Source of the DNA: Stegostoma tigrinum
Taxonomy: Eukaryota
Length of the DNA: 64,000 nucleotides
Assembly: GCF_030684315.1 (NCBI RefSeq)
Contig: NC_081356.1
Coordinates: 90,566,835 to 90,630,834, forward strand
Reading direction: 5' to 3'
The notes below the pieces were generated by a model. That model made no database searches, was not told where the DNA came from, and saw nothing but the letters and a program-made list of their open reading frames with translations. Positions 1 through 64,000 of this stretch are shown here, piece after piece (position 1 is the first letter of the stretch; each line of letters begins with the position of its first letter). Both the position numbers and the translations under genes were made by a program.

Positions 1-259
1 ATAGTCATAATTACTTCAACCTTTAACTTTGCTTTTAAAGTTCTTTAAACTTTTTATTGACATTTATTATCGGCTCTGGTCTGATGTCAGCTCCCATGGA
101 TTAGAACAGTGCTAAACCTGAGCCATCAATTGTTGCAAGAGAATGATGCAACTTTAGGACTAGTTATGAGCTGTACAACTGCTCCTAATCTTTAACTGCC
201 TGCACACACTATTGCTAAAGGCTTGATGTAGATTTGTTTTGAGCTCTTTAAAAAAATCT

Positions 260-480
260 TTCTTGTGGGGCTTCATTGCCAAGGCCAACATTTGCCAACC
301 AGTTGCCCTTGGTGGTTGTGAGTATTCCATCTCGTGTGAATGCTGAAAGGAATTGAGTTCCATGATTTCGATTCAGCAATAATGAAGGAACAGTGATGTA
401 GTGTCAAGTGAGGGTGGAGTATGGCTTTATAGGGCATAGAACGTAGAACAGTACAGGCCCTTTGGCCCAAGATGTAGTGC
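260..480 (-). mobile_element. Decayed LINE 3' remnants (CR1-type tail at about 436-480)
   Basis: CATAGAACGTAGAACAGTACAGGCCCTTTGGCCC matches the CR1-type tail also seen at 37370 and 61597. The upstream part resembles the LINE end at 45150-45340. Confidence 0.45.
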
Positions 481-789
481 GGAAATTTTACCCAAAAAAA
501 CCCTTTAACCCTTTTATCCTTTTAAAAGGAATTTTCACCCTGCTTGAGCTGATGTTGAGAATTCTGTGTCATTGAATGATGCTGAGAAGCATCCTCCCCA
601 CTCTCCACCTTGCCCCTACACTTGCAACACTTTCATGTGTGATTGGGATTCATTTTTGCCTACTCACCTCTCATCTCCCTGCCATTATGGTACCACAGAG
701 AGCTCAGTTCAGAAGGAAGTGATTTTATTTGTCATACGGTTTGATATTGAGCGTATTCTTGCCTAAACCGAATTACCTTTCCCATTGCT

Positions 790-3406
790 GTCAGAGATAA
801 TGGGAACTGCAGATGCTGGAGAATCCAAGATAACAAAGTGTGGAGCTGGATGAATACAGCAGGCCAAGCAGCATCTTAGGAGCACAAAAGCTGATGTTTC
901 GGGCCTAGACCCTTCATCAGAGAGGGGGATGGGGAGAAGGTTCTGAAATAAATAGGGAGAGAGGGGGAGGCGAACCGAAGATGGATAGAGGAGAAGATAG
1001 GTGGAGAGGAGAGTATAGGTGGGGAGGTGGGGAGGGGATAAGTCAGTCCGGGGAGGACAGACAGGTCAAGGAGGCGGGATGAGGTTAGTAGGTGGGAAAT
1101 GGAGGTGCGGCTTGAGGTGGGAGGAGGGGATAGGTGAGAGGAAGAACAGGTTAGGGAGGTGGGGATAAGCTGGGCTGGTTTTGGGATGCAGTGGGGGGAG
1201 GGGAGATTTTGAAGCTTGTGAAGCCAACATTGACACCATTGGGCTGCACGGTTCCCAAGCGGAATATGAGTTGCTGTTCCTGCAAACTTCGGGTGGCATC
1301 ATTGTGGCACTGCAGGAGGCCCAGGATGGGCATGTCGTCTAAGGAATGGGAGGGGGAGTTGAAATGGTTTGTGACTGGGAGGTGCAGTTGTTTATTGCGA
1401 TCCGAGCGGAGGTGTTCTGCAAAGCGGTTCCCAAGCCTCTGCTTGGTTTCCCCAATGTAGAGGAAGCCACAGTGGGTACAGTGGGTACTGTATACCATAT
1501 TGGTAGATGTGCAGGTGAACATCTGCCGAATATGGAAAGTCATCTTGGGGCCTGGGATGGGGGTGAGGGAGGAGGTGTGGGAGCAAGTGTAGCACTTCCT
1601 GCGGTTGCAGAGGAAGGTGCCGGGTGTGGTGTGGTTGGAGGGGAGTGTGGAGCAGACAAGGGTGTCCCAGAGAGACTGGTCTCTCCAGAAAGCGGACGAG
1701 GGTGGGGATGGAAAAATGTCTTGGGTGGTGGGGTCGGAGTGTAGATGTCGTAAGTGTCGGAGGATGATGCGTTGTATCCTGAGGTTGATGGGGTGGTGTG
1801 TGAGAACGAGGGGGATTCTCTTTTGGCCAGTATTGGAGGGGTGGGGTATGAGGGATGTGTTGCAGGAAATGCGGGAGACACGGTTGAGGGCGTTCTCGAC
1901 CACTGCAGCGGGGGGGGGGGGGAGGGGGGATGTTGCAGTCCTTGAAGAACGTGGACATCTGGGATGTGCGGGAGTGGAATGCCTCATCCTGGGAGCAGGT
2001 GCGGTGGAGGCGAAGGAATTGGGAACAGGGGATGGAATTTTTGCAGGAGGGTGGGTGGGAGGAGGTGTAGTCTAGGTAGCTGTGGGAGTCAGTGGGCTTG
2101 AAATAGACATCAGTTTCTAGCTGGTTGCCTAAGATGGAGACAGAGAGGTCCAGGAAGGTGAGGGATATGTTGGAGATGGCCCAGGTGAACTTAAGGTTGG
2201 GGTGGAAGGTGCTGGCGAAGTGGATGAACTGTTTGAGCTCCTCTTGGGTGCAAGAGGCGGTGCCGATACAGTCATCAATGTAATGGAGGAAGAGTTGGAG
2301 TTTGGGGCCAGTGTAGGCACGGAAGAGGGGCTGTTCCACATACCCTACAAAGAGGCAGGCATAGCTTGGGCCCATGCGGGTACCCATGGCCACCCCCTTT
2401 GTCTGTAGGAAGTGGGAGGAATTGAAAGAGAAGTTGTTGAGGGTGAGGGCGAGGCGGATGAGGGTGTCGGTGGAGGGGGACTAGTTGGGCCTGCGGGACA
2501 GGAAGAAGCAGAGGGCCTTGAGGCCATCTGCATGAGGAATGCAGGTGTACAGGAACTGGACGTCCATGGTGAAAATGAGGTGTTGGGGACCTTGGTCCAG
2601 GCACCCACCCCCCTTGGTCCAGGAACTCCCCACCTATGTCCGGGACACTACCCACGCCCTCCTCCAGAACTTCCAATTCCCTGGCCCCCAACACCTCATT
2701 TGACTTTCTATATCAAGCAGATGTTGACCTGCACATCTACCAATGTGGTATACTGTATCCACTGAACCCATTGTGGCTTTCTCTACATTGAGGCAACCAA
2801 GCGGAGGCTTGGGGACCACTTGCAGAACACCTCCGCTTGGTTCGCAATAAACAACTGCACCTCCCATTGCGAACCATTTCAACTCCCCCTCCCATTCCTT
2901 AGACGACATGCCCATCCTGGGCCTCCTGCAGTGCCACAATGGTGCCACCCGAAGGTTGCAGGAACAGCAACTCATATTCCGCTTGGGAACCCTGCAGCTC
3001 AATGGTATCAATGTGGACTTCACAAGCTTCAAGATCTCCCCTTTCCCCACTGCATCCAAAACCAGCCCAGCTCATCCACCTCCCTGGCCTGTTCTTCCTC
3101 TCACCTATCCCCTCCTCCCACCTCAAGCCGCACCTCAATTTCCCACCTACTAACCTCATCCTGCCTCCTTGACCTGTCCGTCCCCCCTGGACCAGCCTAT
3201 CCCCTCCTTACCTCTCCATCTATACTCTCTTCTCCGGCTATCTTCTCTCTATCCATCTTCGGTCCGCCTCCCCCTCTCTCCCTATTTATTTCAGAACCCT
3301 CTCCCCATCCCCCTCTCTGATGAAGGGTCTAGGCCTGAAACATCAGCTTCTGTGCTCCTAAGATGCTGCTTGACCTGCTGTGTTCATCCAGCTCCACACT
3401 TTGTTA
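790..3406. mobile_element. Penelope-like retroelement (family A): minus arm 790-2590 plus inverted, internally deleted plus arm 2591-3406, with 17-bp TSD
   Basis: RT and GIY-YIG coding remnants and inverted terminal arms. The direct repeat TTACCTTTCCCATTGCT lies at 773-789 and 3404-3420. Confidence 0.92.
1151..2590 (-). pseudogene. 5'-truncated PLE ORF: reverse transcriptase, Cys linker and GIY-YIG endonuclease
   Basis: RT motifs TMDVQFLYT, AMGTRMGPSYA and YIDD; linker CNRRKCYTC; endonuclease NMVYSTHCTHCGFLYIGETKQRLGNRFAEH. Frameshifts occur near the poly-G at 1910-1929 and around 2400-2450. Confidence 0.9.
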
Positions 3407-4929
3407 CCTTTCCCATTGCTTACAGCTTTAAAAATTTTCCGTGAAGATTTCTTTAACATTGCCTTCTGGCCTCCTCACCATTATGGGGATTCAACAGGAT
3501 CCAGAATCTCCATTACAGCAGGCTCCAAAGAAATTGAATTTTCTATTTGGCAATATCCCCACATTTGAAATATTTAAAAGTATCCACTTAAATCACAGAA
3601 TTGGGAAGGTTTCACTGAATAGTTACACAGATAAAGTTAGATTAGTAAATACCTATGCTGATCCCAAACAACTATACAACCGACTCTCAATTTACTGTTC
3701 CTGCCCTAAATTATATCTCCCATAAATTCTCAACAAACCCGTGACCCTGTCCAGACACCCCCTTTATCTCTGGAACCTGACAAACCTCATTCCCTTGAAC
3801 TGAAACTATAGCCACACTGCTAATTCTGACACCACTTAACCCACCGCTGAACTCAACCCCTCCTTCTTCTGCTCCAGACCAATGCCCACTTCTCCTGCTG
3901 TCAGACCTGAACCCCACAGCTGGCTAATGCCCTCAAGTCTGATGCTTTGTTCTCAGATCTGACAGCCCTCGACCCTGAGGAACCTTATACACACAAGGAT
4001 CTGATGCCCCCAAGATTTGACACCAACCCATTCTGCTCTCCCCGCCAGAGCCAGAATTGCCCAATGCCCTGTCCCAACCTGTCTTCTCCCAACTGTTGAA
4101 TACCATGAGGGACACGTCAAAATGGAAATATGGCTCTGCATTTCTGAAGGAGCTTCTGTTAGAAATGAGGAGCTCTGTTGTTTTGTAAAGGGAGGAATGA
4201 AATGCCAATCGGCATGAGATTGTGACTCCTCAGAAAATGCAGCCCAGAAATTGAAGCAGTTTAACAGTCACTCACAAGAATGTATTCCATATGTCTTCAT
4301 GTGGAAAAAGTCTTACTACCCTATCCTTTTCAAATTTGATTGCATCTTCGCACACAATCTTTTTTGGGGAATAGTAGCAAAGTGTTGGAAGGGTTGTAGG
4401 TTGATTATTAATCTGTCTGTATGATGTCATATTAGCCATCATAGAATGGTGGAGCAGATTCATTGGGTCAAATGGCGTAATTCTGCAGCCACGTCTTATG
4501 ACCTAATGGTCAAGGACACTTCTGTTGCCAACAACATTGGAGTGAGACCAGAATCTGGGGTTTCTGGCTTGAGAGACAATGTTGCTGCTTGCTGAGCCAC
4601 AATGTATCCAATTTACAAATTAGGGTGGAACAAAGCCGGAAATAGATTTGAAATCAAGATGAATAAGCTTATGGTTTATGTGTTAGGACATTGGGAACAA
4701 ATGGAGTCAGGAAATAAAGGGGTGATGGTTTCCAAAATGTATATGGAATTGACCTCTCCCTCAGAATTTTGGATTCAAGTCATCGTTGGATGAAGATGGT
4801 ACAATGAAGAAAACTTCTGAGAAAGTGATCTCTTAAACAAAGAATGAGTACAATGTGGGAGTTCAGAGCCTGGAGACAAGAAGGCAGCTGTGGCAACCAA
4901 CAAAAGTGACATATTAAACATGTCTGTGT

Positions 4930-5630
4930 CCAGAAAAATACATTAAATTTTACTTATATCTAATGTAAACAGTAAGACTTAAGTAGGTACAGCACTTTCA
5001 CAAATATTAGTGCTTGAACAGTTAAGTGATAGCTTGTACTGGAACATGCTAAATAGTTAAGTAAATGACAATTTTAATAGTACATAGCATCTGGTCTAAG
5101 GTTGTTGGGAGCCCAGTACAAGTAGAGTTAAAAGGTTCACTGCAGTTCAGTGCATATCACAATAAATGTCATCGAAGTTGAATGTATAGAGTAACAGTAT
5201 TTTCACACCACTATGTAGAAATTGTACAGTAATACACTCAACAGAAGTATAATGTTCCTGTATTCATTATATAATGTATTTTTTACAAGGTACAAGTCTA
5301 TGATATCCATTATTTAATACAATGCTTTTTGCAGAAAAATGACCAACAGTTCCACTGTCATTTAGTACACTCTAACTGTACACATCAGTGAAAATCTTAC
5401 CAAAAAATGAATGTGCAGTCATTTTGGAGAACTAACTGTCCACACTGTGACAAAACAAAATATTTTCTGACTTCATGGAGTTTCAAACTTCTCTTCATGA
5501 TTAAAAGGTTGTGCAAATTTCCTTTGTATATTTAGAGTTACAAATTGAACATTGTGAAAAAATTTGAAAGGCTGTAATTCCAATTAACCATGTCATTTTA
5601 TGAGGCATTGTTGTTTCTGTTTGCATCCTC
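4930..5630 (-). other. Putative terminal exon and 3'UTR of an unidentified minus-strand gene
   Basis: Acceptor ttaatttgacttatttctgcag (AG at 5632-5631). Phase-0 reading is EDANRNNNAS* (stop 5598-5600) and phase-1 reading is xGCKQKQQCLIK*. The following sequence is repeat-free and AU/UGUA-rich, with several conserved-family miRNA seed matches and ATTAAA/AGTAAA signals. Confidence 0.5.
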
Positions 5631-5902
5631 CTGCAGAAATAAGTCAAATTAAAGATCATTGAAGGGGAAAACTGATCAGCAGGTCAAAGGAGCAGATGCA
5701 CTCCAAGTTCAAACATTGACATTTAAGATTTGCTTGCAAAAGATAATGACTGCAAGCGGGTATTAATTATGCTGCTGGAGTTTTCCGAAATGGATTTGTA
5801 GAATTAGTAGATATCTATAATGTTGAAACATCTTCTGTTGTGCTTCTAATTGTTCTTTCTCTTCCCTCAAATTACATTGCCTCTTCATGGATGAAACCTT
5901 AC

Positions 5903-5929
5903 CAACTTTACAAGACATTAATATATTTT
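5903..5929 (-). CDS. Candidate 27-nt microexon
   Basis: ctttggcag|AAAATATATTAATGTCTTGTAAAGTTG|gtaagg; length is a multiple of 3. Confidence 0.2.
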
Positions 5930-6239
5930 CTGCCAAAGTTATTCAAAGGTTTACAAGTTAATACCAAGTGAAATTGGAAGAACAGTTTTCCACAACTGAC
6001 ACAACTTCCATCTTTAACATACCTTTTTCCACAGTTAACTTGACAATAAGTAAGTTGCACTGCTCTAAGCTAATTACCCTTGGCACTGTGTGGAGAAATC
6101 ACACCTCATCTTTTAGACATTGCTTTACCTTACCAAAGAGATTTTCTTTCCTTTTTGTTCCTCTCTTTTTGATTATAGAGAGCCTCTTAATCAAACTAAG
6201 CTCAGCTTCCATATCCCTGGGGCAGCATCTCTTAGCTCC

Positions 6240-6760
6240 CTGTCAAACTGCGTTGAAACACAATCAATCTTGTTCTTGTGCTCGGATGGCGGAAGTGCCA
6301 CAACATGAACAGTGTGCTGCTTTGCTCACGCCGTGAAGCCTGGGTGACAAAAGTTTTTACAAGAAGCTGACTGTACTTAGGGTTATGAATATGCAATGAC
6401 TCTCATTAGCATTGAAGCGGTGGAGCTAGGGCTGACACCCTGAGCCACTTTTAGTTGCTGCTGAATTGTATAATGAATTGTCTCTCTTTCAATCAAAATC
6501 TTTTCCGGCGTGACTCCCCTTCCAAAGGGAGTCGCCAGTCCAAGAATGCCAGTCCGCTGCAGAAATTAATTGCAGGCGCCCCAGTTGTTTTTGTTAAACA
6601 ACATTGCGACAGTGCTTCAAATGTCAAAATAGAAAGATATATTAACATTTTTGTGGGCTGGAGTGGAGGCAAATAAAACCACATGAAGGCAGTTAATGTG
6701 AAGGGCGACACAAAGCATCCACCAGCCCAGCTGTTGGTTTATTGTCGTTTTTTTGAATAG
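6240..6760. promoter_or_regulatory. Candidate conserved non-coding element
   Basis: Repeat-free and locally CpG-retaining. Overlapping YY1-like GATGGCGG (6285-6292) and ETS CGGAAGTG (6290-6297), plus Fox/Sox-like TGTTTTTGTTAAACAACA. Confidence 0.3.
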
Positions 6761-7017
6761 GACTGATTCCAGCAAGGTTACTCAAAACTAACTCTCAGTG
6801 TCTCCTCATTTGTTTCCATTCTGTTTTGACAAAACACCCTATTTTCTATCTTCCCAACTCAATTTAGAGCTAATTTGCAGTGATTTCATGCAAACATTAA
6901 AAATCTATTCTGTAACACATCGAAAAGAAAACTTCACCTTTAAAAATGTGTCTGCTCCTTTTATTTGTCTCCAAATTTTTACTTTCTTGGTATAACTCAG
7001 TGGTGAGCTTAACTCAC

Positions 7018-7030
7018 CCAATGACCTGCC
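7018..7030 (-). CDS. Candidate 13-nt microexon
   Basis: gtactgttgcag|GGCAGGTCATTGG|gtgagt; consensus donor with a modest acceptor. Confidence 0.2.
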
Positions 7031-7694
7031 CTGCAACAGTACATATTCCCATTGGTTGAAATAAAAGCGAAACAATCTATATGTGTTGAAGTTAAATATC
7101 AAACATGAGTCTAGTTTAAAATAAATGCAGTTCTGACAAAAGTGTCTCAAGTATCATACATCAAACACTTGTTACCTCTCTTGGCCTTTGTGATTGCACA
7201 TGACTGGAAACAAGTCAGTGATAAAATGTGAAGAAAGATGAAACCAATCCAACCCTTTTTAAAGATCATCAATCACTCGACGCAACCATGATATTATTAG
7301 TTCAAGTAAAGCCCTGCTCTTCCATTTTATGGACGTCATAAAAACCCCAGCTCCTTAGCTACCATGGGAATTTATTTTTATGGGAAATATCTTAGAACGA
7401 ACCAATCAGACCTGGTGATATAACAAGCTACTGAATAATTCAGAATCCTTCGCTATCCTGAATTTTCAACACATCCAGTGAGACGATGTTTAATTGGTAT
7501 ACATTTGTGTTTTTGAAACAAATTACCATAGACTGCTGGGAAAGCATATCAAATTAAAGTCCTGTTATTCCCCTTCTAATGTGTGTCATGATGATATGAA
7601 AACAAATAAAAACATTTTCTGTCAATATTTGAGCTTTTGTAGTTATTGTTCCAATTATTTTGGAATATTATCCACTACTGTCAACTATTAATAC

Positions 7695-8085
7695 ATTCTC
7701 ACCTCTGAGTCGCAAGCTTCTGGGTTCAAGTCCTACTTCAGGACTTTAGAGTAAAATTTGAGGCTGACATTCCAAGGCATTATTTAGGGAGTGCTACACG
7801 ATTAGATGCGCCATCTTTCAGACAAAAAATTAAATGCAGATCATGTCTATAAATTGTGCTTTATTGAAGAAGAGAAAAGGTGTTACATCTTGATATGGAT
7901 CAATATTTATTCTTGCATTAAATCACAAAGACAGCCTTTCTGGTCATAATCATATTACGGTTTGGGAGACCTTACTGTGGGTAAATTGATCACACCATGC
8001 CCTACATTCCAGTTATGACTATACTTCAAAACTATTTCATTGGCTATGTCCAAAAAAGTTGCTACATACATGCAGGTTCTTTTAA
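7695..8085 (+). mobile_element. DeuSINE (SacSINE1-like) tRNA-derived SINE, decayed
   Basis: B-box GGGTTCAAGTCC, Deu-domain-like core and 3' end ACTATACTTCAAAACTATTTCATTGGCT. A paralogous copy is at about 54800-55230. Confidence 0.7.
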
Positions 8086-10154
8086 AGAAGAAAATATTTT
8101 CTTCCCTGGACAAATGATAAACTTCATGGAAGTTATTCTATTCTAAACTCATTCTTTCTTGTGAAAATGTAATATGTAGTTCAGGGCAATACACTTTATC
8201 TATGTTCCTTACTGTCAACTTTCGCTGCTATTTTATTTGCCTTCCTGTCTCCCATTCCATCTTCAAAGGGTTGGTAGTATTCCAGGCATTGAGTATTAAT
8301 TGCTCGAGAGCTAATTGTTCACCAGATAGTTTTATGTCACCAGGAATTATATAGAATATCAAGAATAAAAGTGTCAAAAAGAGATAACTCCAATGAAGTG
8401 TATTCTTTTGCTATCATTCTGGATCTGAGTGTGGGAAGGAGTCAGGCCATAGGAACAGCTGAAAGCCAAGGTGACCTATTTAAAAAGAAGCACCTCAGTT
8501 CTCTGGGACTTTGTCCCGGTTTCTTTGCTAAAACATTAGGCATTCCAGGCCTCATATACGTTCACCTCCTCACACCCACATGCCAACATATGCCTCCCCA
8601 TCCACCTCCAGTGGCTCCTTATAGCCCCATCTACCAACTTAGAGCCAATTCATTCCAAGTCATGCCTCCACCTACTGCAGGGTTCACTGGTAGCCCATAT
8701 GCTAACAAAATGCAAGCCTACAGCTCCACCCACCATCTTTTTACAAAATACGTATATTCAAACCTCAGGAACCATGCTGAAGTGAAACAAGATAAACTTC
8801 TAAATATTGATTATAGCTTGCATTATTTAAAAATTTCTCATTTACAAAAGCCTATTCAATACAGTTAAACATCATCAAGTGTTTAATGCCTGAGCATAAC
8901 AAGCATTTAAATTTATAATCTCACATCCTTTGCAGAACTGTTAGTGCTATTCAACAGACAACTACTGAAACTATTAGAACAGATTGTATTCAACTTAAAG
9001 ACACAGGGAGGCAGTTTTCTTCACCCACCCCATTTCCCCAATTTCTAAAGGTTAGTTATATAAGCTGGAAGCTTGACATTTCCACTGATCTCTTCCGCCC
9101 TCTACCAGGAAGAATTTTTTTCTCAGTGCTCATTTAAAATAGCCCTGTTAACCATAACTTTCCTTCATATGTGAGCCATGTCCTGTGCCGATTCACCACT
9201 ATCCCCTACTCCCAAGAACAATAACACCAGTTGGAAATTGTGGTGGCATTTCCAGATCTAATCCTGCCTGACATTTTTAAAGGCTTGCAGATCTCTGCAA
9301 AACAATTAGAATCTTGGCAAATTTGTCTGTTTTCTGGATGAATAATTTTGTTCTTTCACATCACAGCTGTTTTAAAATCAAATCTAATCAAAAACAGTCA
9401 TATTCGAAACATCAATCTATTCCAACCAATCAATTCTTTGTATAAAAATGTACAGCACCATACTCAAAATTGGGAATATTTGTACAATTTACAGATAGCC
9501 TTTAATAAAGCTCACCACAAAGATTGCACATCCTCTGTGGGGAAAATGTCCTCTTTCCTGATATTCATTTAAACCTGCTACCTACTCAATGAGATCTTTA
9601 GCCATCCAGTGAAAGTGACATCATGAAGCAAGTAAACAGCGATTAAGTATACAGCCAGGCAACAGGCTAGAAATATTTAGATTAAGATTAACACAGCTAG
9701 ATTAAGAAAGTAGGAGAGAAACTTCGTTCAGTATAATGATCTTGCAGCATGAGGAATATCAACAATGCATGCTATGGATAAGAGTAGAATCATTGACAAT
9801 AATATCTGATTTTCCACATTCACTATGCATGTGCAGGCTCCAAAAGTTGTTGTCAATTTCAGAGGTGTAATTAAGGAAATTCTCTGTTAATTTTGCTGAT
9901 ATTATGACTTCAAAATCCAGGTATTTCACTGTCGAAACAGTGCAAATATGTGGCAATTTCATAAGTTTAAGTAAATGGACCATACTATTTATATCAAATA
10001 GTTCAGCAGAAAATAAAAGCAAGTGTACTCCACATCATGTGACATTTTGATATTCATTTCTAATTGCACAGTTTACATTGTTTGGGTTTTGAACCTTAAA
10101 TTTGCACCATTTTTCAGTACAGATGCAATGTATATAATGCTAAAGTTATGATAA

Positions 10155-10300
10155 CAATGTTTAAGAGGGATTTAGACAGGCATATGAACAAACAGGGAAT
10201 GGATGGATACTGACCATATGTTGACAGATGGGATTAGTTTAGAATGGCATCATGGTTGGCACAGACATGGAGGGCTGAAGAGCCTGTTTCTATGCTGCAG
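10155..10300 (+). mobile_element. CR1-type LINE 3' end
   Basis: TTTAAGAGGGATTTAGACAGGCATATGAAC...GGGCTGAAGAGCCTGTTTCTATGCTG is a typical CR1/HER1 3' terminus. Confidence 0.75.
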
Positions 10301-10399
10301 AACTGCACATATAGTAAAGATGATCCTGGCAATCTAAATTAACTGAGACTGAAATTCAGCTTTGATAGAGTGTAAAACAGTAAGTAACGGGTCACTCAC

Positions 10400-10423
10400 C
10401 CCTTATAAACCTAACGTTTCTTT
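10400..10423 (-). CDS. Candidate 24-nt microexon
   Basis: gttccgttctgttgaatttgatag|AAAGAAACGTTAGGTTTATAAGGG|gtgagt. Open in phase 1 (xRNVRFIR) and reads KETLGL* in phase 0. Confidence 0.3.
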
Positions 10424-11039
10424 CTATCAAATTCAACAGAACGGAACATTTAAACTGGTATATAATGGGCAGACAAGCCATTAACACCTACTTTTTATAT
10501 TGGTAAACTGAAATTTATCGAGGGAGAAAAACCAATGTTGATTAGCAGTTCTGTCTGATGCATACTTAATGTTTTCAGAGGCTGAGCTATTTAGATCTGT
10601 CAATAAGTTATATGGGGAAAAGTGGGAGGTTGGTGTTTAAGGAAATAAAATAATTAACATTTTTTTTTCTATATAGAAAACCTAAAAAAGCAGGATCATT
10701 TCTGTAGTCACTACTCCAGTGCAAGAAACATAAGTTCCTATTTACAAAACACCATGTTGGTTACAGCAATCAGAAGGAAACATCTTCCAACCACTTTGCC
10801 AGGGTAATGCTTCTCTATTAAATTTTTGAAAGGGCCACTGTTTAGAGAACTGCCACTAGACAGATCAATAAAATGTAGTTTTAAAACAGATGTGTTTTTT
10901 AATAGGCTGTGTTTTTTTTCCTGAAGAAGACTGCTTCTGCACTCTCGTGTACATTTTAGAGATGACCTTTCCTCCACTTAGCTGGTTCATCGCATTTTTG
11001 AATGACAACTCTTTGACTAGCATGAAGTATGACTTGTGA

Positions 11040-12090
11040 CCATTTTTCCAGGGTGAGGTGCACATCATGGAACTTGGGCTCCCAGCCATTTCCTGATTAT
11101 TTTCTGCTTCTGGGATGATCCAAATATCGTCTATACTGAAGACTGATACAAAATACCTGGTCAATTCATCTGTCATTGCTTTATTTTCCATTAACAATTC
11201 TTTACATTCACTTTCTATAGAACAAACACCTCGATGGTAAACTAATTTCTTTCTAAAACATTTACGGAAACTCTTACTGTCGGTTTTTATATTTATGGCA
11301 AGCTTTCTCTTGTATTATATGTTTTCCCATATAAACACATATATAGGGAATATATGCTTGAAGGGGAACTTGCGGGTGGTTGTGTTCCAAAGTATCTGCT
11401 GCTACTGCCCTTCTTGAAAGAAATGGTCATGGTTTTGAAAGGTGCTATCTTAGGAACCTTAGTAAAGAACTCTCACTCTGCATGCAAAGCAAGAGGGAAA
11501 CGAAATGATCACAAATTGACAGTAGCCACTGCTTCATGTGTTTGATGTTAGAGTGATAGAGTTTTTACAGGCAGCCCATAATGTACATGCCAGTCAACAA
11601 ATATCTATTTATTCTAATCTCAATTTCCAGCACTTGTCCCATAGCTTTGTTTCACGTGTTCATCTAAACAGCTTTAAATGTCTTGAGGGATTTTAAAGCA
11701 GCAACTTTCAGATAGCCACAGCTTTCTGATTGAAAAAGGTTTTCTGGAAACCTTCTGCTCCTTTCCTTAAAGTGTTCTCTTGGTTATTGACTGTCCATTA
11801 ATGGAAATTTTTCTCCTAACCTATCCGTTCTGTGTCCCTCTGAACATGTACACCTGAGTCAGATACCCCCTTAGCCATTTCTACTTGAAGGAAAATAATC
11901 TCTGCCATTATAGTCTTGCTTCATAGCTGAATTGCTCCAGCCCAGATAACATCTTGATGAATCTCCGCTGCCCACTCTCTCATCCAATTGCATCCTTCCT
12001 AGGCCTAACTAACATTATATATTGCTTTGTCAAAATTTCCTTGTTCTTATATTCAATGTCTTCACCAATAAAAGCAGGTATCCTACATTG
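11040..12090 (-). mobile_element. Decayed CR1/LINE fragments
   Basis: The ORF fragment LMENKAMTDELTRYFVSVFS is typical of CR1 ORF2. A CR1 3' part lies at about 11570-12090. Confidence 0.65.
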
Positions 12091-12960
12091 TGGTGTTTCA
12101 AAAATGTGGATCTAATGCATCCACCCATCAAACTGAAGCATATCCCCCCCATCCTGGCCATTGTTCCAGACATTTTCTTGTAGTAATTTGCCTCTAATGA
12201 AGGGAAAATGGTAGCTGGGTGTGGACACCATCACTGCTGGGCCTGCCTAATCATTAAGTAGTTCCTTCACCTCTGATGTTCCATGTCCCATTTCACGTTG
12301 ATGAGCACTAACAGCTCTTTGCCAACATTCCCCCAGTAGGGAGACTGACCATATTGAACTTCGGCTACTACTATTCTTCCTGCCCCTGAACCCTGGCGTT
12401 ATACCTTAATGATGCTCACTCTACTCCCCTATTCAGGGCGCAGGAGTGGTCACAGTCAATAACACTCCTCCCTATAACCTACCATGAACTCAGATGCTGT
12501 ACTTCAATCTCCCATCTACCTTGAGTTTCCCTCTATCGCTGTCCTTACCCCTATTTCACCCCGACCCAGAATGATCCCCTTCTGGCAGTAAGCCCCCCGC
12601 TGCCCTGACAGACTCCCTGCACCACAACTGAATGCTGAAAGACTCAATGGATGGACTGAATACACCATGGACCCTTGAGCAATTTTGGCAAAAAGCCCCT
12701 ATACTTTATTAATCAGAACCCTAATCATTGTCTTGACAACTCCATGGCTGACAGTACATGATCCCCCTGACTGCTTGTGCTGGCATTGCAGGATTGACCA
12801 TTGAAGTCTCCCTGGACTATATTAGGATTGATCCCCTGACTGTGAGCATCTCAAGTGGATGACTGACCGCATTGAAGCTTCTAGACTGTGTGCGCACAGT
12901 GCCTAGCACAGGGACCCCTGACCAACAGTGCCTCCACCAACACCACATCCCCTCACTCCC

Positions 12961-13792
12961 AAATGGAGGTGTGGCTTGAGGTGGGAGGAGGGGATAGGTG
13001 AGAGGAAGAACAGGTTAGGGAGGCGGGGACGAGCTGGGCTGGTTTTGGGATGCAGTGGGGGAGGGGGAGATTTTGAAGCTTGTCAAGTCCACATTGATAC
13101 CATTGGGCTGCAGGGTTCCAAAGCGGAATATGAGTTGCTGTTCCTGCAACCTTCGGGTGGCATCATTGTGACACTGCAGGAGGCCCATGATGGACATGTC
13201 ATCTAAGGAATGGGAGGGGGAGTTAAAATAGTTCACGACTGGGAGGTGTAGTTGTTTATTGCGAACCGGGTGGAGGTGTTCTGCAAAGTGGTCCCCAAGC
13301 CTCCGCTTGGTTTCCCCAATGTAGAGAAAGCCACACCGGGTACAGTGGATACAGTCTACCACATTGGCAGATGTGCAGGTGAACATCTGCTTAATATAGA
13401 AAGTCATCTTGGGGCCTGGGCTCCCCCCCCACTGCATCCCAAAACCAGCCCAGCTCGTCCCCACCTCCCTAACCTGTTCTTCCTCTCACCTATCCCCTCC
13501 TCCCACCTCAAGCTGCACCTCCATTTCCCACCTACCAACCTCATCCCGCCTCCTTGACCTGTCCGTCCTCCCCGGACTGACCTATCCCCTCCCCTCCTCC
13601 CCACCCATACTCTCCTCTCCACCTATCATCTCCTCTATCCATTTTCGGTCCGCCTCCCCCTCTCTCCCTATTTATTCCAGTTCCCTCCCCCCATCCCCCA
13701 CTCTGATGAAGGGTCTAGGCCCGAAACGTCAGCTTTTGTGCTCCTGAGATGCTGCTTGGCCTGCTGTGTTCATCCAACTTCACACTTTGTTA
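12961..13792. mobile_element. PLE family A, inverted two-arm fragment (minus 12961-13420, plus 13421-13792)
   Basis: GIY-YIG remnant ANVVDCIHCTRCGFLYIGETKRRLGDHFAEH and the same 3' terminal sequence as 790-3406. Confidence 0.9.
13703..13730 (+). ncRNA. Minimal type I hammerhead-ribozyme-like motif in the PLE terminus (intact core)
   Basis: CTGATGA-A-GGGT(CTAG)GCCC-GAAA-C-GTC: both core boxes, stem II and a palindromic ACGT in place of stem III. Confidence 0.65.
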
Positions 13793-14414
13793 CGTTGCCC
13801 CGACAGTATGTTTGAGAAGTGCCATGACTGTTGTGATGGGTTGGCAGCCACTGAATGCTAATGTTCATGGACAAAGGTGGATTATGGCCAGTATCTGTGT
13901 ACAGTGCTCTAAGATGTTTTTGCTCAACGTCCAGTATGCAGGTCACCCAGAGCTGAATCTGCCAGGTACCCCGTTCTGGTTTTCTTGTCAAATTTTCTCA
14001 ACTTCAAGTTTGTTTGGCCAATTTGGTAAGATGGGAGGATAAACTTTAATGAGTTGGTCCATTAACAAGACAGTTAACAAGCAACAATCTCCACCAATTG
14101 GCAATTGTTTATGATTGTTGAAGTTCTGCTTCATAATAATTTCTCTGGTTTTCAGGACCTCCTTTCTTTATCCTGCTTATGTTGCCTGCATAGATCCTCC
14201 TTTTCCCATTGTACTGTTTCCTCAGCCCTGTTAGGAATCCAAGAGCTCTAGCACTGAACAGGTAAAGTAACTGGCCGGCGCCACAGTCTTTGCTATAGAG
14301 AATAGTGACAATCTCTCTGACATACCACATCCTGCTATCCCTGCACTTACCTTTTCACTCTTGTCATTTGAATAGCTCCGTGCACCATGGTGCCACAGCC
14401 AGTTAACACACAAT

Positions 14415-14767
14415 AGCATGGTGGCTCAGTGGTTAGTACTGCTGCCTCACAGCACCAGGGACTTGAGTTCAATTCCAACTTTTAGGTGACTGTCTGTGTG
14501 CAGTTTGCACGCTCTCCTTGTGCCTGCATGGGTTTCCTCCAGGTGATTCAGTTTCCTCCCACAGTCCAAAGACGTGCAGATTGGCCATACTAAATTGTCC
14601 ATAGTATCCAGAGATGTGTAGGCTAGATAGATTAGGCATGGGAAATGCAGGGTGACAGGGATAGGGTAGGGTGTCAGTCTGGGTGGCGTGCTCTTCCGAC
14701 AGGCAGTGTGGACTCAATGGGCTGAATGACCTGCTCCCATTCTGTAAGGATTCTTCTGATTCTATGA
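14415..14767 (+). mobile_element. HE1-like V-SINE
   Basis: tRNA-like head (GGTGGCTCAGTGGTTAG, GAGTTCAATTCC), V-core GGGTTTCCTCCAGGTG...TTTCCTCCCACAGTCCAAAGA and a CR1-derived tail. Confidence 0.88.
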
Positions 14768-15234
14768 TAGCTGTTGCTGTCAAGTGAAAAGGACTTCAAA
14801 TTTGTCGGACAATCATAAAGGTTAAGGGTAAAAGGCACTCCTACTCTCAGCCCTCTTTCCTGCTTCACTTGCAGTCATGAAACTCTGACAAAATTGAAGA
14901 CCCTATCGTAAGTGGTTTGTGCCTCATAGTTCAAATGAGGTGTGATGTGTTGCTATGTCTCTATTTCAGCCTCCAGTTCATAAACTCTAAGCTGAAGCTG
15001 CTTGAATTTCAAACACTTATCGCAGACACATTTTTCCTGGATAAAAATCGTATCCAGCTGTTCCCACATGCTGAAGTTATGATGTATCACCTACTCTGCC
15101 AATCTTTAATTTTCATTAGCTACCCAGTGACTTTATACAATGGTATTATGTTTTGTTTCCACATATTCTAAATGATGCTGACTGTCTCTGGCTGCTCCCT
15201 TCATTCATTATTCTTAATGATCTGACCATTTCTG

Positions 15235-15432
15235 GTCAGAGATAATGGGAACTGCAGATGCTGGAGAATCCAAGATAACAAAGTGTGGAGCTGGATGAAC
15301 ACAGCAGGCCAAGCAGCATCTCAGGAGACCAAAAGCTGATGTTTCGGGCCTGAAGGTTCTAGGCCCGAAACGTCAGCTTTCGTGCTCCTGAGATGCTGCT
15401 TGGCCTGCTGTGTTCATCTAGCTGCACACTTT
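15235..15432. mobile_element. Short PLE family A fold-back element with 14-bp TSD
   Basis: Two inverted copies of the PLE terminus. TGACCATTTCTGGT lies at 15223-15236 and 15432-15445. Confidence 0.9.
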
Positions 15433-16267
15433 GACCATTTCTGGTGTTTGCTTTCACCTACTCCTCTGGATCATGCTGACTTTCTCTGGGTGCATGTTGT
15501 TTTCACTGTTTGGTGAGAGCTTCCAATCGGCTCCCGAGGCCTGGAATGGAGTCACTGGCCAGCACCCTGTAAAATTAAACTTACAGGACTTCATGTTGGC
15601 CTCTCCTACCACTTGTTACATCAGAACAATGGCAGGATGAGGCCTTTAGCTGGACATTAAGGCCTATAAATCTATGGCAGGGCCAGGGTTGGGGAAATGA
15701 TATGGGACTGATACTGTTAATGACACACTGCCTCAAATGATACCCTCCTGCTCTCCTTCCTGCAGATGATGTGTTAAATTCAGCCCAATGTTTCTGCTCC
15801 TGATACATTAAAATGTTTCACTCATATCATTACAAAACTGTGAATTCTGAGATGGTGAAATTTCTTGATATTATTGAACAAGATGTTGCTCACAAACTGT
15901 TTACCTTAAATACTTGATCCAAACCAGAAGGTATAAAAACATTGTGCCAATACTTACTGCACCATTTCCATGCTTTTTTTGTCATGGTAAATATTATGAT
16001 GTTCTGAAAAAATGCCATAGGCTGTAATCTCTTGATTACTTTCCAACATATTGCCTCTCACTGCTTTGTAGTAGAACAATGACAGGCTGGACAGTTTTTT
16101 ATTGCATATTACCACTGAATGAGTGGACACAATGGTTTCTTAATTAATATGCTACCAGCCAGCCCAGTTGAAAGAGCTGATCCTTACCAAAAGGGAGTAA
16201 AAGTCTTGAAAGTTAGTCACTTCAGTTTTACAGGATGCCCACGGATGAAGCAATGCATAGGGTAGTG

Positions 16268-16733
16268 AACAAAGTGTGGAGCTGGACGAACACAGCAGGT
16301 CAAGCAGCATCTTAGGAGCACAAAAGCTGACGCTTCGGGCCTTATCCCTTCATCAGAAAAGGGGGAGGGGGAGAGGGTTCTGAAATAAATAGGGAGAGAG
16401 GGGGAGGCGGATCGAAGATGGATAGAGGCGAAGATAGGTAGAGAAGAGACAGACCAGTTAAAGAGGAGGGGATGGAGCCAGTAGAGGTGAGTGTAGGTGG
16501 GAAGGTAGGGAGGGGATAGGTCAGTCTGGGGAGGACGGACAGGCAAAGGGGCAGGATGAGGTTAGTAGGAAGGAAATAGGGGTACGGCTTGAGGTGGGAG
16601 GAGGGGATAGGTGAGAGGAAGAACATGTTAGGGAGGCGGGGATGAGTTGAGCTTGTTTTGGGATGCGGTGGGGGAGGGGCAATTTTGAAGCTTGTGAAAT
16701 CCACATTGATGCCATTGGGCTGCAGGGTTCCCA
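16268..16733 (-). mobile_element. 5'-truncated PLE family A
   Basis: C-terminal GTLQPNGINVDFTSFKI plus the terminus. Imperfect TSD CATAGG(G/C)TAGT(G/T)AAC at 16256-16270 and 16732-16746. Confidence 0.88.
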
Positions 16734-19700
16734 TAGGCTAGTTAACTGACCACAAGCTGTGAAGAGTACTTACCGAGGACTGCTGGGTATAGGCATCCCA
16801 ACTAGTCAGACTGTGTGTCAAGCTATAACTTCATTTGAATCAACACATGAATTCCACACTGGGATCATGTTAGTCCACCCAATGTATGTGCTTAGCAGTC
16901 ATCAAAGGAACCTGCATTTGGCTCCAAAAGGGCATGTCTGCTAACTGTTTGTTTGAAAAGGGAAGTTTTCCAATTTACAGTTTGGGTGATTCAAACTAAT
17001 GTTTATATCACAAGGTCTGCAATTAAATAAAATTGCACCTTGATAGCAATGAAAGAGCAGAAATCTTCTACTGCGAACATAAATAATATCAAAACCATTT
17101 TCTAAAGCACCAGCCTTTTATCTTCAGTGCATGAAACAATCACAGACCTGTATCATGCAAAGTCTGCAATCCAGGGAAAGACAAGTATAACAGAAGGCAC
17201 TTAAAATTCTCAGATCTCAATGCTTGTTTTTAATGTAACCACAATTTTTTCTTGAGAGTGTATCTATCTATTTGAGTGTGACAGTTAGACTAATTGCTGT
17301 CTTATGTTGTGGTGTGAATCCTTTTTGGTTTGTGGTTGGGGTGGAAAGCTGCCATCAATCCTCTTTGCTATGCTGAGTCTCAGGGCCTCTCTGTTCACCG
17401 GTGGCGGATTAAAAACTACTATTAAAAGTTCCAGCAGCATTTGTGACAGGATCATGGCATGGTCCCCCAGACTGAGTCCATATAAGTTGCCTTGCTGCCT
17501 CGACTGGAACATGGTTGAACAATTGTTCCTCAGATTTTAATTAAATGTGACCAATGAGCTGTAGACAGCAACTCGGCCTTGGGTGCTCACTAGTGACAAA
17601 GCTTAGAAATATGTGCTGTGTGATATAGGTACTTCTGAAAATATAATTGTCATTTTGATTCTTAAAATAGTTACAAACGGATTTTGGTTTCAATTCTTAG
17701 CAGGTGGCTTCTGTTTATATCATTTTTAAGAAAGTATATAATTTGGTTATGTGCCTAACAGGATAAATATTATTTTAAATAATTGCACATTTATGCCATT
17801 CAGTTTAGAATAGACAGAGAAAACATACCAGGGACACTTGTTTCGTTCTGACCTCAGTTCATGATAATCAGGGCATCAGTTCAGGAGAAAAACTTCTTTT
17901 TGGCAGAAAGATCAAATTTTCTTTTCAGAAGAGCAATCTCCCAGAAGATGTGTTTTAGATTATAAAGTCTTCAGGCTGTGAGAGTTTGTGTAGAAGTTTT
18001 CAAGTTGCTAGACGTAGAACACAGAACAATACAGCACAGGAACAGGCCCTGTGGGCTGACCACGATGCTATTCTAACCTAATTCCATCTACCTGCATTTG
18101 GTCTGTATCCCTCTAATCTCTACCTGTTCATGTGCCTGTCTAAATGGCTCTTAAACTTTGCTATTGTGCTTCTACCACCTCCCCAGCAGCTTATTCCAGA
18201 TCAGTGCTACACTTTGTGTAAAAAACTGACTGTCACATCCCTTTAACTTGTTCCCACTCTCACCTTAAATTTATGCTCCCTAGTATTTGACATTTCCATG
18301 CTGGGAAAGAGCCCCTGATTGTCCACCCATCTAAGCCCCTCATGTTTTTATACACTTCTATCACGTCGCCCCTCAGCCTAGAATGCTCTGGCGAAAACAA
18401 TCCAAGTTTGTCCAACCTCTCCTCATAGCTAATACACTCCAATCCAACATCCTGGCAAGCCTCTTCTGCTCTCTCTCCAAAGCTTCCATGTCCTTCCTAT
18501 AGTGCAGCAAGCAGAACTGCACACAACACTCCAAATGTGGACTGCCCAAAGTGTTATATAGTTGCAATATGATTTTCCAACTTTTATACTCAAGGCCCTA
18601 ATTGAGGAAGGCAAGCATGCTGTATGTCTTCATTATCACCTTATTCAATTTCGTTGCCATTTTCAGGGAGCTACGACTTAAACCTCAAGTTCATCTATAT
18701 ATCAATGCTCCTCAGGCTCCATCCATTTACAGTGTACTTTGCCATTCCATTTAATCCCCCAAAATGCATCGGCTCACATTTCTTTGGCAAACGTTCCAGT
18801 TAATCTGTATCCTGTTTCATCTTTTGACATCCTTCCACACTATCCACAACTCCACCAATTTTCGTGTCATGTGCAAATTTTTTTAATCAGACCACCGACA
18901 TTTTCGTCCAAATCATTTTTATGTATTCCAAACAACAGAGGTCCTGGCACTGATCCTTGTGGAACACCACTGGTGATAGGTCTTCAGTCAGAAAAACACC
19001 AGTCCACAATAACCCCTGTCTTCTTTGGCCAAGCCAATTTTGTATACAACTTGTTAATTCACCATGGGTTCCATGTGATTTGGTCTTCTGGACAAGCCTA
19101 CCATGAAGGATCTTGTCAAAGGCCTTGCTCAAGCCCATGTGGACAACATCTACTGCCTTACCCTCATTGACCATCTTTGTCACTTCCTCAAAAAACTCAA
19201 TCAAGTTTGTGAGACAAGACCTCCCTTGCATAAAGCCATGTTGACAATCCCTAATAAGTTCATTCTTCTCCAAATTCAAGTATACCCTGTTCCTAAGAAT
19301 ATTCTCCAATAATTTCCATACCACTGATATAAGGCTCACCAGCCTATAATTACCTGATTATCCCTGTTGCCCTTCTTGAACAAAGGAACAACACTGGCTA
19401 TTTTCCAGTCTTTTGGGACTTTACCTGTGGCTAAAGAAGATGCAAAAGATGTATGTCAATGCTCTGCAATCACCTCCCTTGCCTCCTTCACTATATTGGA
19501 ATAGATCCCATCATGCTTTGGGGACATATCTACCTTAATGCGGTTCAAGACACCCAACACCTCCTCCTTCTTAACATCAACATGCCTTAGAGTATCAAAA
19601 GCACTTTCTAAACTTAGCATCATCCATGTCTTTATCATTGGTGAATATTGATGAAAATACTCATTAAGGACCTCATTCACTTACCCTGGCTTCGTGTATA

Positions 19701-19770
19701 AATTCCGTTCTTTGTCCTTGCATGGTACTATGCTTTCCCGAGTTACTGTCCTGCTCCTATTATACATTTA

Positions 19771-19860
19771 AGAAGGGTCTAGGCTAGAAACGTCAGCTTT
19801 CCTGTTCCTATGATGCTGCTTGGCCTCCTGTGTTCATCCAGCTCTACACCTTGCTATCTC
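19771..19860 (+). mobile_element. PLE terminal fragment with 9-bp TSD
   Basis: Starts inside the hammerhead-like core. TACATTTAA lies at 19763-19771 and 19861-19869. Confidence 0.8.
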
Positions 19861-20594
19861 TACATTTAAAATGACTTGGGAATCTCCTGAATCTTACTTG
19901 CCAAGGATATTTCTGGACCTTTTAATTTATTTTTCAAGCTCATTTCTGCTTTTTTAATATTTCTCAAAATCCTTTTTGATTTCTGTTTCCTAAACCTTAT
20001 ATATAGTTCCTTTTTCTTGTTAATTAATCATAAAACATCTCTCATCATCCAGGGTTACTGAATCTTGCCATCCTTATCTTTCATCCGAACAGGAACATTC
20101 GGGTCCTGAACTCGAATCAGCTGGGTGTTAAATGACTCCCACATGTCAGATGTGGATTTAACATCAAACAGTTGCCACCAGTTTGATTTTTGCAGTTCTT
20201 GCCTAATATCTTTGTAACTGGCATTCCCCCAGTTAAGCATTTGCAGCTGAGGTCCTGTTTTATCCTATTCCATAACCATCTTAAAACGTATGTAATTATG
20301 ATCACTGTTCCCAAAATACCCTTTCACTGAAACTTCAATCATCTTCCCTAGTTAGACTATCTACATATTGTTCCAAGAATCCCTCCTGGATTGCCTATCA
20401 AATTCTGACTCATATAATTCCCTGGGGCCAGGAGAATCCACAATGAATATTGGGGAAATTAAAATCACCCACTACTACATCCTGTTTTTATATTTTTCTG
20501 TGAATCACTTACATTTCTGTATCTTCATTCCCACTGGCTATTGAAAGTTCTATAGTGTAACCTCATCATAGTTATTGCAACTTCTTTCTTTAGG

Positions 20595-20840
20595 AGCAGA
20601 AACAAAGTTGCTGGAAAAGCTCAGCAGGTCTGGCAGCATCTGTGGAGGAGAAAACAGAGTTAACGTTTCGGGTCTGGTGACCCTTCCTCAGAACTCAGTA
20701 CCTTCTGAGGAAGGATGACCAGATGCAAAGCGTTAACCCTGTTTTCTCGTCCACAGATGCTGCCAGACCTGCTGAGCTTTTCCAGCAACTTTGTTTTTGT
20801 CCCTGATTTACAGCATCCGCAGTTCTTTTGGTTTTTATTT
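20595..20840. mobile_element. Short PLE family B fold-back element
   Basis: Inverted arms (AAAGTTGCTGGAAAAGCTCAGCAGGTCTGGCAGCATCTGTGG and its complement). Imperfect TSD TTTC(T/C)TTAGG at 20585-20594 and 20838-20847. Confidence 0.8.
20662..20691 (-). ncRNA. Minimal hammerhead-like motif, family B (intact core)
   Basis: Minus strand reads CTGAGGA-A-GGGTC(ACCA)GACCC-GAAA-C-GTT. Confidence 0.6.
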
Positions 20841-20949
20841 CCTTAGGTCTACCAATATTGTCTTGATGGGTGAGTCCTTCAAGATGTCCTCTCTTAGTAT
20901 GTCAGTTAGAACTGGAAAGAGGTTCAGGCCAAATGAACCAGAAGAAGTT

Positions 20950-22440
20950 ATAAGATGGTCTCAGCAGCCCATGAAGGAAAACTGGGAAGAATCCATTATT
21001 ATAAGAAATTAAAAACTTGTTAGAAGTGATATTGTTTTCTGGGTTTATATATCTTTGAAGGATATTGCTGAGAAAAAGTTTGAAACTTTATTTTGCTGAA
21101 TGCAATAAGAATATTTTAAACTGTCCTCTTTATAGTTTTGCTTTTGTTTTTCTTTTGTAATATAAACTTCTTGTTTTAAAGAACATTGGCAACTCAATGT
21201 GAATGCATTCAGTGATTAGTCACCATTCTACTTAGCTGCAAAAATTAATCTCATGATCCATCAAGCCAGGTTTCACTCTGGGATCTAACTTGTCCAGTAT
21301 TACCATCAGTTGAGTTTGTAATGAAGTGGAGCCTCTTGGCAGGATACGAATTCATGGAATATAAGAGGGATCCACATTTGGTTTTAAAGGAGCAAGAACA
21401 TCGAGATGCTGTACATAAAACAGGCCTGTTGCTGTGAAGTATATTGCACAGTTTGTGCTTTCAAAATGGTTGTGCATTGATCAGAGTTTCTGGGAATAGA
21501 AGACATAACAGTGTATTTTTTGAAATATTTGACTAAGGCTGTGCAGAGTGAATTAAGAGATTAGTTGAAGGTAGACATAGATGCATGATGTCATAAGGAT
21601 GAGATACTTGAAGTAATTACCCATTATTCCAAATTAAGGGGAGGAAAAGCTGAAATAGGGATGTCATCACAAGAAATAGCTGACATTCATTGAGAAATGG
21701 AAAAAAATTGAATTGAAAAAAGACAATGACAGCAACGAACAATATTGAATTTATGAATAGAGATAGTAGGAACTGTTGATCTTGGAGAATTTGAGATAAC
21801 CAGGTGTAGGGCTGGATGACGTCATTTCTGAAGAAGGGTCCAGACCCGAAATGTCAGTTTTCCTGCTCATCTGATGCTGCTTGGCCCACTGTGTGCATCC
21901 AGCTCTACACCTTATTATCTTGAATTTATGAAATTTGAATTTCAAAGAGAGGAATATCAGACAATATTACTTAGAGAGTGGAAAATATTAGAATAAAGGA
22001 GACAAGAAGGGGTAGTAGACTACAGGATTATTCTGATTTCAGTGAGAGATTTGATTTAACTAGAAATTTACATTTAGTGGCCAAATTTACAGAGGTTGGA
22101 ATGGAAAGATATTTCACTTCATTTTTAAAGATAACTCAAAACATGGAGTGGCCAGAGGATATTTATTTGGGCCTTAATGTTACGATGTTTTGATACAGGT
22201 TGAGCAATGACTGTGTATGCCAATTTGTGACAGGAACAATGAGAAGACAGTGAAACTGCTTATGAGCTTGTCTCGAAACCTTATTAATTAAAGAGTAGGA
22301 GTATAAGAAATAAACTTAATTAGGCATGTGTAGAATTTGCAAGAGAACAAATAATGTTATGGAATTCATGGTTTCAATTGCTGAAGTTAGAGAGAAAAGT
22401 CGAGAAAGTAAGAAAAGAATCTATGGTTATACAAGAAGTC
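20950..22440 (+). mobile_element. Decayed Gypsy (Gmr1-like) LTR retrotransposon: LTR end and gag remnant
   Basis: The ORF at 21978-22193, ERFDLTRNLHLVAKFTEVGMERYFTSFLKITQNMEWPED, resembles the vertebrate Gypsy gag motif F.....I.LVP.F.E..V..YF..FEK.A....WP. A weak tRNA-Pro-PBS-like TGGAGCCTCTTGGCAGGAT starts at about 21327. Confidence 0.65.
21758..21921. mobile_element. Short PLE fold-back element (older family A variant) with 13-bp TSD
   Basis: TTGAATTTATGAA lies at 21745-21757 and 21920-21932. Core CTGAAGAAGGGTCCAGACCCGAAATGTC at 21828-21855. Confidence 0.85.
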
Positions 22441-23809
22441 TGAAAGAGCACCTTTTTTGTACATTCCAATATGTTAGAAGTTGCACTTCTGGTTTGCAGT
22501 AAACATGCATTTCCTCGCTACCATTTTGAGAGTTGAAGGATTCTGTTTAGATCTTGTGAAACCGATGTGGTATTATCAAATTGCTAGGCCATTAGGTTTA
22601 TTCAGAAACCTACAATATATTATCAAAATCACGGCAATACCCATAATACAAAAGGTGACTGGGCCTTTTCAGCTTTGGCACAAAATAATTTGATCAAATA
22701 ATGATCATAGAGCAGATACAGCACAGGAGGAAGATATTCTGAGTTCATATGGACATATGTCAGGTATTTCCATGGGGGGGATGTCAGCTGATCCACAGCA
22801 ATTTCAGCTGTAGATTGTAGAACCCGGTTTATGCAGATTATTCAGGTTTCTGTTTAACTTCTACTGAAGTTACAGTCATCATTTGGGATCACACCCAAAG
22901 AAACTTTGTCGTGATTATTTCATGGAAATGGTGAGCGATTCTATAAGGGTCCTAGACAGTTGCTGCAGTACTTTCCTTTGATTATTAAAATACACTGAGC
23001 TATAAAAAGTACAGTTAATCAATTCTCATCATTATAGACTCATGGCAAGTAATACAATGACTATTTTATTAGGAGAACCCATTCTTTTGCTGTTAAAGCT
23101 TTCTTGGTGCCTAGAATGGAGTTTTGGCTTTGACAAAGGAAACATGGTCATAATAGGTTTGTGGTGAAATTGGCAGAAGGCTGGAGTAGGTCACTTGCCC
23201 TTTTGCTTCCATCATCTGAATAATTTTGTGTTAAGTCGGGGAAGGATCTATAGAAGGAAACTATATTTGTTTTCTGAAAGAGCAGGGCTTAAAATAAACA
23301 AATAATAGTTTGCTCCAAGTTGCGTATCTGCAGTTTTTAGTTTATAAATCTTCATGTGAGAACTAAAAGCACATCAAATGTCTGTCTACTGTATGTACCA
23401 AAAACATTTATTTCACAAATTCTTTTTATGCCAGTAATCCAATTAGGAGGTGGTATTGCATGACAAGCTATTGTCGGCAGGGGAATGGACTGCATGTTTG
23501 GTGCTTCATAATTATCAACATTTTTGACAAGAATGTAGAGAATACATGGGGACTGGGAATGAGTTTTTTTTAAAGTAGGTCCAAACGCAGTATAAAATAT
23601 ATGCCAATTCATGTAAGCTTCAGGCTCTGTGGCTTTTTAAAGCTATGCCAGACGCTGTTCTGTCAGTGAAACCAAGAGTAAAACTGATACAAAATGCTGC
23701 AAGGCAAGGAACAGCCTCCAGTCAGCATTAACACAGAGGTACAGATCCTTGGCAATCCTCCTCCACAAAGCCATCATTCCAGCGACTCAGAAACAAAATG
23801 CAGACTCAC

Positions 23810-23827
23810 CAACACTAAATAAATTCT
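23810..23827 (-). CDS. Candidate 18-nt microexon
   Basis: ttttctgttttaaaatgtctgctgccttccctag|AGAATTTATTTAGTGTTG|gtgagt: strong acceptor with upstream UGC, consensus donor, frame-preserving. Confidence 0.4.
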
Positions 23828-24837
23828 CTAGGGAAGGCAGCAGACATTTTAAAACAGAAAATATGGAGCAGATCTAAAGATCTAACAGATAAACACTTTT
23901 CACTGTAAGGAATCAGTTCCACCTGGGCACTCTTATATACTTGGACATTTGTACCAATTTAATTACTTAGTAAATTTGGTGTATGTTTGTGGAAGTCAGT
24001 AAATGATGATTCTAAGCACTCTTGTGAAACACATGATCATTACAATACTCCCAATGGCACCTCTTGAATCTGTAGCATGCATTATTTCTACTTTTTGCCT
24101 TTGATTTGCAGGAAAAATTATCGTCAACTGGCATTTCTCGGAAATCTATTCTGAAAACTCCACCAGTTGTTAATGCTTGTTTTTATTATTATGTGCAATC
24201 ATGCATTTTGGCAGGAGAGATCTGCCTCACACATCAATGCTTGTGTGTAAAGAATTTGAAGGAAAGTGTTCAGCTGTCTAGTGGCACTAGTGATAGGTGA
24301 GTGGGTGGGAATTTGGCAGGAGCCTGACAGTAAATCCAACAAGGCTGGTACTTCTCATCAAAATCTGTTGCTGTAGTGGGCCAACAGAAACAGCCTTACT
24401 TTATTGGAAGAAGCCATGATGCACTAGCCCACACTTCTACTGCCAGAGTAGCGGTTAAAGGAAGAAATAACTGTCATTTAAATTACATCCTTCATGAGAG
24501 GCAGCTGGATGTTATAGATTGCCATACCATCTAAAACCTGTTACTGCAATACTAAGATAAATAATGTTTAGGTAGGGATTATATAAATAAAGTGTTGGGG
24601 CTCTGGTAGTGATGTCTCCATCTTAGTGGCATGTTAAACCTCAGTTTCCACCAGGACATCTAATAAAGAACCTCTTAAATTTAGTGGCTGGTCCAATTCA
24701 TGCACAAATTGGATGAATACTGTTCAAGTACTCAGCTGCTATATCTTGGGCTCTATTATCGCAAATATAGATGAAAAAAATGGGAAATGTCAAGATAAAT
24801 CCACTCAAGCAATTTGAAATATGAATTTTTGAGATGA

Positions 24838-25452
24838 TGCTATGGCTTTAAGATGTCTATTTTATCCTTTTTTTTAAAAGAAAGGTTTTAAGGCAGAGGT
24901 ATCAAGCAGCCTGTCAGAGCCACCAGAGCAAACAGCTTGTGAGGCCTTGGGGATTTTGTTTTTAAGTTAGAACAATAGAAGCAGCCTGAATGGATGTGGT
25001 CAAGCTCTCACAAAACCACGATTTTTGGCTTTAACTTTAACAGTTGCTGTTGGGGTCTTGAAGAAGTGAAAGCTCCTCAAAACCCGCAAGTGAAAGCTAC
25101 TTTTTCCCTCTTTGTTTCAGCCAAAAGCTGGACGTTCTCTTCCTGCTACTGGAGTTGCATGTGAGACAATCTGTTCAATGAATTTGCCTTTTGCCCAAGG
25201 ATATGTTTTTGGCATGTTACCATATAGTTACTGTATTTATTATTCTATTAAGTTTTCCAATGGAGGTGCTATTCCAATTCCTTTCTTTCATTGTATTTTA
25301 ACTACAGTTCATGAGTAAAGTGTGTTTTGTTTTAAATCAAATAGTTTGACTAATCAAATTGCATCTATGATGCAAACACTTTAAAATAAGAAAAAGTAAG
25401 CGTCTGGATTATCTTCAGAATATTTTGAGGGGGTTTGGTCTGGCTTATAATG
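24838..25452 (+). mobile_element. Probable solo LTR
   Basis: Degenerate TG(T)TATG...ATAA(CA) termini and internal AGTAAA. The 3' half is similar to 59091-59707. Confidence 0.55.
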
Positions 25453-27970
25453 TCTTTAAATCTAAGTAAACTCACCTGACTAAGAAGTTCATTTAACAAA
25501 AATAATTCTCAACATATTTTTCCTTAACAGGAAGTAATTAATGGATTATTTGTGTTGCATCAGGGAAACTGATCTGTTTGTTTGCAGTCCTTTGGAACTC
25601 TGGTGGAAAGACACGCTAACAGTCACTTTAAATAGGCTCTTGTCAATTAATTTGTCAATGTAGATCAGAACTCACATTGACAAATACAGCAATTCTTTCA
25701 CTTGATAAATGAATTCAGGAATATTGACTCAACTGCAGGCATTATAAAGCCCCCTTGAGTTTGTCATGCTCAAAGTCTCAAAAGGGCAATGTACAAAATG
25801 CTGTATGAGAGAAACTGCATTTGAAAAAAAAAATCTGCCCCAAATATTTTGGATGAACTACAGAATTCTGCCAAATTGCCTAGTTTTGAAGAGAACTTGT
25901 GGACATTTTTAAAAATCTTGTTCTGTTTCACCAGACTAATCAGGCATGCATTGTGAATAACTTGCCAGCTGGTAGAATCAAATAACATGAAAGTCACTGG
26001 CAGAGCCTGCTCTGACTTAAATAACAGTCAGAATCCTTTTAGGTGAGAAGGTCAGGTCATCTATTCTACAATTCCTACATTTTTGTCATTATTATATGCT
26101 GAGCAGAATTTCCCTGTAGTCCATAGAATCTGTTAAGACTGACAGAAATAGTTTGCTAGTAGATTAGCAATTTCTATCCTTTATCAAAATATTTTCGTTG
26201 CACAATTTACATACAATCATTTGTTGCAATAGAGAACGTATTTTACCAGAGCTGGTTAGTGTTTCTACATGCCTCAGCATGAAGACATCACCTACGATGG
26301 CCAAAATGTTTCTTGTTCTGTTGCCAGAAGAATATAACAAATTTCATTTGTAGGTTGACAGTAAGAACTATGATGTCCCACCAAGAGGGCGAGTTTAAAT
26401 GTGCATTGCCACATAACCATCACGATAAAAAGGATTAAACTATTTCAATAACTGGCTATGCTAAAGTACTTGTGCAGTACAATAAAAGTAGCCAGGTGTG
26501 TTTGTTGGCAACTGTTTCCTAATGAGAACCCTATGTTTTGCTGTAAGCTGTAATACACAGTTCTCACAGGATTAAACTGCCTGGAAAGGCAATCGAGTGC
26601 AATGAAAGTGGACGCCTAAAACACTGTCTAAGTGTATAAAAACAATACTAAATGCTAGTCTAGTTCTTAAATGTACAAGAGCTGACAAATGCCTCAGGGA
26701 AAAGAAAATGAAAAAGCCTTCAGGAGTATCATTTCATAGAGAGGATTATAGGCCCAGTGTTAATATCCATGAAGCTGCCATAAAGTTAATTTCTACAATA
26801 CTACTCCATGACGATTAGATTTTACCATTCTCAAAGTTTGACTTTTTAAATTTTTTTTGAGCCTGTTGGATTTTCAAAAGGAATGTGTTGACAATTAATA
26901 CAGGAGAAAAGTACTTTTTTAAAGGACTGTTACATATTAGAAGACTTTGAGGTACTTTGGGAAGTTTAATAAAGAGATTTGAGCAGAAAGACGTTATCAT
27001 ATTCATGATCAGGCTTGCTGGTTGATGGTGCATTATATAACAAATGTTCATTTTAGAATCTGAAAAATTGCTTCTGCTGCGTGTTAAACTTTTAAAGCTG
27101 ATTCAGCATAAGCTACTGATTTACAGAGAAGACTACGGTGGGCTTGTTGGCAGAAATAATTTATTTTCTGCTTTTATTGACATTATGGGCATGATGATAC
27201 TTGCTTATAGTTATTTGTTTTTCCCAGGAATATAGGAACTGGCGGAGGCCATTCATCCCCTTGAGGCTGCTCCACCGTTCTATATCATGACTGAACACTC
27301 ATACGTACCTTATTCTTGTGCTATCGCCATATCTATCTAATCTGTCTTGAACTTAATAAAAGACAGAACAATGGAAAATGTGCATATATTGCATGCCACT
27401 TGCTGTCTATGTATTATTGACTATAAGACCTAAGGCCCAAGTATCCAAACACAGATTTCATAATAACTTAATCCACAAGCGCTTGAGGAATCTGGCACCA
27501 GCATGCCTGATGCTTGGTAGGCTCATTAGAGTTGTCAATTTAATGTAAATTAGACAAGGTGATTATGATACACTTAAAGTACCTCAACGGTTCTCTAATC
27601 TCAGTTTTCATAATAGATGCAAACTGTATGGATCACTTCTTGCTTTTAGCTGGGTTTTTCTTTTCTAAAGATGCATAGATTTTTGCTCAGTTGTTTTTGG
27701 TTCACTGTTACTCTATATTTTGTGCCCGATGGAAAAGTAATGAATTTCTGAGTCTTACTGGACTGCACTGTAAGCTGTTTGCTTTGTAAATGGTCTTTAT
27801 GTGATAAGGTTGGGAGGATCTAGGAGTATCTATAAGAGCAAACCTTCTGTTCCAGCTTAGAAGAAGGGTGGAAATCACAGGAGGCAGACATGTCAAATAC
27901 ATATTATGTTTTATAATGCTTCTAAGAAGTGTCTTATTTCATTAAATGCACTATCTAAATATTCAGTTTT

Positions 27971-28490
27971 TATTATGATCATGTGAGAAAGGGCTGGCAG
28001 TCTCAGCTCTTTTCCACACCTCATTTTGACTGCAACAGTTTTATTGAGAACAGGATAATTCAATGAGTATTTAACTGCTTAAATGCTATGATCATAAGAA
28101 AAAAGCATGACAGATGTTCTTTAATTTTTACAAAAAAAGAGTAATTTTATTGTACTTAACCCAATTTAAGTAAAATGTTATAACCAGTATTCAGACTTTC
28201 ACACAGGTGCATACTTGAAGATCACACTCAGAAAAATAGTTTAAAGAGGTGCAGAAGAGGTTAACTGATACAGGCATCCAGTCGAAGTAAAGATACATAT
28301 GGGTCTTGAAGTTTGATGATTTGGCTTGCTTCATGCTGAACTTTAGAGGCCTTCAACCTTTAGTTTTGAAGTGTTTTAAAGATGTAGTTGGATGACTTAT
28401 CTGTTCTTCTGTATGATATAAACAAATTGCTTGTGTTACCTGGAAGACTAAATTAGCAGATAAGATTCAGAAATATCTCATTGTCTGGAC

Positions 28491-28521
<31 letters not shown>

Positions 28522-29031
28522 AAGAAAGAGTGAGAGTGTGTGAGAGAGGGCGTAACAGAGATAAAGAGAAAAAAATCATGTTGGGTCTTACTCCTTTGGC
28601 ATCACTATTGTTTGTCACATGACTTTCCCTCTCCAACTGGTTAACAACACAAATATGCTAACGTATTTCAGTTTGCCAACATGTTAAAATCATGTCTAAG
28701 CACATTCATTTGCCCCATTGTCCAAACAATTATGCTTAATTATCTGACTCCCCTCAATTGAGCATTCAGGTGTTTACCCTGATGTTTTGCCAGTAGTGTA
28801 GGAGATGGTCCCCCTTCATACTGCTATGAGATAATTTTTTGTGACGTTTTGAAGACAGGTTGTCTCTATTTGAATGTGATTTGAATTAAAAAGTACAGCG
28901 TTGCAAATGTTCACCCAACTTTGACTGTGGATCATAAGTTGCTGGGTTACGGCTTTTAGTCTTTTAAACACTTTCAGGGGTTTTCAGCGAGTAAATCCAA
29001 GTTTTTATTTATAAGGCATGGCTTCATACAA
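27971..29031 (-). mobile_element. Possible solo LTR
   Basis: Degenerate inverted termini T(A)TTATGA...TCATACA around a roughly 1-kb block that contains an (AG)n tract. Confidence 0.35.
28491..28517. repeat. (AG)n microsatellite
   Basis: Perfect AG run of about 13 units. Confidence 0.97.
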
Positions 29032-29204
29032 TGTTGCAAACATATTCATAAAGACTGCTCATTCTTTTTTAATAGTTTTATTACATTTTATCATATTTCA
29101 GGAGCTATGTAAATACAAATTATTGTATTTTTTGCAACCAAACTTAACTTAGTAATTCAAACCACCTGACTGTATGAATTTTATACAATAGAGAAAACCC
29201 TTAC

Positions 29205-29291
29205 TTCATCATTGTTCTAGAAAGTAGCAAAATGTACTGACAGCTTTCCTGCTTTGCTTTATACTGTTCCTCATAAAGGTTGACTGCGAGC
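29205..29291 (-). CDS. Candidate 87-nt exon (or 12-nt microexon 29205-29216 sharing the donor)
   Basis: Acceptors ctgttttccag and ttttgctactttctag with donor GAA|gtaagg. The 87-nt form is open in phase 2 (LAVNLYEEQYKAKQESCQYILLLSRTMM) and the 12-nt form reads NNDE in phase 0. Confidence 0.25.
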
Positions 29292-30586
29292 CTGGAAAAC
29301 AGTTTATACCTAACAAAGGCCTCAGCAACTGAGTAATAAAGGAATGTCAAAATGTTCACATTTCACACACAGATGTATAGCCCAAAAGTGCTATAAGGAG
29401 GTACATTGTGCTTTTTGGCTTTGGTAAGACTATAACAGTTGCCAGTAGGACCTTGGCCTATTGGCCATGTTAATCAGCACCCCTGTAAATAATTCAGCAA
29501 TATCTTTATTGTCCAAAAAAAGAGAAATATGTATCTATCTTTCAGTTTGAAGCAGTTTCTCTCAGGTTCAACTTCTTAAGGATGTGGGCTTTGGCCAGCG
29601 TTATGGGGCCACAGAATACCTGAATTTAGTTTCTAGCTCTTCCCCAGCACATACAAGTTATTTTTCATGAGGTTCACATTTGAAATTAGCTATGGTAATG
29701 TTTACAACACTTTCTATCAGGAGAAACTATTTTACATACTTCACTGCTAGGAAGATACTATGCACCCAAAATCCATTGAACAAAGATTATTCAAGTGGAA
29801 TAAGAAAATGGTTCACTGCCATTTAAAGGGGCTACAAAAAAAAAATAATCAGAGCCTCTGCTGTGATGCTCGTTTTAAAGCACTCTTGAGAGCACTTGCA
29901 GGAATTATTAGAACAATAATTATTCAATAGAAATGTTTTACAAATTGTGGAAATTCATTGAGGGTTGAACAAAATTATAGCAATCTTTTTACCCTTTTTA
30001 ATAAGTAGGGGTCTTGTTCAATGACACTGTAGCATATTATTTGACTATTAATTCATAAATTCTTGTGAAATTGATTGTTTTCTCCACTGCAAAGCACATA
30101 CTTCTAAGAAATAACTGCCATTTACTGAAGAGGCTGTGACTGAAGTGATTAACTTATGGTTAAACCAATAGTTCAGCTGCAAGCCATTTCAGAACTCCAT
30201 CCATTTGCAGATTATTTCAAAATGGTCACTGAAATAACCTTTCAGATATCATGCAGTCCTAAATATTCATCAACCTTTAGTTATTTACTCATTTTCTATG
30301 AGCAGATTAGGTTTCTTATTGTGAAAATATTTTCAATACTTGGGTTAATTTGGCCAGATATGTCGAATGTACCAGAAATATTCTGAATTTGGGAAAATTC
30401 TTTGTCATGTTAGATAGCTTATGTCATGAATCACACCCCACCTGACAACCCTGTGTCTGCTACTGCCTCCTCAATGCCCACTATAGCCGAGCATCTTATC
30501 CTTGTTGGATGTGGAGCTATCACATATGGGAAAGCTTTTAAATTCTTCAAAATAAATACCAACAGCAAAAGCAGACTGCTTTTTAG

Positions 30587-31532
30587 AGTCAACATGATTT
30601 GGATGAAGGAGTGGAAGGGTGGATTAGTAAGTTCATGGATGAAACAAAGGTGGGTTGTGTTGTGGAAAGTGTGGAGAGGTCTTCTGAGTTACAAGGGACA
30701 TTGATCGGATGCAGAGCTGGGCCGAGAAGTGGCAGATGGAGTTTAACCCTGAAAAGTGTGGGATGATTCATTCTGCAAGGAAAAACTTGAAAGCAGAATA
30801 TAGGGTTAACAGAAAAATTTTTGGAAGTGTGGAGGAGGACAGGGGTCTTGGGGTTCATGTCCACAGTTTCCTGAAAGCTGACACCCAGGTGGATAGAGTT
30901 GTAAGGAAGGTGTACGGTGTGTTAGCTTTCATTAATAGAGGGATTGAGTTCAAGAGCCATGAAGTTATGCTCCAGCTATACAAAAGCCTGTTTTGGCCAC
31001 ATTTGGAATATTGTGTCCAGTTCTGGTCGCTTCATTACAGGAAAGATATGAGACCGTTGGAAAAGGTGCAGAGGAGATTTACCAGGATGTTGCCTGGAAT
31101 GGAGGGAAGGTATAATGAAGTAAGGTTGAGAGAGCTAGGGCTTTTCTCTTTAGAACGATGAAGGATGAGAGGTGACTTGATAGAGGTGTACAAAATGATC
31201 AGAGGTATAGGTAGGGTAGACGGCCAGAGACTTTTTATTTATGAGGGGGCATAATTTTAAAGTGAGTGTAGGTAGCTATCAGGGAGACGTCCGAGGTAGG
31301 TTCCTTACTCAGAGAGTGGTCAGGGCGTGGAATGCATTGCCAGAGCGGGTAGTAGAGTCAGCCTCATTAGGGACATTTAAGCAGCTATTAGATAGGTATA
31401 TGGATAATAATATAAGTTAGGGTTGGAGGTTAGATAGACCTCAGAATTGGGGTAAATGTTTGGCATAACATTGTGGGCCGAAGGGCCTGTACTGTGCTGT
31501 ACTGTTGTACGTTCAATGTTCTATGTTCTATG
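30587..31532 (+). mobile_element. 5'-truncated CR1/HER1-type LINE
   Basis: WAEKWQMEFNPEKC...PHLEYCVQFWS...LEKVQRRFTRMLPG...LGLFSLER, with tail (GTTCTAT)n. Confidence 0.93.
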
Positions 31533-31854
31533 TGATCACTGCAACCAGCTCTTATCCATTGGAAGTGGGTGTCAATTAAATCCTGCTAGGCTTATATCAC
31601 CAACACTATTGCTCTCTACCATGCAGAAGTTGATGTCCCTCCTGCTCAGTGGCCTTATCTTTTTCTTTTTTCTCTTTGGAAGTCTGATCCTACTCTCCCA
31701 GCTCATCAGCTTCAATCATATTCTTTCTTTTCCAGTCCTGGTTGTGCAAAGATTCTTATATTATTTGGCACACTTTTTTGCTGGACTGTTCTGTAAAGAC
31801 CCAGACCCATCCAAGCAGCAGAACCTGATCTTCAGTAGCCTTTTGTTCCCTCCA

Positions 31855-32560
31855 CCATGAACCTTGTCGAAGAATGGATTGCATTGTATCTATGCTCCAC
31901 TTTAGTCAGGTGTTTACATAGGAGAGTCATCAACTGTCATTGCAGTGGGTAGCCCTGGTGCCCCAATAACCATCTTGCAAGACATCTGGCCCCTGGAAAG
32001 TAGGAACATGAGAATTCTCAAAGAGATAAGCATCATGGCAGCTGGAATATGGTGCAGACTTCTAAGATGTGCTACTAATGATTGCTGAATACTTGCACAC
32101 TGATGGAATGGAAACCCCTCCTGTTGATGAACTCAGCGACATTATGACATTAGTCTCTCAGTGTAATGTGCCCAGTCTATAATGTCCTGCATCAAAGGAA
32201 AGCCCACTATCTTTGCAAAGCCTATTGTTCTGGATGCAGTACTGACCTTTCACATGGGAATTAGATGAAACAGCATGATCTGACATAGGTAACAGCCTTA
32301 ATAAATTTGTGGGTGGATGTTTGAGGGATCCCACATATAGGTGGATAATCGAGGGACCCCTTAGAAGGAACCAATTACATAAAAGTTTACCACATCTGTT
32401 AGGTTGATGACCACTGGGATAGGATGGCCACCTACTCCTTCAGGTCACAGGACCTGCTCCACCAGTTGGCACAGTTCTGTGACAGTGTCCCAGGACATCC
32501 TCAGACTGCACTGATATTGTGCCTCAGATATCCAGAAAGACTGGCATTGAAGATGAAAAT
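31855..32560 (-). mobile_element. Decayed PIF/Harbinger transposase remnant
   Basis: Collinear minus-strand fragments LRMSWDTVTELCQLV, ICGIPQTSTHKFIKAVT, GFPLMQDIIDWAH, GYPLQ*QLMT and EHRYNAIHSSTR match HARBI1-family motifs. Confidence 0.75.
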
Positions 32561-33724
32561 CTCTGGCCCTCTGTACCTCCTTTGCAGACTGAGGGGACTT
32601 ACAGTTGTGACCTTTTCATGTGGAAGCTGCCCAGAAGCTACTGGTTCTGGGATAGCTGACAAATCTTGTGTTCCTCCTTCCTTTCTCTGCAGCTTTGTTA
32701 CACAACAGCAACTGTGATGATAACCCTGCTTTGGCTGGATTCATTAATATCATTTACAATGAACCTGTGTGGGGGGATCTCAAGAAACAGAGCAGATTCT
32801 TAGTAAAGTGTGCGTCAGCATTTGTATCACTCACAAATGGTGGTTTAACATAATCCTCTGTGCAATGGGACATGATGTACTCCAAGAAGGATGGCCATAG
32901 AATCCCCTTGGTGTGACACTTTGACACTGGACTTTAATCCAACAACCCAGCACTGGCCAAGTTACAGAGATTGCAGGAGATTTAGCTGCTGCATTAGGAC
33001 TGAGACCTTGCCGTCCAAGCACCAAGAAAGGCATCATTTCACATAAGAGCATGTTGCAGAGTACTTAAAGTTCGAAGTAAGAGGAAATCAGTACCATGAC
33101 CCACTGCACCTTATGTAATGCTACACTTTGTGGCCCTCGTGTGCAGCCCTTAAGGTGGTCTGTGATTACTTTTTTTCCTAGATATAATTATCATCAATTT
33201 GCAATGACCAATAACATGGCCAAGAGTGCTTGCGACCAGCATGTGCACTCTACATAGTTAGATACTGCATGTATTTCACATTCACAATGTTATAGATACA
33301 GATTACAGTTGTTGATGGAAGTGCCTTTTGTCACTCCTAAGTGGTACCTGGCATTCAAGGTTGAGGTTGGAGGAACAGGTGATGCACTGCAATCAACAGG
33401 CAACAGCACTGAATTTCATGCCTGTAATTGTTTCTATCTAGTTTCTATCCAATGGCTCGGAAAATGGGAAACTACATATTAATGAGGTGAGAATGGGTAA
33501 GAATAAGTTGTTAATGCATGCAGATCCATGCAAATAGGCCTCTACCTGCTTACTAGTGAGAAACCTGTCTTGCTCTTCAATATATGATTGGAAAATGGGA
33601 TTTTTTGTTATGATATTGAGAAGCTCCTTGCTTGCTATCTTACACTACCTTTCCAACTTTTTCATCAAGACCCATGTTGTTCAGAGACTGGGATGATTCT
33701 GTCCCTTGTTTAATTAATAAGTAA

Positions 33725-34125
33725 TTCATAGGGTCATAAAATCACACAGTCTGGAATCAGATGTTTTGGTCCAACTTGTCTGCCCTGAACATACTTTGCA
33801 ATCTGACTTAGTCCCATTCACCAGGATATCTGGAAAATACACCTCTAAACTCTTCCAATTCATATGTCCATCCAATTGCCTTTTAAATAATATAATTGTT
33901 CCAGCCTCCACCATTACCTCTGGCAGCTCATTCCATACATGCACCACCCTCTGCAAATGAAAGCTACTCTTCAGGTCCCTTTTAAACCTTACCCCTCTCA
34001 CCTTAAACCTATGCCCTCTAGGTTTGGACTCACCCACCCTAGGAAGAAGGCCTTGGCTATTCACCCTACCCATGCCCCTCATGATTTTATAAACTTCTTT
34101 AATGTCACCCCTCAGCCTTCGATGA
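33725..34125 (-). mobile_element. CR1-type LINE 3' end
   Basis: RRLRGDIKEVYKIMRG...RVVHVWNELPE...FKRQLD. Confidence 0.9.
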
Positions 34126-34928
34126 TTCATTCAGCAACAAATCAATGTATTTGATTTAAATAAGATTACCTTTCTCCAACTATATGAGGACACACACAGT
34201 CCATTTCTCTTCTTTTTGACAAACATTGTACACACATTAGCCAGTGCTTTTCAAACATTTGTGTCTGGACCTTTGCAACTTATAATTGGAAATGGATTAA
34301 GGTTAAGTCCAGCAACTGCAGGCCCATCATTTTAACCTCAGTGATGTGCAAGCTTTCAGAAACGATAATTTGGGATAAAATTACCAATGTTCAGACAAAT
34401 GTTGATGAATTAAGGAGAGCAAACATAGATTTGCTAAGGGAAAATTAAGTGTAACTAGTTTGATTGAGTGTTTTGGTGAGGAAACAGAGAGGATTGGAGT
34501 TTTGTCCAGTTGTCAAGATAGAAAAAAGGCATTTGATAAGGGTGTCACATATCACCAAATTATTGGTGATAAATCAGTTTAAAAGGGACAATGGCAAAAA
34601 TGTTTGGATGCATGAGTGGCAGCAAACAGAATAATGAATGGTTGTTTTTCAGCTTGGAATATGTAAAGTATGTAAATGGTATAGAGTTGGGATACTGAGA
34701 GTCCTCATCATTGACTCCAACCCAATGAAGTGGGGTCAAACATGGGCAAAGAAATCGCCTGCTGATTACCACTTAGTGTTCCCCTTTGGCCAATGAATGA
34801 ATACGTATTCATATTGACAACCACTGAGTGTGGAAATGGCATAAAACGTATTCTTGTTGAGGGACTTCAATGTCCAATATCAAGAGTAGCTTGGCAGCAC
34901 AATAGCTGATCAAGTCCTACAGATGGTA

Positions 34929-35071
34929 GATAACAAAGTGTGCAGCTGGATGAACACAGCAGGCCAAGCAGCATTTCAGGAGTGCTCCTGGGATGCTGCT
35001 TGGCCTGCTGTGTTCATCCAGCTACACACTTTGTTATCTTGGATTCTCCAGCATCTGCAGTTCCCATTATC
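34929..35071. mobile_element. Short PLE family A fold-back element
   Basis: Inverted arms. Imperfect 16-bp TSD CCTA(C/T)AGAT(G/A)GTAGAT at 34916-34931 and 35072-35087. Confidence 0.88.
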
Positions 35072-35149
35072 CCTATAGATAGTAGATTGGGTCTGCATGA
35101 AATGGTAATGGAACCGTCAAGAGGGAATACTTGTAACTTGGATTGTGGG

Positions 35150-35668
35150 TGGGATTGTTGATTTGTTCGCTGAGCTGATAGTTTGGCTTGTCACCATTCT
35201 AGGTAACATCATCAGTGTGCCTCTGATGAAGAATTGTTTATCTGTCCCACTTGTTATTTATGTGGTCAGGTTTGATGTGGTGGTTGGCCTCATTTCTGGT
35301 TCTGCTTCGTGGTGATTGGTAGATGGGGTCTGTTTCCACATGTTTCCATACACTCAGACAAAGAAGGCCACCAATTCAACTGGGACACCTTAACCATCCT
35401 AGGACAAGCCAACCAAAGACATGCTTGGGAATTCCTGGAGGCCTGGTACTCAACTCCATCAACAAACATGTGGAAATAGACACCATATACCAACCACTAC
35501 GAAGTAGAACTGGAAATGAGGCCAACGACCACATCAAACTGGACCGCGTAAATAATAAGTGGGACAGGCCAACAACACTTTATTGGAGGCGCACTGAAGA
35601 TGTTACCTAGTACAGTGACAACATGTCTAAAAAAACCTTACCAGTTCAGTGAACAAATCAGTAACCCC
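35150..35668. mobile_element. PLE family D (Penelope/Poseidon-type), inverted two-arm fragment
   Basis: The plus arm encodes GHQFNWDTLTILGQANQRHAWEFLEAWY..SINKHVEIDTIYQPL, a GIY-YIG C-terminus. Bases 35150-35345 are its inverted copy. Confidence 0.8.
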
Positions 35669-36479
35669 ATCAAGAGGGAAAATAACTTAATTCATTTTGT
35701 CTTCACCAGGCTACTTGCTGCACATACATTCATCCACGACAGTATCAGTAAGAGTAAGTATTGCACAGTTCTTGTGGAAACAAAGTCCAATCTTCACATT
35801 GAGGATACCCTCTATCATGTTATGTGGTTCTATCACTGCCCTCAATGGAACACGCTCGAACAGACCTAGTGACTCACAACTAGGCATCCATGTGCTAGTG
35901 CGTGTCATCAGAACAGCAGAATTGTATTCAAGCATATTCTGTAACTTCTTGTGCTGACATTCTCCCCACTCTTTGATTACTATCTTGTTGGGAGATCAAG
36001 TCTGGTTCAGTGAAGAGTGTGGGAGAGCACGCCAGTGGTAGCACTGAGCATATTCAAATATGAGAACTACTTGCATGTTAAACAGCAGAAATAGTATGTA
36101 ATAGACAGGTTTAAACAATCCCATAACTAATGGATCAGATCTAAAATATGCAGTCATACCACATCCCATTGTAATTACTGGTGGAAAATAATGCAGTTAA
36201 AAGGAGGGGGAAAGTCCTCAAATAGCTGAAATCCAAGGATAAGGTGAGAATGAAGGCCCTTGACATCAAGGCAACATTTGCCAGAGTATGGCGCCAAGGA
36301 GCCCCAATAAAACTAGAGTCAATGGGAACAAGGGGGTAAGCTCCCCGCTAGTTTGTCATACCTGATATGAAAAAGGAGGATTTTTCTTCTTGGAGGTCAG
36401 TTATTTCAGTTCCAGGACATTTCTACAGTGCTTTTGAAACGACATATTTTCACCTTATTATGTTGACAGAGCCTACACC

Positions 36480-37330
36480 AGTGTCTATCACATTACCTAC
36501 ATTTCATCCCTTGCCTTCCCTCCCACAGCCACAATGCTTTTTCCATCATGCTAAACTTGCACTCTACCAGATTAAGTGGGTAATGGATCATTTTCTACCA
36601 CTTCTGCCATAGTGAGCCTTCACCAACCATATTTTGCATCCCTTGTCAACATTCCAATGAGACCATTCATTCTGTGTTACTTTGATCCATTTCTTACTTA
36701 TCTCCAACACCTTGACCCCTTCCAATGCACCTTTCTATGAGAACATAGGGGATGTAATAATTACTGTTTTACTTCATGTCTTTTCACTGTTCAGTGCCCA
36801 AATAATTCTTCCAGCTGAAGCAATGATTCACGTGTACTTCTTTCAATGTTATCTATTGTACTTACTGTTCTCAGTGGCTCCTCGTTTTTCTTTCATTCGG
36901 GAAACTAAAGACAAATTCAACAAGTGAATGACAGAACACTTCTGTTCAGTCCAGAAGCATGGCCTTGTGTTCCACTGTCCTGTCAATTTAATTCTTTATC
37001 CTGCTATCATGCTGATATCTCTGAAAACAGCCTGTTGCACTCTGTCAATGAAGCTCAAAATAAGTTTGAAGAACAGCACCTTATCTTTCAATTAGGTAAT
37101 TAAAAGCCTTCTGGACTTAATCATGAGTTCAGAAATTTCAGATCATAATCTTTGCCCCTTCTCTCTTTTACGGATTTTGTTTTTTTCTCCGATTGTATTG
37201 GTCTTTCTCAGCAACGCACTTTCTCTAGACACATCTTTCATTTCTTTGTTTCTTTTATTGCCTCGTCACGATTTCCTTTGATCCTGGAAGACCAAACCTT
37301 CTGTTGTACAATCCCTCCTGCCTTTTGCCC
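36480..37330 (+). mobile_element. Old, highly decayed PLE fragment
   Basis: Remnants FTCTSFNVIYC, FIRETK and KFEEQHLIFQLG parallel the family A endonuclease C-terminus. Confidence 0.7.
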
Positions 37331-37369
37331 TGTCACAGACCATCAACATCAGGATGTTATTTTCTGGGA

Positions 37370-37488
37370 TAGAACATAGAACATAGAACATTACAGCACA
37401 GTACAGGCCCTTCGGCCCTCGATGTTGTGCCGACCTGTCATACCAATCTGAAGTCCATCTAACCTACACTATTCCATGTACGTCCATG
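37370..37488 (-). mobile_element. Young CR1-type 3' tail
   Basis: (TAGAACA)n tail, nearly identical to 61597-61715. Confidence 0.9.
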
Positions 37489-37559
37489 TACGGGATGTTG
37501 CTATGCGTCTTCTATCGGCATTGGCAATTTGACATTGGGGATTATTGCGAGTTTTCCAT

Positions 37560-38800
37560 ATACAGGCTCCACAAACACAATCTGTCACTTGATGTTGAAC
37601 TCAACGCAAACATTGCAAATGCTGCAGCTGTTACATTCAAGCTAAGTAAGAAACTATGAAACATCAGCAACCTGGCTGAGGCTGTCAAACTGTGAATCTA
37701 CAAAGCCTGTGGCCTCAGCACTATAGACAGATGTCCCCCTCAGTGGAGGTGGCGAGAGAGGTAGCAGGATAGGGAAAAAATAGTTTCCCTGGAGAGAAAC
37801 TCAGCCGCTCTTTACATCTTTACCTTTAAGTGCTGGGTGAAAATCTCCATAGAAAACTTCCTTGACTTTTCTGGACATAAGGCCCTTTCTTGGCCACTCA
37901 AAAACCCTAACTGACTACCTTCCTGATCACTTGCCTCTCCTGAAGGTAATAGGGTAGCTCTTTTCCTGATTAGGAAACCACAGCAACCTGTCTTTCAAGT
38001 TACAGGGAGGACCTTACAATTGCCCCAGTCAAAAGTCAATTGGAGGCACAGATGATGGGCAAACAGGTGGCCTCTGAAAGCTACATCTTTACCCCTGCCT
38101 CTGATCCACCAAGTCCCCTTTTCCAATGACCTTTAACCTTTGAGAAGAAGAAAAACATCCTACCATTTTGTAGCTGGGTTAGGAATCAACTGGCTTTAGG
38201 ACCTAGAAACTACTAATTGCCCAATGGCCAGCAGCTCCTGGTGACCTGGGCATCGGTGTTTATATCTGTGCTAGGGTGAGTTGCATGCTATTGCTCAGGT
38301 GACAGCTCTTAATGAATGATCAAATGTGTGTACTCACTGGTGGAGGCAGTGTGTCGCGCCACCTAACTCAATCACTCCCATGCTTCAAAACAATATGAGA
38401 AAATCACATCCATTCTTCCACAGTGGTGAAAGCTGAACAACATGTGCTAGGCTGGAAAAAGGCTGAAAAGTTTCTAATTGCACAGCCTCAGATCCTTTAG
38501 CTTCACTTATCAGGATAAGGTAATCAATTCCGTCAGCATATGTTTACTATTATTCCAATGATGACTGCAAAGTATGGCCATTTCATCAGATAGTTAATGG
38601 CCGTATTTCCCAAGACCTTCCATAGAGTGAATTTGCTTAAGGGTCATGATTATCTGGCTGTCCATGGCTTTGCCAGCAAGTACTTGAAAGTGAAATACAC
38701 AGATGGCAGACGCTGTCACTGGCAACTGCGATATATTCACTGATCACCATTGGAGGATGAAGCTGGAGACTTACTGTCTGGAGGGATCTTTAAAAGGATT
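37560..38800 (+). mobile_element. RTE-clade LINE remnants (about 37560-37722 and 38410-38800) split by another insertion
   Basis: LSLDVELNANIANAAA..KLSKKL*N..NL....KL*IYKAC.LST resembles the RTE RT C-terminal region. Confidence 0.6.
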
Positions 38801-39004
38801 AGCAGAAGAAAGTTCAGCTGATCAAGAAGAGGGTCCAGAGAACAAAACCATTTAATTGTAAACATTTTCAAACCATTGCCTTCCTCCACAGCAAAGATGG
38901 CAGAGGCTGCTTGACTCCGCCCTTTTGAATTGAGTTTATGAATTTCAGTTATTTACGTAAATTAGAAACAGTCATGGTCTCAATATTCAATCTCACAATG
39001 AATT

Positions 39005-39730
39005 AAGGGCTATGGGGAGTGTGCGGGTAAGTGGAGTTGAAATGCCCATCATCCATGATTAAATGGTGGAGCGGACTAGATGGGCCAAATGGCCTTACTT
39101 CCACCCCTATGTCTTATGGCCTTATGGTCTTATTAAACCCCAAGGCACTCCACTCAGACATGACTCAAAAAACAAATAGTAATCATCTTCTGGGGTAACA
39201 AGGTGTAGAGCTGGATGAACACAACAGCCAAGCAGCATCAGAGGAACAGGAAAGCTGACATTTCAGACCTAGACCCTGCTGTGTTCATCCAGCTCTACAC
39301 CTTGTTACCTCAGTAAGCATCTTCTGCCTTATTCATTAAGAATGACGAAAGATATCATCGAAACCTACAAAATTCTAACAGGACTAAACAGGGTGAATGC
39401 AAGAAGGATGTTCCTGATGAATGGGACGTCCAGAACCAGAAGTTACAGTTTCAGGATACGGGGTAGTTTATAAGGATTGATGTGAGGAAAAATTTCTTCA
39501 TCCAGAGTGTGGTGAGCCTGTGGAATTCTTTGTCACAAAAAGCAACGGAGGCCCAAATATTGAACGTTTTCAAGGAGAGGTCTGATATAATTATTCAGAT
39601 AAAAGGAATCAAAAGGTATGTGGAGCAATTGGGAACACAGTACTGAGTTGGATCATACTAAATCAGAGAACAGCCTTGAAGAGCCAAATGGCCAACTTCT
39701 GCTCCTATTTTCCATGTTATATTTCTATGA
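39005..39730 (+). mobile_element. Two CR1-type 3' ends (about 39005-39132 and 39340-39730)
   Basis: Tails (GTCTTATG)n and CCATGTTATATTTCTATG, with IETYKILTGL coding remnant. Confidence 0.8.
39193..39311. mobile_element. Short PLE fold-back element
   Basis: Inverted GGTAACAAGGTGTAGAGCTGGATGAACACA arms. TSD AGTAA(T/G)CATCTTCTG at 39178-39192 and 39312-39326. Confidence 0.87.
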
Positions 39731-39949
39731 TTGCCGTGCCAGAGCTGAGCTCCTTGAGCCCAACAGTTGACAACTACACCATAAACCATTATTACGAGAT
39801 GGAAGACCAATTAGAATAGGAGGGAACTTCGATGGATTATAAACACTAGCATAGGTCAATTAGGTGCAGTGGCTTGTTTATGTGTTGTAAACACTTAAGC
39901 AATTAAAGGGAGAAAAAGAACACCTGCTCAAAAGCATTTTCATTGCGAA

Positions 39950-41370
39950 TAACTGGAACAGTGAAATGTTTTATCAGCGAGAGTCAGAGAAAAGGTGAAA
40001 ACCATAAAGATGTAAATGAAGCTGAAACTGAGGATAAGCATGAAATAGTAAATATTCCAAAAGAATACTTCCTTTAAATGCATGAGCAATATGCCTTTTC
40101 CAAAAAGAAACACATAAATTTGACTTTGTTTTAAATTAAATAGAAATACTAGAGGTAACCAAGCATAAAATTAGTAAATTTATGGGAATAGATATATTTA
40201 TCTTAAGGTGTTGAAAGATACTGCTGAAGAGATTTGTGAAGTATTGACTGTCCCTATAAAGGATATTTGGGAAACAGCTGGGTTCTTGGGGACAAAACTG
40301 CACCAGCCATTTCCAGTTCCATTGGTCTTATAGCACTTCATAGAAAATGATGAAACCAATTAACTGTAGTATTGTTTAGCACAATCTTATTGTATAATCT
40401 ATTAATCATCAAATGGTAGCATAGAGATTGTGTTTCAATTTTAATGCTCCAGAAACATGTCTGCAAATCCAATCTTGGCAGGATTTGATGTTTCAATTTA
40501 ATCAATAATTCAGTTGGAATTACAAAAACAAAATGTTTTCCTCAGTAATAGTGACCAGAAAATGATTTGCTCAAATAATGTACGAAGTTTTCTAATGTCC
40601 TTCAGGGAAATTTGCTATCAGTATATAGTCTTCCCTAGTTTGACTCCAGACCCACAGCAATGTGATTGTCTCTTAACTGCCATCCGAGCTTGTCCAACAA
40701 AACATACAGTTGCATTCAAGAATTTAGCTCAACATCCACTTCTCAACGACAGTTAGGGATGGGAATTATATTTTGACCTTGCCACATGGTAAGAATTAAT
40801 TAAAATAAAAACATTTTTAAGGTAGAAGATGCTGCCTATTTGTTAAATGAGCCATGTCTGAGCAAGGTGCCTTGGGGTTAAATTTTGTGACCACCACTGT
40901 TTCTAATTTACATAAATGAGCAAAAGTCACAAACCCACTTCACAGGGATCACTTTCATAGATGAAAGCAGATTAGGCAGGGTTCATAAATTAAAGAGGTT
41001 TCTTCAAAAATGAGTTGAACACTTTTCCAGGGCACTAAAGATGAATGTAAAGTTCTGCAAAGGAAAAAAAAATGCACGCACTACATGCCGATTACTGCAA
41101 ATATCTATGCATGAAGTTGATGGAAACCCAGAAATCCTAATGGACTCTACATCAAAGGTGTTCAACTCACAGATAGCATTGATCAAAAATATCAAAAGGA
41201 TGTTGAACATATCCAAAGCAAGAGAATACCACTTCCAGGAAGTAATTGACAAACCATAAAGGCTCTAGTCAGACATCTTCTTGAATAAGAATCTAGAAGT
41301 ATTGCAGAGAATAAACACAAGAGTAATCTCCAGTCTCAGGAACAATAGTTATCAGAAAAAAAACCCAGCA
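39950..41370 (+). mobile_element. Very old CR1-like remnants
   Basis: Scattered decayed RT-like segments, such as TTTCTAATTTACATAAATGA (FLIYIND) and LEVLQRINTRVISSL. Confidence 0.4.
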
Positions 41371-41419
41371 GAAAGCCTGGCTTTTCATTTTGGACTTCGA
41401 ATATTAGCAATGTGTTTTC

Positions 41420-41710
41420 TTTCACTCACAAAATGTGGGTGTCACGGGCTAGGCCAGTATTTATTGCCCAGAAGTCTTTTAAGAGTCAACCACATTGCTG
41501 TGGATCTGGAGTCTCATGTAGGCCAGATCAGGTAACAGCTTTCTTCCCTGAAGGACAGTAGTGAACTGAATGGGTCTTTTGAAAAAAGTCAGCAATGGTT
41601 TCATGATCATCACAAGACTCTTAATTCCAGGTTTTTATTGAACACGGGATCGCAAATCATTACCTGGATTAAAGTCTTGTGATAATACAACAAGGCACCA
41701 CCTTACCTTA
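41420..41710 (-). mobile_element. Shark SINE fragment
   Basis: Reverse complement of the SINE family seen at 49360-49590 and 58255-58370, with a shared LINE-type 3' end. Confidence 0.6.
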
Positions 41711-43129
41711 TGTGATGTAAAAGAGGTATCAATCTGATTATTAAATCTGTATGGGTTCTCATCTTCAATGATGTTTTAAGAAAATATATCTGTTACTTAC
41801 ATGATGCTTAGAACGCTGCCCGCCTAATATTTTGCCACCAATCTTTATAAATATTAATATTAAATTTACATTTGTTCGATTAAGTGCAGTTACTTTATTT
41901 ACATATATCTGAAAAATGTTTACAAGCAAGCATTGGACAAAAGACTTATATGACCATGGAAAATTCTAAAAGAATTGTCCTACTGTGCACTTGTGAAAAG
42001 AAATTCTGACATTTCCTGACAGTTTAACATTTTTTTGAATTTTATACATTCTGGCCACACTGTGAAAGATGTATCATAAACAGATGGGACGGAACGCATA
42101 TTCAGCTACAGTGATGAGGTCAGTCTTGTTAAGAAACTTTTGGAAAAAATAATTTCTACAATGTTTTCACTTAAAGCATGTTACATGTATGCCCTTAAAT
42201 ATGAGGGAATGTATTAATAACTAAGCTTTGTTTACATTGAAGGATAAATTTTTGGTTAAAGTCAAAATCCGTAATTTACTTTTTTTGCTTTAGATGCAAT
42301 ACAAGTCAGACAAAATATTTTTATATTTGATTTTCTAAAGGTACTTATTTTCTAAACATTCTGCCTATGAAACCACTTCAGTGACTCAATAAAATACTAG
42401 CATCATTCACTTGACTCCTATGATCAACAGCATGCAAGACTGAGGTATAGCCTTACTATCTACTGAACAATGGTAATAAAAGAAAAACAAAATAAAACAT
42501 TGCAAGTTCGATGATAAAATACAGTAGTGTTTTTATCAGAATGGCTAGAGAAAATCCAGGAGCATCTTTCCATGGGTAACCAAATTTCTGATCTTGGAAC
42601 GTCTAATTTGAAGCAAGCAAGTTTGATGAGATGGCAAGCAATTTTGGAAATTGCTCCAGCTCCTCTTGGCCTGCAAGCAGTGCCTGAAAGAGAGATTAAC
42701 TATGAGAAACTCTGCCTCATTATTATACCATAACTAACACACCTTTTCACAACCTTCCACCACTGGTTTATTTCTTACTTCCCTTTTCACCTTTGATGGT
42801 TTGGCAGGCGTTTCTGGTTGGCTTGAAATTTTTAAAATGTTAGAACCTCACCTAAACCCATCTATTTGTTGGGTGTTAAAATTACTCACCTTAATTCTGT
42901 TTTTCTTTCCACAAATATTATGTATTGAATTTTTATGTTTTAGTTTTGTTTCATTCTTTTCCAGGTGTCACTATTGTTCATTTGAAGATTGCCAAACAAT
43001 GTCATGATTTTACTATGCGACATGCTCCAAATCTACCTTACCCAGAATTATGGGTGAACGTTATGCTGTTGGCATTATTCCAAGCTACATGCTAGCTGTT
43101 CAGCCTGAACTAACCTGGATGTCTCAACT

Positions 43130-43800
43130 TACAAACTATCTCAAAGTGTTTCACAAGACCATGTAATAATCAGTTTCAAGCATAAATCAGGACAAAAGGA
43201 AGGTGGCAAAGGGAAGCTGAACTCAAATTTTTAAATTATTGAAGTGATTTGTGAAGATGAAACAAAATGAATTAATTTGGGATTCAGGAGAGTTTTTTCA
43301 AAGCATAAGGCTATGGTAGCTGACTTTTTTTTCACTAATGGGGTTACAAATGAAGAGTGGGTAGTTATGTTCAAACTCAAGAGAGCAGAGGATAAACATT
43401 GGTGAAGGTTATCATTAGATAATTGAACGAAGCCATAAAAACATTTGTAAAATCTTTTGAAAATGATACATGAGAAGAGAGAGGTTGCTTTGCTTATAAC
43501 CGGGATGATAACTCAATGATGGTTAAATAGCTCAATGGTGGTTAACTTGGGATAAGACATGTGTAGTAGACTTCTGGGATATTTGACATCTGTGTTGGTG
43601 GTGTGAGAGGTCATCAACATGCATATTGGGAAATGTGAATCTATAGGTAAGGAAGCAAAAATGTTTCAGTAATGGCGAAGGTGGTAAGCACAGAAGTAGC
43701 TGATATTGCTGCAATGAAATGTAGTCATGGTGATAGGGTTTGAAGTTCAGATCAAGGGCAAACAAAAACCAAGGTTATGCACACTTATGCTTCGTGAGTG
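43130..43800 (-). mobile_element. Old L2-clade LINE remnant
   Basis: Minus strand ATGCATGTTGATGACCTC resembles the YADD motif. The organisation is similar to 55620-56270. Confidence 0.4.
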
Positions 43801-45139
43801 TAGTAGCCACAATTGATTTTAATGTTTCCGAGCTATGAAGCTAAGGGAAAATTGAGTGTGAATTCTGTTCCAAATAACTATATCATGCATCTTACAGCAA
43901 AGTGCTCACATGGACGTTGCTCAAATTATGTTTCAGCTTGCTTGCCATGGCCTCAATCTCCTCCCACCACCCCAACAATTGTGTGCTGTTCAGTGCTGGA
44001 TATACAGATGAAGAATTTATGATTGCGCAAAGTATTAAAGTGGAGGCAATATTCAGAATTGGAGATGTTCATATCCTCTTGTTCTGATTGATGAACATTA
44101 TACAATTAGGCATATCATCATTTTTGCATCTGTGTTAATCAAATGCTGGAAATTTCTTTTAGACCAAAGATGATAATTAAAATAATACATGAACTAGTTT
44201 AGATGGTCTGTTAAATATTTGATGAACTGATTGGAAGTGCTTGTGTAAACTCACATTACTTCAATAATTACATAAGTAAACAGTTTCTATTTCTTCATCC
44301 TGCTCAAAGCCAGGGTGAGTGATTTATATGTCCAACAGGAATGACATTATCTTACTATGCTGTGGCTAATCTCAACTTTTTAATGACTGCTGCAATTCAA
44401 GCCATTTAATTACTTAACAGCCTTATGAGCACAAATAATTATACTGTGCAACAATTACCAGATGTGCTATGATTATCCAATATTTAACATTTTTTTCAAT
44501 TAGGAGTTTCTCTAGTTCCGCATTGTTTGGTTCATGGTATGGTACGTGTGAGCAGCAAGAAACTTGTAATGTTAATGTTAGGAATTGGAGAAGAGGTAAA
44601 AGTTTGAGAATATAGCTTTGTTCTTCTCTTGGGCTTAGCAGCTGCTAGAATGTCTTTGCCATGAGTTAATAAAGTGAAAATTTGCATATTCACTAGGAAG
44701 ATAGTAAACAACCTTACGTTCATTCTTGTTTATATTAGAAGCTCTAAAATTAAATTTAGTCTTCCCCTTTAAGCAAGGAACATTTATTTTGGTTCAATTT
44801 AACCAATGGCTAACTTTTGTTAGTAACATTTAAAAAACAATAATTTATCCTGAGTTACTTTCAAAATGTCGGACGATCACATTGTTCCGTTCATTTTGAA
44901 AGACAAAATCTGCTTGACATACCTTTAATCTAGTCAAGATTTGTTAAAACTGTAGCATGTAATTTATATTTGTTATTATTTGCTGACTTAGTTGGATCCC
45001 ACTTTTAGTTGAGAAATGCCATAGAAAATCTGCTGAGGTGATGCGAGAAAGAAATGGTATTCATTTTGGAATCTAATTCTTCAGATGAACCAGATTAACT
45101 CAGTGTTTTTATTTAAATTCATGCATGGGAAGCAGATGC

Positions 45140-48100
45140 CATCCCTTTTTATTCATTAATGAGATTTGGGCATCAGAGGTAGGATCAACACTTACTGCCC
45201 ATGCTTGTTGACTTTGTAAAAATGATGATGAGCCACCTTGTTGACCCACTCCAGTCCATGTGATACACTCAAATCTGTTAAGGAAGGAATTCAAGGATTT
45301 TGACCCAACAATGCTGAAGGAGTAGTGATATATTTCCAATGCCGGATGGTCAATCAGTCATAGAGTTATATAGCATGGAAACAGGTCAACTTGTTTGCAC
45401 TGACTAGATTTCCTAAATTAATCTAATCCCAATTGCCACCATTTGGCCCATAACCCTCTAAAGCTCTCTTATTCAAATACCCATCCAGATGCCTTTTAAG
45501 TGTTGTATTTGTACCTGTCTCCACTACTTCCTCTGGCAGCTCATTCCACCCATGCATCACCCTTTCCCTTTTAAATCTTTTCCCTCTCACCTTAAACCTC
45601 GGCTCTCTAGTTTTGGACTCCTCTAACCTGGGGAAAACACTGTGACTATTCACCCCATCCATGCTTTTCATGATTTTATAAACCTCCACAAGGTCACCCC
45701 TCAGCCTCCAATGTTCCAGGGAGAAAAGCTCCCAGCCTATTGAGACTCTCCCTGTAGGTCAAACCCTCCGTTCTTAGCAACATTCTTGTAAATCTTTTCT
45801 GCACCCTTTCAATTTTGACATCTTTCCTATAGCAGGAAGACAAGAATTGAAGGCAGTATCCCAAAAATGTCCTCACCAATGTCCTGTACAACCACAAAAT
45901 GATGTCCCAACTCTTATATTCAATGCACTGACAAATGAAGGCAAGCATGCCAAAATCCTTCTTTACCTTTACCCTGTCTACCTCCGACTCCACTTTCAAA
46001 GATCACATGCACCACAATATCTCTTTGTTTGGCAATGCTCCCCCAGGGCCTTACCATTTACTCAATAAGTCCTGCTCTGGTTTGCCTTACCAAAATGCAA
46101 CACCTCACATTTATCTAAATGAAACTTGCAGATGATTGTGTTTCTACGTATCTGCTGTCCTTGTCCTTCTGGATGGTTGTGATTCGTGGGTTTGTATGGC
46201 ACTGACTAAGTAGCCTTGGTGCAACTTGCACCTGGTACACACTGAAGCTACTGAGCATCATTAAGGACTGAATATTTGTCAATGTGATGCCATCCATGTG
46301 GGCTGCTTTGGCTTGGATGGTGTAAAGCTCCTTAAGTGTTGTTGGAGGTGCACCCATCCAGGCAAGTGGGGAATATTCTATAACACTTCTGTATTAAGCC
46401 CTGAAGATGGTGGCCAGGTTTTCAGGGATAAAAAGGTGAGTTACACACTGCAAGATGCATGAACTCTGACCTGCTCTTGCATCTACTACCTTTATTTGTA
46501 TATGATTAGTTCATTTCAGTTTCTGTCAACAATGATGAAAGTTAGGAATTCAAAGATGGCATTGCATTGAATGGCAACAGGTGATGGTTAGGTTCTCTCT
46601 TCTTCAAGATGGTCATTGCCTGGCACTTGTGTAGTGTAAACATTACTTGGGCTTGTCTGCCCAAATGTTTACATTGCCCTGGTTCGCTGCATTTGAGCAT
46701 GGACTGTTTCAGTAACTGATGGGTCACAAATAGTGCTGTACATGTGCAATTATAAGCAAACCTTAAAAGGGTGGTAGATAAGAAGCTAAAAGGAGGGCAG
46801 GTCATAATGGTTGGGCCTAAGCATGTCTATAAGAAACTTCTGTAGAGATCACCTGGAACTGATGTAACTGACCTCCAATAACCATGACCACTTTCCTTTG
46901 CCATCTACAATCCGACCCCACCACCCAAGACATTTATCCATCCCCACCCTTGTCTGCCTTCCGGAGAGACCACTCTCTCCGGAACTCCCTTGTCCACCCC
47001 ACACTCCCCTCCAACCCCACCACACCCGGCACTTTCCCCTGCAACCGCAGGAAGTGCTACACTTGCCCCCACACCTCCTCCCTCACCCCCATCCCAGGCT
47101 TTGCAGAACACTTCCGCTCGGTTTGCATTAAACAACTGCACCTCCCAGTCACGAACCATTTTAACTCCCCCTCCCATTCCTTAGTCCACATATCCATCCT
47201 GGGCCTCCTGCAGTGCCAAATGATGCCACCCGAAGGTGGCAGGAACAGCAACTCATACTCTGCTTGGGAACCCTGCAGCCCAATGGTATCAATGTGGACT
47301 TCACAAGCTTCAAAATCTCCCCTTCCCCCACTGCATCCCAAAACTAGCCCAGCTCGTCCCCGCTTCCCTAACCTGTTCTTCCTCTCACCCATCCCCTCCT
47401 CCCACCTCAAGCCGCACCTCCATTTCCCACCTACTAACCTCATCCCACCTCGTTGACCTGTCCGTCCTCCCCACACTGACCTATCCCCACCTACACTCTC
47501 CTCTCCACCTATCTTCTCCTCTATCCATCTTCGGTCTGCCTCCCCCTCTCTCCCTATTTATTTCAGAACCCTCTCCCCATTCCCCTCTCTGATGAAAGAT
47601 CTAGTCCCAAAACATCAGCTTTTGTGCTCTTAAGATGCTGCTTGGCCTGCTGTGTTCATCCAGCTCCACACATTGTTATCTCAGATTCTCCAGCACCTGC
47701 AGTTCCCATTATCTCTGACCACTCCCCTTTGCATTAGATATGACTTCAACTAGCAAAGAGTTTTCCCTGATTCATATTGACTCTAGTTTAGCTAGGGCTT
47801 CTTGGTATCACTTAGTCAAATATCAAGGCAGTCATTCTCTGCTCCTCTCTTGATTTCAACTCATGCTTTTCCATGATTGAGCAAAGGATGTAATAATGCC
47901 AGTAACTGCGTGGCTCTGTTGGAATCCAAACCGTGTATCAGTGAGCAGGCTATTGCTCAGCAAATGCAGCTTGACAGCACTGTTGATGATACTTTCCATC
48001 ATTTTGCTGATGATTGAGAGCACACTGATGGAGCAATTTTAGGTAAATAGGATTTCTCCTATTTTTCATGTACAGGACATACATGTGTCACTTTTCACAT

Positions 48101-48730
48101 TGTTGGCTGGGACAGAATTTAGATCCCAACTCCTAATTGCTCTGGAGAATGCAGTGGTGAGCAGCTTTCTTGAACAGTGGTAGTACTTAGGTATAGAGTC
48201 TCAAACAATGTTGTTAGGAAGGGAATTCCATGACATTGACCCAGCAACAGCAAAGTAACCACCATACAATTCCAAATCAGGCATCTCAGAGGGGAATATG
48301 CAGACTGTGCTATTTCCATGTATTTGTTGCCCTTGTCCTTTTTTGGTGACAGAGAACTTGGGTTAGGAAGTTGTTGTTGGAAGACCAATGCCAAATTTCT
48401 GCAGTTCCTCTTGTAGATGGTACACATTGCTGTGTTTGTGTCAGTAGTGAAGAGAATCAATGTTGATGTTTGTGGATGAAGTGACAATCAAGCACACTAC
48501 TTTGTCCTATGTGGTGGCAAGCTCCTTGAGTGTTGTTGGAGTTGCACCTATCCGGCAAATGGGAAATATTCTACTAAACTCCTGACTTGTGCCTTGTAGG
48601 TTGTGGACACACTTTGGGAGCATGGGAAATGAGTTACATTCTGCAAAATTCGTAGGCTCTGATCTGTTCTCGGAACCACAGTATTTAGTACAGTTTAGTC
48701 CAGTGCAGTTTCTGGTCAATGGTAGCCTTC
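45140..48730 (-). mobile_element. Mosaic of minus-strand LINEs (CR1 at about 45357-46115 nested in older LINE copies)
   Basis: LYRTLVRTFLGYCLQF...IERVQKRFTRML, EVYKIMK...WNELPE, and GAPPTTLKELYTIQAKAA repeated at about 46350 and 48540. Confidence 0.8.
46900..47719 (+). mobile_element. 5'-truncated, internally deleted PLE family A with full tail
   Basis: HLQSDPTTQDIYPSPPLSAFRRDHSL...CNRRKCYTC, with the GIY-YIG core deleted. Imperfect TSD TGACCACT(TT/CC)CCTTTGC at 46885-46901 and 47716-47732. Confidence 0.9.
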
Positions 48731-49359
48731 ACATTGCTTGAAAAGTCTGTGTTACTTCGAGGCTGTGGTGTCATGTGAGTGGTTATTAGACAGCTTGTCA
48801 AACCTTTGTGCTTTTGAAAATGTTTTTGGATGAGAATCTGAAGAGAAAAAATTTTCTGGCCTCCTTTTCTTGGAAGAAGGAATTGTTCACTGATAGTAAC
48901 AGAGAGAGTCATTGGGATCCCTAAGCCTTTTATCATCCTCACTAACTCCATCATTTCCAGATGGACCGCAACGGTTCAATAACTTAGCCCACCAGCAAGC
49001 AGGTCACCCTGGTTTCCTTATCAGGAAAACAGCCACTTATCTCGCTTGCAGAAAGGCAGTTATTAGTGGTGGTGGTGGTTTGAAGCCCTTCAGAGGCCAT
49101 TGCTTGATCAACTAAAGGCCTTAGTTGGTGGCTTGTTGAAAAGATTGCCCATGAATCTTCCCATGTAGGACTTAATTGGTGAGCTCATGGGAAGTGTTCA
49201 AGTCTTTATCCCAAGCTAACCCACCCAATTATTTACCCTTTATGCCATTTTCCTCACCAATTCCATGGAGCTGAAAATTGTACCCAAAGTTTTTGAGCTG
49301 GAAGCTGAGTGAAGACCTATCAGGAGTGACAGATCAGGAAGCGGAAACTTCCTGATATG

Positions 49360-49590
49360 GGGAGGCAATGACGTAGTGGTATTATTGCTGGACTATCAAT
49401 CCAGAGAGCCAGGTAATGTCCTAAGAACCTGACTTCAAATCCTGCCTTGACAGATCGTGATATTTGAAATCGATTAGAATCTGGAAATAAGGTTTCTAGC
49501 CATTACCATGAATCCATTTTCAATTGTCAGAAATAAAAAAAAACTATCTGGTTCACTAATATCCTTTAGGGACGGAAGCTGTTATCTTGA
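49360..49590 (+). mobile_element. tRNA-derived SINE 5' part
   Basis: A-box-like TGACGTAGTGG, B-box-like GACTTCAAATCC, then the core CTGGTTCACTAATATCCTTTAGGGA. Confidence 0.65.
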
Positions 49591-49639
49591 AGTGTGCTGA
49601 GTGGACAGGGGCAGGAAAATGTAGCTATCAGTTATTAAA

Positions 49640-52600
49640 GTAGGGGAATCATAAAGATAAGAGTAGAGTCCAACAGACTCAATGTTCTTTCAGCTTGTGA
49701 GAATGAGGACTGCAGTTTGTGAGGTGACTAACTATGACAACATTGTAATTCAGGGGAATTGAAAAAAATGGTCATATTATTGGAGGATAATATAGTTAGA
49801 ATAACTTTCTCTGCAGCAAAGACTGAGAATTCAGAAGGCTGTGTTATTTCCCCAAGAAAACTGGAATCAGGAGAATGATTCAGTTACGGTGAGGCAACGG
49901 GGCATGGCTAAGGCTTGGAATGAGCTTTGAATAGACAATATACAAAGTTAGGCCCTGAATAAAAAAAGAGCCTCAAAGGTAACAATCCCTGGACTATTAC
50001 TGAACCTCATGCAAATGAGTAAAGGGTAAAGAAGATTAGATTGATGATTCCATAGTTCAAAGACTAGAGTGAGGAAGCTAATACCAATTTGGCACCAAGA
50101 AAGTGGGAGCTGTACCATTGCAGTGGACTTCACTTGAGCTATGCTGGAATTGATGTTCTAGTGAGTTGACTCATGAGGGAAGTAATGAAGAATTTAAATT
50201 AAATAGTAGGTAATAGGGGCCATGAAGGGTAAGATTGAGTAAATCGAAGGGATTTTGCAAGGCAGTAGCTCAAGGTAGCAATAAGATAATCAGAAAATGG
50301 CAGGAAGTAACAATGATTGCAAACTTAACAGCATGCCGGTAATTAGGGACAGAACTTGCTAAAACAGTAAAAAAAAATCTGAGTTAAGGGCTGTGTATAT
50401 AAATGTCTGCAGCATTAGCTAAAATAAAATTATGAATTGTTATCTCAAATAAAAACTCATATGTATGACCTATTAGCCACTACAAAGGCATTGGTACAAG
50501 AAAACTAAAACTGAGATCTGAATATCCGAGGGTTTGTGACATTTAGCAAAAGGCAGGAAGTTGGAAATAGGTGGTGGGGCAGCTCTGTTCTTTAAATAAG
50601 CCATCATTACTGCAAGGAGAGATGTAGAATCAGTTTAGGCGCAACCACATAACAGCAGGACAGAAGATTTTGTGGGGCTTCTTTATAGGCCACCAAAAAA
50701 CAGGGATAACATAAATTGTTATTATAAATCAGGAAATACAAGGTATTTGTAACAAGGGTATTGTAGTAAGCAGAGGGATTTCAACCTACATATAGAACAG
50801 GGTAAATCTAATACTAATATTGTGGAGATGGCAAAGGAAATGATGAAGATATGAGGGGCAAATTGGCTATGTTGAATTGAAAATTATATTAAAAAGTATG
50901 ATGATACACAGGCAATGAATAGCAGGAACTAACTAATACTTAGCTTTTCAATGAATATATATTCTTATAATGGAAAGAAAAATGACAAAGAAATAATTTT
51001 GATTGCAGCTAACAAAATAAGTCAAGGATTGTATTAGATCAAAAGGAAAGGACAATAAAATTGCTGATAAAATGAAACGTCTGAAGATTGGGAAGATTTT
51101 AGAGAAGTACCAAGAAAATGATTAAGCTGTGGCAAACAGAATATGAGAGAAAACTAGTGAGAAACTTAAAAATAGAGTGTAAAAGCTTCTGAAAGTATAT
51201 AAAAATTAAATAATTCTTGAAACAAATGTATGCCCATTATACGCAGATACAGCGCAGTTTATAATAATGGGGAATTAATAACCAACAGAGCAAACAAAAA
51301 ATTACTTAGAGTAAAATGAAAGGGATCACTGGGCTTAAAATATTAATTCTGTTTTCCCTCCACAGATATTCTCACACTTGCTGTGTTTCTCCAGCACTCT
51401 CTGTTTTTGTTTCAACTACTTAAAGTATCTGTCTTCATAAAAGCAAATATAAAAATACTCTAAGAAATAATGGAGAATCTAAAAACTGGTGATATTGAGG
51501 AAATGCAAAATATTAATACTAGTTAAAAAAAGCTAGATCTCGAATGATTAATAGTGCTAACAGTGGAAGAATTCCCCTGGGGATGATAATCTACATCCCA
51601 GAGCATTAGAAGAGGTGTTACAGAGGTTCTCAATGAATTAATTGTCGTCTTTCCAAATTTTATAAACTCTTGAATGTTTCTGGTGGAATGAAAGGATCAG
51701 TTCTTGGGCTCCAAATATTTACAATCCATGTCAAAAATTTGGATGTGGGTATTAAATTTACTACTTCCAAGTTTTTAGGGTTCACAAAATTGGGTGGGAG
51801 TATGGCTTGTGCAAAATACTTCAATGAGATTTGGAGAAGTTAAATCAGTGGGAAAAAAACTTGGCAGATTTAATACAATGTGGAGAAATATGAGGTATCC
51901 ACTTTGGTTGGAAAATATTGAGTACTTCATAAATTGTGAGAGTCTGGGAAATGTTAAATCTCAAAGAGACATGGTATCCTTCTTCTTCTCACTAAAAGTT
52001 AACATGCAATTGTACCAAATGGCGTGTTGACCTTTATACGGAGAGGATTTGAGAATAGGAGCAAAGATAGCTTACTGAAATTTTGTAAAGCTTTGGTGTG
52101 ATCACATTTGGGGTACTGCATGCAGTTTGATCTCTTAACCTACAAAAAGATATACTGGTCATAGTGTGTGTGCAACCAAAGTTCACCAAATAATCCATGT
52201 GATGGATGGATTGTTCTACCAGGAAAAGTTAAACAGATTGGGCCTCTATCCCTGGAATTTAAAAAACAATGAGAGCTGATTTCGTTTGAACCTAGTAGAT
52301 TCTCACATGATTGACGGGGTGGATGCAGGAAGGATGTCTCCCTTGAGCTTGTGGGGGGCATGAGTGAGATGGTCTTGAACCAAGGGATATAATCTCAGAA
52401 TAATGACAGACAGTTAAGTCTGAGAACAAGAGAAATCTCTTCACTCAGAATGTGGTGATTATTTGAATTCTCTGCCCCAGAGGGTTGTGGAGGCTTGGCA
52501 TGTTACAGGCTGAGGTTGATAATGTTCCTATGGGGTGGCACGGTGGCTCAGTGGTTAGCACTGCAGCGTCACGGCACCAGGGACCCTGGTTCAATTCCAG

Positions 52601-53000
52601 CCTCAGGCGACTGTCTGTGCAGAGTTTGCACATTCTCCCTGTGTCTGCATGGGTTTCCTCTGGGTGCTCTTGTTTCCTCCCACAGTCCAAAGATGTGCAG
52701 GTTAGGTGGATTGGCTATGCTAAATTGCCTGTAGTGTTCAGGGGTGTGTGGGTTTTAGGGGGATGGGTCTGGGTGGGATGCTGCAAGGGGCAGTGTGGAC
52801 TTGTTGGGCTATAAAAGGCCTGTTTCCACACTGTAGGGAATCTAATCTAATCTACACAATAAAAAGATTGAGGGATATGGGGATAGTGCAGGAAAATTCT
52901 GTTGAAGGAAAAGATCAGCTATGATCTTGTTGAATGTTGCTACAGCCTTAATGGGCTCAACTGCCTAATTCTGCTCCCAGTTCTTATGTTTTCATATTAA
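49640..53000 (+). mobile_element. Long decayed CR1 LINE (ORF1 esterase-like remnant to 3' tail)
   Basis: Collinear remnants: ILLEDNIVR (GDSIVR-like), YRPP, DFNL, GSVLGLQIFTI, HLGYCMQF, and tail GCTCCCAGTTCTTATGTT. Confidence 0.75.
52532..52854 (+). mobile_element. HE1-like V-SINE nested in CR1
   Basis: GGCACGGTGGCTCAGTGGTTAGCACTGC head, V-core and (AATCT)n tail. Confidence 0.9.
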
Positions 53001-54799
53001 CTAGGGAAAGTAGTTCATGAGTTTAAAGAGTTGTTATTAGGCAAAGCATTGAGTGCTGATGAGAATGAGGACTTCAGCATGGTAGACAGAGAACATTATC
53101 ACTCTGGAACCCTTGACAACATAAGATAATGTGACGATACTATGGTTTGATGAGGTTATTTTATCCTGGAATATTTTGAAGAGAGGTTTTAAGACAGAGC
53201 TGCCAAGCAGTCTAACAGAGCCAATAGAGGAAACAGTGTGCACCATCTATAAGATGCAAAGCAGAAATTCTCCAAGGCACTTTGGATGGCTTGTTTTAAA
53301 CCCTTGACAATTACCGTGTAGAAGGACAAGGGCATCAGATACATGGGAACACTATCACCAGTATGTTTTCCTCCAAGCCACTCAGCATCTTGACTTGAAA
53401 ATATATTGCCAATCCTTCAGTGTCACTGGGTCAAAATCTTGGATCTCATTCCCCATTGGCATTGTGGGTCCAATGAAACCAAAAAGACAACTGTAGTTCA
53501 AGAGGCTGATCACCAAGATGACAACCAATGCATTGAGTATCTCTGTAACACCTCTTACAATGTTCTGGGATGTAAATGATCATCTCCAAGGGATTCACCC
53601 ACTCTAAGTCTTATTAATTTCTCTAGGGCTCTTTAGAACTTAATTTTTCTGTTTTTTTTTGTTTGCCATGAAGTCAGCAACTGAATATATTTATTTATAA
53701 GGGGCTACCAATGTATTTCTAACAAAAAAAACTGTTCATAAAACAAAAGAAAAATCATGAGAATTGTTGAAATGGTATAACTCTGCATATCAATTACTAA
53801 CTAGCTCAGGCAGAGGCTTGATCCTGACCCTTGTCTGAGAACAAATCCAGCTTTGACGGTTGTAGATCAATATCATTTGCAACAACTCTTCAAGTCCCAG
53901 CAGCACCACCAGGAATTGTGGCCAGTGCTGGGCCTTCTGTGAAGGGTCAACATTGGATTCAGGTAACAAGGACTCTCTGACGGTTTTCGTGGTGCCATTC
54001 TGGCAGCTTCCAGTAATACTGGAGAGGCACGTTTGTGAGGGTGGGGCTAATACCTCGGTATGGAGAGTACCATCGGCTTGGGCTTCCATTCCGCACAAAA
54101 TCTGAGAACAGAAGGGACAGCCCCAGCCCTCAATAATCCATCAAAGTTCATCTAGCAGCCTCACCACATGATATGGACAATGCTGCTGCTGGCAGGAAGA
54201 GACACTTAAGAGGGCATTAATTGGCCACTTATGTGCCTTATTTAGAGCAGAGTTGACACATTGATCAACGCCCCCTCCACCGCTGGTATAATGCCAATCA
54301 AGGAGAATTGATGATGATGATGGAGCCTCCCTAACATGTCAGCCAATTTAAAGACTCCCCTGTCCCACCTGACAGCCTACCCTTGAGAAGTGGGAGCATC
54401 TGGTTAAGGAGGGGCATAAAATTTCAGCTAATATTCTGGGATCACAACATTGTTCTGCTACACTTAACTTACTGATATGAAGATGAAGTGACCATTTAAC
54501 CATATTATATGCTGAGCACAAAAATTGCAACTTTTGCAGTAGATCCATGATCCACTTTTAATTTTCAAAGTATCAGAACACTAATGGATTAGCATGCTGC
54601 GAATTTTAGAATCATAAAGATCAACTATTCCTCTCACCTTTTTCACTCTGTGTTTTAAAAAATATATGCGATTGGGATCCTGTACCTTTCTGACTTTAGA
54701 TTCTACCTATTTTTTCAGTACCATTTCCTGACTCTCTGCTAGAATATTCCACGGATGTTTCAAGTTCTTGAATGCAATAAAATGTCAGCAATTGTGTTC

Positions 54800-55230
54800 T
54801 TAAGCTTCAGCCTTGTTTTTGAGTCTGAGTCAAAATACCTTGGATCCAAGCCCTACTCTGGGGCCTGGAGGACAAATCTGGACTGTGACTCCACTGGAGT
54901 GCTGAGAAAAAGCCATCATTCAGATCACACAATAAACCGAGGTCTTGTCTACTCTCTCAGGATGATGTTAAAGATTCAATCGCAGTGTTCAAGGGGAGCA
55001 GAGAAAAATTCCTTGTAATTGTGGAAATATTTATGCCTCAACCAGTGTCACCAATAGCAAATAATGCAGTTATTTACCACATTCCTGTTTGGAAATTTGC
55101 TCTATGAACATGGGTTTGCTGTGTTGCCCTGCAAGAGTAACTACACTTCAAAATTATTTATTCGAGTATGAAGTGCTTTGACATATCCCAAGATTGTAAA
55201 AAGTTATATTTAAACAGCAGTTTCTTCTTC
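54800..55230 (+). mobile_element. DeuSINE (SacSINE1-like), decayed
   Basis: TAAACCGAGGTCTTGTCTACTCTCTCAGG core and ACTACACTTCAAAA 3' motif; homologous to 7695-8085. Confidence 0.65.
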
Positions 55231-55619
55231 TTCCTTCTTAGCTGCTTCGAAGTAAAACAAAGTTGCAGAAAAACTACATGATTTTAGAAAATTTTGTTGA
55301 ATTTTGTTATTCAATGAAAGAAACATTCTTCAGTTACATGGGTTTGCTGCTTATTTCTGTGGATGCTTATAATTTAGTGGATTCAGGAAATGGATTGACA
55401 TTATGACCTGGATTATGAGGCAAGGCACTGGGAGTGCAGATTTTACCCAGGTGGTAGGAAGGAGGAATGAGCCAGTGTAGTATTTTTTTGGATAGTTAAA
55501 TTTTATTAACTGAAACACCAACAACTCTTTGCCTTTTTGTAGCACCCAGTAATAAAACAGTAACAACATAAAGCAACGTATGGTGACAAGTCACACAAGG
55601 AGCAGATGATCAACACACT

Positions 55620-56270
55620 ATTCAAGAAGGTAGGTTTTAAGGACAATTGTAAAGTGAAGAGAATGGTAAAACGTCAGGGAGGCTATCTCAAAGTTTATGG
55701 CCTTGGCAACTGAAGGTACAGACCTCAATGATGGAGCGCTCAAAATTGGAATACTCAAGAAGACAGAATTAGGGGAGCATAAATATCTTTTGGGGGTTAT
55801 GCAACTGGAAGAGATTACAGATCCTAAGGAAAACAAAGATGTTGTTTTTAAATTAAGTACTGTTTAACCAGCAGTTGATGCAAACTAGTGAACACATGGA
55901 TAATAGGGGAATGGGACTTGGTCAGTTAGAACACCAGCACAGAATTTTGGATGAATTCGAGGCCTCAGAGGATAGAATGTTGGAGTAGCCCAGATGACAC
56001 TTGAGTAGTCATGTCTGGAGTTAACGAAAGCTTGCATGAAAATTTCAGCAACATCTGAGAGAAGCATGAAAAGTGAGGTGGCTTTCCAAGGTGGGATGCA
56101 GCAGTCGTAGCGATAAGGCAGGCAACTGGTCAGAGTCTTATCTCAGAAGTAAATATGAGACCAAAGCTGTGAGCAGTCTCATTTAGCTTGAGCCAGGGAC
56201 GAAATGCACTCGGTGGACTACAGAACGAAATTGTAGTGGCAACTAAAATGAATGAGATGAATTTTGGTCT
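55620..56270 (-). mobile_element. L2-clade LINE 3' remnant
   Basis: AEIFMQAFVNSRHDYSS resembles the L2 motif AETLIHAFVTSRLDYCN. Confidence 0.7.
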
Positions 56271-56750
56271 CAGGTCCCAGTCCTGACATTGTCTGGAATT
56301 ATGAACATATGCCATGTGAAATAGGAACAGAAGTAGTTTGGCCCCTCAAGCCAGTTCAGCTGACAGCTGAATGTTCACATTTTGAATTCTACATTCCCAT
56401 GTATCACTGGCAACTTTTGATATTCTGCTTAACAATAATCCATCTACCTATGCTTTCAAAATATTCAAATGGCCCCGCTTCCTTTGCCTTCTGAGGCAGA
56501 AAGTTCCAAAATTGTACAACCATCTGAGAGAAAAACTTTTTCACTTCACTAGCCTAAAAGGGTGAGTTTGAAAAATACCTTCATGTTTGATCCTCACATA
56601 ATCCTAGAAATACTGTGTGATTCACCATATTCTCCCAATCAAATGTATAAAGCTCCAAATTCAAAAATAGAATTCCAGGGTAATCTCCTTCCAATAATTT
56701 TAATGTCTTTTAATTCTGCACTCACTTACCAGGGAAAACACCCACACTAT

Positions 56751-56840
56751 GATAACAAGGTGTAGAGCTGGATGAACACAGCAGGCCAAGCAGCATCATA
56801 GGCGGAGGAAAGCTGACGTTTCAGGCCTTTCTTCAGAAAG
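56751..56840 (-). mobile_element. PLE terminal fragment
   Basis: GATAACAAGGTGTAGAGCTGGATGAACACAGCAGGCCAAGCAGCATC...GACGTTTC...TTCTTCAG. Confidence 0.85.
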
Positions 56841-57052
56841 GGCCATTTTCTGCACAATACAAACCTAGACCATTCTACCCATCCTCATTAGACAACCTGT
56901 TCATTTTTTCTAGAAAACCTCTTCTGAACTGTCATCAAGATACTTGCATTCTTCCTTAAATAAGAGACCGTAAGTGAACACAACATTAAAAATGTAGGTC
57001 TCACCAATACCCAGAATAACTGAAGTGAAACTGAAATAGTCTTGACTAGTTA

Positions 57053-57193
57053 CAAAATAAAAACTGAAAGAACTGCGGATGCTGTAAATCAGGAACAGAA
57101 ACAAAGTTGCTGGAAAAGCTCAGCAGGTCTGGCAGCATCTGTGAAGAAAAAATCAGATTTAACATTTCACCAAACATGAAACGTTAACTCTGA
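57053..57193 (-). mobile_element. PLE family B terminus with short inverted arm
   Basis: Same sequence as 20595-20840. TSD TGA(C/T)TAGTTACAA at 57043-57055 and 57191-57203. Confidence 0.82.
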
Positions 57194-58639
57194 TTAGTTA
57201 CAAGACGGGTTTAACTACAAGTATGTTTTGACAGATTTTACAGAAAACGTCAAGTTGTATACTCAAGTATTGCTCCTTTCGCATGTTTTTGGTGCGAGAG
57301 GAGCAGCATTAGGCCATTTGGCCCTTAGTTTCTGTTCTGCCATTCATTCTGATCACAGCAGATTATCCAATTCAATAGCCTGTTCCTGCTTTTCCCTGAT
57401 ATACCTTGACTCATTTAACTCCAAGTTTGATACTGAACTACTTCTTGAAATGATTTGGCCTTGATTACTTCTGGAGGTAGAAAATTCCATAGGTTACTGC
57501 TATTTGGTTATACTCGGTTGCTTACCTCCCCTTTCATAGCTGCAATGCCCTGGGATGGTCAGTATGTCAATTACAGTTCAGTTCTTTGAACATCCTTTCA
57601 TTCTTGTGACATTCTTGTGAACCTTCTCTGGACCTCTTCCAAATCCAGCACGTCTTTCCTTTGATAAGGATGCCAAAACTGCTCACAGTATTTCATAAAC
57701 ATTTCCTGATTCTCTCTAAACTTACTTTGATATAAGATATTCCCATAATTTTCAATCCCAGTTCATAATCACATGTTTTCTTTATATATATCTCCTATCC
57801 TCACTCACTCATTCCCATTTAGTTTATACATCCCATTATTTGTTACCCTATCCCTAAATATTGACAAAACTTTATTGCCAATTGCAAACAAAATTTTTTT
57901 TTTCTTGGGAATCATTCATTCTGTCTGATACCAACCCTGTACATGCCCTATTCCTTAAAATAATAATTTTTTATTTTGTTTTTGCCACAGTTGTTTTGAT
58001 TCTTTATAATACAGAAGTTAAATTTCATTATAGTTCAACCAATGCTGATACCATCTTTAAACACTAAACAGTAAAGGAATATTGAACATTCTGATGATTA
58101 CTTTAACCATTTAGAAAAGATCCTTAGAGCCTTTAGTTTCCCTTAAGACAACATCTTACTCCTCCATTATCTCATCTTGTTTGTTAAATATCACCAATGA
58201 TGACTACATAATTACTGCTAATTATCATAAAAACTCATCTATTCTCCGATGTCGTTTAGGGAAGGAAATCTGCTGGCATCATCCAGCCTGGCCTACATGA
58301 GCAATTAGGGATGGACAATAAAAGCTGGCTTAGCCATTGAAACCCACATCCCATAGATAAGTAAAAAAAGGGACCTTTATTGAATGTGTGGCACACACCT
58401 GAAGCATGCTGTGAACAGTATTCTAGTGAATTTTCTAACTCGGGTGATAGAGAGGACTTTGAACGAAATGAAGCTAGTTGGTGGAAATATTGTGAAAGGT
58501 AACAACAAAGTAATAGAGCAGGGCAGCACTTTGGGTGATGTTTACTAGGGCGTGGCAAGAAGGGACGGAATACACAAGCATGAGTGCATCGGCAGATAAG
58601 GCCTGAGATTGTAAAAATATGAAAGAAATACAACTTAAG

Positions 58640-60560
58640 GCTCTAATTCTCAATACACACTACATTTCTCACAACAGATATGAATCGTAAGCATAGATAA
58701 AGATGAACATGTATTACTTGATAGGAATTTCAGGGACATTGTTGAAAGGTGGCCAAGACTGGGAGCTGAATGTTGAAGGGCATTTGACATACGAAAATTA
58801 CAGAAAGCGAGGATAAAATGGTGGCTTAGCATTGTTAATTAGGAATGGCATTAGTTCAGTTGAGAGATGATCATAACTTAGAATATCAAAGCGCAGAATC
58901 AGTTTGGGTAGAGATAAGAAATAGTAGATGTATTAGGTGACTTCTTGTTTATTGGCATCCTAACAGCAGTTGCAATGAAGGGCAAAGCACAGAGGAACAA
59001 ATAAACACAGCATGACATAAATATACCAAAGTAATTGTGGGTAGCTTTAATCTATATGTAGATTGGGAGAAGCAGATTGACAAATAATGCTGTGAGATAT
59101 GCCTTTAAGGAGGATTTGGTCTGTCCTTTTTCATTTGAAAGCAACTGTTGTAAACTTGAGCCAAGCTGACTGCTCTGATCCTGGCAATGTAGCTTTTGTT
59201 TTATAAGCAGGTAAAAAATAAGCATGAGTAGTCGGGATCAAGCTCCTACAGAACCAGGATTTTAGTTTAGCTCTCAGTAGCTGGTTGGGTTTGAAAGCTG
59301 CTATAGCAAAATGCTTGAGCTCTCTCTCTCTCACAGTTTTGTCTTGATATTCTTTCCTCCTGGACTGGAGAAATATTGCATGTGAGACCGCCTATCTTCT
59401 TGAATTTGTCTCTGCCGAGAATGTATTTATGGGATATTACTATCTTGGAACAGCTAATCAGTAATAGTAAACCAACATATATTGTGGTTAGATATTTCAA
59501 TAGATTTACAGTTAAGCTTTTTGTTTATTCATCTGTTGTTTGTATTTTAACTGCATTGAAAGAATAAAGTGTGTTTGTTTCAAGCCTGGTAGTTTGACCA
59601 GTTGAATTGCATTTGGAACACCTCACACTTGCTTATAAAAATAAGAAACTGTTGGGTTTAGGCGATTTTCTTAATATATTTGGAGGGTGTTTTAACTGGT
59701 TCATAACCATATATCCTGGAAAATTTGCCTTCAGAACAAATCATACGGGAATATTTTCTCCAGCCTACCAGGGCACAAGTAATTCCAGACCAATTGCTGA
59801 CCAATCAGGCAAAATTAATCATATCCACCAGGTAAAGCAGACTCAAAGTGACTGCGACCATAACATGTTTGTAAAGGAGTGTGAGTTCATGATTAGTGTT
59901 TTAAACCATAAAAAGGTAGCTATGAGGGCATGAGGTTAAGCTGGCTAAGGTGGACTTGGGAATTAGGTTAAAAGGAAGTTTCAGTGGAGTTGCATTGACA
60001 GATTTTCAAGGAAATATTTAGTGGCCCTCAGCAAAGAATCATTTCAGTGAGAAAGAAAGGCTTTTTATGAGAAAGATGCATTACTTGTGGTTAAATAAGG
60101 ATGTTAAACATAGGTTTAAATTGAAAGAAACACCATATAAATCTGCAAAGCCAAGTGGTAGGTCTGAGGATCGGACAGACTTTAACACACAGCAAAGAAT
60201 GACTAAAAAGAAAATAATGAGGCAGAAAACAAAGTATGAGATAAAACTAACTGGTAATATAAAAACAGACTGTAATATTTCTATAAGTATTTGAATAAGA
60301 AAAGAATAACTGAAGCTCGTGTGCGTCCTCTAGAGAGTGAATCTGTGGAATTGATCATGGAAAGCAAAGCAATAACAAAAATCTTGAATAAGACTTTTTT
60401 GTACCTGTCTTCACTTAGAAAACTTCCCAAAGACAAATGCAAATCAGGAAATGACAGAGAGGGATAAACTTGAAACAAACAACATCGCCAGGGAAAAAGC
60501 GTTAGGAAATCAACTGGATCTAAAACTTAACAAGTCTCTAAAACCTAACTTAGGAGACGT
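58640..60560 (+). mobile_element. Decayed CR1 ORF2 5' half interrupted by an LTR
   Basis: ESVWVEIRN endonuclease remnant, WLNKDVKH..KLKE..YK.AK.SG..ED and YEIKLTGNIKTDC. Confidence 0.75.
59091..59707 (+). mobile_element. Probable solo LTR
   Basis: TG...CATAAC termini and AATAAA at about 59563. Similar to 24838-25452 and interrupts a CR1. Confidence 0.6.
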
Positions 60561-61509
60561 AGGTTTAAAAATTGAGCACTAGTGATCACTAAGGCCAGAG
60601 AAAACAAAATCATGGTCCCTGGTGCTTTGTCTGTTAATATGCCCTTATCTCTTTTCCCCACCAGCTTGTAACCTATGATAGCTCCTATGCCTTTGTGAAG
60701 CATTTTGTGTTTAATAGAATAAAGCAGCATGGAAGGAGGACATTCAGCCCATCAAGTCTCTGCCATTTCTCTTGAAAAGAGATCCAGTCAATCCTATCAT
60801 TGCCTTTCTTAAACATGGCATTTCCTGAATCTATGTTTCCAAGTATATATCCAATTTCCTTTTGAAATCCAATTTGAATATCTGTTCACCTCAATATCTG
60901 GGAAAGCGTGCATTCCAATTCCTATCTACTATTTGTGTCAAGGTTTTTTTCTTGTGTTAAACTTGTTTTTTTTTAGTTTTAAGGAAGCTAAATCTGGGAT
61001 CCTCGATTATCAATTCTACAGCCATTGAAAACATGTCCTATTTATTCCACCTAAACCCTTTGTAATTTTATATGCCTCCAATGAAACTGCGAGGCTTCTT
61101 AAATCTTTGGACAACTTTATTGTCTCTGTAATGCCTTATCCCTGGAGGTGTTCTAGGAAATCACTTCTGAACCCCCATAAAACAATTCTGTTCATTTGGT
61201 GCCAAGAACTGTAAACCATAGCCACAATGGGATCAAATTCTTTCATACGGGTTTGTGTGCTCTATTTTTCTGTTTGCAAAGTGCATTGTAAACTCAGTTT
61301 TAAAATCTTGTACGTTTGAATTGATTTATGGAGTGTCTTATCAAGCCTCCATTAAACTTAATGTGACAATACACGAGGAAAGTACTAATTTCCTCAACAC
61401 CACTTGATTTTAACGTGATGCAAAGCAATAGTCAGTAAGAATTTTTATGTTCAAAATGACTGACATACATGTCTCCACTAAAAAAATCCATCACCCTAGA
61501 CATGCCTTA

Positions 61510-61975
61510 CATAATGTTGGAAGTTACAGGACACCAGGTTATAGTCCAACAGGTTTATTTGAAGTCACAAGCTTTTGGAGCTCTGCTCCTTTGTCATAGA
61601 ACATAGAACATAGAATATTACAGCACAGTACAGGCCCTTTGGCCCTCGATGTTGTGCCGACCTGCCATACCGATCTCAAGCCCATCTAACCTACACTATT
61701 CCATGTACGTCCATATGCTTGTCAAATGATGACTTAAATGTACCTAAAGTTGGCGAATCTACTACTTCTCAGTTGAAGAGAATCAGTGTGAAAACTTGTG
61801 ATTTCAAATAACTTGGTAGGATAATAACCTGGAACAAAAAAAGGAGCTGTTGGAAAAGATCAGCAGGTCTGACAGCATCTATGAAGAGAAAATCAGAGTT
61901 ATCGTTTTGGGTTTGGTGACCCTTCCTCAGATCATAACCTGGTGTTGTGTAATCTCTTACTTTGTCCATTCTAAA
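61510..61975. mobile_element. Nested cluster: PLE family C arms, young CR1 tail (61597-61768) and PLE family B terminus (61830-61931)
   Basis: CACCAGGTTATAGTCCAAC and its inverted counterpart ATAACCTGGTG flank a (CATAGAA)n CR1 tail and a family B end with ATAACCTGG duplication (61824-61832 and 61934-61942). Confidence 0.7.
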
Positions 61976-62089
61976 CCACCTCCAAATCCACATCCTCTCT
62001 TACACAGACTGATTAAGTTGTAGATATCATGTTTCCATCATCTAATGTTATGGTCCAAGCTAATGAGAAGTGGTAGTTAAGATGATTGG

Positions 62090-62720
62090 CCAGAATATGA
62101 AGAATGGCAGAGAATGACTAAAAGGTTAATCAGGAGGAGGATATTAAATTATGAAAGAAAGTTAACAAGGAATATAAAAGTGCATAGCAAGAGTTTCAAC
62201 AGGTATTTAAAATGGCAGAGGGTAAGTAAAATGAGTTTCAGTGTTCTAAGGAGCGAGAACAGGGAGTTAGTACTCAATAATAAGGAAGTGGCAGATGAAA
62301 TGAAGAAATATAAACTTCTGTCTATCCTACACAGGATACGTAAAAACTTTCCAGTAATAATGGTTAATTGGGAGGTGGAAGGGAGAGTAAAGGTTAGTGA
62401 AATTAGAACTGCAAGGGAAGCAGTACTGAGCAAACAATAGTGCTGAGGGCTGACAAGTTTCAGGGTTTCGTCTTCCAGACGGACTACCTCCTAGTGCCTG
62501 AAAAGAGGATGTTAATTAGGGAGTAGATGCATTGGTGTAAATTTTCCAAAATTCCCGAAATGCAGGAAAATTTCCAGCACACTGTAAAGTAACAAACATA
62601 ACTATTCTAATCAAAGAGGGAGGGACGTGAAAGACAGGAAATTATAGGCCAGGTGGCTTGACATCTGCCGTGGGGAAAGTGTTAAATTCATTCATTGAAC
62701 TGATTATAGCTGGGCACTTA
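62090..62720 (+). mobile_element. CR1 ORF2 fragment
   Basis: YERKLTRNIKVHSKSFNRYLK, then TGNYRPGGLTSAVGKVL. Confidence 0.8.
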
Positions 62721-63159
62721 ACTGGACTCATATATTTAACAGTCTTGTAGTATGACTGGTAAAAGACACATTTTTCTTAAAGCTTTTCGTCTTGCAATCA
62801 TGAGAACAATTTGCAAAAATATCAATCTACGGGGAAAGCTAACATTTACATTGCATAAGAGAGTGCTGATTGGTTGGAACTGAATTCTGATTGGTAGACT
62901 TGTTGCTATTGAGAATGCACCCATGAATGCTGATTGATAGTTAACTGTGAGGCTGTGAGGCTTTGCTCAAATTTGAAACCAGGCAACATAGCAATGATTC
63001 ATCAAGGCATTGCCATGAAAAATGAACAGTAAACGACTTCAAACAGGCAAAGTACATGTGCATGGTCTTTCTGGAGACAGATTTTTAATTAATCATGGAT
63101 TGAAGGGTTATGGCAAGTGGGCGGGAAATTGGAGTTGAGGCTGAGGTGAGATCAGCATC

Positions 63160-63517
63160 CAGAATCAAAGAATCTCCACACTGTGAAAGAGGGCCATTTG
63201 GCCCATCATGTCAACACTGCCCCTCTAGAGAGAATCCTTCCCAGACCCATAACCTCATTTACCATGGTTCATCCACCTAACCTGTTAATCCATCCATCCT
63301 ACACATTCTTGGACCTATGGGCATTTTAGCACAGTTAATCCACCTAACTTGCACATCTTTGGATTATGTGAGAAAACCAGAGCACGCAGACAAACTCATG
63401 CAGAAACGGAGAGAATGTGCAAACTCTACACAGACAAGTCATCCAAGGGTGGAGTCAAAACCACGTCCCTGCTGCTATGAGGCAGCAGTGCTAAACACTA
63501 AACCATTGTGCTACCGT
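63160..63517 (-). mobile_element. HE1-like V-SINE inserted in a CR1 3' tail (63090-63592)
   Basis: Reverse complement of the SINE head and V-core, with flanking CR1 tail (GTTCTTAT)n. Confidence 0.85.
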
Positions 63518-64000
63518 GATGGTACTGAATGGCAAAGCAGGTTCAAGCGGCTGAATTGCCTACTCCTGTTCTTAGTTCTTATGTTCTTATGTTAGAGGGG
63601 CAATACTGTATAAGACAGTTAATACATGATGGATCAACAAAATTCACAAGATAAGCTCTGTCTTTTAGGATGTTTAAGATTGTTCCTGAGGGGACCTAAC
63701 CAGATCTCTGTAGGTCCTCTTACAGTTCTCCATGTGTTCACCAGAGTTGCAGAGGGTTCTCAAGTGATTGTCCTCAGTGTTAATAGCATTTAGATAAAAT
63801 AGAATTGTATATTTACTCTTACATTGAGCTGATATCTCAAAAAAGACAATCATGTGTTAGATGTAATATATCTAGCTGCTAAGTAATAAGCAATAACTTT
63901 TTTTGTTTAATCATATCAAATTAGAGCCTGTTTTCTGTACACAGCATTACATAGTCATCCTTACCAGCATGTAACCAGTTAACATCAGCAAGGTCAGCTT

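What the first reader, a model, noticed from the sequence alone, without database searches (positions are those of the whole stretch)
13703..13730. Loop-less minimal hammerhead cores shared by about four shark Penelope-like families
Seen in sequence: wherever that part of the PLE end is retained it shows CTGANGA + one extra nt + stem II + GAAA-type box + palindrome. Family A reads CTGATGA-A-GGGTCTAGGCCC-GAAACGTC (13703 intact; variants at 893-920-, 3317+, 16329-16356-, 21828+, 47589+). Family B reads CTGAGGA-A-GGGTC-ACCA-GACCC-GAAACGTT (20662-20691-). Family C has stem GGAGC/GCTCC followed by AAGCT (about 61570-61596-, decayed). Family D has CTGATGA-T-GTTACC/GGTGAC (about 35190-35214- and 35594+). 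Stem II changes sequence while keeping its pairing. Established: PLEs are known to carry minimal type I hammerheads proposed to act as dimers. Inference: stem III has no loop at all here (A-C-G-U-H), so cleavage after GUC/GUU could only occur with two copies pairing through the ACGU/AGCU palindrome. That would be an obligate-dimer ribozyme processing tandem transcripts.
Basis: partly seen in the sequence, partly recalled or inferred. Interest (0 to 1): 0.7.

Follow-up and report, generated by a model that had tools for sequence, protein, structure and literature searches.

The report
Penelope hammerheads at transcript's capped start
These are real copies of a tiny, loop-less self-cutting-RNA motif already described from Penelope-like jumping genes, and the ends of their shortened genomic copies suggest that the motif likely forms the capped front of the element's RNA and is likely cut only part of the time.

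Summary
The motifs are real. A blind 1.31 Mb genome sample gave 99 descriptor hits against 0-2 per shuffle, and family A alone has 71,315 exact copies. Only 2 of the 10 listed window copies are intact.

A, B and D sit at PLE ends; C is unproven. Stem I in A is only 2 bp.

The insertion ends add more. In A and B they pile up 0-7 nt upstream of the core, with an extra G (71 and 45 of 100, against 4 of 100 at a control) and a TATA-like box about 30 nt upstream. The capped transcript likely starts 4 nt before the core, and uncut RNA is likely the usual template. A smaller spike at the scissile bond (147 against 5-72 at neighbours) may record cleavage in vivo; the AGCT palindrome confounds it. Dimer-dependent cutting was not testable. 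This scan noted the same pattern before, on other DNA and in this genome.

The parts
13669..13675 (+). TATA-like box (TATTTAT), 30 nt upstream of the inferred start
   Evidence: at -30 in 92 and -31 in 25 of 127 family A copies that hold it (284 examined)
13699..13702 (+). Inferred transcription start (13699) and 5' strand of stem I; only the last two bases pair
   Evidence: pile-up of 5' ends with an extra G; start site inferred
13703..13730 (+). Intact family A minimal hammerhead: core 13703-13709, extra A 13710, stem II 13711-13722, GAAA 13723-13726, palindrome ACGT 13726-13729, predicted cut 13730|13731
13731..13792 (+). Sequence after the predicted cut up to the first insertion end (+62), likely the first RT start site
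   Evidence: 3' ends bimodal at about +62-69 and +97-106
12961..13420 (-). Inverted, 5'-truncated endonuclease-end fragment belonging to the same insertion
1151..2480 (-). Broken RT and GIY-YIG coding region of family A with a CX4CX2C linker (Neptune type)
   Evidence: (RVT_1 E 0.0017, GIY-YIG E 0.0018, both below Pfam cut-offs)
893..920 (-). Family A hammerhead, G16.2>A; left arm of a head-to-head insertion 782-3410
3317..3344 (+). Family A hammerhead, C11.1>T and G16.2>A; right arm of the same insertion
16329..16356 (-). Family A hammerhead, decayed (A15.1>G)
21828..21855 (+). Older A2 subfamily hammerhead; the copy begins about 5 nt upstream of the core
47589..47616 (+). Family A hammerhead, decayed (G10.1>A, G12>A)
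20662..20691 (-). Intact family B hammerhead; copy begins at 20695, preceded by a G at 20696 where long copies have C
20705..20734 (+). Decayed family B hammerhead, opposite arm of the 20597-20799 inversion
61901..61930 (-).
61569..61596 (-). Decayed family C hammerhead remnant (AGCT palindrome)
35190..35214 (-). Family D remnant, GAAA box lost
35594..35620 (+). Family D remnant, GAAA box decayed; inverted partner of the previous one

Best explanation
These are minimal type I hammerhead motifs in the terminal repeats of Penelope-like retrotransposons, and in families A and B the motif likely forms the first 32-34 nt of a capped transcript that is likely copied mostly uncut and cut only part of the time. 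Shown: the motifs, their place between the endonuclease end and the tail, two 3' ends about 37 nt apart, a pile-up of 5' ends at the foot of stem I with an extra G, and a TATA-like box 29-31 nt upstream of that point. Inferred: a TATA/initiator promoter in the pLTR starts transcription 4 nt before C3 (C in a pyrimidine run in A1; the A of TCAGTT in B), so stem I can only use the first four bases. RT starts internally at +62 or +100 on the front copy, runs off the cap and copies it as G, which makes the many 95-135 bp stubs. Starting on the rear copy 3,528 nt downstream gives long copies and regenerates the promoter. Cleavage would need a partner hammerhead through the ACGU/AGCU palindrome (the rear copy or a second RNA) and probably the element's protein; it would decap the RNA and leave the minority of copies that begin at the scissile bond.
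For: Motif. PLE context: RT and GIY-YIG in one 642-aa frame, endonuclease homology 200-300 nt upstream of A and B hammerheads, RT/EN-like remains upstream of D, identical hammerhead regions 3,528 nt apart (128/128), ORF ATG 135-138 nt after the cut in 5 of 16 loci. 5' ends in the blind sample within C3-7..C3: A1 34 of 91 at risk, A2 40 of 67, B 24 of 33; per-nt hazard 0.047-0.091 against 0.003-0.009 at the cut and 0.003-0.016 upstream (on the first 920 kb). All 14 intact C loci also begin within about 8 nt of the core. Genome-wide AT-flanked junctions: 347 at C3-4 against 12 at -63 and 3 at -9. Junction base G in 71 of the first 100 (A1) and 45 of the first 100 (B) against 4 of 100 at the cut site; hand counts, Fisher p 6e-25 and 3e-12. 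Excluding AG|CT fold-backs: 14 of 30 against 4 of 45, p 0.0003. An extra G at full-length L1 junctions is attributed to the cap in PMC11702581 (one passage). TATA spacing. Cut-site junctions 147 against 14 at +1, 11 at +2, 5 at -1, 72 at the AG-matched +16 of which 34 carry the native G. Uncut template, two RT starts and protein-assisted cutting were shown for the Anolis element (PMC11167929).
Against: No RNA 5' end was observed; the start site rests on DNA junctions alone. 57 of the 71 G junctions in A1 read AG|CT, which fold-back also makes (4 of 12 at control), and many G junctions are arms of inversions. The A2 subfamily shows no clear G in the small sample. B's box rests on 4 of 9 box-bearing copies (92 examined). 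Family D shows no pile-up at the core (6 of 6 core-bearing copies are long). The cut site coincides with an AGCT palindrome; 46 of the first 100 cut-site flanks end in AA, compatible with fold-back; tail-to-head mini-arrays also start at +10 and +16; controls at -3 and +10 gave 68 and 45, inflated by mutated natives, and control patterns differ in CpG content and flank rule. In the blind sample the cut site shows no excess (7 of 126, 6 of 100, 1 of 47). The A monomer prefers a fold that pairs the core (-11.4 against -4.2 kcal/mol). PMC11167929 found no RNA reads ending at its cut site.
Confidence: 0.65

Rival explanations
1. One reading: the main job is dimer-dependent cutting of tandem transcripts at both repeats, giving a unit-length RNA that is circularised and copied round to make the partial tandems.
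For: No stem III loop in any family; paired hammerheads 3,528 nt apart; a 289-bp six-unit array with a hammerhead in each unit; spike at the cut site. Proposed in PMC4209133.
Against: Most short copies read through the cut and end with a cap-like G, so their template was uncut. A read-through linear transcript explains the repeats equally well. Published in vitro rates are low, and 8 of 9 Xenopus dimer elements did not cleave (10.64898/2026.07.22.740005).
Confidence: 0.3
2. The pile-up at the foot of stem I marks an RT stop, a fold-back or an endonuclease cut there, not a transcription start; the G comes from palindromic joining.
For: About half the short copies are head-to-head inversions (A1 24 of 45, A2 33 of 58, B 16 of 24); AG|CT joins dominate in A1 and occur at a control site.
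Against: In B a fold-back would add T, not G, yet G is 45 of 100; G stays enriched in A1 without the AG|CT class; a TATA-like box sits at the expected distance in two families with different upstream sequence.
Confidence: 0.2
3. The motif hardly cuts in vivo and is kept as a protein-binding or RNA-pairing signal (two templates held by the palindrome for a dimeric RT, giving head-to-head insertions); the cut-site spike is an artefact of the AGCT palindrome.
For: 2-bp stem I and an inactive preferred fold in A; cutting was not needed for insertion in vitro and both target strands were extended in PMC11167929; frequent inversions.
Against: The whole catalytic core, including two mutable CpG sites, is kept in the young masters of separate lineages; T-flanked junctions are 38 of the first 100 of 147 at the cut against 14, 6 and 9 at +1, +2 and +16.
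Confidence: 0.25

Closest known systems
[quoted passage not shown]
   Same: Same core, no helix III loop, extra nucleotide between 9 and 10.1, G10.1-C11.1, palindromic 15.2-16.2, short helix I, mostly single truncated copies, opposite-strand pairs, dimer model.
   Different: No shark, skate, Callorhinchus or Chondrichth match in the 2 supplement files searched; the parts read do not map insertion 5' ends or a transcription start.
Luense, Weinberg and Breaker, short-stem-III hammerheads that cleave as dimers (not held; seen only as cited in PMC6765202, passages)
   Same: PLE-associated hammerheads with a diminished stem III that need dimers.
   Different: Its species list and kinetics could not be read; it may already include these families.
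Anolis Poseidon element PAc, Frangieh et al. 2024 (PMC11167929; parts 1-2 of 4 read)
   Same: Two internal RT start sites define the tail; uncut RNA is the template; hammerhead in the pLTR.
   Different: Its ORF starts inside the ribozyme, here 138 nt after the cut; no RNA ends at its cut site were found; family A has the Neptune linker.
Drosophila virilis Penelope promoter, Schostak et al. 2008 (PMC2377424; passages)
   Same: Transcription starts in the pLTR; a partial tandem is needed; 2-bp helix I (PMC4209133).
   Different: Internal TATA-less promoter, with a 46-nt exon and an intron before the hammerhead; here a TATA-like box lies upstream and the hammerhead likely begins at +5.
Animal non-LTR retrozymes derived from PLEs (10.64898/2026.07.22.740005; parts 1 and 3 of 5 and passages read; supplements closed)
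   Same: Tandem hammerhead-bearing units from pLTRs, reported in one Chondrichthyes genome (mean 363 bp); similar arrays occur in this genome.
   Different: The window copies are dispersed stubs and inversions, not arrays.

Membership tests
PLE minimal hammerhead (PMC4209133) | Core CUGANGA, GAAA and NUH around a stem II of 4 bp or more | tested here: met
   intact in 2 of 10 listed window copies
PLE minimal hammerhead (PMC4209133) | Extra nucleotide before stem II and G10.1-C11.1 pair | tested here: met
   61 of 62 descriptor hits have the extra base; G-C in all four families
PLE minimal hammerhead (PMC4209133) | No loop III; palindromic 15.2-16.2 | tested here: met
   ACGU in A, B, D and AGCU in C
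PLE minimal hammerhead (PMC4209133) | Short helix I (consensus three pairs) | tested here: met
   B 4, C 4, D 3 bp; A only 2 bp, as in the published Drosophila virilis and Culex rows
PLE minimal hammerhead (PMC4209133) | Located in a PLE terminal repeat | tested here: inconclusive
   Met for A, B, D; no coding sequence upstream of any C copy held
PLE minimal hammerhead (PMC4209133) | Self-cleavage as a dimer, not as a monomer | not testable with these tools
   Only an indirect cut-site spike
Neptune-type PLE (family A) | One ORF with RT and C-terminal GIY-YIG | tested here: met
   L043, 642 aa: RVT_1 E 7.8e-6 and GIY-YIG E 0.003, both below Pfam cut-offs
Neptune-type PLE (family A) | CX2-5CxxC linker before the endonuclease (PMC8557442, passages) | tested here: met
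   CX4CX2C in window 1151-2071(-)
Neptune-type PLE (family A) | pLTR, 30-40 bp tail, inverted 5'-truncated copies | tested here: met
Neptune-type PLE (family A) | Placement in an RT phylogeny | not tested
   No tree was built
Penelope/Poseidon-type PLE (family D) | RT and GIY-YIG without the linker | tested here: inconclusive
   Broken translations show RT- and endonuclease-like motifs and no linker by eye; two stop-free fragments gave no relevant Pfam hit
Rfam hammerhead families | Match to a curated covariance model | tested here: not met
   No hammerhead family among 8 matches at E up to 5
Non-LTR retrozyme | Tandem units each with a hammerhead | tested here: not met
   Not in the window; met at locus L031 elsewhere

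The most novel reading that the evidence does not exclude
In these Neptune-type elements the hammerhead is a dimer-gated self-decapping switch at the very start of a TATA-driven capped mRNA: uncut RNA is translated and copied, cut RNA loses its cap, and the genome's hundreds of thousands of stubs record both states to the nucleotide, a first in vivo footprint of PLE hammerhead cleavage in the papers searched.
Probability: 0.4. Interest if true: 0.7.

Novelty: new member of a known kind. Interest (0 to 1): 0.42.

Why it matters
The motif and the dimer idea are in print, so the finding as written adds families to a known list. What matters is the record in the insertion ends. The role of PLE hammerheads is called unclear in PMC8557442, and PMC11167929 found no RNA ends at the cut. 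A young family with 71,315 exact copies gives nucleotide-level predictions for where the transcript starts and where it is cut, which one CAGE or 5'-OH sequencing run could test. Searches for such a report found none: terms 'Penelope-like, shark, hammerhead', 'Penelope, pLTR, transcription start, hammerhead, truncated', 'Penelope-like, TATA, capped, ribozyme'; subscription papers are not covered.

Tried and rejected
Rfam: no hammerhead match; the miRNA matches are inverted PLE tails below gathering scores. Formal covariation count: MAFFT put rows C and D out of register, so pairs were read by hand and no statistic is given. RNA evidence: no RNA holder listed; four runs guessed as RNA, contigs only, showed related sequence but no usable start, end or splice joint. 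A DNA search with the 5' region returned nothing; a pattern found 3,102 copies. (G 1,295, A 250, T 225) were set aside as the main cap test because about half of the listed G rows can be inversion arms. My first idea, that most stubs would begin at the cut site, was rejected. An ORF start at the ATG 18 nt after the cut was rejected: it closes after 27 codons. No intact full-length ORF was found; the one full-length copy read breaks at codon 530. No library paper matched 'non-templated G, capped, retrotransposon, reverse transcription'. The Luense paper and the bioRxiv supplements could not be read and may bear on novelty.

Full report
Observation. The ten listed sites are there. At 13703 the sequence reads core, extra A, stem II, GAAA, C, G, U, C, then AG, with the predicted cut at 13730|13731. 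Only this copy and the B copy at 20662-20691(-) are intact; the rest carry core changes, many of them CpG transitions, and both D copies have lost the GAAA box. Rfam has no hammerhead match. In 132 blind 10-kb stretches a strict descriptor found 99 motifs, 64 with extra base and palindrome, against 0-2 in each of ten shuffles. Exact genome-wide counts are 71,315 for A, 7,538 for D and 23 for C.

What the carriers are. Family A lies about 260 nt behind a broken RT-GIY-YIG region in the window, with the CX4CX2C linker that PMC8557442 assigns to Neptune and Nematis. One full-length copy has identical hammerhead regions 3,528 nt apart, a front repeat reaching 39 nt upstream of the core, and an ORF broken at codon 530. 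The ATG lies 135-138 nt after the cut in the 5 of 16 loci that keep the front hammerhead. B follows an endonuclease 28-41% identical to A's in 4 of the 5 rows reported; the fifth is an A element next to a B stub. D follows RT- and endonuclease-like remains without the linker. No C copy held has coding sequence upstream. A's 3' ends cluster at +62-69 and +97-106, the two-ended tail explained for the Anolis element by two RT start sites.

Structure across families (pairs read by hand). Stem II: A G-C, G-C, G-C, U-G; A2 and B change the fourth pair to U-A; C has A-U and G-C at pairs three and four; D has U-A, U-G or C-G, A-U. Stem I: the first pair is U-A in A and B, C-G in C, A-U in D; length 2, 4, 4 and 3 bp. 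The palindrome is ACGU, or AGCU in C. All pairs stay canonical, but A and B share stem II, so three lineages carry the signal. The A monomer folds best with its core paired (-11.4 against -4.2 kcal/mol).

What is known. It lists the extra base, the G10.1-C11.1 pair and the palindrome, and reports no monomer cleavage and low dimer cleavage. PMC6765202 cites a second study for dimer cleavage. The finding as written is therefore known; these families are not in the supplement files searched.

Where the copies begin. Anchoring on the tail, so that the ribozyme does not select the hits, 5' ends fall within 7 nt upstream of C3 in 34 of 91 (A1), 40 of 67 (A2) and 24 of 33 (B) copies at risk, against 7 of 126, 6 of 100 and 1 of 47 within 3 nt of the cut (both arms of an inversion count separately). 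These copies were made from RNA that was whole across the cut site. Genome-wide, AT-flanked junctions number 347 at C3-4, 12 at -63 and 3 at -9. The base before the junction is G in 71 of 100 listed for A1 and 45 of 100 for B, where long copies have C, and in 4 of 100 at the cut site. Most A1 cases read AG|CT, which fold-back can make; without them G is 14 of 30 against 4 of 45. In B fold-back would give T. In C, 7 of 14 copies that keep the heptamer upstream of the core have G before it. An extra G marks the cap at full-length L1 junctions. After a lead from earlier finding e1-8639351 I measured a TATA-like box: at -30 or -31 in 117 of 127 box-bearing A copies, at -29 or -30 in 5 of 9 for B. 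The start bases fit the TCAGT initiator in B and a pyrimidine (TCT-type) start in A1, as described in PMC6954239 (passages). I infer a capped start 4 nt before the core (about 0.75). B's stem I is exactly those four bases. D does not show this pattern.

The cut site. AT-flanked junctions at the scissile bond number 147, against 14 (+1, T flank), 11 (+2), 5 (-1, A flank), 45 (+10) and 68 (-3), the last two inflated by mutated natives, and 72 at the AG-matched +16, 34 of them with the native G. That is a 4- to 10-fold excess with no added G, as expected for a 5'-OH end. But the site is also an AGCT palindrome that favours fold-back, mini-arrays start at other positions too, and the blind sample is too small to show the spike. 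I put cleavage in vivo at about 0.55.

Mechanism. Shown: motif, context, tail, end distributions, box spacing. Inferred: transcription from the pLTR starts at the ribozyme's foot; RT priming on the front copy runs off the cap and yields stubs, often two joined head to head (about half); priming on the rear copy yields long copies and restores the promoter. Cleavage would need a second hammerhead and probably the protein, would remove a capped 32-34 nt piece, and leaves a minor trace. Whether it serves circle formation, translation control (compare PMC13725137, abstract only) or nothing essential is open.

Verdict. Real, known in kind, and new only in membership; the junction evidence makes an open question testable. 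Interest 0.42.

Noticed in passing
L031:7310-9095 (G000:C2, about 31.063-31.065 Mb): Six 289-bp units, 99% identical, each with an intact family A hammerhead, the tail and the ORF start fused to the 3' end by an internal deletion; two variants repeat every three units. Retrozyme-like. Pairs spaced 305-363 bp suggest many more.
   Followed up: partly
window 13749 onward; L021:1100-1200(-): A pyrimidine run and AG precede an ATG 18 nt after the cut in A, and a similar run in B; in A it opens a 27-codon ORF ahead of the main ATG. Possible splice acceptor or uORF.
   Followed up: no
window 15226-15433, 20597-20799, 34928-35074, 39190-39313, 35150-35669: Head-to-head inversions of element ends form long hairpins; two of them give the below-threshold Rfam miRNA matches.
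   Followed up: partly
family D copies, e.g. L152, L155, L221: An ATAAATA box lies 46 nt upstream of C3 in 24 of 26 box-bearing copies (55 examined), hinting at a start about 16 nt before the core.
   Followed up: no
G000:C4:123608246-123608466 and C26:45407492-45407587: Mini-arrays of 61-62 bp whose unit runs from the predicted cut to the first tail end; similar arrays start at +10 and +16.
   Followed up: partly
window 18887-19357(-): An unrelated RT fragment (RVT_1 E 5.5e-12); (TTCTATG)n ends near 31500, 37400 and 61600 look like LINE tails (label recalled).
   Followed up: no
all four hammerhead families: C11.1-G12, and in A, B and D also C15.2-G16.2, are CpG sites, so inserted copies lose the core quickly (intact 69 of 161 A1, 16 of 100 A2, 22 of 70 B, 0 of 48 C, 4 of 10 D1, includes query-selected loci).
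   Followed up: partly
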